Shown: positions 1-64,000, numbered from the stretch's first letter. The stretch is DNA of 64,000 nucleotides from the human T2T-CHM13v2.0 reference genome, Homo sapiens (GCF_009914755.1 NC_060941.1), one strand, 5' to 3'. A program made the numbers and translations. Notes: generated from the sequence alone by a model not told the origin.

Positions 1-399
1 TGTTTTGTGATTTTTTTAAAGAAAGTAATATGATCAGTGAAATTTTGCTTATAATAAAACCCAGATTGCTTCATTAAGTCATTTACAAAAGTGACATTGT
101 CTAAGCTGTTTGGACCACTAATTTTATATACTAACATTAAAAGTGACACATTTACCAGGTAATATTGCATCTATTTGATGCTAATGTTATGAAAGGTATA
201 CTAGGCTATATCAGGTAAAATCATGTCCAACATAGCACACTTCATAATAAGCCACCCTGGCTGATTATCGCGAGAGAGGAGAGAAACAGTTAACCCAGGG
301 CCATTCACACCATGCACATATGATTGTTTTGGAATGTCTGGTTAGCTTTCTAGTTGATACGGCCTTCACTATGTAAAGGTCAGTCTTTTTATTTCTCAG

Positions 400-581
400 A
401 TACTTCACATTATTTATGAACCTTTTGAATGACTGCAGTGAAGTTGAAGATGAAAGTGCGCAAACAGGTGGCAGGAAACGTGGCATGTCTCGGAGGCTGG
501 CATCACTGAGGCACTGTACGGTCCTTGCAATGTCAAACTTACTCAATGCCAACGTAGACAGTGGTCTCATGCACTCCATAG
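400..581 (+). CDS. NF1: Neurofibromin exon 26 (legacy 20), 182 nt
   Basis: tttctcAG acceptor, AG|GTGAGA donor; reads YFTLFMNLLNDCSEVEDESAQTGGRKRGMSRRLASLRHCTVLAMSNLLNANVDSGLMHSI, recognised neurofibromin sequence. Confidence 0.97.
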
Positions 582-701
582 GTGAGATCAAATGAAAGTT
601 TCATATAGAAATACAAAACCTAGAGAACTGGCATGTAAGAGAAGCAAAAATTACTTCAGCAAGGCCATGTTAGTAAATTTGCATCTGTTTGTCCACATTA
701 G

Positions 702-913
702 GCTTAGGTTACCACAAGGATCTCCAGACAAGAGCTACATTTATGGAAGTTCTGACAAAAATCCTTCAACAAGGCACAGAATTTGACACACTTGCAGAAA
801 CAGTATTGGCTGATCGGTTTGAGAGATTGGTGGAACTGGTCACAATGATGGGTGATCAAGGAGAACTCCCTATAGCGATGGCTCTGGCCAATGTGGTTCC
901 TTGTTCTCAGTGG
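702..913 (+). CDS. NF1: Neurofibromin exon 27 (legacy 21), 212 nt; start of GAP-related domain
   Basis: cattAG acceptor, TGG|GTAAGT donor; GLGYHKDLQTRATFMEVLTKILQQGTEFDTLAETVLADRFERLVELVTMMGDQGELPIAMALANVVPCSQW; phase continues from exon 26. Confidence 0.97.
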
Positions 914-2091
914 GTAAGTGATTAGAGTAAGCGGGGAAGAAAAGTGCCTGGCACATAGCAAATCCTTCAGAATATATTTGTTCAATAAATGTTTGTTGAA
1001 TGAATTGATAAAATTTCAGAGCCAGAAGAAAGATGTTTAGTTAGGTGATTTTTCAGCTGTAGGGAAGTGGTTGGCACCACTAGACCTGACTAGTGTTCTG
1101 TATCATTTCATCCTACTAAAAAATTCCATTTAAACGCATTAAAAATCACTGATCTACTCTGGTGTCTTCATATATTTGATAAGGTAATTAGGTTAAACCT
1201 AATTTTAGTTAGTTGTTGCAATGCTGGAATTGGAATCCACGATTTGTGCCTGTTTACTACCTCCAGTTTGCTATTCTTTTCCCCATAATGTCTCATACAG
1301 TTTTTTAAAAATTTAAGCACTATATTTGCATTTGATATTATGATATTGTTTATTTTAAAAACTGAAAGCGTCATATGGCTATGTCTCTCTCTTAATTTAA
1401 TGAAAAATTTTCCTAAAATCACATCATTCTTAATACATGCTAAAACGTTGAGACGGGTTGTTGTTCCTTTCCAGTGTTAAAAGGCTATTTGCTTTTTAGT
1501 GTACCAAAACTGATTTCAGTTATAGTAAATTATGACTAATAAGGTAATCTGTCCTTGTTAACAAGCCTGTATTTGTTATACCTGTACTTAAAGTAAAATT
1601 CAAACTCCTTACCCTGTCCTACAAGGCTCTACCTGATCTGGGCCCTACCTCATCTCTAACATCATCTTATGCTATTTTCTTTCTTGTTCACCAGAGCCAC
1701 ACCAGCTACCTTTCTGTCCCTCCTTGTTAGACTTATTTCTGCTTTAGAGCACCCTTGCTGCTGCCACCACCTGAAATGCTTCTCTTCTGGTATTTTATTT
1801 TGGTGAGAACACCTGGCATGAGATCTACCCTCTAACAGATTTTTAAGTGTATAATACAGTATTGCTGTCTGTAGGCACAATGCTGCACAGCAGATCTCTA
1901 GAACTTACCTTGTATAACTGAAATTTTATACTCATTGATTAGCAACAGCCCCAAATTATTGAAACCTCCTTGAAGCCTAAATTTCAGAAATGTTCAAATG
2001 TTTTGAAAATGGATATTCTGAATTATCTTATTAGCATCTACCTATAATTAGCACTGAAAATAGTAATTTTTTAAATAAAGAATCAGTTAAG

Positions 2092-2396
2092 GGCCGGGTG
2101 TGGTCGCTCACGCCTGTAATCCCAGCACTTTGGGAGGCTGAGGCGGGAGGATCACAAGGTCGGGAGATCGAGACCATCCTGGCTAACACCGTGAAACCCT
2201 GTCTCTACTAAAAAAATACAAAAAAATCAGCTGGGCGTGGTGGCAGGTGCCAATAGTCCCAGCTACTTGGGAGGCTGAGGCAGGAGAATGGTGTGAACCC
2301 AGGAGGGTTGCAGTGAGCCAAGATCTCGCCACTGCACTCCAGCCTGGGCGACAGAGCGAGACTCTGTCTCAAAAAAAAAAAAAAAAAAAAAAAAAA
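2092..2396 (+). mobile_element. Alu (AluY-like)
   Basis: Dimer with gagatcgagaccatcctggctaac, poly(A) tail. Confidence 0.93.
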
Positions 2397-3310
2397 GAAT
2401 CATTTAGTTCAAGTAGCTTTAATTCGTTGAGTTTTATATTAAATGACTTTGAGAAGGAATTTTCTGTTAGGCCAGATCTCACCTACCACATTATTGTAAT
2501 CCTTGGATCAGGCAAGAATTAGAGAGCTATGAGCCATGATCCTGGCCTTTGTTGTTACTGCTTGAGGATTGAGGCATCTTTTTATGGCTACCCCTATTAT
2601 CTATAAATTTCTTCTTATCATGTGATTAAACAGTGATTTACCATTAGATCATTTTTTCTTGAGTGTACCCCAAACTGTTTTACTACAGAGAGTTATAAAG
2701 GATGTCATTTAGGTAATAGATAGAAATTTCAGCCCTCATCCTTGTGACCCTAGCTTTGTATGTAAATCTGGCTCATCTCTGGGTTCTGAATGCCCAATTC
2801 CTTTTCTTCCTGGTTTCTCAAAAATCCTATAGTCTTTCTGTTTTTGTTGTGTCTCTGCCTAGTATATATTCAGTATTCGCTGAGTTCCCCGACTGTATGA
2901 GAAGAGAGTAGAACTCTTCTGATCATCAATCTTATTTCTGCTCTGTGCAAATGCTTGTACAAATCAAACTAAATTCTTTGCTGTCATCTTCTGTTTCTGC
3001 TCTCTTTCATTTTGTGATGTAATTTGAGCTGAATCTTGGAGATTTTGTCTCCTAGTAAAGCGTAGGCCTCTCTTAATAGCTTTTACCGGTTAATCCTTGG
3101 AATTAACAGCTATCATAGACATTGTATATAGTCATCTATCATAAACAATGTACACTGTTAAATCTCAGGATAAATATTAATCAGTCATCATTTGCCTTAA
3201 TTTAGCAAGTGGTTGTCAACTTTGGGTTTACATTTTTGCTACTCTTTAGCTTCCTACCTAAGAATAAAAATGGGATTGTTTGCACTAACCTGATTTTGTT
3301 TTGTTCTCAG

Positions 3311-3472
3311 GATGAACTAGCTCGAGTTCTGGTTACTCTGTTTGATTCTCGGCATTTACTCTACCAACTGCTCTGGAACATGTTTTCTAAAGAAGTAGAA
3401 TTGGCAGACTCCATGCAGACTCTCTTCCGAGGCAACAGCTTGGCCAGTAAAATAATGACATTCTGTTTCAAG
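3311..3472 (+). CDS. NF1: Neurofibromin exon 28 (legacy 22), 162 nt; contains the catalytic arginine finger R1276 (CGA at 3428-3430)
   Basis: ttctcAG acceptor, AAG|GTTTGT donor; DELARVLVTLFDSRHLLYQLLWNMFSKEVELADSMQTLFRGNSLASKIMTFCFK with RasGAP FRGN motif. Confidence 0.97.
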
Positions 3473-3617
3473 GTTTGTATCATTCATTTTGTGTGTATGT
3501 GTGTGCTGAGGTATGTCAAGTAATGATTATGTACAGAATGTGCAGGGCTGATTGTCTTCTTTTAAGGTAAAATATATGGAGCAGGTATAATAAACTCCTA
3601 TTCGTGCATTTCTGTAG

Positions 3618-3721
3618 GTATATGGTGCTACCTATCTACAAAAACTCCTGGATCCTTTATTACGAATTGTGATCACATCCTCTGATTGGCAACATGTTAG
3701 CTTTGAAGTGGATCCTACCAG
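3618..3721 (+). CDS. NF1: Neurofibromin exon 29 (legacy 23-1), 104 nt
   Basis: ttctgtAG acceptor, CAG|GTTTGT donor; VYGATYLQKLLDPLLRIVITSSDWQHVSFEVDPT(R). Confidence 0.96.
3663..3680 (+). promoter_or_regulatory. NF1 mRNA C-to-U editing site (c.3916, R1306 CGA) with apoB-like mooring sequence
   Basis: C-GAATTG-TGATCACATCC resembles apoB C-AATT-TGATCAGTATA; position counts out to c.3916 from the exon 29 start. Confidence 0.7.
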
Positions 3722-4089
3722 GTTTGTCATCTTTTCACATAGAACCGCTGTTTTTTGTTTTTTTTTTTTTGTTTGTTTGTTTTACTAACACTGCATGAAG
3801 CAAGGCACCTTCTCCCCTTGATCATTAAAATTAGTTTTTAATTATAAAAGTTATATACAAATACACGTTTCTTTAATGATATCTGTAATTTTTTTTTAAG
3901 GTATCCTTTTATTTGCCTTAGATCCAGGGACAAACTAGAGAAAGGTGTCTTTGACTTCCACCTCCAGAGACTGTTACTAGTTAAGTCTGTTCCCCTGTCC
4001 TTTTTCCATGCATTTACATATTCATATGCAGTCACTTGCATGCATACTCTTTTTCTAACTCACTTCTTCTATGATGAGGAGTGACTTAG

Positions 4090-4450
<361 letters not shown>

Positions 4451-4831
4451 CAGAGTGCAGTTTAAACCACCATTTCTGTGAAGCTTTCTCTGCTTGTTAC
4501 CAGGTACTACCCACGAACAAAGAAATATGCTTTGTTCTGTGCTGTGCACCACCATTGTAACAATTGTGACGATTTATGAGTTTCTCTCTCCTCTAGACTG
4601 TTTGCTCTTTTACATTTTTACATCTTTATATCCTTCCATGAATATTTAGCATGGTGTCTGCCTTATAGTGAACATTTTATAAATATTTGTTAAGTGAATG
4701 AATTTTAACGGAATATCTTATGCTTGCTTTTTCTAAGCCACATGTTAAGATGTTCTTGTCTGTCTTTCAGTTAGGACTTTATTTTTTACTTTTAAGTTCA
4801 GAGCTTCTTGATGATTGTTCTTCCTAAATAA

Positions 4832-5276
<445 letters not shown>

Positions 5277-5579
5277 AAAGCAATATTTTGTAAAGCCTTG
5301 TATTTTCTTGCCATTAAGCACTTTCAGTTTTTTTCTTGACAACTTCTCATGTCTACTTTTTTTTTTTTTTTTTGCAATTTTCAAGTGTACATAATACATT
5401 ATTACGGATTTTATGTTAATTTTGTGCCCTACAATTTTACTGAATCTTATTATTAAGCAATTTTACTTTCTAAAGGTTAAAGAATTACTTAGAGAGTGAA
5501 CCAGCTGCTTCAAATAAGTTTACTATACAAAGTGCTGTGGTCCAGATAAGAGAACTAGATGGCAAACAATATACTCAGG

Positions 5580-7320
5580 TTGCTTAAAATCAAACTGAGG
5601 CCCACTCTGACATGTCAAGAGCTTGAAAGTCAACACTCCTGTGTTCACAACATGAAAAAAGCTAAAAAACTGAAAATCAGCAGCTCTTAGATCCATCAGA
5701 GAATTTAAGTCCACTCCAAAAACTGGAGAGACAGGTAAATGTATACAGAGAATCACAGTTTACCAGGAGAAGAAGCTGCTGGAGCCAGTAACTGGTAGGA
5801 AAGCTTAGATCATAATTGACGAGTTGCTGGAGGCTGAGCATGGAGTGCCTAGAGAGTTAAAACTCCTAGGGGCCTAGTCTTGCAGGGACCCCTGCACCTT
5901 TGTAAGTTTTACCTCCAGAAGCCTCATCAGGCTCTCATGGTGAAGATAGGAGAAAAATCCCTTTATGCTTTGGGCAGGGGAAGGGGAAAAGTAGCCATTT
6001 TTAAATATGACCACAGTGTTCTGTTATCCCTAGCAAAGGTTTGCCCTCAGGAGAAATTACTTTACCAGAGCTTTATTTGACTTAGAAGTTAGCCACCTCC
6101 AGCCCCCTCTAGCGTTTCTGTAAGAAGAGAGAAAAGGCTAAGAAACTCTTTGAGTCTGGCCTGGTGGCTCACATCTGTAATCCCAGCACTTTGGGAGGCT
6201 GAGGTGGGCAGATCACGAAGTCAGGAGATCGAGACCATACTGTCTAACATGGTGAAACCCTGTCTTTACTAAAAATACAAAAAATTAGCTGGGTGTGGTG
6301 GCACGTGCCTGTAGTCCCAGCTACCAGGAGGCTGAGGCAGGAGAATCGCTTGAACCCAGGAGGTGGAGGTTGCAGTGAGCTGAGATTTGCACCACTGCAC
6401 TCCAGCCTGGGCGACAGAGCGAGACTCTGTCTAAAAAAAAAAAAAAAAGAAACTCTTTGAAGGTCACACTTTAAGGAATTTGGCCCAATAAAACAATGGA
6501 GATATAATCAGATTGTAGAGTACTTCCCTTCCCCAGTATCCCAGTTAACGGGGAAACCCAGGGACAACAAAAGAGACAGAAATAAGAGCACTAGAGGAAA
6601 TGGGCGCCTACAGTTACAGCGAACATTAAACATAACCTAACTTCTAGGCAGATTAACAGAATGCCTCACACTAAAGTCCAATTTACCTCAGTTCCTATGA
6701 CCCAATACATCTTGTCTGGCTTTCAACAAAACATTACAATGCATGCTAACAAAAAATGAAAAATTAGTCTGAGGAGACAAAGCAAGCATCAGAATCAGAC
6801 TCAGATGTGGCAAGATGTATTGGAACTTTGAAATTGTCAAACTGAGAGTTTAAAATAACTAATATGCTAAGGGCTTTCATGGAAAATGGACAGTGTGTAA
6901 GAACAGATGGGTAATGTAAGCAGAGACATGGAAATTAAGAAAGAATCAAAAGAGAAGGCTAGAGAAAAAAGCTGTAACAGGGAGAATTCCTTTAGTGGGC
7001 TTATCAGTAGTCTGGGCACCACTGAAGAAAGAATTGGTGAATTTGTAGTTATATCAAGAGAAACTTCCCAAACTGAAATGCAAAGACAAACAGAAGAATA
7101 AATGAAAATGAAAATACATCAAAATTTGTGGGGTTTAATAAAAGCAGTTGCTTAGCAGTGTTAAATGTATGTTAGAAAAGAAAATCTAAAATGAATTATC
7201 TGAGCTCTCACCTTAGAAAACTAGACAAAGAGCAATACCTAAAGCAAGATGGGGGGAGGAATCAGAAATCAATGAAATTAAAAATAGGAAAAAAATAATG
7301 AAACGCAAAGCTAGATCTTT
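5580..7320 (+). mobile_element. Old L1M fragment (5' region, ORF1-like, part of ORF2) interrupted by an Alu
   Basis: ORF1-like coiled-coil peptide at 6907-7101; ORF2-like aatgaaacgcaaagctag resumes at 12609. Confidence 0.65.
6155..6448 (+). mobile_element. Alu with TSD agaaactctttga
   Basis: Alu dimer, poly(A), flanking direct repeat. Confidence 0.92.
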
Positions 7321-7461
7321 TTATTTTTTAATTTTTATTTTTTTGTGGGTACATAGTAGGTGTTTATATTTATGGGGTACATGAAATATTTTGATACAGA
7401 CATGGAATGTGTAGTAATCACTTCAGGGTAAATGGGGTGTCCATCACCTCAAGCATTGATC

Positions 7462-7763
7462 CTTTCTTTTTTCTTTTTTGAGACAGAGTTTCACTCTTGT
7501 CGCCCAGGCTGGAATGCAGTGGTGCTATCTTGGCTCACTGCAACCTCCGCCTCCCATGTTCAAGCAATTCTCCTTGCCTCAGCCTCCCGAGTAGCTGGGA
7601 TTACAGGTGCCCACCACCATGCCTGGCTAATTTTTGTATTTTTAGTAGAGACAGGGTTTCACAATATTGGCCAGGCTAGTCTTGACCTCCTGACTTCAGG
7701 CGAGCCGCCTGTCTTGGCCTCCCAAAGTGCTGTGATTACAGGCGTCAGCCACCGTGCCCGGCC
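7462..7763 (-). mobile_element. Alu inserted in L1 3' region
   Basis: Reverse Alu dimer. Confidence 0.9.
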
Positions 7764-8569
7764 TATCGTTTCTTTATGTTACATACAATCCAATTATACT
7801 CTTTTAGTGATTTTTAAATGTACAATAAGTTCTTGTTGACTGTAGTCACCTTGTGCTATCAGATAACCAGATCTCATTTATATTCTTTTGTACACATTAA
7901 CCATCCCCGGTCTCCCCTTCCCCACCCCCCACTACACTTCCCAGCCTCTGGGTAACTATCATTCTACTCTCTATCTCCATGAGTTCAATTGTTTTAATTT
8001 TTTTAGCTTCCACAAATAAGAGAGCGCACGATGTTGTATTTCTTTGCCTGGCTTATTTCACTTAACATCATAACCTTCAGTTCCATCCGTGTTGTTGCAA
8101 ATGACAGGAATCTCATGTTTTGTGTCTGAATAGTACTCCGTTGTGTATATGTACCACAGTTTCTTTATCCATTCTTCTGTGGACAGACACTTAGGTTGCT
8201 TCCAAATGTAGGCTATTGTGAATAGTGCTGCAACAAACATGGGAGTGCCGATATGTCTTCAATATACTGATTTCCTTTTGTTTCAGTATATACCTAGTAG
8301 TGAGATTTCTGGATCATATAGTAGTTTTATTTTTAGTTTTTTGAGGAACCTCCAAATGGTCCTCCATAGTATTATACTAATTTACATTCCTGCCAATAGT
8401 GTATGAGGGTTCCCTTTTCTCACTTTTCTCCTTGTCACCATTTGTTATTGCCCGTCTTTTGGATAAAAGCAACTTTAGGGTGACGTGATATCTCATTGTA
8501 GTTTTGATTTGCATTTCTCTGATAATCAGTGATGTTGAGCACCTTTTCATGTACCTGTTTGCCATGTGT

Positions 8570-8877
8570 ATTTTGTTTGTGTGTTTGTTTGTTTTGAGAC
8601 ACAGTCTTGCTCTGTCACACAGGTTGGAGTGTAGTGGCGTGATCTTGGCTCACTGCAACCTCTGCCTCCTGGGTTCAAGTGATTCTCCTGCCACAGCCTC
8701 CTGAGTAGCTGGGATTACAGGTGCCTGCCACGATGCCCAGCTGATTTTTGTATTTTTAGTAGAGACAGGGTTTCACCACGTTGGTCAGGCTGGTCCCAAA
8801 CTCCTGACCTCAAGCAATCCACCCGCCTCGGTCTCCCAAAGTGCTGAGATTACAGGCATGAGCTACCATGCCCAGCC
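8570..8877 (-). mobile_element. Alu at the L1 internal deletion junction
   Basis: Reverse Alu dimer, no clear TSD. Confidence 0.9.
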
Positions 8878-10007
8878 ATGGAATATCTTTTTTCTTTGCT
8901 TTATTTTCAGTCTGTGTTTTTCCTTATAGATGATGTCTGTTTCTTGTAGGCAACAGATTGTTGGGTCATGGGTTATTTTTGTTTGTTTTTAATCCATTCA
9001 ATCACTCTTACGTCTTTTGATTGGAGAATTTAGTCCATTTACATTCAGTGTTATTATTGACGAGGACTTACTCCTGCTATTTTGTTATTTGTTTTCTGGT
9101 GGTTTTGTGGTCTTCTCTTCCTCCTTTTCTTCCTTCCTGCCTTCCCTTTAGTAAAAGTGATTTTCACAGATGATATGTGTTAATTTCTTGCTTTTTATTT
9201 TTTGTGCATCTGTTGTATGTTTTTGATTTGAGGTTACCATGAGGCTTGCCAATAATATTTTATGAGCCATTCTTTTAAGCTGATGACAAGTTAACACTGA
9301 TGGCATAAAGCAGCAAACAAAGAAGCAAAAAGAAAACTAATAAAAACTCTACACTTTAACTTTATCCCCCTACTTTTTAACTTTTTGTTGTTTTTATGTA
9401 TACCTTATTATACTGTCTGTATCTTGAAAAGCTGTAGTTATTTGTAAAAGGTTCATCTTTTAGTCTTCTCAAGATAGTAGTTCATACCACAATTACAGTG
9501 TTATAATATTTTGTGTATTTACTGTTACCAGTGAATTTTGTACCTTCAGATTTCTTATTGCTTGTTAATGTCCTTTTCCTTTTGATTGAAGAACTCCCTT
9601 TAGCATTTCTTCTAGGACAGGTCTGGCATTGATAAAATCCCTCAGCTTTTGTTTGTCTAGGAAAGTCTTTATTTCTCCATATATGAAGGATATTTTCACT
9701 GGATACTGTTCTAAGGTAAAAGTTTTTTTTTTTTCTTTATCACTTGAAATATGTCATGCCACTCTCTCCTGGCCTCTAAGGTTTCCACTGAGAAGTCTGG
9801 GGCCAGACATATTGGAGCTCCATTGTATGTTATTTGTTTCTTTCCTCTTGCTGCTTTTAGGATCCTTTCTTTATCCTTGACCTTTGGGAGTCTGATTATT
9901 AAATACCTTGAGTTAATCTTCTTTGGTTTAAATCTGTTTGGTGTTCTGTAACCTTCCTGGACTTGAATATTGATAAATATCTTTCCCTAGGTTTCATAAG
10001 TTCTCTC

Positions 10008-10105
10008 TTTTTTTTTTTTTTTTTTTTTTTTTGAGATGGAGGTTCACTCTTGTCGCCCAGGCTGCAGTGCAATGGTGCAACCTCTGCTCACTGCACCCTC
10101 CGCCT
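10008..10105 (-). mobile_element. 5'-truncated Alu 3' fragment
   Basis: poly(T) + gagatggaggttcactcttgtcgcccaggctg, stops after about 75 nt. Confidence 0.8.
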
Positions 10106-10880
10106 CTACCTCCTCTTTAAGGCCAGTAACTCTTAAATTTGCTCTTTTGAGGCTGTTTTCTAGATCTTGTAAGCATGCTTCATTCTTTATTCTTGTCTCC
10201 TCTGTGTATTTTCATATAGGCTGCCTTCAAGCTTGCTAATTCTTCTGCTTCATCAATTTTGCTTTTAAGAGACTCTTGATGCATATTTCAGTATGTCAGC
10301 TGCATTTTTCGTCTCCAGAATTTCTCTCTGGTTCTTTGTAATTGTTTCAATCTCTTCGTTAAATTTATCTGATAGGATTCCGAATTCCTTCTCCACATTA
10401 TCATGGATTTCCTTGAGCTTCCTCAAAACAGCTATTTTGACTCCTCGGTCTGAGAGGTCACATATCGCTGTCTCTCCAGGATTGATCACTGGTGCCTTCT
10501 TTAATTCCTTCGGTGGGTCATGTTTTTCTGGATGGTCTTGATGCTTATGGATGTTCATTAGTGCCTGGGCATTGAAGAGTTAGGTATTTTTGTAGTCTTT
10601 GTAGTCTGGGCTTGTTTGTACCCACCCTTCTGGGGAAGGCTTTCCAAGTATTTGAAGGCACTTGGGTGTTGTTATCTTAAGTCTTTGGTCACTGCAGCTA
10701 TATCTGCTTTAGGGGACACTCCAAGCCCAATAACGCTGTGGCTCTTGTACACTCATAGCGGTACCACCTTGGTGGTCTTGCATAAGATCCTGGAGAATTC
10801 CCTGGGTTATCAAACAGACTCTTGTTCTCTTCTTCTCTTCCCTTACTTTCCTCTAAACAAACAGAGTCAGTCTCTCTCTC

Positions 10881-10884
<4 letters not shown>

Positions 10885-10912
<28 letters not shown>
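10885..10912. repeat. (TG)n microsatellite
   Basis: About 14 TG units. Confidence 0.9.
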
Positions 10913-10913
<1 letters not shown>

Positions 10914-13029
10914 TGAGCTGCCTGGAGCTGGGGGAGGGGCGACACAAGCAGCCCTGTGGACACCAGCACTGGGAGTGCACTGGGTCTTGCCCAAGGCCTG
11001 CAGTACTGCTGCCTGACTACCACCTATGTTCACTCAAGGCCCAAAGGCTCTACAGTCAGCAGGTAGCAAACCCAGCCAGGCTTGCGTCCTTTCGTTCAGG
11101 CAGTGAGTTCTCCGTGGGTCCAGAGATGCCATTCAGGAGCCAGAGCCTAGAGTTGGGTACATCAGAGATCTACCTAGTGCTCTATTCTGCTGCGGCTAAG
11201 CATTAAGCTGGCACCCAAGCTGTAAGACAAAGTCCTTCCCGCTCTTCCGTCCTCTTTTCTCAAGCAGAGGAGTCTTTTCCCATGGCCGCCATCGCCCCAG
11301 GCCCATGGTGAGTGCTGCCTGGCTACCACTGATGTTCACTCAAGGCCCAAGGGCTCTTCATTCAGCTCATGGTGAATGCTGCCAGTTCTGAGTCTCTCCC
11401 TTAAGGCCTTGGGGCTCCCCTCTAACCCAGGGCAGGTCCAGGAAAGTTTTCCAGGAGCCAAGGCCTGGAATCTGGGACCCCAGGAGCCTACTTAGTGCCC
11501 TACCCCACTGTGTCAAGCTGGTACCCAAGTTGCAACACAGAGTCCCCTTTATTCTTACCTCTTCTTTCCTCAAGCAGAAGGGGTCTCTCTCCATAGCCAC
11601 CACAGTTGGTAATGTGCTGGGTCACCCCTGAAGCCAGCATGTCTCCAAGTCTCACCCAAGGCCCACAGCAAGTACTGCCTGGCTATCCCTCCTGGTTGTT
11701 CAGGGGCCAAGGGCTCTTTAGTCAGCAGGTGATGAGTTCTGCCAAGACTGGGTCCTTCCTTTTAAGACAGCAGATTTCCTTCTGGCCCAGGGTTTGTTTA
11801 GGAGTGTTGTCTGTGAGGTAGGGCCTGAAATGGGGGCCTCAGGACTCTGCCTGGTGCCCTCTCCTACTGTGGCTAAGCTGGTAGTTACAAGACAAGGTCC
11901 TCTTTACTCTCTCCACTCTTGTATTTGAACAGAGGGAAGGCATCTCTGTTGGAGCTACAAGCTGAGCTGAGCTGCCTGGGTTTGGGAGAGGGGTGATGTA
12001 AGCATTCCCTTGGTTGCCCTGGCTGTCTCACTAGGTCCACCCCAAGTCCACTGGCTCTGAGCCCAGCACAGCACCAGGACTTACCCAGAAACTGCAGTCC
12101 TTGTGGGCCTAGACTGCCTTTCAAGTTTATTTAGGACCTCAGGGCACTTTAGCTCTTGGTGGTGGGGCTTGCTGGAACTCAGGTTTCAACAGCTGGGATG
12201 GGTGATTTACCTCTGGCTAGGTCTGTTCTAAGTTCTCCATCCTTGAGCACCAGCTGAGCTCTGCCCTGTGTTGCTTTCTGCTATGACAGGGCAGCATTTA
12301 GTCCTAATGCAAAGTCCCATAATCACTGTGCTGTCCGTCCCCCAAATGCAGATTTTCTTTGCACACCACGGGGCCACTGCCAGGAGGTGAAGGAAGGGTG
12401 GTATAGGTAAGTCAAGACAGTTTTTCCTACCCGCTTCAGTGCCTCTTCCTTAATATGATGTTAAGACCAGGTATTGTGATCACTTACCTGATTTTCAGTT
12501 CTTATGAAGGTGCTTTTTTGTATGGATGGTTGTTCAAGTTGGTGTTCCAATAAGGGGGACGATCCCTGGAGGCCTCCATTCAGCCATCTTGCTCCACCTC
12601 CAGTTCTCAAGCTAGTTCTTTGAAAATCAACTTGGGAAAAGTTTTATACACAGGAACACTTGAATAATTGAACACAAATGTTCATTGTAGTTCAGAATTA
12701 GTAGAATATTCAACAGGTTACCATTGGCATGTGGGAAGCAAGAGAGCACTGTGGCTAGAAGGTATTGTTTTAGAGGGAAACCTGAAATGGACTGCAGTGT
12801 ACCTGCTGCTATGCTGACTCAAAAAAAAAATTTCACAAAGTAGGCAATTGTCAGGGTTTCTAGCAGTCTCTTTGAGCCTTGTTAAAGAAATTGTTAATCT
12901 CATTCATACCTACCAACTCCTAGACCTCCATATCTTAAGATTTGGATTACTGTTGTAGCTTAACTGTTCTCCCTGCATATAATCCCCATATTTAGGCTGT
13001 CTCTTCAATTAGCCACATATTGCAAGTTC

Positions 13030-13777
13030 ATTTTCCTCCTCTGGCTTCCTAACAACCATCAGCCATTCTCCAATAGATACCAACCAGGTGTCCTTGTGAT
13101 TCAGTTCAACCGTGACACTGTTTACCTGGAGAGAGCATCAGATTTCCCATAGGATAAGGGCTGAGTAAGATTGCTACCACTTCAGATGCCAATTACAAGC
13201 CCCAGGTTGTTACCTGTGCTTCTCACAACTTCACCTTGAGTTGGATTAATTTGCTAGAAGGACTCACAGAACTCAGGGGCATACTTTACTTTTGTTTGCC
13301 TACTTACTATAAAGGATATCAGAAAGGATACAGATGAACAGCCAGATGGAAAAGATGCACATAGGGCAAGGCATGTGGGAAGGGGCTTGCAGCTTCCATG
13401 CTGTCTCCAGGTGCACTACCCTCCAGGCACCTCTATGTGTTCGGCAACCTGGAAGCTCTTCAAACTCTGTTCGTTGGGTTTTTATGGTGACCTCATTATA
13501 TAGGCATGATTGATTAAATCATGGGTCATTGGTGATAAACTCACCTTCAGCCTCTCTCCTCTCCTTGGAGGTTGGGGAGTGGGGCTGAAAGTCTCAACCC
13601 TCTAATCGAAACTTGGTCTTTCTGGTGACTAGCCCCGTCTTGAAGCTCCCTAGGACCTCCCAGCCACCAGTCATCTCATTATCATATAAAAGACACTCAG
13701 CACTTCCAGAGATTCCAAGGGTTTTAAGAGCAATGTATCAGGAATCAGGAGCAGAGACCAAATATATATTTATCACA
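13030..13777. mobile_element. LTR relic, MER21-like
   Basis: Recognised motifs cacttcagatgccaat..caagccccaggttgttacctgtgcttc and taatttgctagaaggactcacagaactcagg. Confidence 0.65.
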
Positions 13778-14614
13778 ATACCCTTGAATTATTGTATTGA
13801 GTACTTAGTGTGGAATACCTGGTCTATATGTCTTTCTCCTTTTTGAAAAGGTCAAAAGGCAATTGTTGAATCCTCAGCACCTGATACTAAGATGGCAGAT
13901 AGTAGATGTGCACTAAATATTTATTGGATTGATTACCTGCCGCACCTACTTTCTCTTTCTGAAATACCCTTACTTCTTTTGTCTATGCAAATTCTGTGCC
14001 TCCTTTAGAACTCACCTGTTCAATGAAGTATTTCTTGCTTTGCAGTCCATGCTAATTTCTGAACTCTTACTGTATTCATATGCTGTGCCACACAGCAAAC
14101 TCTAAGGAATCTACAGCAATGACGTAAGTGTCCAAAGCATTTCTGTAATACGTTAATTAATATAGAAACAAAATTACTAATTAACCTGTTAAAAACAAAT
14201 ATTTACTCAGTACTTGCTGTGGTAAGGCACTGTGCTAGTCTTTAAGGGGACATAGGTAAATACTTCCTTCAAGGAGCTTACAGTTTAGTAAGAGGGATAA
14301 AACACACAACAGATAAGTGGTGAGTTTCATAAGGGGTGTATTTTGAGAGTTCAGATTAGGCTAGTTAGAGAGTAAAGGTTTGTGGATTTGATTACTATTG
14401 GGTAAAATTTAAACTACATAAAGTAGGCATTATTAGTCCTGTATTATTGATGAGAAAAAATGACACCCAGAGAATTTAAGGATTGTGACCAACTCATAAT
14501 GATTGATAACTGATAGAGCTGAAATTTAAACCTAGTAAGTCTGCCTGCGGAATCTCTTCCTTTAATCACAACATCAGAGTTTAGAGGTGGTACTGATAAG
14601 AGTTAGCAACACTG

Positions 14615-14911
14615 GGCCGGGCACGGTGGCTCATGACCGTAATCCCAGCACTTTGGGAGGCTGAGGTGGGCAGATCATAAGGTCAAGAGATCTAGACCAT
14701 GCCGGCCAACATGGTGAAACCTTGTCTCTACTAAAAATACAAAAATTACCTGGGCGTGGTGGTGGTGCGCCTGTAGTCCCATCTACTTGGGAGGCTGAGG
14801 CAGGAGAATTGCTTGAACCTGGAGGCGGAGGTTGCAGTGAGCCGAGATTGTGCCACTGCACTCCAGCCCGGCAACAGAGCAAGACTCCATCTCAAAAAAA
14901 AAAAAAAAAAA
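14615..14911 (+). mobile_element. Alu (AluSc-like)
   Basis: Alu dimer, poly(A), TSD-like agcaa(c/t)actg. Confidence 0.92.
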
Positions 14912-15619
14912 GCAATACTGATTGGATATGGGGAATAATGAAGTAGAGCAGGAAAAAGTGACATCAGAGATGGCCTGAATGATGTGATTAAGAAAGTGAT
15001 AGTGCTATTGATAACATAGAGCACATGATAAGACATAAGAGTACGAGGAAAAATCAGTTAATTTGGGGCATACTGATTTTTAGATACCAGTGGGGAGGGG
15101 ACATCTAGCAGTTAGAAATGTCAGACTGGATGTGAAATGCAGTTCAAGATAGGGGAAACCTGAATGGCCACAAAATATCTAAAAGCATGTCTAACCTTAG
15201 TAGGAACTGTGGAAATAGAAGTTAAAAACATGAGCTACCTCATGTTTTACTCAACTGCTAGATTGGAGGGGAATAAGAATTCTTATACAGTACTAGTTTT
15301 AGAGCTATTTGGCAATATCTAGTAAAGTTATATCTGCATATACTCAATAACTCAGAAATTTCATTTTTAGGTAGCTGCCTTAGAGAATCTCTTATGTGCA
15401 AGAATGTTCATTGCAATGGTGTTTGTAAAGGTGAAAAATGTTTAATGTTCATTATAATTAGAGAATAGATAAATCATGGTATACAATAGACTATTATGCA
15501 GTAAAGTGAACTATATCTTCATCTATCAACATGGATAAATCTCAGAAACATAATGTAGAGTGAAAGATGAAAGTTGCCTTTTGTTACTATTGATGAAAAA
15601 AGTAAAGACCTACATCATT

Positions 15620-15957
<338 letters not shown>

Positions 15958-16193
15958 TTAATTTTTTCATATGGGCATATACACATAGAGGATTGTGAAT
16001 TGGAAAAATACATGATATTCTTGTTTTATCTGTCCCCTCTCTCCCCCTTTTGTTGCTTGGGTATTTTAAAGCATATCTCAGAGATCATGTTTCTAACATA
16101 TACAGACTTAAACACACATACACGTGCATGTGCAGCCTGAGTATTTCCACACAAATTAAAGTTAATAATCCTGAATAATATATCTAAGACTAG

Positions 16194-16518
<325 letters not shown>

Positions 16519-16683
16519 TGTCAAAGTTGTCTTTTTTTTTTTTATAGTTGGTTGTTTAAAGATTCCAATGAAGTCTACACGTTGCACTTGGCTTAATGTC
16601 TGTATAAGAGTCTCTTTTAAGGAGTGATTTTTGTTATTTGTTTTAAACAAAAGTGTTAGGATTTTATTTTTATTTTTTTGTAG

Positions 16684-16819
16684 GTTAGAACCATCAGAGA
16701 GCCTTGAGGAAAACCAGCGGAACCTCCTTCAGATGACTGAAAAGTTCTTCCATGCCATCATCAGTTCCTCCTCAGAATTCCCCCCTCAACTTCGAAGTGT
16801 GTGCCACTGTTTATACCAG
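16684..16819 (+). CDS. NF1: Neurofibromin exon 30 (legacy 23-2), 136 nt
   Basis: tttttgtAG acceptor, CAG|GTATGC donor; LEPSESLEENQRNLLQMTEKFFHAIISSSSEFPPQLRSVCHCLYQ. Confidence 0.97.
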
Positions 16820-17654
16820 GTATGCTTACAGTTAGAGATTACCATTATTAATCTAAAGTTAAATTATGAAGAATGCTTTATCAAAGAAGGATCTAGCTGC
16901 TGATGGTGTGTGGTTAACTATAATACTGAGTCAGTTTGGATGAATAATACATTGAGAATTGTTGGAATTGTCTTTGAAAAAAACTTAAATATTACTTAGG
17001 CAACAGTTTGAAGTAAGAGAATACTTTAAAATACTAAATTTTACTTGCATTGGGAGCAAGTTTAAAATGCAGTGAATCCATTGGGTATGATGGATGTGGC
17101 TGAAATGAACATATTATGGATTTTTGTTGTTGTCATCTATTAACCTAAATTATTTACAGGGTGTTTCACAGTTGAGGCGGGTCTCCTCCTTGCTTTTTGC
17201 ATTGTGAATTGCTTGATCATCTGTGATTTTGGTTTCTTCATTAATGTATAATTAGTTTGTGTCAGGTTTTCCCAGGATAGACTGATTGTTCTGTTTACTT
17301 TATGTAGCATATTTCTTAAAAGAGATACTGCATCATCATTCAGACCAAATTATTAGACCTTCTAACACTAGCACTGCAAGTAATGCGTCTGAACTCAGAA
17401 AATAGCCATAGTCATGGCCTTCTTTTTTAGGGAATTCGGTCTATGTTCTTTTATGTCTTCTACTGTGTTTTTGAATTGCACATTGCAGTTTTAGGAATTA
17501 TTTATTCCAAGGGAGGTCCTGCAAATGCATATTAGCCTTTTGGAAACTGTGATTCTGGAAGAAACATTAGTGGGTCTGGAATTTGGGATAGGGGTGGATA
17601 TAAGGGAAATACACAGTTATCAAAACCCATGTCTTTGTGTCTCTCTCTTTGCAG

Positions 17655-17759
17655 AGTCATCGCAGCCATTTGCTTTTTTAGCACACGGCTTCAGTTGCTT
17701 AGAGACGTTAACAGCATCATTGAAATCACCATTTTAAAAGCTGTTTGAGGCTGCTCTAT
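17655..17759 (+). other. Latent 105-nt pseudoexon in NF1 intron 30
   Basis: Strong acceptor tgtctctctctttgCAG, weak donor TAT|GTGAAT; in-frame TAG at 17679-17681. Confidence 0.6.
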
Positions 17760-20637
17760 GTGAATTTTTTCACCATTGCTATTTTTAAAGATGTATCTGT
17801 TCTATCTGTAAAAAAGCTTTTCACGGTATACATAGATGATAAAACATACTTAACCTTGTCTCTCTTAATTTATCATGACTTTTCTGCCTTTACAAAAAGG
17901 CTCAAGGAAACTTAGGAAAATCCTGTATAGTTTTTTCAACTAGTTAAGTCTGAGTCTAAAGGGTAGTTTAGTTATAATATGAAACTTAATACAGTGAATA
18001 TCTTCTCAAGTTTGGGCTGTATTCAGGTTTCTCTTTAAATTTTATTTAGTAATTGTTCTATTGATGAAACTAGGCAGACAGGAAATAGCACATATTAAAA
18101 ATAGTCTGGGTCAGCTTCTTGGTTGGCCTAGTAGTAACTGGTTTCAGAGAGCAAGTGGGTTTCTAAAATGACAGAGGCTTTGACTTTAGCTGGTTAAAAG
18201 TGAATGGGGACTGACTACATGATTACATGGTCTAGGAGATTGTAGTAGAATTTCTTCATGTGGTTGTCATCCTAAAAGAAAAATCTTTTTGTATCATGAG
18301 CAAAGTTGGAGACCGTTTTGAGACCATGATTCTAATAATGTAAAAGGAACAGGTCTTAGCACTTATTTAGTACTTAGGAAATATTTAATGAAGAAATAAA
18401 TTTCCCATCCCTCCCACCTAAGTAAACAAGATTCTTGCCAGCTTTCACAGCTAAGAAAGGAGGAAAATAGTGAAAATAGATTTTTAAACACTATATGTGG
18501 TGATTATTAAACAGTATGTTATGCTTTTTAGAGCACTTCACAGTAAAATATCCTATATTATTTTAATAACAAACCTGGTTTATTATGTTAAAATTTCACA
18601 TAAAATTATTATCTTTAAAAACATGAATTAAAGGTGGTATCAGTGCATTGTTTAAGTATTGGGTAAAAGCATTGTTGAAGAGCAGAGACAGCATGCTGTG
18701 TTGTTATTAAATAAGGCTTTATTTTTTAATTAGTAACTGGTAACAGGGAATGTTACATTTACTGATTAGAAAGAAAGATAGGAAAAAAGCTTTGGTCTCA
18801 AGATAGTATTTTATTGAGTCTGCTTCCCAAACCTAGTTTATTTCTTTTGGTTTGCTCTTTTGTTTTTATTCATCTTCCCTCTTCTGGCTTTTTCTTGCCC
18901 CTTTGCCTTTGGCAGTAACAGAAAGGTACCTTCCTGCTCTTCTGTGTTCTGCCTGGAGGGATAGTAGTCCCTTTGGGACCTACTGGGGAAATGTTGAAAG
19001 GGAAGTGAGTATATTGCTAGCTAATAAACTTCCCTGGACTTTAGCTCCTTTTTTGAGTTCATATCTTGGCCTTTAAGCCTTTTCAAATCATGTGTTAACC
19101 AGCTCTATTACTTTATATACCTTCCTTCCTTAGTTGACTGGATTAAGGTTATTTAAGAATAGCCAACTGTGAACATGTGTCAGATTTATAATTAAATCAT
19201 TTTCTCATGTGTTGTTTTCACTTCTCCTGATGGTTTTAGGATAAAGATAAAATGATTCCCAAAGTGGATATTCTCGTATGGTGAGAGAATTCTAAGAACT
19301 AATTTATGATTCTAAATAAATCTCACCCTTTTTCAGTAAATCTGCTTCTCCAAACTGAAGTAGTTTACACACAGTTTTAAGGCTATAAATGATAGTTATA
19401 TACCACTGTTACTAATACATTTGTATATAGTCTAAAGTTTGAAACAAAGCTCTGTGAGCTAAGGGGCTGTGTCTTGTTGTTTTACTGCTATTTCCCAATG
19501 CCTAGAATGGTATTTGACCTGTAGGTACACAGTAACTCTTTGGATGGATGAATGGGTGGGTGGATGAATGGATGTCTAACTAACTTAAAGCCCAAGTTAT
19601 GGGTTATGGTGTTGGATGTCCAGAATTCCCAGAATAAGATGCCATCTATTTGTGGATTAAATAATTCTAACATGGTTTTAAAAATATTTTTAAAATAATT
19701 ATTCTGCCTAGGCTAGTCCAATCAAGAGTCTTTTAATTTTGAAAGAAATCTTTGGTCTAGAAAGAGCTCTGAGAGATGAAACCAATATGTGCCTGGAGTT
19801 TTGGGGGTTTTTTAGGTGGCTTTTTTTTTTTTTTTTTTTAAGATATTTTGATAAATGGTCAACTGTAATATGTGAAAAGTTTTAAGCAGGCCTACAGTTT
19901 TGTTCTGTAATTTTCTCTGCAGTTTCTTCACTTTAATAATATTAATGCTTCTTACTAGTTGAGCTGATAACCTTCTTCTCCCAAATGTTGCAGAGCTTTT
20001 AACCTCCTCTGATTAGAACCATTTCAGGAAGTAGCCTGCAAACATTGAAAAATATGTGAAATGTTAAGAGTAATCTTTTTTAGAGAGAGAGGTCTTTAAT
20101 TCAGAATTTCTAAAGTGAATTTTTATATTTATCCATATAATTTTTATTTCTTTATTCAGTAGGATCATAATTAAATGCCAGGTGTTGGAAAAAGAACTTA
20201 AAGTCAATTGAAGGATACACAGAGAAGAATTTTACATACCAAGAAAAAATTATGTAGACACAAATGTTTTTAGTGTGTGATCTACTTGTAATGAATATTT
20301 TATATTACATTTCTCAAAAGCTAGGAATTAACCAAAATGTAAATATTTAATATCCTCAAATTCACTTGGAGAGAGTTTTTCTGTGATTCATAGCCAGAAA
20401 TAGTAGACATGATTGGGTCTCAACATTTCTTGCTGTTTTAGTGCTTGGCTTAAAAATGTAATAAAAATTAAAACCCAGAATTAAAATTCATTCCTCAAAA
20501 TTCAGTTGATTTCTAATTTTTTGTTGATTCCATTTGTGTTACATTTTATGGTGTAATTTTATGTACAAGCCAACATTGTTTTTGTTGCTGTATGTAGTCG
20601 GTGCTGTGACTTGTTTGTGCTCATCTCTGTTCTGTAG

Positions 20638-20700
20638 GCAACTTGCCACTCCCTACTGAATAAAGCTACAGTAAAAGAAAAAAAGGAAAACAAAAAATCA
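20638..20700 (+). CDS. NF1: Neurofibromin alternatively spliced exon 31 (legacy 23a), 63 nt, 21-aa insert in the GAP domain
   Basis: ttctgtAG acceptor, TCA|GTAAGT donor; ATCHSLLNKATVKEKKENKKS, phase 0-0 cassette. Confidence 0.96.
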
Positions 20701-21683
20701 GTAAGTTTGGAGAACTTTTTATTAGCTGTTTCTTTCAAAGCAAAACAAAAATCTTTTGCTGTTTGTTAAGAATATCTTCACTTCAGCCTATTTGACCTTC
20801 ACTGTAAAATCATTCTACTAATTCTGGCACAAAATAGCTTTCATTTCAATTAACCCTGGAATTAAGTTACATTGAAACATTCTCTGTGTTCCTTTGGTTT
20901 GATTTATCCCAAAGGCAATTTGTGGGCATTTGTTGCATTGGATATCCTTGGTCTAATTTTATTATTGTTACTTTTTAAATTATAAATGAATGCAAAGAAA
21001 CTTAATTTCAAGGCCTTAGGAAACGCTGACTGTCTTCATTCTTGCTTCTTGTTTGAAGGTAATGTGAGTGGTTTCTTTTCCCAGAGATGACAGTGTTTCT
21101 TAATTGTTAGAAGTATATGGTGGGAAAGAGTCACTTTCTAAATCTTACCTAAAAGTTGCTAAATTTTATTTTTTTACTCTTCATATTTTTATCTAGGCAG
21201 TCTCAGGCATAATTTAGATATTTGTGCATAGATTATAGAAATTTTAATGGTAAAACTACTTTTACCTCAAAAAAATAAGAGGTAAATGATAAGATAGTAC
21301 TTTTGAGATAAAAGAAAACTGAGTTCATATTTGTAGAAAAACACATCATTCTGCAAACATAATGTGAATATACTATCTGCTTCTATGAACTTGCCTTGAT
21401 TTATTTAAAAGGAAGAAAATTATGAGAGTCGTAATTATTTTCTTCCAGTGAATGGAATTTGTCCAAAATATAATATGCATTCATTTTACATTTGCCATTA
21501 TCTGTCACAGTGACTTATCAGGCTGAGCCCTGTCTTTGTTCATATAATCCAAATGATTGTAGAGTAAGATGTAAAGAAAACTAAGTAGGTAGTTTTCTTA
21601 AAAGGGTGTAATTTAGAATACAGTGTTCATCTGGTTTCATCTTTCATGCCTTATCTAAACTTTACATATAATAAAAGCTTTAT

Positions 21684-22004
<321 letters not shown>

Positions 22005-23808
22005 GCTTTACATATAAGTTTCTAAGCTGTACATATAAATTATCTAAGCTTTAAATATAGATTTTTAAAATTCAAATCAAAATTTAAATTTATAGACATA
22101 TACTTTTGTTGTGTCCATTGAAGATTTTATTTTTGATTATATTAAGTAAATTTGCCTAGCTATGATCAAATTGATTGGATTATAAAGACGTTTCTAATGC
22201 TTCAGCCTTCTAATTCTCAGCATATGTGAGTTTAACATAATGTACACCATCATTGTTGAAATTAATTTGCTGCTTCTAACACTCTTGTTCAGTGTTATAC
22301 TAATGCCATTTTGTAGTGTATCACATAATTAAAATTCAGGCTTTCTGTGTTTCTCTAGAGCATGTTTTCTAGCCTTTCTAACACTGCTTTATTTATTAAG
22401 ATTATGTCTAAAATTGTTTCTTGAAATGTTTTTTTTTCTACTAGAGTTATTTTCAAAAAATTTTTTTTTAATTTCTGGGTAACACCAAGTTTTGGAATGT
22501 ATTTCTCAGCACAGGTAATACGAGCTCCTCATGGAAACAAGGGGAATCTAATTGGTAATTCGAGATATTTTAGAGTACATTCCAAAGTATGAAGACAGTA
22601 TACTCATAAATTTAAAATGTTGTTTTATGGAGTTGTGTGCTTTAACAAAACCTAATGATATTTAAGAGCAAGCTGACTTTCTTTTTGGGTGTATATGTCA
22701 TGGATTGGAATATGTAAAATATAGAGAGAAGATCTGGCTTCTAGTATATAGCTGTGTAGTCACATTACAAATAACTGTTTATTATTCTCAAATATATAGT
22801 GTATAATGAGGTTTACTTTGAAAGTTAACTGTCTGCCTAACTCAGGGAGAATGCAGTAACTAAGCATATATGGGTAGTAATGCTCTTGCTGAAGTGTAGT
22901 TTATGACTACATGCATTCGCGTTATGTAGTCAGCTTTTACCAAGGGAAGAAAGGGTACATTTGGCTGATAACTGGTCTCAACACACAGACTGGCCCAAGT
23001 TTGACCTTTTATGCAGAATGTCTTTTGGATCCAAATTAGATTTTTATGGATTAAAAAAAACACTAGAGCATGTATGTATTATGAGGTAAAATTACATTGA
23101 TGTCAATTAGTGGTGAATGAAAAAAAAACAGTCCTTTTATAAGTTGACTTACGAAACTTGTTATGTAGCATTTTTATTGGTTTTTAAAATCAGTTTTTAG
23201 TTCCAAAATTATATTGATTCTGCCATCAGTGATACATATATTTATATGATACATGAGACAGTATGTGTTCCTGAGGTGTCGATATTTTGGGTTTTGACAT
23301 GAATTATTTTTAAAGATGTGGAAGATGGTAAAAGTGTAGTACTTTTCATAAAGTTTACAATATGCTTTTGGGAAATCACTCAGTTTTTCATTAAATTCTG
23401 AGGCTGAGTACCATTAAATCAGGTGTAAATATGAGTCACATTTTAAAACTTCTTTGTCCTAGAGAAAACCGGTAAATAGCTACTTTCAAAGAAGTATTTT
23501 GTCTAATTGATGATAACCATTACAAATTTCCTTGTTCCTTCTCCACTCCCAGTGCTTCATTTTACTAGCATAAAAAATAAAACAGTATTTTGAAAGCTCT
23601 CCATGTGTTTCACAGCAGGTTAACATTTTATAAACTAACTGGTTCTTTGAAAATTAAACTATGGGTTTTAGTTTTGTAAAAACTTTTAGAATTTTAATGA
23701 GTTAAACGTATGAGATGCTAATTCTTTTAAAATAATCTATTTTAAAATAATTATAAAGCAGTTTTTAATCCTTTTCCCTCCTGCTAACTCACTCCTTAAA
23801 GGCTTTAA

Positions 23809-24202
<394 letters not shown>

Positions 24203-24797
24203 TGAATATTCTAAAATTATGTGAAGAATTTTGTGTGTGTGAATGCATACATTCATTTTTCTAACCTTTATCAGATTTCAAAGAGGTTCCTCGTCCCCAG
24301 AAGGTTCAACACCGTACTGGAATAGTCAAAGCACTGGAATTTTTTCTTAATTTTACATCTTTCTATAGTTTTAGCTAAAACTTCTGTATCTAATTCTAAA
24401 TGTATATATTTGAGCTAAAAATAAATGGTATTTAGGTTTTAAAGCCATTCTAATAAAGCAGCTATATTTAGTCACCTTCACCAGTTTCCCCTTATTTAAG
24501 GGTTAAGGTTGTTCTTCATGCAATAAACACTGTAACATAAAGAAAGCTTCCTGAACTATGTGTAGTGTAACTGAAGATGGAACTATATTAGTTACAACTG
24601 ACCTCTTTTTATCACCTCTTACAAATATTTTCTCTAAAATCTAGTTTTTACTAACTTCCTGTTAGAGATTATAGAAAGCTATTTTGAGGTTATAAGCAGT
24701 GATAACACATTTAAAATGTGGACTGCATGAAGCACTACATTGAACAAGATGAAGTGAAATAATCCCCATTTTTTCCAGAGTTAATCTGGAGTCAGCC

Positions 24798-24845
24798 TGT
24801 CATAATTTGTGTCATAATTTCCTGTCATAAATTATGACAGGAAAT
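24798..24845. repeat. Three direct TGTCATAA copies plus a 14-bp perfect inverted repeat
   Basis: atttcctgtcataa-a-ttatgacaggaaat at 24817-24845. Confidence 0.9.
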
Positions 24846-26043
24846 ATTTATTGAAGCATTGTGAAAAAAATAGCTACGTGATATTCCGCATGTAAATCTG
24901 GGTCCCCTCCCACCAATATCCTTTGAAATGAAGGTTTATCCTTGACATCACAGAATATTGAGTGGAATGCTACAGTTTTGTAGTCACTGCTACTTTAAAC
25001 AGCAGTTTAGCCGCACTAAGCAAGAATAGCTGTAGAGATTAAAATGTTACATTAAGTGTTCTTTAAAAATGAACATATATAGTATATATAAAAATGTAAA
25101 CTGCAAAATATAATTTTCATCTATGACATGATTTAAAGCAGGGGACTCTGGAAAGGGATGGGAGCTGAACCAGTTTTATAGCACTCTTCCCGAGCTAAGG
25201 TACCTTTTTATCTTAATGTAGAATGTTTTATAAAGGGAAAATCATCCATTTTAAATATTGGGTTCACATTGCTTTTCAGGCTGGACAACCATTTCTTGAG
25301 TTCTTAAATTATTTTTATTTGACAGAATTATAAATTGAGGTAGACATAGGGGTTCTCTCTTCTGGTGAGATCCTTTTTTCTTTTAGGTCCCCAAGAATTC
25401 CCATCCCTCCATGGTTTAAATAATAGGTAGGTTCTTGTATTATAAAGGAAGCTGTGAAGAAAAGGCACTGGCAGTAACATTACTTGTAAGTAAGTTTTTT
25501 TTTTTCTCAGTAAGAATCTAATATTTTATTTTGTATATGGCAAGCATTTTTTTCTTAAATTCAATTGTAACTGGTACACAACAAAATGTAAATATGTACT
25601 ATCAGGTATAGGATGTTTTGGGGGTGTGCTGTTGAAAATTTAGTTTCACGTTATAAAGTTGACCACACTTTCATGTCTGTTAATCTTAGTAAATTATGAT
25701 CATCTTTGTGTGAAAAATTTGGTCTGCTTTCATTACTCATCAAACATGCAGTATAAGTGATGATACAGTGAAGATCTTTTTTCAGGTTTCTTCTACCCAT
25801 CTCATCCATGAGGTTTTTCTTTCCTCTGAGATACCTTAATTGTACTTTAATATGATATAAGACTAGAATTGAGAGGAAACTTTATTTTCTCATGTTTTGG
25901 GAGAAGAAAAAAATAGAAATATGTCATTCATGAGGACTGATTGATTCAGAGTTTTTATGCAAAGTTTGACCTTTGAACTCTTTGTTTTCATGTCTTTATA
26001 TTAATTCAAACCTTATACTCAATTCTCAACTCCTTGTTTTTAG

Positions 26044-26202
26044 GTGGTTAGCCAGCGTTTCCCTCAGAACAGCATCGGTGCAGTAGGAAGTGCCATGTTC
26101 CTCAGATTTATCAATCCTGCCATTGTCTCACCGTATGAAGCAGGGATTTTAGATAAAAAGCCACCACCTAGAATCGAAAGGGGCTTGAAGTTAATGTCAA
26201 AG
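26044..26202 (+). CDS. NF1: Neurofibromin exon 32 (legacy 24), 159 nt; FLR motif
   Basis: gtttttAG acceptor, AAG|GTGAAT donor; VVSQRFPQNSIGAVGSAMFLRFINPAIVSPYEAGILDKKPPPRIERGLKLMSK. Confidence 0.97.
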
Positions 26203-26731
26203 GTGAATTATTTTGATAATCTAGCTATCTTAAATTCCCCTTCCAACTAAATTTTCAGCTTTTCTTACAGTACTTCCTCTTACATTTATATTTGAAATAC
26301 CCTATGGTTTTCAGTTATGTGCTTTTGTTTTATTTGTTTATATTACAAAGGAATTCATTAGTTAGGTACCTGATGGACCTTATTTTCATGATAAAACATT
26401 TTATTATAGCAGATGTCTTGTGTTATGAAGATCATTTTTTGCGTAATCATTCTAGACATTCTGAAACAGACTAGAATGTAGACTATAGGATTTTTTATTT
26501 TAAAAGTCATTAAACATTTTTAATATGTATTTTTACATGTAAATATAATAATTATATTTGGGAAGGTTAGAAACACTACCTAAAATAATTTATAGAATGA
26601 GGAATGTTTGATTTTTAAGTACTAGCAGAAATTATATCAATGAGAAAATTCATGTTTTTAAAGAATGTCTTAATGTATAGACTTCATACAATAAATAATC
26701 TGATTATTTATAACCCTGTTTTATTGTGTAG

Positions 26732-26829
26732 ATACTTCAGAGTATTGCCAATCATGTTCTCTTCACAAAAGAAGAACATATGCGGCCTTTCAATGATTTT
26801 GTGAAAAGCAACTTTGATGCAGCACGCAG
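26732..26829 (+). CDS. NF1: Neurofibromin exon 33 (legacy 25), 98 nt
   Basis: tgtgtAG acceptor, CAG|GTAATT donor; ILQSIANHVLFTKEEHMRPFNDFVKSNFDAAR(R). Confidence 0.96.
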
Positions 26830-28068
26830 GTAATTTTCTTGCCACTTACTCAGTTGCTCTGTTTGAATCAAATATTTTCGGTTTCACATAAATCCATGTA
26901 CCTGTTTTACATGAAGTTCCTGTGTAAGTTTTTTTCTTTTCCTGCTCTAGGTCAAGACATAGCTTGTCTTATTTTATTTTACTATAAAAGACAGTCATGA
27001 AATAAATTAATATTTTTTATAATTTGGTAGTGATTTTCATATTTGAAAACCAAGAGGGATTTTTGACATGTCTAATTAAATAAAGGATTTGAGGATGGTA
27101 CAATATGTGGACAAGGAAGAAGTAGGATTCTTTTTATTTAAAACTAAAACCAAATTGGTATCAATAATACATAACAATGTTTAATAAGGTTTTTTTGATG
27201 TTAGAGTATTTGTGATACTTAAATTTGGAAGTGTATCTAAACTAAAATGTTATTCTTTAAACCAAGTCAAACAAACACATAAGATTTTGTTTATGAGGAA
27301 CTGAACTTTATGATTTTAGAAAACTTTTCTGCTAGATTTCTATAACTAGTTATTTCACTTTATTTCTCTGAGTTATTGGTCTATCTGTAAAGTAGGGATA
27401 AACTCTTTGCCTGAGTTGTTTTTAGAGAAAAAAATGAGATAATTCATAAGAAAGCGCTTTGTAAATTTATGTCTGGAATTCTGCTTTTCATGCAGTGTGA
27501 ATCTAATTGATCCTCATCATCTAAGCTAGCCTTGTACAACTCTCTCTTCCAGTTTATCATCATTGTAGTTGTTACTGACTTTTTTTCTGTTAGAGAAATT
27601 GGAGTTGAAAAGGTATATTGCTGAATGACAAGCCATGTTGGAAAGAGAGTGAATGTCAGCATAGGATTCATATTCTGGCACTCTGTGTACCCATACAAAG
27701 TTAAAAGGATCAAAGTTTTAATCCTGGCTCTGACCTAGCAGGCTATATATCTTTGGGGAGGTCTTTCGTCTGGACCTTCATTTCCTTATCTGTAAAATAC
27801 TAGCCTCTTTCCAAAGTTTCATCCATCTTAATTTTGTTGTTGTTTAACTTCAGAGCCTACTTTGAAGCTGAAGCCGGGTATCAGAAATGGAAAGCCAACT
27901 TTCTCCTTGTCCTTTTTGCTTTGTCTAATGTCAAGTCACATTGTGTGAACAAGCCCTCCATATTTGTAATCTTAGTTACTTCACAAAGTTACTTCTTATA
28001 AATTTAATTCAAACATAAGTCTGGGTGTATCTGGTGTTGAAAATTCTAATGACTTTGCATTTTTGAAG

Positions 28069-28215
28069 GTTTTTCCTTGATATAGCATCTGATTGTCCTA
28101 CAAGTGATGCAGTAAATCATAGTCTTTCCTTCATAAGTGACGGCAATGTGCTTGCTTTACATCGTCTACTCTGGAACAATCAGGAGAAAATTGGGCAGTA
28201 TCTTTCCAGCAACAG
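28069..28215 (+). CDS. NF1: Neurofibromin exon 34 (legacy 26), 147 nt
   Basis: tttttgaAG acceptor, CAG|GTAAGA donor; FFLDIASDCPTSDAVNHSLSFISDGNVLALHRLLWNNQEKIGQYLSSN(R). Confidence 0.96.
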
Positions 28216-28647
28216 GTAAGATTTCCCAGTCATGGGGATAGTGAACACTCTCCGTTTAAATTTAGATTAATACAATTATTGGTCATGAATAGTGCTTTTT
28301 ACTTTGCATCTTCTTGGACTAAGAATTATGGTTTAGAAAGAGAAAGATTCTTTTTTTCAAAAAAATACAAACAAAAGGTTAAGTCATATTAAATAATCAA
28401 CAAACCTACCTAGGTTCCAGTGGTCATTATTATTATTTTTTTGTCAGGTTAAGAAATCACAGATTTGCTCTTTGGGTTTTTATGGCTTGCAGATTGTTAT
28501 AGATCCAAAGAAGTTCAGATTAGCGTTGGCATTTGACTCTGAAGAACAGCCAATTCGTAGGAATTCAGTAATTAAAATATTGTCAGTGTTTTAATTCTAT
28601 GATAAACTCATTCGTGATACTCTTAAGTATATGCAAATAAAGCTTTA

Positions 28648-28965
<318 letters not shown>

Positions 28966-29410
28966 ATACTTAAAAATCAAAATTATTAATTTGGGCATTG
29001 TTTCATTAGCTCTTATTAGTCTCTTGTGTAACATAAATTACTTGCTGTCCCATCTAGTTATATAAACTTGTAAAGGGACCAAATTCCTATGTATGAAGAG
29101 TTCCTTACAAAGGAAGAATGAGTCCAAATTATTTTTAAATGCCAATAAAAATGATTAGCACATTCACGGGAAAAGTAGTGGACTGTGAAGCTAAGGGTAA
29201 GCAATTGGGAGATGGGAGTTTAAATGACAGGGCATTTTAATCTTTTATGAATTATTAATGGATTGAAGTAGACATGGTCCTGAGGTCTTTTTGGTGCTGT
29301 TTACAAATCAGCTGACAGTAAAAGGAAAAGCAACCAGTTACAAGTTAAAGAAATGTGTAGTGCTAAATGTGAACTGCTAATTTTTTTTCTAAGTAGTTTG
29401 CTGTATCTAG

Positions 29411-29557
29411 GGATCATAAAGCTGTTGGAAGACGACCTTTTGATAAGATGGCAACACTTCTTGCATACCTGGGTCCTCCAGAGCACAAACCTGTGGCAGA
29501 TACACACTGGTCCAGCCTTAACCTTACCAGTTCAAAGTTTGAGGAATTTATGACTAG
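29411..29557 (+). CDS. NF1: Neurofibromin exon 35 (legacy 27a), 147 nt
   Basis: tatctAG acceptor, TAG|GTAAAG donor; DHKAVGRRPFDKMATLLAYLGPPEHKPVADTHWSSLNLTSSKFEEFMT(R). Confidence 0.96.
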
Positions 29558-30600
29558 GTAAAGTACAACCTTGAAATAGTTGATTGCTTTCTTTTTGGTT
29601 GAGAAGGAGAGTTTGCCACCAGGCCACTTGTTAGATATGATAGAAGACTATGAGGAAAGATGTATTTAATAATCACATTGCCATGTTTGGGGAATCCAAC
29701 TATATATTATTTATATATATAGGGTGTGTTTTATTTTATATATTGATTGTCATAACAATAGTAACAAATCATATTTTATCATCTTGCTTTCATAAGTTTT
29801 CACATTTAATACTTACCAGGGAGTGAAGACAACATTATTTTCAAATTATAGTTAAGGAAAATGCAACTCAATGTGAATAATTGACTTGCCTAAGATTCCA
29901 CACCTGATTCATAGGTCTTTTGGTTTTAAGTGCAGGACTTCTCTACTACACTATAACATTTTTCAGAACCCTCATAAAGGTTAATGGTTTTAAATTATTT
30001 CAGATTAAGGTTCAGAAAATATAGTATACTTCAGTATTGCTGTAAAATTTCTGTGGACATTTGTTTGAATCCCATTTAGTGGGATTTAGTTTGTGAATGA
30101 AAAGATCCTCATTGTTAGACACTTACTCTGTGATGATACAGTGAGAGTAGTTTGCTGAATCTTTTAAAGTACCTTTCACAGGACTTTATGCTTAGTAAGT
30201 GCTCCTTCGTGTCTGTGATTTGAGTGCTATGTTCATAGTATGTTCCAAAACAGAATAAAACAGAATCTGATGATGAGAAGTTAAAGATTTGTATATAATA
30301 TGCCTTGAATTGTAAGTGCCTGTTGTTAGTTGTATTACTTACAGGTCATGGTTTTGTACATATAACTCCAAACCATTGATACTGTTAAAAGAATATATGA
30401 ATATATGAAAGAATGTATAAACATAAGAATGTATGGGTATATAGTGTCCTTTCCAAATTAATTTTTATTTTTAGCTCTACTAGATTTTTTTTAGTGTAAC
30501 AAATGTTTATTCCTATGTAATTAAGGGCATATTTTCCATACAGACTATTCACATTACCTAATTGAAAATTATATACTACAAAAATATAATACTATTTTTA

Positions 30601-30795
30601 GGCCAGACATGGTGGCTAATACCTATAACCCCAACATTTTGAGAGGCCAAGGTGAGAGAATTGCTGGAGGCCAGGAGTTCAAGACCAGCCTGGGCAACAT
30701 AGTGAGACCTTGTCTTTATTAGATAGATAGATAGGTAGGTAGGTAGGTAGGTAGGTAGGTAGATAGATAGGTAGGTAGGTAGGTAGGTAGGTAGG

Positions 30796-30830
<35 letters not shown>

Positions 30831-31210
30831 GATAAGATAAGATAGATAAGATAGATAGATTGGGCACAGTGGCTCATGCCTGTAATCCCAGCATTTTGGG
30901 AGGCCAAGGCAGGAGGATTGCTTGAGCCCAGGAGTGTGAGACCACCCTGGGCAACATAGCAGGACTCCATCTCTACAAATAATAAAATATTAACCAGGTG
31001 TGATGGTACGCACCTGTGGTCCCAGCTACCTGGGAGGCTGAGGTGGGAGGATTGCTTGAGGATGCAGTGAACTGTGATTGCACCAGTGCATTTCCAGCCT
31101 AGGTGACAGAATGAGACCTTGTCTATAAATAAAGAAATAAGTAAAAATATAAATAAGTAAAAAGAAATATAAGTAAATATAAATATAAATAAATATAAAT
31201 ATAAAAATGA
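30601..31210 (+). mobile_element. Alu left monomer (30601-30720) plus AluJ-like dimer (30861-31130) with A-rich tail
   Basis: Alu consensus blocks either side of a compound microsatellite. Confidence 0.85.
30720..30860. repeat. Compound (TAGA)n/(TAGG)n/(TAAGA)n microsatellite
   Basis: Directly visible. Confidence 0.95.
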
Positions 31211-31805
31211 ATGAATCAAAACAGTTTTTAAATTTGACATCACTGAGGACATCCTAGCCATTTTTCTAGAAAAATATTTTTATTATTCCTTTTTTCTAAG
31301 ATCCTACCTTCCCTTACAAAGCAATCTTTTGTGCTTTTGAAGATTAAGTAATCCAATATATATAATATACTTAGCATAGTATCTGGTACTTGTAAAGTAA
31401 TTAATAAATGTTGGATCTTATTTTTGTTCTAAATTCCCACTGATGCTCTTGGAGACCCATTTTCTTTTTTTAAAAAAAAATGAAGGTAGCTTTATAATAT
31501 TCTCAGTTATTTAAAAAATTATTAAATTACTTGATATAGAAATCTAAAGAAAGTTAAAAAAATTAAAAATTGTTTATCCTCCCTCTCAGAATACTTCACT
31601 TAACGTTTGGTGAATAGTCTCCCAGTCATTTATCTATGCACATGTACATTTGTTTCTCCTATCAAATGATATCTAGGTTGTTTCCATTAATATTTTTAAA
31701 ATTCTGACCTGGTACCAGCAGCATGATGGGCTGAGCTAATGCAATCTCTTCCCAAGACATAAGGCTCATAGAAATACTAGGTGTAAAAGAAAATATGTGT
31801 ACTTA

Positions 31806-32125
<320 letters not shown>

Positions 32126-32129
32126 TTAA

Positions 32130-32690
32130 ATTTATAGCTGAAGCTAGTTTCTAAGCAAATTACCTAGCATACAGTCAGTATAGACAGATAAATGGAAAAT
32201 ATGAAAGAGGTTAGGAGATGCAGAAGATAAAATGAGGAGGTTCAAAATATGTCTAGTAGGTGTTCCCTAGAAACTGAGCTCAGTGAGAATGGGAAGAAGT
32301 AATATTTGAAAGGCTAATGGATGTATGTTTTCTAGAGTTGATGAATGACATGAATCTTGAGGTTGAAGAAGCACACTGAGTCTTGAGCAAACTATATAAA
32401 AATTAAACCAGGCTTTAATACATATGGGAACATAATATATGCTAAAGCTGGTATTCAGAATCGAGATTAGGATGGACTTTCAATAAATGGTTTTGATAAA
32501 ACTGAGTAATGATTTGGAAAAATATTTTCATACCATTTATGATAAACTTCCATAAATCAAAAAAAATGAGCAAAGCAAGGCCTTTTTCATCCATTCAAAA
32601 TCCATAAACTAGAAAAGATTGATAAAATGAATTATTTAAAAAATCATAAACTTCTGTCTGGGACAAAAATGTCATGAGTAAAACCAATCC
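32130..32690 (+). mobile_element. Old L1 fragments
   Basis: A-rich degenerate ORF1/ORF2-like sequence. Confidence 0.45.
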
Positions 32691-32904
32691 TATGGTTAAT
32701 ATTCTTGCCCAGTAGTTCTCTTAGAATAGTCCTAAAAGTGCTTTTGTGGTTCAAAGAGTAATACCTTGAAATTTTTGGTGCATGTTGCCAAATTACCCTT
32801 TAGAATGCCTGTTGCTTTTAAAATATTTTTTCATTTTAGTATTTTATTGTTTATCCAATTATAGACTTTTTTACATACTCAGTAGACAACATAAAGCCTC
32901 ATAA

Positions 32905-33039
<135 letters not shown>

Positions 33040-34633
33040 TAAGAAATACTATGTTTTGGGTCTCTTAACAGAATTTTTTAAATTATAGCAAATATAGAGA
33101 GATGGCAAGTTTGGTTTTTCCCAGTTGACTTAACAGGAATTGAAGACAAGTTTACTTGGGAGCATATAGCAGGGTAAATAGCCTGCGTTTCCTAAAATGA
33201 TGGTCGGTATCTAGTAGCTGCTTTTCATACTACCCATTTCATATTGCTTACTCTGTCCTACATCATTTTTTAAAATACTGCCTGCAATGGATTAATTACC
33301 AAGAGTTAAAAACCCACAAAGAATCTTTTGTTTTCAAGTATATTCTGATTAAATAGTACTCACAACATGATAACTGGGAACTTTTTTTAAAGGAAGAAAT
33401 AAAACTATAAGAGCCTATTTCTGAGAACTTTTAAAAATATGCTGTGTAAGACAGCATCAGGATGATTTAAAAAATAATTCAAAGGAGTGGTGAAAAATCT
33501 CTATGAAGATGGTGCAAGGGGTGGCCTGGAAAACGGTGCTTGTTCATGCTGCCCTCAGTTGAGGCTAGTTCCTAGAAAGCCTTTCTGGAAATGTTGTGAG
33601 CTCTTCCTTAATAATAGGTATGATGCTTGCCTTGCTTTCCCTACCATTGTCTTTTCTTTTTTGCTTCATTTTACCTTCCTTTTGAAAACTCAATCTGTGA
33701 CGTTATTTGGTCAGTTTTACTTTTTCCCATTTACCATGACATACATTCATGGTAATTGAGCCTTAGAGACAACATGATACATAGAGAAACCACTGACTTT
33801 GGAATCTCAAGGACCATGTTTAGACCTAGTTCTGCTACTCATTAGTTATAGACTTAATCTTTACCAGTTTCCTGAATTTAACAGTATTTAACATCCATGA
33901 CCATTAAGTTAGTAGACTTACATTGTTAGTCAGCTTGCTGGCCACAGGTGGCAGTGTGTAGGAAACAAATCAAGGTTGAGAAATAGTAGAGAGACGGTGA
34001 AGGAAGATCAGTGGAAGATGGGAAACTTGTCTAATAGGGTCATTCAGATAGCCTTAAGACCAAGAAGTCCAAAGGACTGGAGTATTAGGGAATCAAGAAA
34101 GTAAGAAAATTGCATTGAACCTCCCGCCACCCCCCTGCCCTTTAACAACTCTAAGTAACCCCTGCTCACCTTCCCATGAAAGGCCTCTCTCCAGCTCTCA
34201 TCTCAGTTGCCATTTCTAAATTGCCTAAGATCATTTTAATTTTCGTTTGCGTTTGAGATGAACCATATTTGTATTCTAACCCCAACCTTTAATACAACCA
34301 GGATATTTTTACTTTTCCGTTGTTGTCTAAGTAAAAAGCAAACATTGGTAAGGGAGGTAGAAGATGTGTTTCCCCCTCTTCTTTAAAATCTTATTAGTTT
34401 ACAAATAGCAAAGATTTCTGGAAAACAAAGCTGCGTTTTTTTTTTTTCGGAATCAGAAACTGTTATATTTGTATTCCCTCTCTGTGGTGATCTAGAAAAA
34501 GCTAAAGGAAAGATTGGACCTGCTGCAGATCCCTTAGTGAGATTCAATCAGTTTGGTTTCCATGAAACCTATTGAGTCTTGTGGCCTGAGAATGCTAAGA
34601 ATTCTCAGCTCTGCTGCTTATTAGCTGCATAAT

Positions 34634-34930
<297 letters not shown>

Positions 34931-36045
34931 TTAGCTGCATAATCTTAGATAAGTTTATTTTTCCAAATCTGTTGCTTCATATGTTAAAGCTGGGGTATGT
35001 GCTTATAAAAACTGTCTACCTCTCCTATAAAGAGTTTTGTGACCTATAAAGTTGTGTAAGGAGTAAATTTGAGATTTTCTTTTTTTCTTTCATTCTTTTT
35101 TTGGGGGATATGGCACTGTCAGTTTCAGATTTTCAATCCTTTTAGTTTCTTACTTAGACCTACTGGAGCTCCTCCTGACCTTCATTTTCACCTGGTGTGA
35201 AGCCTAGCTCCAAGACAGATGAGTACACAGTATATCAGAGCAGAGCATCCATTTACTCCATTATGAAGGTCTTGTCTGTCTGTATGCCGTCAGTTTTGTC
35301 AAAGAGCACTTGGGTTTGACTTCTCTTTTGATATTCCTGTGTTTCTGTGGCTTAGACTACTATGTATTAAGTAATGCTTTTTGAATTGTGGATTTTCTAA
35401 TTTCCTTATCGATGGTCCACAGACGTTTCAGACTTGAAATGTCCAAAACTTAATTCAGTATATCTTCAAATCAACCTCCTCTTCACACCGTATTTCTGTT
35501 TCTCAGTACCATCATCATCCCTTCTAGTTCCCCATCTAGAGACCCTAATCATTTTAAATTCTTTCCTCTTATTGTCTTTCTCATTGTTAGTCACCAAATC
35601 TTGGTTTTACCTGTGAGATCCTGGGCAATCAGTTAAGTTGTTTTAGTTAGGCTTTTATTGCAAAGCAGTCATTTGTATTTTCTCAAGGATAGTTTTTAGG
35701 AAAAGCATGAATTAGCGCAGAGCCTACCCAGATATAGAGAACTAGATGGCTGTGGTGCTGGAACTGGCTATGCTCTTTGACTGTCTCTTGGTTTTGTGTT
35801 CAACTCTTCCTCATGATTTTCATCTTTCTGTATCCTTTCAGCTTTTGCCCCAGATAGTAACCCGTTCATTATCTCAGTACTGCACATCTGAAATTCCAGA
35901 AAGAAAATATGATTCAGCTAAAAAGCATCTCTGCTTGGCAGAAACTTTAATGTTAGGTTCTGGCCAGCCAGTTGATTACTGGCTGCCCCTATGTCCAGTA
36001 TGTGCTCCTGGCCCAGCAGTCATGTGATTCAAAATGTGACCACTT

Positions 36046-36379
<334 letters not shown>

Positions 36380-36394
36380 TTAGGTATGTGTTTT

Positions 36395-36704
<310 letters not shown>

Positions 36705-38025
36705 TAATTTTTTTTTTTAGTTGGAGCTTAATGGTCTAATATTACTATTACGTACCTTGGCAATGTCTTTCGAAACCATTTTCCCCCACTGCTTTGCTGG
36801 AACTCTGTGTCTTACTTATACTAATGTAGCATTATTCTCCTCCTCCTTCATCACCAGTTGACTACTTCTAGGTAATCTTAACATTTCTTCTGGAGCCAGT
36901 TTCCAGTAGAAAGCTTGTCTGTCCCATTGACTCCCTGTATAAAGTCCAAGTTCTGTAGTCAAACATGCAAGGTAATTTTGGCCTAATGTACTTTTCTAAT
37001 CTTTTCCTTCTATTCCATCCAATATACTTATGCTCTTGCCCTGTGGTAAGGTAGCATAATACAAGGACATTGTTGCAACATTGTTTATATAGTGGCAACA
37101 AAAAGGAAAACAATAGAGTTGTGTTTCAAAAGGGGAATTGTTGAATAAATGATGATACATTTACATTAGGGAATAAGGCAATGTGTTAATTTTGCTTGTT
37201 ACAAGTGACAGAAATGCAATTCAAATTTATGTGTGCCAAAAAGGAATTTATTGACTCATGTACCTAAGAAAATCAAGAGATGTATTAGTTTCTTGCATGA
37301 CTAGCTGCAGAGCTTTAAACAGTATCATCTGCAGAACATCTGTCTTCTCTGGCTCTTAACTCTACTTTCTTTGTGTCGGTTTTATTCCCAAGCAGCTGCT
37401 CCCTAGCTGTGGCTGGTAATGGTTTGTGTTCTCCCAGCTTAACAATCCCAGAGGAAAAACACCTCTTTCCCAGTTTTGTGGTTTCAGCAAAAGTGGTTGG
37501 TCTTACTGGCCTGGTGTGAGTCACATGCCATTCCTAAGGCAGTCACTATGGCAAGGGGGATGGAATTTCTTGGTTATCTAGGCCTGGATCATGTGCCCCT
37601 TCCTGGAATGCAGTGGTAAAGCCAGCCCTATCCAAATTGCATGAACTAAAAGGAGGGCATGGGGGCAGGGTTTTCACAAAGGAAAATTGAATTGCTGTTA
37701 CTAGAATGAGGCAAAATGGATACTGGGCAGGCAGAAGTAGCAGAAGTCCTCTACATCCAGCTTTAAAAAGGCCCAGAAAGATGACTCTGACACTTACCTT
37801 ACAAGGTACACGACAGTGTGTGTGTGCACCTGCACATGTGTATGTGTAGACTGAGAAATGTATGAAAGTATACATATTAACTGTTCACATTGCTTATCTC
37901 AGAAGTGTGATTGGAGGAGATAGAGGACCAATTTAATATTTCTGTTATCTATCTCTATGTTGTTTGGCTTGCCAGGAGCATATATTGTTTTTGTAAGAAT
38001 AATTAAAAATATAAAACCCCAAAGT

Positions 38026-38340
38026 GGCCGGGCAAGGTGGCTCACACCTGTAATCCCAGCACTTTGGGAGGCCAAGGCGGGGAAATCACTTGGGCTCAGG
38101 AGTTTGAGATCAGCTTGGGCAGCATGGTGAAACCCTGTCACCACAGAAGAATACAAAAATCAGCCGTACATTGTGGCATACACCTGTAGCCCCAGCTACT
38201 CAGGAGGCTGAGGTGGGAGGATCACTTGATCCTGGGAGGTCAAGACTGCATTGAGCCGAGATCACACCACTGTACTCCAGCCTGGGCAACAGAGTGAGGC
38301 CTTCTCTGAAAGAATACATTAAAACAAAACAAAACAAAAA
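38026..38340 (+). mobile_element. Alu (AluJ-like) with (AAAAC)n tail
   Basis: Alu dimer. Confidence 0.9.
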
Positions 38341-39169
38341 CCCCAAGTTACAAAGAAGAGTTTTCCTCTTAGGAATATTGTGATACCTGGCAATTGCTTT
38401 TTGGGTGGTAGTAGTAAATAATGATAATAGCTAACATTTCCTAAGTGCTTTCTCTGCATCAGGAAACTGTGCATATTACATAATTTCTCATTTAATCTAC
38501 ATAATAACCTTCTGAGATATTATTAACAATTAATTGACGTACGTATAAACTGAAACCCAAACATGGCTATCAGAATGATCTGGAACATTAAAACAAACAT
38601 ATCCCCAGCCCCCATTTCCAAACCAAAATCTCAGGGGCAGGGCCTTATTTATATATTTAACAGGCACTCCAAGTGTTTCATTTATTACTAAAGTTTGGGA
38701 ATCTCACTGGGTCATGTACTTAATTCATGGTAGCACAACTAGTAAGAATCAGAATTCGGTTTCAAACCTAAGCCAAAGCTCTTAACAAATGCACTATTAA
38801 TTACATGCTTATTACTATTATAATTGTATGCTTGGGTAAATCTTTGTAGATGAGCATGAAAACCTAACCAACAGTTATGAGATATATTACTCTGGGGAAA
38901 ATAAGTTCTCGATTCCAGGCATCTGATTTACAAATGGTTTTTTGAAACATAAGACAAGAGTGTACTCAATATAAGATAATCTTGTCATTGGCGCAATATC
39001 ATTATACATTACAAAGGTTAGCAGAATTGGCACCTTTTCTTAGCGAAATGACATATTACTATTAACACATTTCGTGAAATATGTTAATACAGATGAATGT
39101 GTTATTTTGTAGAGCGCTTTAGTTTATCAGATTAGCATTTTTTGTCTGTTTAATAAAAAATAAAATATA

Positions 39170-39497
<328 letters not shown>

Positions 39498-39729
39498 TTA
39501 TCCCACACCCCCATCCTCTATCCCCTATCCCCTATCCTTCATCTCTCTGTCACTGTTGCTCACTCGCTCTCTCACTCTCATGTGTGTGCTCTCTCTCACA
39601 TACACCACACACACACACACACCCCACCTACATAATTTCTTCTCTTACACCTTTAATATAAATATCTGAGTTTTGGTTCAGTTTTGCAAACATTTAAAAG
39701 GCAAACATGGTATTTTGCTTGTTTCAGCA

Positions 39730-39735
39730 TTTAAT
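39730..39735 (-). terminator. Candidate poly(A) signal ATTAAA of the disabled nested gene
   Basis: About 200 nt after the TGA, followed by TGTTTGCCTTTT GU/U-rich element about 22 nt downstream. Confidence 0.55.
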
Positions 39736-39932
39736 AAGGTAGTGCATACTTCTTTCATATGGAAGGAAAACATCATATTAAGTTAATATTTAAACGTACA
39801 CAATTATAATTTGCAAAAAAAAATCAAGATGATAATTTCTTAAATAGTAAATTGAAATAAATGATATTTTCCTAGCATGCTTGTCATTCAGCAATAATAA
39901 GAAACTGAGATAAGAATGCAGGCAGTTGAAGT

Positions 39933-40459
39933 TCACTTCAGCCTGAGTGCAAGTATACACAAAACAGCAAAAATATTACATAGAAAATAAATGTTGTCCA
40001 TTGGATTGAGTATGGTGCTACCATTTGTCACAGTGTTCATATTCATAGTTGTGGCTATCTTTGGGGTCACTGCTGTATTCAGACTTGTCTTGGAATTTGG
40101 AGTCATCTAGGGATTTGAGGTCATTTTGAGATTTGGGCTTGTCCCAGGATTGGTGCTACCATTTGTCACAGTATTCATATTCATAGTTGTGGCTCTTTGG
40201 GGTCACTGCTCTATTCAGACTTGTCTTGGAATTTGGAGTCATCTTGGGACTCGAGGTCATTTTGAGATCTGGGCTTATCCCAGGATTGGGGTTCATTCTG
40301 GGATTGGTGCTCTTCCTGGGATTAGGTCTGGTCCCGGGATTCAGGCTTGACGCAGGATTGGATACTGCCATAGAATTTGAGGTTGTTGATGTTGAAGTTT
40401 GTCCCCGGAATGTTAACAAACATGAAGAGCAGGCCAATCGGTGATAGCTTGAACATCAT
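39933..40459 (-). pseudogene. Disabled single-coding-exon gene for a small signal-peptide, mucin-like, putatively GPI-anchored protein (175 aa after repair)
   Basis: ATG at 40459 six nt after a CAG acceptor; MMFKLSPIGLLFMFVNIPG leader, xNPxxx repeats, NGST + IYFLCNIFAVLCILAL tail, TGA at 39935-39933; one +1 frameshift, one 2-nt deletion, one TAG. Confidence 0.72.
40014..40287. repeat. Tandem duplication, 138 bp (40014-40151) + 136 bp (40152-40287)
   Basis: Two nearly identical copies starting ggtgctaccatttgtcacagt and ending cccaggatt. Confidence 0.92.
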
Positions 40460-41276
40460 CCTCCTCTGTTTCACAATAATTATATAATTTTAATTGAACA
40501 CTTGGATCACAAATAGGCAAGCATATATCCTTAATTGTGTTTATCAGTACATTTGTGTTATGTAAATGTTTGCTTTTTCACTATTAGTGAACAAATTAAA
40601 AGCTTCCCTTTCTTTGTTGTCAACATCTGCTGACAGAAGACCTATTTTCTATTGAGGGCTACCAACTGAAGGCAAAAACAATCCCAAGACTGAAAAAGAG
40701 CTTAATTGGCATTTTTCTATTTAAAAAAGGAAAAAAATAAAACTCTAGACATTCAATGCAATAAATATGGGGGCTTGAGATCAGTATAGAGTAGGGTAGG
40801 GGCAAAGACTGAGAGGCAATTTGGGACAGTAGAGCAACAAAAGAAATAATGAAATAAATATTGGTATTTTCTTGATTTCTCATGACCTTTATTCCAACAA
40901 TTTAAGGTTTTAGTTTAGGTCACAAATTAGGATATTACTTCTAAATATTTACCCAAAGACTAAAGAGGTTAAACCAAAGCATTTCCCCAGTGCTGGGATG
41001 AGGTTTTCTTCATTAACAACAACAACAACAACAATAACAAACTAGAGAAGTTCATAGTTTTAAGATTTAGAAATGAACAAAACCAACTCCTTCATTTTGC
41101 AAATGGGCTCAGACAAGGGGCATAACTTACCTGAGGGTGCATATCTAAAAATGACCCAAGCTAGAACTTAAGTCTGTGACTTAAAGCCCAAATTTTAACT
41201 GTAGAACTCTAACATATATATTAAAAGTTACATTTGGCTCTAATACGTAATTGAGAACATTTCAAATTAATGTTAC

Positions 41277-41338
41277 CTTTTGATATTTTTCTTTGAAGAG
41301 TAAGAATTCAGTCTTTCTCCAGCGTCTATGGGGAATCT
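41277..41338 (-). other. Candidate 62-nt non-coding first exon of the disabled nested gene
   Basis: Runs from the Inr to an AAG|GTAACA donor; contains no ATG. Confidence 0.42.
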
Positions 41339-41385
41339 GATTTCTCACTCACTGCATGCTATTTAAATATAATTAGTGAGGAAGT
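41334..41385 (-). promoter_or_regulatory. Candidate TATA + Inr core promoter with adjacent ETS site
   Basis: TATTTAAATA 41369-41360; Inr TCAGATT (YYANWYY) with A+1 at 41338, 31 nt downstream; GAGGAAGT 41378-41385. Confidence 0.5.
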
Positions 41386-42879
41386 CATGTGTTCTAAACT
41401 TGACCTGCCATTTGCTCTTTGGAAGTATCCAACTGAGTGTTTCCAGACAACTACATATAAACAGATAGACTTTGGCAGAGATTAAAGAATTCAAATAAAG
41501 TTCTAAAATCTGCTTGCTAATTTAAAGAATCCAGTGAATAGCATTTGTTATTCCTCTTACCATGTATACATTAATGAATTGCTTCACTGGATTGACTCTA
41601 ACTAGATGAATTTACTATTTTGCCTGCTGTGATTATTATGATTTTAAACCAAGTAAGTGTATTAAAGGTGTCTGCGTTTTCCTTAGAACATCTGTACATA
41701 TGTTTATAGGGCAGTTTCTACCCATGGTTATTTTGAAGTTTAAAAAATAATTCAGTAATACAACATTTCAGGTATTTAATTTTTGGTAAATAAAGTAACC
41801 TTAGAAAAGAAGTTAAACTTCATTAATATGAAACTTAAGAAAAGGATTACATATGAAAGTGATACTTTTTCATACTGAGTTTACAAACTTTTGTGTGTTT
41901 GTGTATGGTTTTTTAATGTATTAAACCAGTCACCTTGAAGTGCATAAAGTAAATTTTTTGAAGGAATTTTGTCTTTTGGTCAGCCGTTTTCCATGATAAC
42001 TAGCATATAGGGAAATTGGGTTGTATTCTGCTAATGTTTTCATCATATTGGCCAGCACACTTTAAAAATTGCAGGACTGTGAACAATGGTGTTGACATAC
42101 AAGGAAATTGCAACATAAATGGCAGAAGTACAAGCCAGTACATGTTCCTCACTTGTTTTACTGTGCTGTGAAGATCATTTTTCCCCTGAATGAATAAACC
42201 ATGAATAGAACCATGCTTGGTAAATCTTATTTATATGGTACATATAATAACTTCACTTAACTGGAGGTTAATGTGGTCAGATCTAAGAAGTAAACAAACA
42301 AAAAAAAACTACTTGGCAACCAGAGTAGATATTATGAATCGGAGTACTGCAGTAATTTACAGGAGTTTGTCATTGTCCTCTCTCTGCTCACTTGCTCATT
42401 CTGTGGATTTCTTTGGGGGGTATATAGTTGGTAATAGTAATAGTAATAGTAATAGTAATGTTTCGAACTTGAGCAAACTGTGACTTATTCTATTTTTCTA
42501 ATCTTGACCTTTTGAGTACTACACTTACACAACTCTTTATTGATGCTTCAAACACCTCAGTCTCAACTTGTTTAAAATTCAGAAGTTAGTGTTTTCTCCT
42601 TCCTATTTTTGTATCTAGATATATTCTTCTCATAATCTCTTGGTTAATTGTATCATCACCTAGCCAAATGTTTCTCCAACACTGGATTTCTCATTATCTT
42701 CTCTTTCTTATTTATCTTAAGCTCTCCAGGCCTCTTCATGATGATTAAGTAAAATTTAAATTCTATTTAGTACTCAAATGTTCCCAAACAAACAATAGTC
42801 AATTTGCCATTATTCAGGTCTTCAAATACCCACCAACTTTGTATCTTTGTGCAGCCTCCCCAACTTGCCCAAAGTGTAA

Positions 42880-43336
42880 TAATAGCCCCCTCTTATCCTA
42901 AGTTTCACTTTCCATAGTTTCAGTTACCCATGGTCCACCATGGTCTGAAAATACTCAATGGAAAATTCCAGAAATAAACATAAGTTGGATGTATCATGAG
43001 GTTAATAGTAGCCTAGCACTGTGTCACAGTGCTGCATTAGTCAACCCACTTCATCTTATCACATAGGCATTGTGTCATATCACATCATCACAAGAAGGGC
43101 GAGTATAGTACAATAAGATATTTTGAGAGAGATGCCATGTGCATGTGCTTTTATTGTAGTATATTGCTATAACTTCTATTTTATTATTGTTTTTAATCTC
43201 TTACTGTGCCTAATTTATAATTAAACTTTATCACAGGTATTTCTGTATAGGAGAAAAACACAGCATATATTGGGTTCAATACTGTGATTCTGTGGTTTCA
43301 GGTATCCCTGAGGGGTCTTGGAACATATCCCCCACA
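42880..43336. mobile_element. DNA transposon relic, MER44-like (TcMar-Tigger)
   Basis: Degenerate terminal inverted repeats tagccccctcttatcc / gttaagggggtactactgta. Confidence 0.6.
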
Positions 43337-43608
43337 GTTAAGGGGGTACTACTGTACTTTCCTCATTCAAAATTGTGTTGTTTCTTCAAGCTCCACTCAT
43401 GTCAGCACCTTTTATACGATCCTTCCCTAATTCTTCACGTCAGAATCAGTCATTTTAGTACTTTATACTTTGATCAGAGTCTCATTTTCACTAAAGAAAC
43501 TAAATCTTCCACCATATTCTGGCTTTTTTTGTGGTAAGATACCACCTCTTATTCCTTCTATTCCCTCTAGCTTCTAATATAGTGAGTGTTTATAAAGAAT
43601 AGGACACA

Positions 43609-44000
<392 letters not shown>

Positions 44001-44530
44001 CTAAAGTAAGAGTTATTTGGTTATTTGCAGTTTTCCCTTCACATTAGCATAAATTTGGAAGGCACAGGCTTGAGTTTAACTTTCATCTCTACTTTCCTGG
44101 CTGCTGTTTTGAGAAGATTTCTTCATTTGTACAATGTGGATCATAATGCACATTCATAATCCCTTGTCTGTAATCTGAAACCCCAAATCCTCCAAAAACC
44201 TTAAGTTTTATCAAAAAATAAAAAAGTTTGACACCAAAATTTATTTGGTGCAAATGCCTTATCTGCATAGATGGGAGGTTTTTAGCTATCTTTGTTTCAC
44301 TTAATGTGGATATTAATGTTGCGCTGCAGAAATATTGATGAGATTGATTTTGGGGTGCTGTTCCATTTTCTACTGGAGTGTTACATAATACATGATAAGA
44401 ATAGTACTTAGCATATTCATGTTTCTCTTCTTCCTTCTGGGCACAGCACCATACCACTCTTAGCATTCTGATAGTTAGGTGGTACCATCTGACTGAGTTC
44501 TGGCCAGTAAAATGTCAGTTCCAATGATGT

Positions 44531-44960
44531 ACAATCGACCCTTGAACAACACTGGGGTTAGGGGCACTGAATCTCCACGCAATGGAAAATCTACGTATAA
44601 CTTTTGCCTCCCCAAAAACTAAACTACTAATAGACTGTTGATCGGAAGCCTTTTGATAACATAAACAGATTAACATGTTTTGTAAGTTAAATGTTGTATA
44701 TGCTATATTCTTAGAGTGAAATAAGCTCCAGAAAAGAAATTGTTACCCAGAAAATCATGAGGAAGAGAAAATATATTTACTGTTCTCTGAGTGGAAGTGG
44801 ATTATCACGAAGGTCTTCATCCTCTTTATCTTCATGTTGAGTAGGTGGAGGAGAAAGAAGAGGGATTGGTCTTACTGTCCCCGGGCTGGCAGAGGTGGAA
44901 GTAAACCTCTGTATAAGTGGATCAGCATGGTTCAAAGCCATGTTGTTTAAGGGTCAACTG
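44531..44960. mobile_element. DNA transposon relic, Tigger2a/MER28-like, inside an MLT-like LTR fragment
   Basis: TIRs caatcgacccttgaacaac / gttgtttaagggtcaactg with TA flanks. Confidence 0.75.
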
Positions 44961-46175
44961 TATATGATTTTTAAGCCTGATGTCTAACTTCTCACCAATC
45001 TTCCATTCTTGCTTTCTTCTATCAACGCCTACTAGAAACAGACGGTTCAGTGGAGGGGGTCTCCAAGACGCCAGAAGATGGTAAAACCATTAGAAAGCAT
45101 GATTTAAGAGAAATTAACTTTTGTTGTCTTAGCCAGTGATATTTTGGGATTATTTGTGACAGAAATTAGTTCGTGCTGACTAACATAACTACATGCTGGA
45201 CATCTTGCCTTTGCCTCTTCAAATCCACTCTGTTCTTTACCCTGCTGTGTACCCTAAGAGGCTGACCTGTGTAGAGGGTATCATTGGGCTCCCCTCCTTT
45301 CTGGCTTTCAGCTGGCCCATAGGGAATACAAGCGGAAGATTAGGGAGAAGAAAGAGAGTAAGGTTAGGAGGTATATATTTTTGGCTCCGTTTCTGCAGGG
45401 TCCCAGTGGGCTGGCTACATCCATCCATGCAGTATGGTTTTTGTTGGGTGACCCTCTCCACACAACCTACTCTGTGTCTGCTTTCTGCTAACTGCTTCCT
45501 GCACTCACTACTTCAGGTGTAGTATCACACTGTTTCTTAAGAGTTTCCTTAAAACCTGCCTTCTCCTTTATACATAATCTCTAATATCTCAGTTTGAATT
45601 TGCCACCTGTTTCCTGCTAGAACCTTAATTGCTACAAGCTGTATGTACACTGTATCATCTTCCTAAAATCACCAGGCATGGTGGGATGTGAGCTATAGTC
45701 CCAGCAACTCAGGAGGCTGATGTAGGAGGATTGCTTGAGCCCAGAAATTCAAGGCTACAGTGAGCTATGGATACCCTAACCTGAGCAACAGAGCAAGACC
45801 TTGTCTCTAAAAAACAAAAATTAAGTTAAAAAATTGTGTCTTTCTTTATATACTTACATTACTTTCCGTTGATCTGTTTTTGAAATGTTTCCAGAACTGT
45901 CTTCCCTCACGTATTGATTCTTCCAAAATTCTTAAGAAAATGGAAAAAAGTAATTTCTGAAAATGATGAGAATGATCATAAATTTCATATAGCACTTTCT
46001 TGAGAATTTCAAATTGCAGTTTTAATATTTTACTTTAGAAACAGGTCCAGTTTTCCCTTCTGTAATTTTTTTCTTTGGTCTTTTTGGATTTTTTGGGTTT
46101 TTGTTTTTTTTTTTTCTTGAAAAGAACACAGAGATCTTTTCTTGAGTGATATTTGCACAGACATTGCCTTGGTAA

Positions 46176-46935
<760 letters not shown>

Positions 46936-46989
46936 ATTTTGTTTTGAAATGAATTTATGTATGTTTGGTTATTTCTGAAAGCAGTTCAG

Positions 46990-47031
46990 GCCTACAGCCA
47001 TACCACCCTGAATGCACCTGATGTTGTCTGA
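46990..47031 (+). pseudogene. 5S rRNA 5' fragment (nt 1-42), tailless retrocopy with TSD
   Basis: gcctacagccataccaccctgaatgcacctgatgttgtctga vs 5S GTCTACGGCCATACCACCCTGAACGCGCCCGATCTCGTCTGA (35/42); flanked by tctgaaagca(g/a)ttcag repeats. Confidence 0.85.
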
Positions 47032-47807
47032 AAGCAATTCAGGTTTTCAGGATTAAAATTTTTATGCTACTAGGTTTGTAACCTATATTTAAAAGTAGAA
47101 CATTTAAAACATTTTAGTAGTATATAGCACTGAAAAGTGGCTTTTTAGCGTAGACAGTTGTTTTTCAAGAAACTATTTTGTAATCCTAGCTACTTGGGAG
47201 CCTGAGGTGGGAGGATCGCTTGAGCTCAGAATCCAGTCTGGGCAACAAAGGAGAATTCCAGCCTCTTTAAAAAAAAAAAAAAAAGGAAGAAACTATTTGG
47301 GAGTTTTGTGAACAATGGATATGCAAAAAGACAGGCCATTGTTATGAGAGGCCTAATTGTGAGTACCTTCTAGAATTGTATATAAGCATGATTCTCTTCA
47401 ATAGTAAAATCTCAGCCTCTTCATTTTAGAAATCTAATATAGGAAAAAGAACACATTTCTCCATAGTTGTAAAACATAGGTTCTCAGGGTGAATGCCCAT
47501 CTTTGAGCAAGTTTGTCTTCCTAATGGTATAATACTGTAAGTCTGTTATCTAATTTTGGCTTGTTGTCACTTATTTTTCATAATCAAAGAAAAATGATTT
47601 AATTTTAAAAAGATGCTCTCCTTTCTGTTTTCTTCTCTTGGATGATAGTATCCCTATCTGTCTGAGTTTATAGAATCTTAATTTTTACCTGCTCTTACCA
47701 CATACATCTGATTAGTCATTAAGTCTTACTGATTCTGCTTCAGAAATTTTGTTTTATGCTTCACTCTCATGCTACCAACTTATTTGGTAGCTTCAGCAGT
47801 TGTCTAA

Positions 47808-48354
<547 letters not shown>

Positions 48355-48787
48355 TCACCGGTATTTTACCCCGGTGTAAGATTGCCTCCATCTTACACAT
48401 TACTGCCAGAATCATCTCTCTGAAATGTGACCATTTCACTTCCAGGTAAAATCTTTATGTGCTCCTTTTAGCTAAGTTTTCTTGCTTAAGGTATTCATGT
48501 ATTACTTCGGGGATTTTTTTTTTTTTTGCCATTTCTTCATAACCATCTATATTATTTATTCAGTATTTTTATAGACTTTTTTTTCTTAAAGGAAAGTTTA
48601 TACTGTGAATGGAAAATCAATATTGATTGCCATAACTAGAAAACCAACAAAAGGCAACAGTAAAAGGAAATATAGAACTATGAAATGCCTGTTTCATGTA
48701 GCACCCAATCATATATGTACTACATTTCAAAAAGTCACTGGCTTATAAAAATATTTTTTAGCATCTCATACAAGTCTCTTCATAATC

Positions 48788-49158
48788 TGTTATACAGCTC
48801 ACCTTACTTGCACGATTGCTGAGCCAAAGCAGATCGAAAGTCATTTTGGTAAGAGGCTAGATGCTGACCTTGTATTCTGAAAATCTGATGATTCTACTGT
48901 TGTTGATGTGATTCCAAGTAAGCCTGTGTGAACTTCTGGGCTATTCTCAGGGAAGTGTTTATGACACATTGTTGAAGGTATCATCAGGGCAGTTGATCCA
49001 AGAAGACTCTAGGAGCTGGCTAAGCCACAAAGTCTGCCCAAAAAGCTCAGAATGACAAATGAATGTTTTGTACATTATCTCCACTATAATGCTAGAAAAA
49101 AGTCTTAAAAGCATTTGTCTCAATTGATCATTTATATGGAATAATACTGGTTAATCAT
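48788..49158 (+). pseudogene. Highly degraded processed EEF1A1-type retrocopy fragment (C-terminal CDS plus proximal 3'UTR)
   Basis: CYTAHLTCTIAEPKQIESHFGKRLDADLVF*KSDDSTVVDVIPSKPV and ...KSAQKAQNDK* align with eEF1A1 [48 protein letters not shown] and KSAQKAQKAK*. Confidence 0.8.
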
Positions 49159-49399
49159 CTTAAATCATCATAGTGTTGGGTAATGTCTGTAGAAGGATGC
49201 TTTAAACTCTACTTGGTGCTTCAGCTATGCTGACCATCTCACCATTGCCCCCTTTGCCATGCCCTGACATCCTCACATGTCTCTCTGCTTTTGCATACTC
49301 TTTTCCACCTGGTTTGAATGCCCTTCCTTTATCATGGGACATTATCCTTTCCATTTAATACCCATCTTGATAACCTGACTCTGACCCCCTAGGCAAGTT

Positions 49400-50620
<1,221 letters not shown>

Positions 50621-50814
50621 CTAGACAAATTTTGATAAATCCCTCCTTTTCTAAACCATAGCCAAGTCTATTACTGTTTAACAATGACCATCTTGGAGTA
50701 TAAATTTTCTGTTCACACTTTGAACTTTAACTTCCGGGTCTTAGATGTCTTTATCTGGATATACAGAGAATCTAGGTTTTGTATGTAATTATTCAATGAT
50801 AGTATTAAAACTAA

Positions 50815-51466
<652 letters not shown>

Positions 51467-51779
51467 TAATTACCAGTTTTAATTATAGACCTACATGACT
51501 ACGGTTTGAAGGAAAAAGACTTTATTTAATCCTAGTGATTGGAATTGGAATTCTCATTTGAGCCAGAAGATTTCTTGAGTGGTTTTGTTTTCTGTGATAA
51601 CTTGGTTTATATAAGTAATCCACATTACTTGGGTGTTAGTGGTAAAGCAAGTCTTTGCCTTGTACAACAAAGATAATTTAGTGATTGATACATTCTGAAT
51701 AATCTGGTGGTTATGACTTGACACATACAAAAAATGTTAGTGGTTGCAGTCCATCTGTTGCTCTGTAAAAAGATTTTTG

Positions 51780-52451
<672 letters not shown>

Positions 52452-52517
52452 TAATCCTCAAAGGAAATAATCCATTGGGATGTATTTATGAAGTTTAAGT
52501 CTGTAAAACAATGTGGA

Positions 52518-53033
<516 letters not shown>

Positions 53034-53245
53034 TCAGAAGAGTCACCTTTGGAGGTGATGCACTTAGTTCCAACTTTGCTGCCTTTGAGCACAACATTTT
53101 AGGGAAATAATTTTTTGGAAGTGTTGTCAAAGTCTGAAATACATTCTTGTAGAATGTGGAAAATCTCATACTTGAAATTTTTTGATAAGCAAGACAAAAT
53201 GTCACGTTTAGTAATACTGTTTTTTGTTTAAGATGAGGTTTTTCT

Positions 53246-53502
53246 GCTGGACATGGGGGCTCACACTTGTAGTCCCAGCACTTTGGGAGGCCAAGGCAGG
53301 TAGATTGCTTGAGCCCAGGAGCTCGAGACAAACCTAGGCAACATGATGAAACCCCATCACCTGTACAAAAAATTAGTAGAGTGTGGTGATGAGAGCCTGT
53401 AGTTTCAGCTGCTTGTGAGGCTGAGATCGGAGAATCACTTTAGCCTAGGAGGTCAAGGCTGCACTCCAGCCTGGGTGACAGTGAGACCCTGTCTTAAAAA
53501 AA
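53246..53502 (+). mobile_element. Alu (AluJ-like, internally deleted)
   Basis: Diverged Alu. Confidence 0.82.
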
Positions 53503-53765
53503 GTTTTCTTATGTAACTTACAAACTAGCTCTTAGTGGTATTTGAAAGGAACAGCCCCAGAGTTGTTTTCAGTAACGATGGTATCATTGGAGTAAAAGTA
53601 TAGCGATCCAACCTGACTACTTTGAAGAAATAATACAGAAAATGAGGTGTATCATGTGTGACATTTATGTTTAAATTTAAAATCAGTTTATAGTCAACTC
53701 ATAGTTAATATACGAATATTTTTTACTAACTTCAAGTGATTCCTTGATCCTTTAAATAATTTTAA

Positions 53766-54113
<348 letters not shown>

Positions 54114-55194
54114 TAAGCTCATACTTAATGACCTGCAGCTTTTTTTGTAGAATTTAAAGTCAAGGCAAGAGACTCATAATACTTTATCCAAGTATATTTT
54201 GTTAAAGCAAAAAAAATGTCATGTGATCTTGTGGAAAAGCCATACCATGAGGAAATTTTAGCTCCTATAAATAGGTGAAACTATTTTTAAACAATTGTTT
54301 GCTTTCTTAGATTATTTGTCATTGGTATAAGGAATACAGATGAGTATTTAATGTCTAAATAATATAACTCATAAATGGATGTGGTTGTATGCCAGTTACT
54401 CTTACACTACATAATATCTCAAATGTGATAATGGTTGCTGAGGCTTTGGATGGCAAATTAGGGCTTTCCCAGTGGTTATTGTGGTGTATGGCATCCTTGT
54501 CTTCCCTTACTTATGTTTTGTTTTTCTTCTTTCTCAATGGAAAGCCATTAAGTCTTAGTTAATTTTCTGTTGAGGCAAGCATTTGACATTCATTCGAATT
54601 CCCTCAGCCTTCCAGAAGCATTCAGTATGTTTCAACTGTGACTATGAGCAACAAAATAATACAAAGTGAAAAACTGCGTTTCCTGGTGTGAGTATTTCAT
54701 TAGATTTATTGATCCTTGGCCTTATGGTATCCATGTGAAATGTTCAGACATCTAATTTTTTACTGCTAAATAATTTTTTTAGGGGATAAATAACAAACCT
54801 TGTAAATTATTTGAAGCATAACTGAAGATGTCAGATATATGAGAAATTATTTACTATTACTGTTTCAGTCATTTTCACTTCTAATCTTGTTAACTACCCA
54901 AGAATCTCTTGTACAAAGGATAGTAATCATTAAAATGGTTATATAGCACCCACAAAGTGCTTTAATATACATGTTTTAATCTATTCCTTAAAACACCTTC
55001 TGGAGTATATGTTCTTAACCATATTTTTTATCAGAGGACACATTTAATCACTTGCCCAAGGTAAAAACACACACCGTAGGTGATAAACTTTATGTCATGC
55101 TCTGCTGTTAAACCACCAATATAGTTAGAATTATTTTGATCAGACAAGAGCGAAGCAGTTTTCCTGTTTTTAGTGAGTGCGTATGTATGTTTAA

Positions 55195-55521
<327 letters not shown>

Positions 55522-55524
55522 TAA

Positions 55525-55790
55525 TAACATATTCTCACTCATAGGTGGGAATTGAACAATGAGAACACATGGACACAGGAAGGGGAACATCACACTCTGG
55601 GGACTGTTGTGGGGTGGGGGGAGGGGGGAGGGATAGCATTGGGAGATATACCTAATGCTAGATGACGAGTTAGTGGGTGCAGCACACCAGCATGGCACAT
55701 GTATACATATGTAACTAACCTACACATTGTGCACATGTACCCTAAAACTTAAAGTATAATAATAATAATTAAAAAATAATAAAAATAAAA
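55525..55790 (+). mobile_element. Young 5'-truncated L1 3' end (L1PA2-like)
   Basis: L1 3'UTR with G-rich tract; GAG rather than ACA at the Ta diagnostic site (gatgacGAGttagtggg). Confidence 0.9.
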
Positions 55791-56138
55791 CATAGTTTTA
55801 AAAATACAAAAAAAATAAAAAATAAAATAACTTTCCAGAAATTTAGATTCAGAATCTCAGGTCAGGCTTTCTAGATAAGGATAAGTGGGTATGTTGAGCA
55901 TGTGTCTCACCTGGCTCTTAAATATGTTTAACAAAGTTGGGGCTGTTGAACCAAACTGACATTTCTTAACAGTTGATCTTCTTAAAGACCTCACTTTGCA
56001 CCACAGTTTTCTAAATGTGAAACATACTAATCTGCTTAACACATTATTAACACCTTAACATGACATTTGTTTCTACTTCTCTTCTAACTTCCCTTGAGCA
56101 ATTTTCTATATTGAATTGTTCATGGGTATCAGAATTAA

Positions 56139-56507
<369 letters not shown>

Positions 56508-57229
56508 CAGAACTAGTTTCTTATATGACTAGTAGTAGCCTAGCCAAATCCTCCCTCATTCTTAACTTTTCTTTGATCTTTCTTTTCTCAGGACTTTGAA
56601 GCTGTAACTTTGAAATAAATGAAAGAAACTTAGACTCTAGAATAAGACTCGCAGGTTTGACTTGGTCTGTCCTAAGTAGGTCATTGTTAGCCAACTAGTC
56701 ACATCTTTGATCTATGTTAATTCATTCTTTTATTTATAAATTCAGATAAAGGTGGTCAAAAAAACAAACTTCTAGGGGCAAGTGAATGTCTCAGCTGAAA
56801 TCAAAAGGATGAGTAGGGTTTGAGAGGGCAAGAAGAGGGAGAGAGGACATGCAGCATCTCTGAAAGCCTGGTGGCACGAAGCATGGTGACTAAGGGACAG
56901 AGGATATTTTGTTTGTTTGAACTATAAAATGTTAGAGAGCTGGAAAATTTTAAGATGATACTCTAAAGGGAAGCAAGGCCCTGATCATGCAGTAAACCAT
57001 ATTAAGAGTTTAGATTTTATTATGAGATATGAGAAATTATTGAAAGGGAAGGGTTGGTACACAGTTCATCTTGTGTCTTCTTATTTCTCTTGTTTTCTTA
57101 CTCAGTCTAGATGCCCTAGACAAACATTTCAGTAGTTCTTTTCTTAGATCTCTTGGCTATTTCAAGGACAAGGCAGGTAATAAAATATGCTTGGTCTACA
57201 GTGTTAGTTAGCATTTTGGCATTTTTCTT

Positions 57230-58687
57230 TTTGTTACTTTTTAATACATGGTTCTATGTCCTATAATTTTTTCTTATTTTTCTAATATTTGCGTTTTCCA
57301 CATTTCACACTTTAAAAAACTCTTCATAAATATTTTTATTGGCCAGATATTCTGGTCAGTGGGTCATTGTTTACTTAATTTCCTAATGGTGGATATTTAT
57401 TGTTGTTTCAGTTTTTCTTGTTAGAAAGAATGCTGTGATTTACCTATAGGCAAAAGTTTAAATGCCTTAACTGTAGACAAAAGTTAAAATATCTTACTTT
57501 TTTAAAAATTTCATTGCCAAATTGCTTTCCCAAAGAATTGTGCCAATATGTGAACATGGCCATTTCATTCTACCTTCCCCATCGTTGGTTTTTTTTTTAA
57601 TTGCTTGCTATTTTAATAGTGAAAAATGATGTCACATTTTTATTGCATTTCTCAATTACGTGGTTGGCCATATTCCCATATATTAATCATAGTATTTTGT
57701 ATCTTGTAAACATTCTTTTTATGTCCTTTGCCCATTTATTCATTGAGAATTTTAAGATTTTTTTCTCATCCGTTTTATGAGCTCCTGATTAACAACCTCC
57801 TTTATAGCATCTTATTTGAATATTTTTATCAGGCTGGTTGTTTCAGCATAATGGGGATTTTGTATAGACCAATCTATTGATAATTTCTTTGTGATTGTTT
57901 TTTTTTCTAATTAAATAGCCTTCCACCTGAAGACTTACAAATATTTTTAAATTCTTCTGCTGGTTTTATGACTTCCTTGTTCATGTTTTCTTTCACTTTG
58001 TCAGTGTATCACATGAAGTGAGTGTTAAACTGAACTTTTTTCCAATTTCCTCATCTCATTTATTGAGTCTTTTCCTTTCCCCTTTGGTTTCTGATTTTTC
58101 TTTCCACAGCTAACAATGTTTGAGAATTTACTGTGTGCTAGGCACTGTTCTAAACACTTTATCTGTATTATCTCATTTTCTTCTCACAACAACCCTGTAA
58201 GGAAATAGAGGCACAGAAACCTAATTTGCTGAAGTGACACAGCTAGTAAGTAAAGCTTTGTCACATATTCAGTTCTTCTGTGTACCTGTGCTCTCATTGT
58301 GCTGTTGTTTCTATATTGTGGTTATCTTTCTGTTTTTATGCCACTATCATTCTGTAATTATTATGGCTGATACATGTTTCTCTCTCAAGAAAAGCTAATA
58401 TCGGCCGGGCACGGTGGCTCACGCCTGTAATCCCAGCACTTTGGGAGGCCGAGGCAAGCAGATCACCTGAGGTCAGGAGTTCAAGACCAGCCTGGCCAAC
58501 ATGGTGAAACCTGATCTCTACTAAAAATACAAAAATTAGCTGGGCATGGTGGCACATACCTGTAGTCTTAACTACTCAGGAGGCTGAAGCAGAAGAATCG
58601 CTTGAACCCAGGAGGTGGAGGATGCAGTGAGCCAAGATCGCACCACTGCATTCTAGCCTGAGTGACAGAGCAAGACTCTGTATGAAA

Positions 58688-58722
<35 letters not shown>

Positions 58723-59290
58723 GTTAATGTAACTGTAGTATTTACTTCTTTTTCTATTCTTGCTTGTTTCTAAGTGAACTTAAGGTTCCAAAACATTTCT
58801 CATTGGAATATTTTTCAGAATTGCCTTAATCTGTAAACTATACTGGAAATAATTGCAACGTAATAGTATCCCACCAAAGTCCTCTGTACCTTAGTGTTTG
58901 ATATGTTCCAGGTGCTGACTAAATATTTGTTGAGTGAAAGAATGAATGAATGAATGGAGAGACCTTAGTTTGTCATCTGCATCAAGTCTTAATTTATACT
59001 TCTCATTAATATTTTTCAGATTTTCCCCATTTGATGCTGCATATTTCATGTTAATGTTACTTCTTGACATTGTATATTTTTCCCATAATTTTCTAATTAT
59101 TTGTTGCCAATATCTGTTATTTCTGTTTTTTTGTTTTGGAATTTCCCAAATATTGTTAAAAAAGATTGGCAATAGTGGGCATCCTTGTTTCGATTGTGAT
59201 TTTAATAGAAATATGTTATTCTTCACCAGCAAGATGTTGGGTGGTAGTGTGTAATACATTCTTTTATCTAGTTCTTAAAATATATTTTAT
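57230..59290 (-). mobile_element. Old L1M ORF2 remnants with MIR/L2/Alu interruptions
   Basis: Peptide LKSQSKQGCPLLPIFFNNIWE resembles the L1 RT motif RQGCPLSPLLFNIVLE. Confidence 0.55.
58402..58722 (+). mobile_element. Alu with (AAAT)9 tail; probably the known NF1 intron 27b Alu tetranucleotide marker
   Basis: Alu dimer; AAAT x9 at 58685-58720; marker identity from memory. Confidence 0.88.
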
Positions 59291-60097
59291 AAGGAAAAAT
59301 TTTATGAAAGATTTTAGGTTAACTCTTGACTGACATTTTTGGTATTAAAGGAATTTGCTGTTGTTTGATAGCATCATTATGGAAGATATTGAATAGCACA
59401 TATTTGTGATCTTTTAAGTTAGCTATAGAAGCCATCTTCTCATTCTGCTGTGGTAAGTGAATGTCTTTCTGACTTTCTTCTGGGTCCCTATTTCACTGAT
59501 ATCTAAACCTGATTTCTAGCAGGGAAGAGACTAAAGCAAGCACATCCTTTCATTCCCTTGCTCTCAGTGTGTAGAGCTGAAATGTTTCCATATATGGGAA
59601 TTTCTCATAGCATTGGGTTTGGACATACAGATGTGATAATAATCCTCACAACAACAACATTACTGCATCTAGGAATGTGGGTGGGCCAAGACACTGTGAA
59701 GGGTTTATGTGAATTATGTCATTTAATCTTCAGAAAAAAACCACTGTAAGTTCTGCCAGCCCATTTTATAGATGAGGAAACTGTGACTTAGAGCAGTGAA
59801 ATAACTTGTCTATGGTCATACAGCTGAGAAGTGGCAGAGGCAAGTTGCTTGTAAAGTAGAGCCAAGCCTTAGAGATGGATGGGTGAAGATAGATATAGAT
59901 GTATGTGTATATAGGTATGTGTATATCTGTACACATATGCATACATATTTGATGTGCTTGAGAGATAGATGCTAAGGACTAATGCATTTTGAAATTTTTC
60001 TGGAGCCAGGAATATAGTAATACTTAGTGGCAAATAATGAGCCTTTTTCCATTAATAATAAGAATATAATTTCTTTGGAAGGAAATACTATCTAATT

Positions 60098-60316
60098 ATA
60101 GTTTCCCTCAGTATATCTGGGGGATTGGTTAGCAGACCCCTGTGTATACCAAAATTTGCGCATATTCAAATCCCAAAATCGGCCCTGTGGAACGTGCTTC
60201 CTTGTGGAACCTATTTATACAGTATGTGGGTTTCACATCCCACAAATACTGTGCTTTCAATCTATGTATAAGTGTGCCCATGCCATTCAAACCCATGTTG
60301 TTCAAGGGTCAACTTT
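60098..60316. mobile_element. DNA transposon relic, MER8-like
   Basis: ccctcagtatatctgggggattggtt ... ttcaaacccatgttgttcaagggtcaact. Confidence 0.65.
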
Positions 60317-60537
60317 ACTTTAAGGCTAGATAATTCTTCTGTCTAAGAACTTAGAGTCTGAGTAGTTGACGTATATTGTACTTGTAAGTTTACCAAGTTT
60401 GACTCTGCATTTTGCAGACATGTCTGTAGGATTGACATAATCCATAGGTGCTCCTAATGCAGTAGTCTATAATTTGACTTTCTTATTACTTTTCCCCTTA
60501 AAAATTCTAAGACAGCATTGAGTTTTTGGTATCCTCA

Positions 60538-60898
<361 letters not shown>

Positions 60899-62347
60899 AA
60901 CCTACTTTCTGTGAAAGTCGGTGTATATGTTTTTTTAAATAAGACACAAGTATGTGGTAGAGTAGGGATTATCTAAGCAATTAGTCCCTATCATGGATGG
61001 TGAAGGTACTAATCAGTGTTTGGGAGGGAGTGGAGATAGCTTCCGTATATAGAGAGGTAATGCATTTTAAAATCATTTAGGGGACTTTTTCAAATAATCC
61101 TGTTTCTTCATGGTGAGATTCCCTGACACAGTGAGCCAATCAGGTTTGCTAAGGCAGAAAATGTTCGAGAGCCACTGTACTAGACAGCATGAAAGATGAC
61201 TGTTTTGTTGAAGCTTAATGGTAATTTTTCCATAATCCTGGTCCTTAAAAAGCAAAAAAAAGAACACATTAGAGTGTTGTTACTTTTCTCTCTCTCAATA
61301 GAAATGTTCCTAAACCAGCAAAGGAGGCTATCTGAATTTTTAAAAGTTTTTACGAAGGAACATAAAAATTCCTTTCTCTATCTTTTCCCACCTCTAGAAA
61401 TGCTTGAAATGAGATTCTGCCTTACGTCTCACAAATTAAATACCACATTTGTGTCTCACCCATCTCAGTTATGCTGTCTTGCATTTTAATCAATCCTGTT
61501 TCAGGACTTCTTTTGCTGCCTTGTGGCTGTTTCTTATGTTTGTCACTAATTCATAAGTTGGCTAACTTTTATATTTGTAGAGAATTTCTCAGTGATTTTC
61601 TTCTAGTTGGAGTTCCAGTGTGGTTTGATTTGGAGTGTCAAGATCTCTGTCCCATGCCTAGCCTTAGTCCTCAGTCTGTTTTACTGGGTTCACCACCTGG
61701 TTGTAGTACCAAATGCCCTTTTCCCTTTCCCTCTCTCCTTCCTCACTTCCTCAGTACTGCCCAAGTTCGTCAGACCCAATGATTTTATTCTTAAGCTAAT
61801 CTTATTTTTAATTTAGGTAATTCTGATTTCTGATTTGTAAAAGATAAATTTTCTTCTCCTTCATGTAGTAGGATTTTAATTTTGTAAATATTTAAATTCT
61901 CCATTAATGGTGTGTTAAATCTGCACTAAAACTGCTTCTTTACATGTTTTTAAATTTTTTCATTATGTTTTTAACACTTTTCTTACATGCAAAAAACACA
62001 ACCGTTAAACTTTTCTTATTAAAATGCAAAGCCTAGTGTCTTCTAGCTTTTTGAAGAGCTTTTGTCCATTATATAATCTGTCAAGTAGCCAAGAGTTCCT
62101 CAGAAGCAGGACATCATTTAGATTTAAAACAATTATGGCTTGTCTGTAAAATAATGTTGTAGCATAACCATTCATGGGATGGCAGCTACGATTTTACTTC
62201 AGTAAAATATCCTTGGATACTACCGCCATTTTATTTACCTTAAAGATTTTACCAAGGTACCCTAGAACAAAAATGGTGAGGTCATTTTGATTCTGCTAAA
62301 GTTGGTATGACTGGAAAGCCAAATGACACAGTTATGAGCATAGACCT

Positions 62348-62353
62348 TTTATT
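62348..62353 (-). terminator. Candidate OMG polyadenylation signal AATAAA (a second one at 62531-62536)
   Basis: TTTATT on + strand about 340 nt downstream of the OMG stop. Confidence 0.55.
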
Positions 62354-62693
62354 TTCCAGATGTTTGACAGTGTAAACATACATAAAATACATATTAAAGT
62401 TTAGATGCTTTATATTTTGTGCAATAAATTGAAGCCTTAAAACATTTCATTTTTTTTATAAAAGAAACTCATTAGTTTACTTAATTAAGACAGTAAAATA
62501 GCAGCAAGTACCAAGACATTGTGCATTTCTTTTATTTAAGACAAGTTACTTCATTTACATCAGAGTTAGAAATGTTAAGACTGGCTTTCTTGAATACTTA
62601 AATATAGCTCGAATCACTGGTTAGATATGGACATATTTTCCCAACTGTACATCAGGGAGGAGTGCTTTCATTAGTTTCAGAAAATGCAGACCC

Positions 62694-64000
62694 TCAGACA
62701 GCCAGCATGACCACAACATTGAGCAATAAGAGAAATGAAGCATTTACTTTCCAAGCATTTGCCACAGAAGGTAATGGAGTCTTTACATTTGTGGTTGTCT
62801 CTTCCCTCCATAAGTTAAGGGTTGTGCTTTGTTGAGGCATTTCAGAGAAATTATTTGGCATGCCACTAGTGATACTTAGGGTCATGGGTGTTGGGGATGA
62901 TTTTGTTGAGCTAGTGAGGCTTGTGTTTGTGACCATTCCATCTTGGAGATGAATAGTTAGAGTTGCAGCTGCTGCTTCATGTGAATTGATAGTCTCTGTG
63001 GATGTATCTTCTGGATAGGGCACAAAAGCCTTATCAGTGCTAGTAAAGGTGGTGTCTTTGCTTAGAGTGGCACCAAACGTTGTTTCCTTTGTTCGATATT
63101 GTTTGGGTATTTTGGTCACTTTGGGTTGAGTTACCACACTCAGAGAGTTAATGGTGTCCACTGTCTGCATCCCACTTACAGTGAATAAGCTTGAGGTAAA
63201 TCCAGAAGGTGTGGGATACATGTTATGTTCCTTTAAAGATGATATTTGGGTAGAACATGGAGTCCCTATCACATGGGCTTTTGTTTCCATCATCCACTTC
63301 AGTAAGTAAGTAATGTTTTGTTTGTGGTCACATGACCACCTGTTATTGTAAAGGGTTATCTCTTGCAACTGAAAGAGTTGGTCAAAAGATTGGTCTGGAA
63401 TGAATGTGAACTTATTGTTGTGCAGGTAAAGATGTGTGAGATTTGTCAGGTTTATTAATGTACCTGGAAGAATTTGTGTCAAAGAATTATTAGACAGGTC
63501 CACGATATGTAGTTTGGAGGGCATGTTGGTTGGAACTGTCCAAAGTTTGTTACTACTGAGGTTGAGAACCTCGAGACTTCTTAGTGTATTTTTAATGAGG
63601 ACAACCTTTTCCAGCATGTTCTTAGAAACATCCAGATATTTAAGATTCCACTGATAAGCAGTATCAGATTTGTCAAGAAGTTTAATGTTGTTGTTAGCAG
63701 CAGACATGTTCCACAGAGACCGAGGTAAGTGAGCAGGCAGGCTTTCAAGCCTGTTGTTTGAAATGTCCAGGGTCCTCAGATTGGTATATTGGGTTAACTG
63801 GTTATGCAGATCAGTAAAGTGGTTATAAGACAGGTTTAAATGTATAATATTCTCTTGCAGTCCAGATGGTAATGTAGACAAGTTTCTGCCTGAACAGTCC
63901 ACATGCCTGTGCCTCTCTGTGCATATACATTGGAGAGGACAAATGCATAAAATACCAGGTGTGAGAAACAGAAGGATGAACAGGCAGAGAGACATTTTCA
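62694..64000 (-). CDS. OMG: Oligodendrocyte myelin glycoprotein, single coding exon, nested antisense in NF1 intron 36; the first few codons lie beyond the window edge
   Basis: 433-aa ORF: signal peptide, LRRNT (CPLQCIC...C), tandem LxxLxLSxN LRRs, LRRCT-like WSCD...C, Ser/Thr-rich stalk, hydrophobic GPI tail; frame is open to the window end (..L-K-M-S-L). Confidence 0.97.
   Translation of the reverse strand, partial: KMSLCLFILLFLTPGILCICPLQCICTERHRHVDCSGRNLSTLPSGLQENIIHLNLSYNHFTDLHNQLTQYTNLRTLDISNNRLESLPAHLPRSLWNMSAANNNIKLLDKSDTAYQWNLKYLDVSKNMLEKVVLIKNTLRSLEVLNLSSNKLWTVPTNMPSKLHIVDLSNNSLTQILPGTLINLTNLTHLYLHNNKFTFIPDQSFDQLFQLQEITLYNNRWSCDHKQNITYLLKWMMETKAHVIGTPCSTQISSLKEHNMYPTPSGFTSSLFTVSGMQTVDTINSLSVVTQPKVTKIPKQYRTKETTFGATLSKDTTFTSTDKAFVPYPEDTSTETINSHEAAAATLTIHLQDGMVTNTSLTSSTKSSPTPMTLSITSGMPNNFSEMPQQSTTLNLWREETTTNVKTPLPSVANAWKVNASFLLLLNVVVMLAV

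What the first reader, a model, noticed from the sequence alone, without database searches (positions are those of the whole stretch)
39933..40468. Candidate additional nested antisense gene in NF1 intron 36: a disabled GPI-anchored mucin-like protein
SEEN: the - strand reads ...gtgaaaCAG|AGGAGG ATG ATG TTC (ATG at 40459, A at -3). Three repairs are needed: delete one G in the GGGG run at 40406-40403, restore a TA lost at about 40194, and revert TAG at 40109-40107 to AAG. The result is one 175-aa ORF ending at TGA 39935-39933: MMFKLSPIGLLFMFVNIPG/QTSTSTTSNSMAVSNPASSLNPGTRPNPRKSTNPRMNPNPGISPDLKMTSSPKMTPNSKTSLNRAVTPK[I]ATTMNMNTVTNGSTNPGTSPNLKMTSNP[K]MTPNSKTSLNTAVTPKIATTMNMNTVTNGSTILNPMDNIYFLCNIFAVLCILALRLK*. 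Two of the three repairs are dictated by the sister copy of an internal duplication; the position of the +1 repair is my choice. KNOWN: signal peptide + Ser/Thr/Pro-rich stalk + small-residue omega site (NGS) + spacer + terminal hydrophobic tail is the layout of GPI-anchored mucin-type proteins such as CD24 and CD52. OMG, EVI2A and EVI2B lie in this intron on this strand, each with one coding exon for a glycosylated surface protein. INFERENCE: this is a fourth member of the cluster that was lost in the human lineage (unitary pseudogene). The ORF track shows only its middle third. Caveats: the acceptor lacks a good polypyrimidine tract, and I cannot confirm it is unannotated.
Basis: partly seen in the sequence, partly recalled or inferred. 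Interest (0 to 1): 0.92.

Follow-up and report, generated by a model that had tools for sequence, protein, structure and literature searches.

The report
Dead mucin-like gene inside NF1 intron
The last exon of the human non-coding RNA LOC101927057, inside the large NF1 intron, is the broken remnant of a small surface-mucin-like protein gene whose intact 119-160-residue versions I found in other (unnamed, presumably mammalian) species.

Summary
On the minus strand an ATG-ATG lies 6 nt after an annotated splice acceptor (exon start 40465 of LOC101927057). It opens a hydrophobic leader, followed by a Ser/Thr/Pro/Asn-rich stretch with a 136/138-nt tandem duplication and a hydrophobic tail.

A search with the 57-aa C-terminal piece found small proteins, and a profile search extended them to 17 unnamed proteins, 14 with an open frame from leader to tail. 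They share the layout: MMFKLS-type leader, Cys-free 34-43% Ser/Thr middle, and an SGG-TTLNP-DNIHFLFYVIFLLFCV tail.

Their segments map onto the human DNA in frame order A, B, C, A. The family profile hits only this locus in T2T-CHM13 (E 1e-21), so this is a unitary pseudogene.

Corrections:
- There are four breaks, not three.
- The +1 shift lies somewhere in 40406-40398.
- The family shows no sequence relation to EVI2A, EVI2B or OMG.

Not tested: GPI anchoring (7 of 14 intact forms carry a long C-terminal extension), synteny, donor species, and the date of loss.

The parts
41275..41277 (-). End of the upstream lncRNA exon and the splice donor (AAG|GT; the exon ends at 41277 and the intron starts with GT at 41276-41275)
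   Evidence: together with the RefSeq exon boundary 41277 given with the finding
40466..40467 (-). Splice acceptor AG; the terminal exon starts at 40465
   Evidence: The RefSeq exon 39713-40465 of LOC101927057 starts exactly here
40400..40459 (-). Ancestral start (ATG ATG) and hydrophobic leader in frame A (MMFKLSPIGLLFMFVNIPGT)
   Evidence: Orthologue residues 1-15/22 align here at 60-67% identity (P0003, P0015, P0016)
40398..40406 (-). Lesion 1: frame change A to B (one extra base, or an equivalent change) somewhere within the GGGG-ACAAA stretch
   Evidence: Leader matches end at about 40400-40397 in frame A, and middle matches run in frame B from about 40404
40195..40397 (-). Ser/Thr/Pro/Asn-rich middle in frame B, part of the 93-aa ORF 40156-40437
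   Evidence: E 4.3e-7; E 1.5e-7
40154..40289 (-). Tandem duplication, copy 1 (136 nt). Boundaries are arbitrary by rotation of the repeat
40016..40153 (-). Tandem duplication, copy 2 (138 nt, or 46 codons)
   Evidence: The orthologues carry this unit only once
40194..40195 (-). Lesion 2: 2 nt missing from copy 1 relative to copy 2 (frame B to C)
   Evidence: Copy 2 and the orthologues read ..PKIATTMN..
40107..40109 (-). Lesion 3: TAG stop in copy 2, where copy 1 has AAG and the closest orthologue has Lys
   Evidence: P0003 ..SSKMTP..
39983..39992 (-). Human has 4 nt where the orthologues have 9 nt (F-L-x)
   Evidence..LNPMDNIYF is in frame C, and FYVIFLLFCVY in frame A matches the orthologue tails at 75-77% identity
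39938..39982 (-). Ancestral hydrophobic tail in frame A (YVIFLLFCVYLHSG) and its stop TGA 39940-39938. This is the same stop position as in P0003 and P0005
   Evidence: ORF 39938-40024; E 0.014
39933..39981 (-). It is a frameshifted reading of the same DNA and not the ancestral tail
   Evidence: P0012 carries an independent shift into the same alternative frame
39713..39937 (-). 3' UTR with ATTAAA at 39735-39730 and the exon end at 39713. It is homologous to the C-terminal extension of the long orthologues
   Evidence: P0013 residues 117-194 align to 39991-39758, P0014 residues 107-159 to 39991-39830

Best explanation
Window 39713-40465 (minus strand) is the single coding exon of a lost protein-coding gene. 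In other species that gene encodes a protein of about 120-160 residues in three parts: a cleavable-looking N-terminal signal sequence, a disordered Cys-free stalk that is 34-43% Ser/Thr, and a C-terminal hydrophobic segment preceded by small residues (SGG, NGS or SGS). That layout suggests a small sialomucin-like cell-surface protein. It would be GPI-anchored in the short forms and possibly membrane-spanning in the long forms.

In the human lineage the exon first acquired an in-frame 46-codon tandem duplication. It now carries four ORF-breaking lesions: three frame changes and one TAG. The exon is still spliced to an upstream exon and polyadenylated, so it is annotated as the lncRNA LOC101927057. 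From the ancestral ATG only the leader plus 27 out-of-frame residues can be translated.

Shown here: the homology, the frame order, the lesions, the single-copy status and the architecture. Inferred: signal-peptide cleavage, O-glycosylation, the type of membrane anchor, orthology by synteny, and the age of the loss.
For: - Homologues: the 57-aa human piece found P0003 (126 aa), P0005 (139 aa) and P0006 (131 aa) among 1.84 billion representatives. A profile of these three found 17 proteins in all (sequences).
- Shared plan: alignment A2 shows a common layout. Between-group identity is 63% in the leader, 37% in the middle with 27% gaps, and 65% in the tail without gaps.
- Frame order: tblastn of all members on the human exon gives N-terminus in frame A (40459-40397), middle in frame B (40440-40192), later part in frame C (40202-39954) and tail in frame A (39991-39953).
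- Single locus: P0003 and the family profile hit only this locus in the whole T2T genome. The human DNA and ORF pieces are single-copy.
- Structure: AlphaFold predicts only helices 2-19 and 106-125, with the rest below pLDDT 50.
- Terminal segment: in the short forms the hydrophobic segment ends at the C-terminus, as in the GPI-anchored neighbour OMG. EVI2A and EVI2B have 75 and 219 residues after their membrane segment.
- Transcript features: acceptor, donor and ATTAAA fit the RefSeq lncRNA exons. Published expression studies detect the transcript.
- Duplication: the two copies differ by 7 substitutions (5 non-synonymous including the stop, 2 synonymous) and one indel, which is consistent with neutral drift after duplication.
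Against: - The homologues carry no species names, no annotation and no genomic context (sources 'lgn' and 'ena' only). Mammalian origin and location in the Nf1 intron are inferred from colinear similarity that extends into the human intron (P0020) and the 3' UTR (P0013, P0014).
- They are ORF predictions, so intact frames are preferentially recorded.
- The middle region is less conserved than the stretch that is 3' UTR in human (37% against 64% identity). Constraint therefore acts on openness and composition, not on sequence.
- Seven of the 14 intact forms continue 35-70 aa past the hydrophobic tail, which does not fit a canonical GPI signal.
- Three members (P0012, P0018, P0019) are themselves frameshifted, so the gene may be weakly constrained or decaying in several lineages.
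- No signal-peptide or GPI predictor was available.
Confidence: 0.85

Rival explanations
1. Chance ORF. The exon is simply a lncRNA exon, and the leader, stalk and tail reading is produced by choosing repairs freely in A/C-rich DNA.
For: ORFs of 90 aa or more are common in the window (33). T-rich DNA gives hydrophobic residues in any frame: the tail is hydrophobic in both frames A and C. The acceptor has a poor polypyrimidine tract.
Against: Independent intact proteins with the same start, leader, composition and tail exist, and they match only this locus.
Confidence: 0.03
2. Conserved non-coding exon. The locus is a conserved lncRNA in all mammals, and the open frames in the database are accidental, recorded only because ORF callers keep open frames.
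For: The region that is 3' UTR in human is as conserved as the leader and tail. Stop position is labile and three members are frameshifted. No source names any of these proteins.
Against: Fourteen sequences from about 8 divergent groups keep one frame open from the same ATG to the same tail. They do so across a middle with 27% gapped positions, all of them in-frame, and they keep 34-43% Ser/Thr and no Cys. The leader and tail are gap-free.
Confidence: 0.08
3. The human transcript still has a function, either as a regulated lncRNA or through the residual 46-codon ORF (ancestral leader plus 27 new residues, a possible secreted micropeptide).
For: The exon is still spliced and polyadenylated (RefSeq). 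The transcript is strongly up-regulated in alveolar soft-part sarcoma. It is also listed with OMG and airway epithelial genes among those down-regulated in nasopharyngeal carcinoma. The ORF 40322-40474 keeps the start and leader.
Against: Nothing here shows constraint on the human sequence. The two duplicate copies drift at a 5:2 non-synonymous to synonymous ratio. Expression alone is not function.
Confidence: 0.15
4. The ancestral protein is a single-pass or hairpin membrane protein, or a secreted mucin, and is not GPI-anchored.
For: Seven long forms carry 35-70 further residues, including a second hydrophobic segment. P0005 and P0007 are nearly identical but differ in whether the stop is present, so both ends seem tolerated.
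Against: Seven short forms and the human relic end at, or at most two residues (SG) after, a 12-16-residue hydrophobic run. That run lies about 10 residues after a small-residue triplet, the same end layout as GPI-anchored OMG.
Confidence: 0.4

Closest known systems
Unitary pseudogenes that survive as lncRNAs (loss relics; Hezroni et al. 2017, PMC5577775; Mol Biol Evol 2023, PMC10195156)
   Same: A lost protein-coding gene with no functional paralogue. Its exon structure, splicing and polyadenylation persist as an annotated lncRNA, and it lies inside an intron of another gene, as do 28 of the 33 cases in PMC10195156.
   Different: I did not find this locus in the texts and supplements I could search. 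The parent family itself has no name, no Pfam model and no literature.
Small GPI-anchored sialomucin-type surface proteins (CD24 and CD52 type; named from general knowledge)
   Same: Signal peptide, a short disordered Ser/Thr-rich Cys-free stalk, small residues followed by a spacer, and a terminal hydrophobic run.
   Different: There is no sequence homology: no Pfam family of any kind matches the 16 members. The protein is longer (about 100-residue stalk) and basic (K+R about 10%, D+E 2-5%). Half of the intact members have a long C-terminal extension.
OMG, EVI2A and EVI2B, the three known genes nested antisense in the same NF1 intron
   Same: Same intron and same strand, a non-coding upstream exon plus a single coding exon, and a glycosylated surface-protein layout. 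OMG also ends in a terminal hydrophobic GPI-type signal.
   Different: No detectable homology: BLASTP E is 0.1 or higher and hhalign probability is 2.9% and 0.9%. EVI2A and EVI2B have long cytoplasmic tails. OMG was not compared by sequence; from general knowledge it is a leucine-rich-repeat protein.

Membership tests
Unitary (unprocessed, parent-less) pseudogene | Recognisable homology to a protein-coding gene that is intact in other species | tested here: met
   Seventeen proteins were found. E is 1.8e-11 for a single protein and 9.8e-22 for the profile against the whole human genome.
Unitary (unprocessed, parent-less) pseudogene | ORF-disrupting lesions relative to the intact relatives | tested here: met
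   Three frame changes (40406-40398, 40195/40194, 39992-39983) and TAG 40109-40107.
Unitary (unprocessed, parent-less) pseudogene | No functional paralogue in the same genome | tested here: met
   DNA, ORF pieces, P0003 and the family profile hit only this locus in T2T-CHM13.
Unitary (unprocessed, parent-less) pseudogene | Syntenic position of the intact orthologues (same place in the Nf1 intron) | not testable with these tools
   The homologous proteins come without contigs or species. The only available support is colinear similarity into the human intron (P0020) and the 3' UTR (P0013, P0014).
Unitary (unprocessed, parent-less) pseudogene | Not a processed copy: retains the intron and splice site of the parent | tested here: inconclusive
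   The ORF starts 6 nt after an annotated acceptor, and the exon has its own ATTAAA. The exon structure in other species was not seen.
GPI-anchored mucin-type surface protein (architecture class) | N-terminal signal peptide | tested here: inconclusive
   Lys at position 3-4, a hydrophobic core of 10-12 residues, and small residues before a G|T junction. AlphaFold predicts helix 2-19. No SignalP-type predictor was available.
GPI-anchored mucin-type surface protein (architecture class) | Ser/Thr/Pro-rich, unfolded, Cys-free ectodomain | tested here: met
   S+T is 34-43% and Cys is 0 in the 14 members whose stalk my script delimited (the tail pattern did not match P0017 and P0018). pLDDT is below 50 across residues 18-99.
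GPI-anchored mucin-type surface protein (architecture class) | C-terminal GPI signal: small omega residues, a polar spacer, and a hydrophobic run that ends the protein | tested here: inconclusive
   Met by rule of thumb in 7 short forms and in the human frame-A tail, with OMG as positive control and EVI2A/EVI2B as negative controls. Not met in 7 long forms. No GPI predictor or experiment was available.
CD24 / CD52 or any other described protein family (homology) | A significant match to the family model | tested here: not met
   No Pfam-A family matched at E of 0.09 or below for any of the 16 members or the human pieces. There is no PDB relative.
EVI2A / EVI2B paralogue | Detectable sequence or profile similarity | tested here: not met

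The most novel reading that the evidence does not exclude
The large NF1 intron holds a fourth nested antisense gene that is a real, still undescribed mammalian protein-coding gene. It would encode a small basic sialomucin-like surface protein, intact in many mammals. It was lost in the primate lineage leading to humans, and its relic persists as the regulated lncRNA LOC101927057.
Probability: 0.4. Interest if true: 0.65.

Novelty: new member of a known kind. Interest (0 to 1): 0.6.

Why it matters
Reviews of the NF1 locus and of NF1 microdeletions list three genes nested in this intron: OMG, EVI2B and EVI2A. A fourth gene, dead in humans and open in other species, would change the gene content of this locus in comparative and mouse-model work. 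An Nf1-intron deletion or microdeletion model in a species with the intact gene would remove one more protein than in humans.

It also gives LOC101927057 an origin. That transcript recurs in tumour expression lists. Finally, it adds a clean example of a coding gene turning into a lncRNA, and it points to an unnamed small mucin-like protein family that could be studied in species where it is intact.

Tried and rejected
- Repeat family or transposon: rejected. The DNA is single-copy in T2T-CHM13, and the ORF pieces have no other significant match.
- Known domain: none found in Pfam for the human pieces or the 16 homologues, and there is no PDB relative.
- Paralogy with EVI2A or EVI2B: rejected.
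- First word-index protein search with the 99-aa frame-B piece: blank. Relatives only appeared with the exhaustive HMMER search using the 57-aa C-terminal piece. Three of its six hits (P0001, P0002, P0004) are unrelated repetitive proteins and were discarded.
- ESM Atlas look-up of P0008: failed because the sequence is not stored.
- Literature:
  - Peptide strings are not found in any paper.
  - LOC101927057 appears only in expression lists; one listed paper shows no occurrence in its main text.
  - Papers on unitary pseudogenes and lncRNA fossils do not mention the locus in the texts and supplements held. One look-up failed on a term-length rule.
- TFE3/MITF CLEAR motif (TCACGTGA), as an explanation for the sarcoma up-regulation: no match in the window.
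- I did not type or search any repaired or joined version of the human ORF. All searches used unbroken pieces or natural homologues.

Full report
**1. The observation**

I read the minus strand of 39600-40700, the ORF table and a three-frame translation.

- The sequence reads ...gtgaaacag|AGGAGG ATG ATG TTC, with the first ATG at 40459-40457.
- The split after the AG coincides with the start (40465) of the terminal exon of the RefSeq lncRNA LOC101927057.
- That exon ends at 39713, 17 nt after an ATTAAA at 39735-39730.
- The upstream exon ends in AAG|GTAACA at 41277/41276.
- The leader MMFKLSPIGLLFMFVNIPGT is in frame A.
- A 93-aa ORF rich in Ser, Thr, Pro and Asn is in frame B (40156-40437).
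- A 57-aa ORF is in frame C (39933-40106).
- TRF finds a tandem duplication of period 136, 2.0 copies and 93% matches at 40013-40289.
- My alignment of the two copies gives 7 substitutions and one 2-nt gap. Copy 1 lacks 2 nt between 40195 and 40194, and copy 2 has TAG (40109-40107) where copy 1 has AAG.

**2. Is it more than chance?**

ORF length alone is not convincing, because the window has 33 ORFs of 90 aa or more. The region is not a repeat family. The 801-nt stretch is single-copy in T2T-CHM13, and the ORF pieces have no other significant six-frame match in the genome. No Pfam family matches.

**3. The decisive result**

The word-index protein search with the 99-aa frame-B piece was blank. 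An exhaustive HMMER search of 1.84 billion representative proteins with the 57-aa C-terminal piece returned three small proteins: P0003 (126 aa), P0005 (139 aa) and P0006 (131 aa). Their C-termini match the query.

Their sequences begin MFK../MMFKLS.. with a hydrophobic leader, continue with a Ser/Thr-rich middle and end ..NGSTIL..NIHFL.YV.FLLFCV... It also has the size expected for the human gene without its 46-codon duplication.

A profile of the three retrieved 17 proteins of 119-243 aa. All come from the sources 'lgn' or 'ena', none carries a name or a Pfam domain, and each stands for 1-8 member sequences on short contigs.

**4. Mapping onto the human DNA**

I ran tblastn of all members against window 39700-40600. 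The pattern is the same for every member:

| Orthologue part | Human frame | Window coordinates |
|---|---|---|
| Residues 1-15/22 | A | 40459-40397 |
| Middle | B | 40440-40192 |
| Next part | C | 40202-39954 |
| Hydrophobic tail | A | 39991-39953 |

The tail matches at 75-77% identity (FIFYVIFLLFCVY against FLFYVIFLLFCV). For members with a long C-terminus, the frame-A match continues to 39758.

Relative to the intact relatives, the human exon therefore carries four ORF-breaking lesions.

1. A frame change A to B within 40406-40398. The orthologues keep Gly-Thr after the leader, as human frame A does up to codon 40402-40400. This cannot be decided without primate sequences.
2. The 2-nt loss at 40195/40194 in copy 1 of the duplication.
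3. TAG at 40109-40107 in copy 2.
4. A frame change C to A within 39992-39983. Here human has 4 nt between two Tyr codons where the orthologues have 9 nt (Phe-Leu-x).

The ancestral tail is the frame-A reading (YVIFLLFCVYLHSG), with its stop at TGA 39940-39938. P0003 and P0005 stop at the same position.

Lesions 2 and 3 each occur in only one copy, so they postdate the duplication. The duplication is absent from all homologues. The copies differ by 5 non-synonymous changes (including the stop) and 2 synonymous ones, as expected for neutral drift. Assuming about 1e-9 substitutions per site per year, 7 differences in 136 nt puts the duplication at roughly 25 Myr, with a range of 15-35 Myr. This is an inference only.

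**5. Unitary status**

P0003 searched against the whole human genome hits only this locus (E 1.8e-11 and 4.3e-7; the next hit has E 2.7). The 16-sequence family profile does the same, with E 9.8e-22, 1.5e-7, 0.014 for the frame-A tail and 0.41 for the leader. There is no intact human paralogue.

**6. What the family looks like**

Alignment A2 and my region statistics give these between-group values:

| Region | Identity | Gapped positions |
|---|---|---|
| Leader | 63% | none |
| Middle | 37% | 27% |
| Tail | 65% | none |

- The middle is 34-43% Ser+Thr, 4-9% Pro and 4-12% Asn. It is basic (K+R about 10%, D+E 1-8%) and has no Cys in the 14 members where my script delimited it.
- AlphaFold on A2 (P0003) predicts only two helices, residues 2-19 and 106-125. 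Everything between is below pLDDT 50.
- No Pfam family and no PDB sequence matches.
- Comparison with the neighbours EVI2B and EVI2A, taken from the genome, shows no homology by BLASTP or by profile (hhalign probability 2.9% and 0.9%).

'Fourth member of the cluster' is therefore true for position, strand and gene plan, but not for descent.

**7. The membrane anchor**

Seven members end at, or at most two residues (SG) after, the 12-16-residue hydrophobic run: P0003, P0005, P0006, P0008, P0011, P0016 and P0020. That run lies about 10 residues after a small-residue triplet (SGG, SGS, NGS or NDG).

In my simple hydropathy scan these short forms behave like OMG, the GPI-anchored neighbour, whose terminal hydrophobic segment has 0 residues after it. 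They behave unlike EVI2A and EVI2B, which have 75 and 219 residues after the membrane segment. This fits a GPI signal.

Seven other members continue for 35-70 residues (..SGWSGLELS.FLSQFFIICWMTTSTLGKSNLFQ..). This continuation runs into what is 3' UTR in human. P0005 and P0007 are almost identical yet differ in whether the stop is present. The anchor type is therefore uncertain and may differ between lineages. No signal-peptide or GPI predictor was available.

**8. Caveats on 'real gene'**

- The homologues are ORF predictions without species or context, so synteny and taxon are inferred. The inference rests on colinear similarity beyond the ORF. P0020's upstream residues match the human intron just before the acceptor, and the P0013 and P0014 extensions match the human 3' UTR.
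- The middle is less conserved than the extension (37% against 64%). Selection, if present, acts on openness and composition rather than on sequence, as is typical of mucin-like stalks.
- Three members are themselves frameshifted: P0012 in the tail (into the same alternative frame as human frame C), P0019 in the leader and P0018 in the extension. This may reflect recurrent decay, polymorphism or sequencing error.

Against the 'accidental ORF' reading stand several facts. Fourteen sequences from about eight divergent groups keep one frame open from the same ATG to the same tail. All their many indels are in-frame. Leader and tail are gap-free, and the composition is maintained throughout.

**9. 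Present state in humans**

The exon is still part of a spliced, polyadenylated transcript. LOC101927057 (probe 238720_at) is among the most up-regulated transcripts in alveolar soft-part sarcoma (PMC7307565). It is also listed with OMG and airway ciliated and secretory genes among those down-regulated in nasopharyngeal carcinoma (PMC6444505). From the ancestral ATG only 46 codons remain open: the leader plus 27 out-of-frame residues. Whether the RNA or this short ORF does anything is unknown.

**10. Comparison with what is known, and novelty**

The conversion of lost coding genes into lncRNAs is a described phenomenon (PMC5577775; PMC10195156). This locus is a new example of it. It is not mentioned in the texts and supplements I could search. 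The NF1 literature I saw lists only OMG, EVI2B and EVI2A.

The parent family has no name in any source I could reach, and peptide strings occur in no paper. I could not check the gene sets of other mammals, so it may already exist there as an uncharacterised predicted protein. I therefore file the finding as a new member of a known kind.

**11. Verdict**

- GPI anchoring, synteny, the species that keep the gene and the date of loss remain to be tested.
- No step had to be referred.

Noticed in passing
window 39713-47682 (LOC101927057): The relic transcript is strongly up-regulated in alveolar soft-part sarcoma (PMC7307565). It is also listed together with OMG and airway ciliated and secretory genes among genes down-regulated in nasopharyngeal carcinoma (PMC6444505). 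No TCACGTGA (CLEAR/M-box core) occurs anywhere in the window.
   Followed up: partly
proteins P0012, P0018, P0019 (homologues from other species): Other lineages also carry frame-shifted versions. P0012 shifts in the T-rich run before the tail into the same alternative frame as the human frame-C reading. P0019 shifts after the leader, as human does. P0018 shifts in the extension. This suggests recurrent decay or slippage hot spots.
   Followed up: partly
window 39758-39940 (human 3' UTR) against homologues P0007, P0009, P0010, P0013-P0015, P0017: The stop codon position of the family is labile. Stops fall after CVQ/CVH or after ..SG, or are absent, in which case the frame stays open for 35-70 more codons through sequence homologous to the human 3' UTR. 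The extension is about 64% identical among the long forms.
   Followed up: partly
window 40271-40341: A degenerate 18-nt (6-codon) repeat (3.9 copies, 71% matches) lies inside the frame-B coding relic. It corresponds to the ..NP..NP.. hexapeptide pattern and hints at how the stalk expands and contracts.
   Followed up: no
window 39602-39622: A short (AC)n microsatellite lies just downstream of the polyadenylation site of the exon.
   Followed up: no
window 40000-40499: The coding relic stands out from its flanks in composition. GC is 0.43 against 0.33-0.34, with strong strand skew (A/C-rich on the minus strand).
   Followed up: no
window 41277-47682: The annotated upstream exon block of the lncRNA is 6.4 kb of merged exons. 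It holds several 90-125-aa ORFs (43713-43991, 44089-44466, 45193-45522), and I did not examine what they are. There is no GC-rich promoter signature at the 5' end (GC 0.34-0.35 at 47000-48000).
   Followed up: no
window 10616-11206 (+) and 30719-31261 (-): These are the two longest non-annotated ORFs of the window (196 and 180 aa), inside NF1 introns. I did not examine them; they may be repeat-derived.
   Followed up: no
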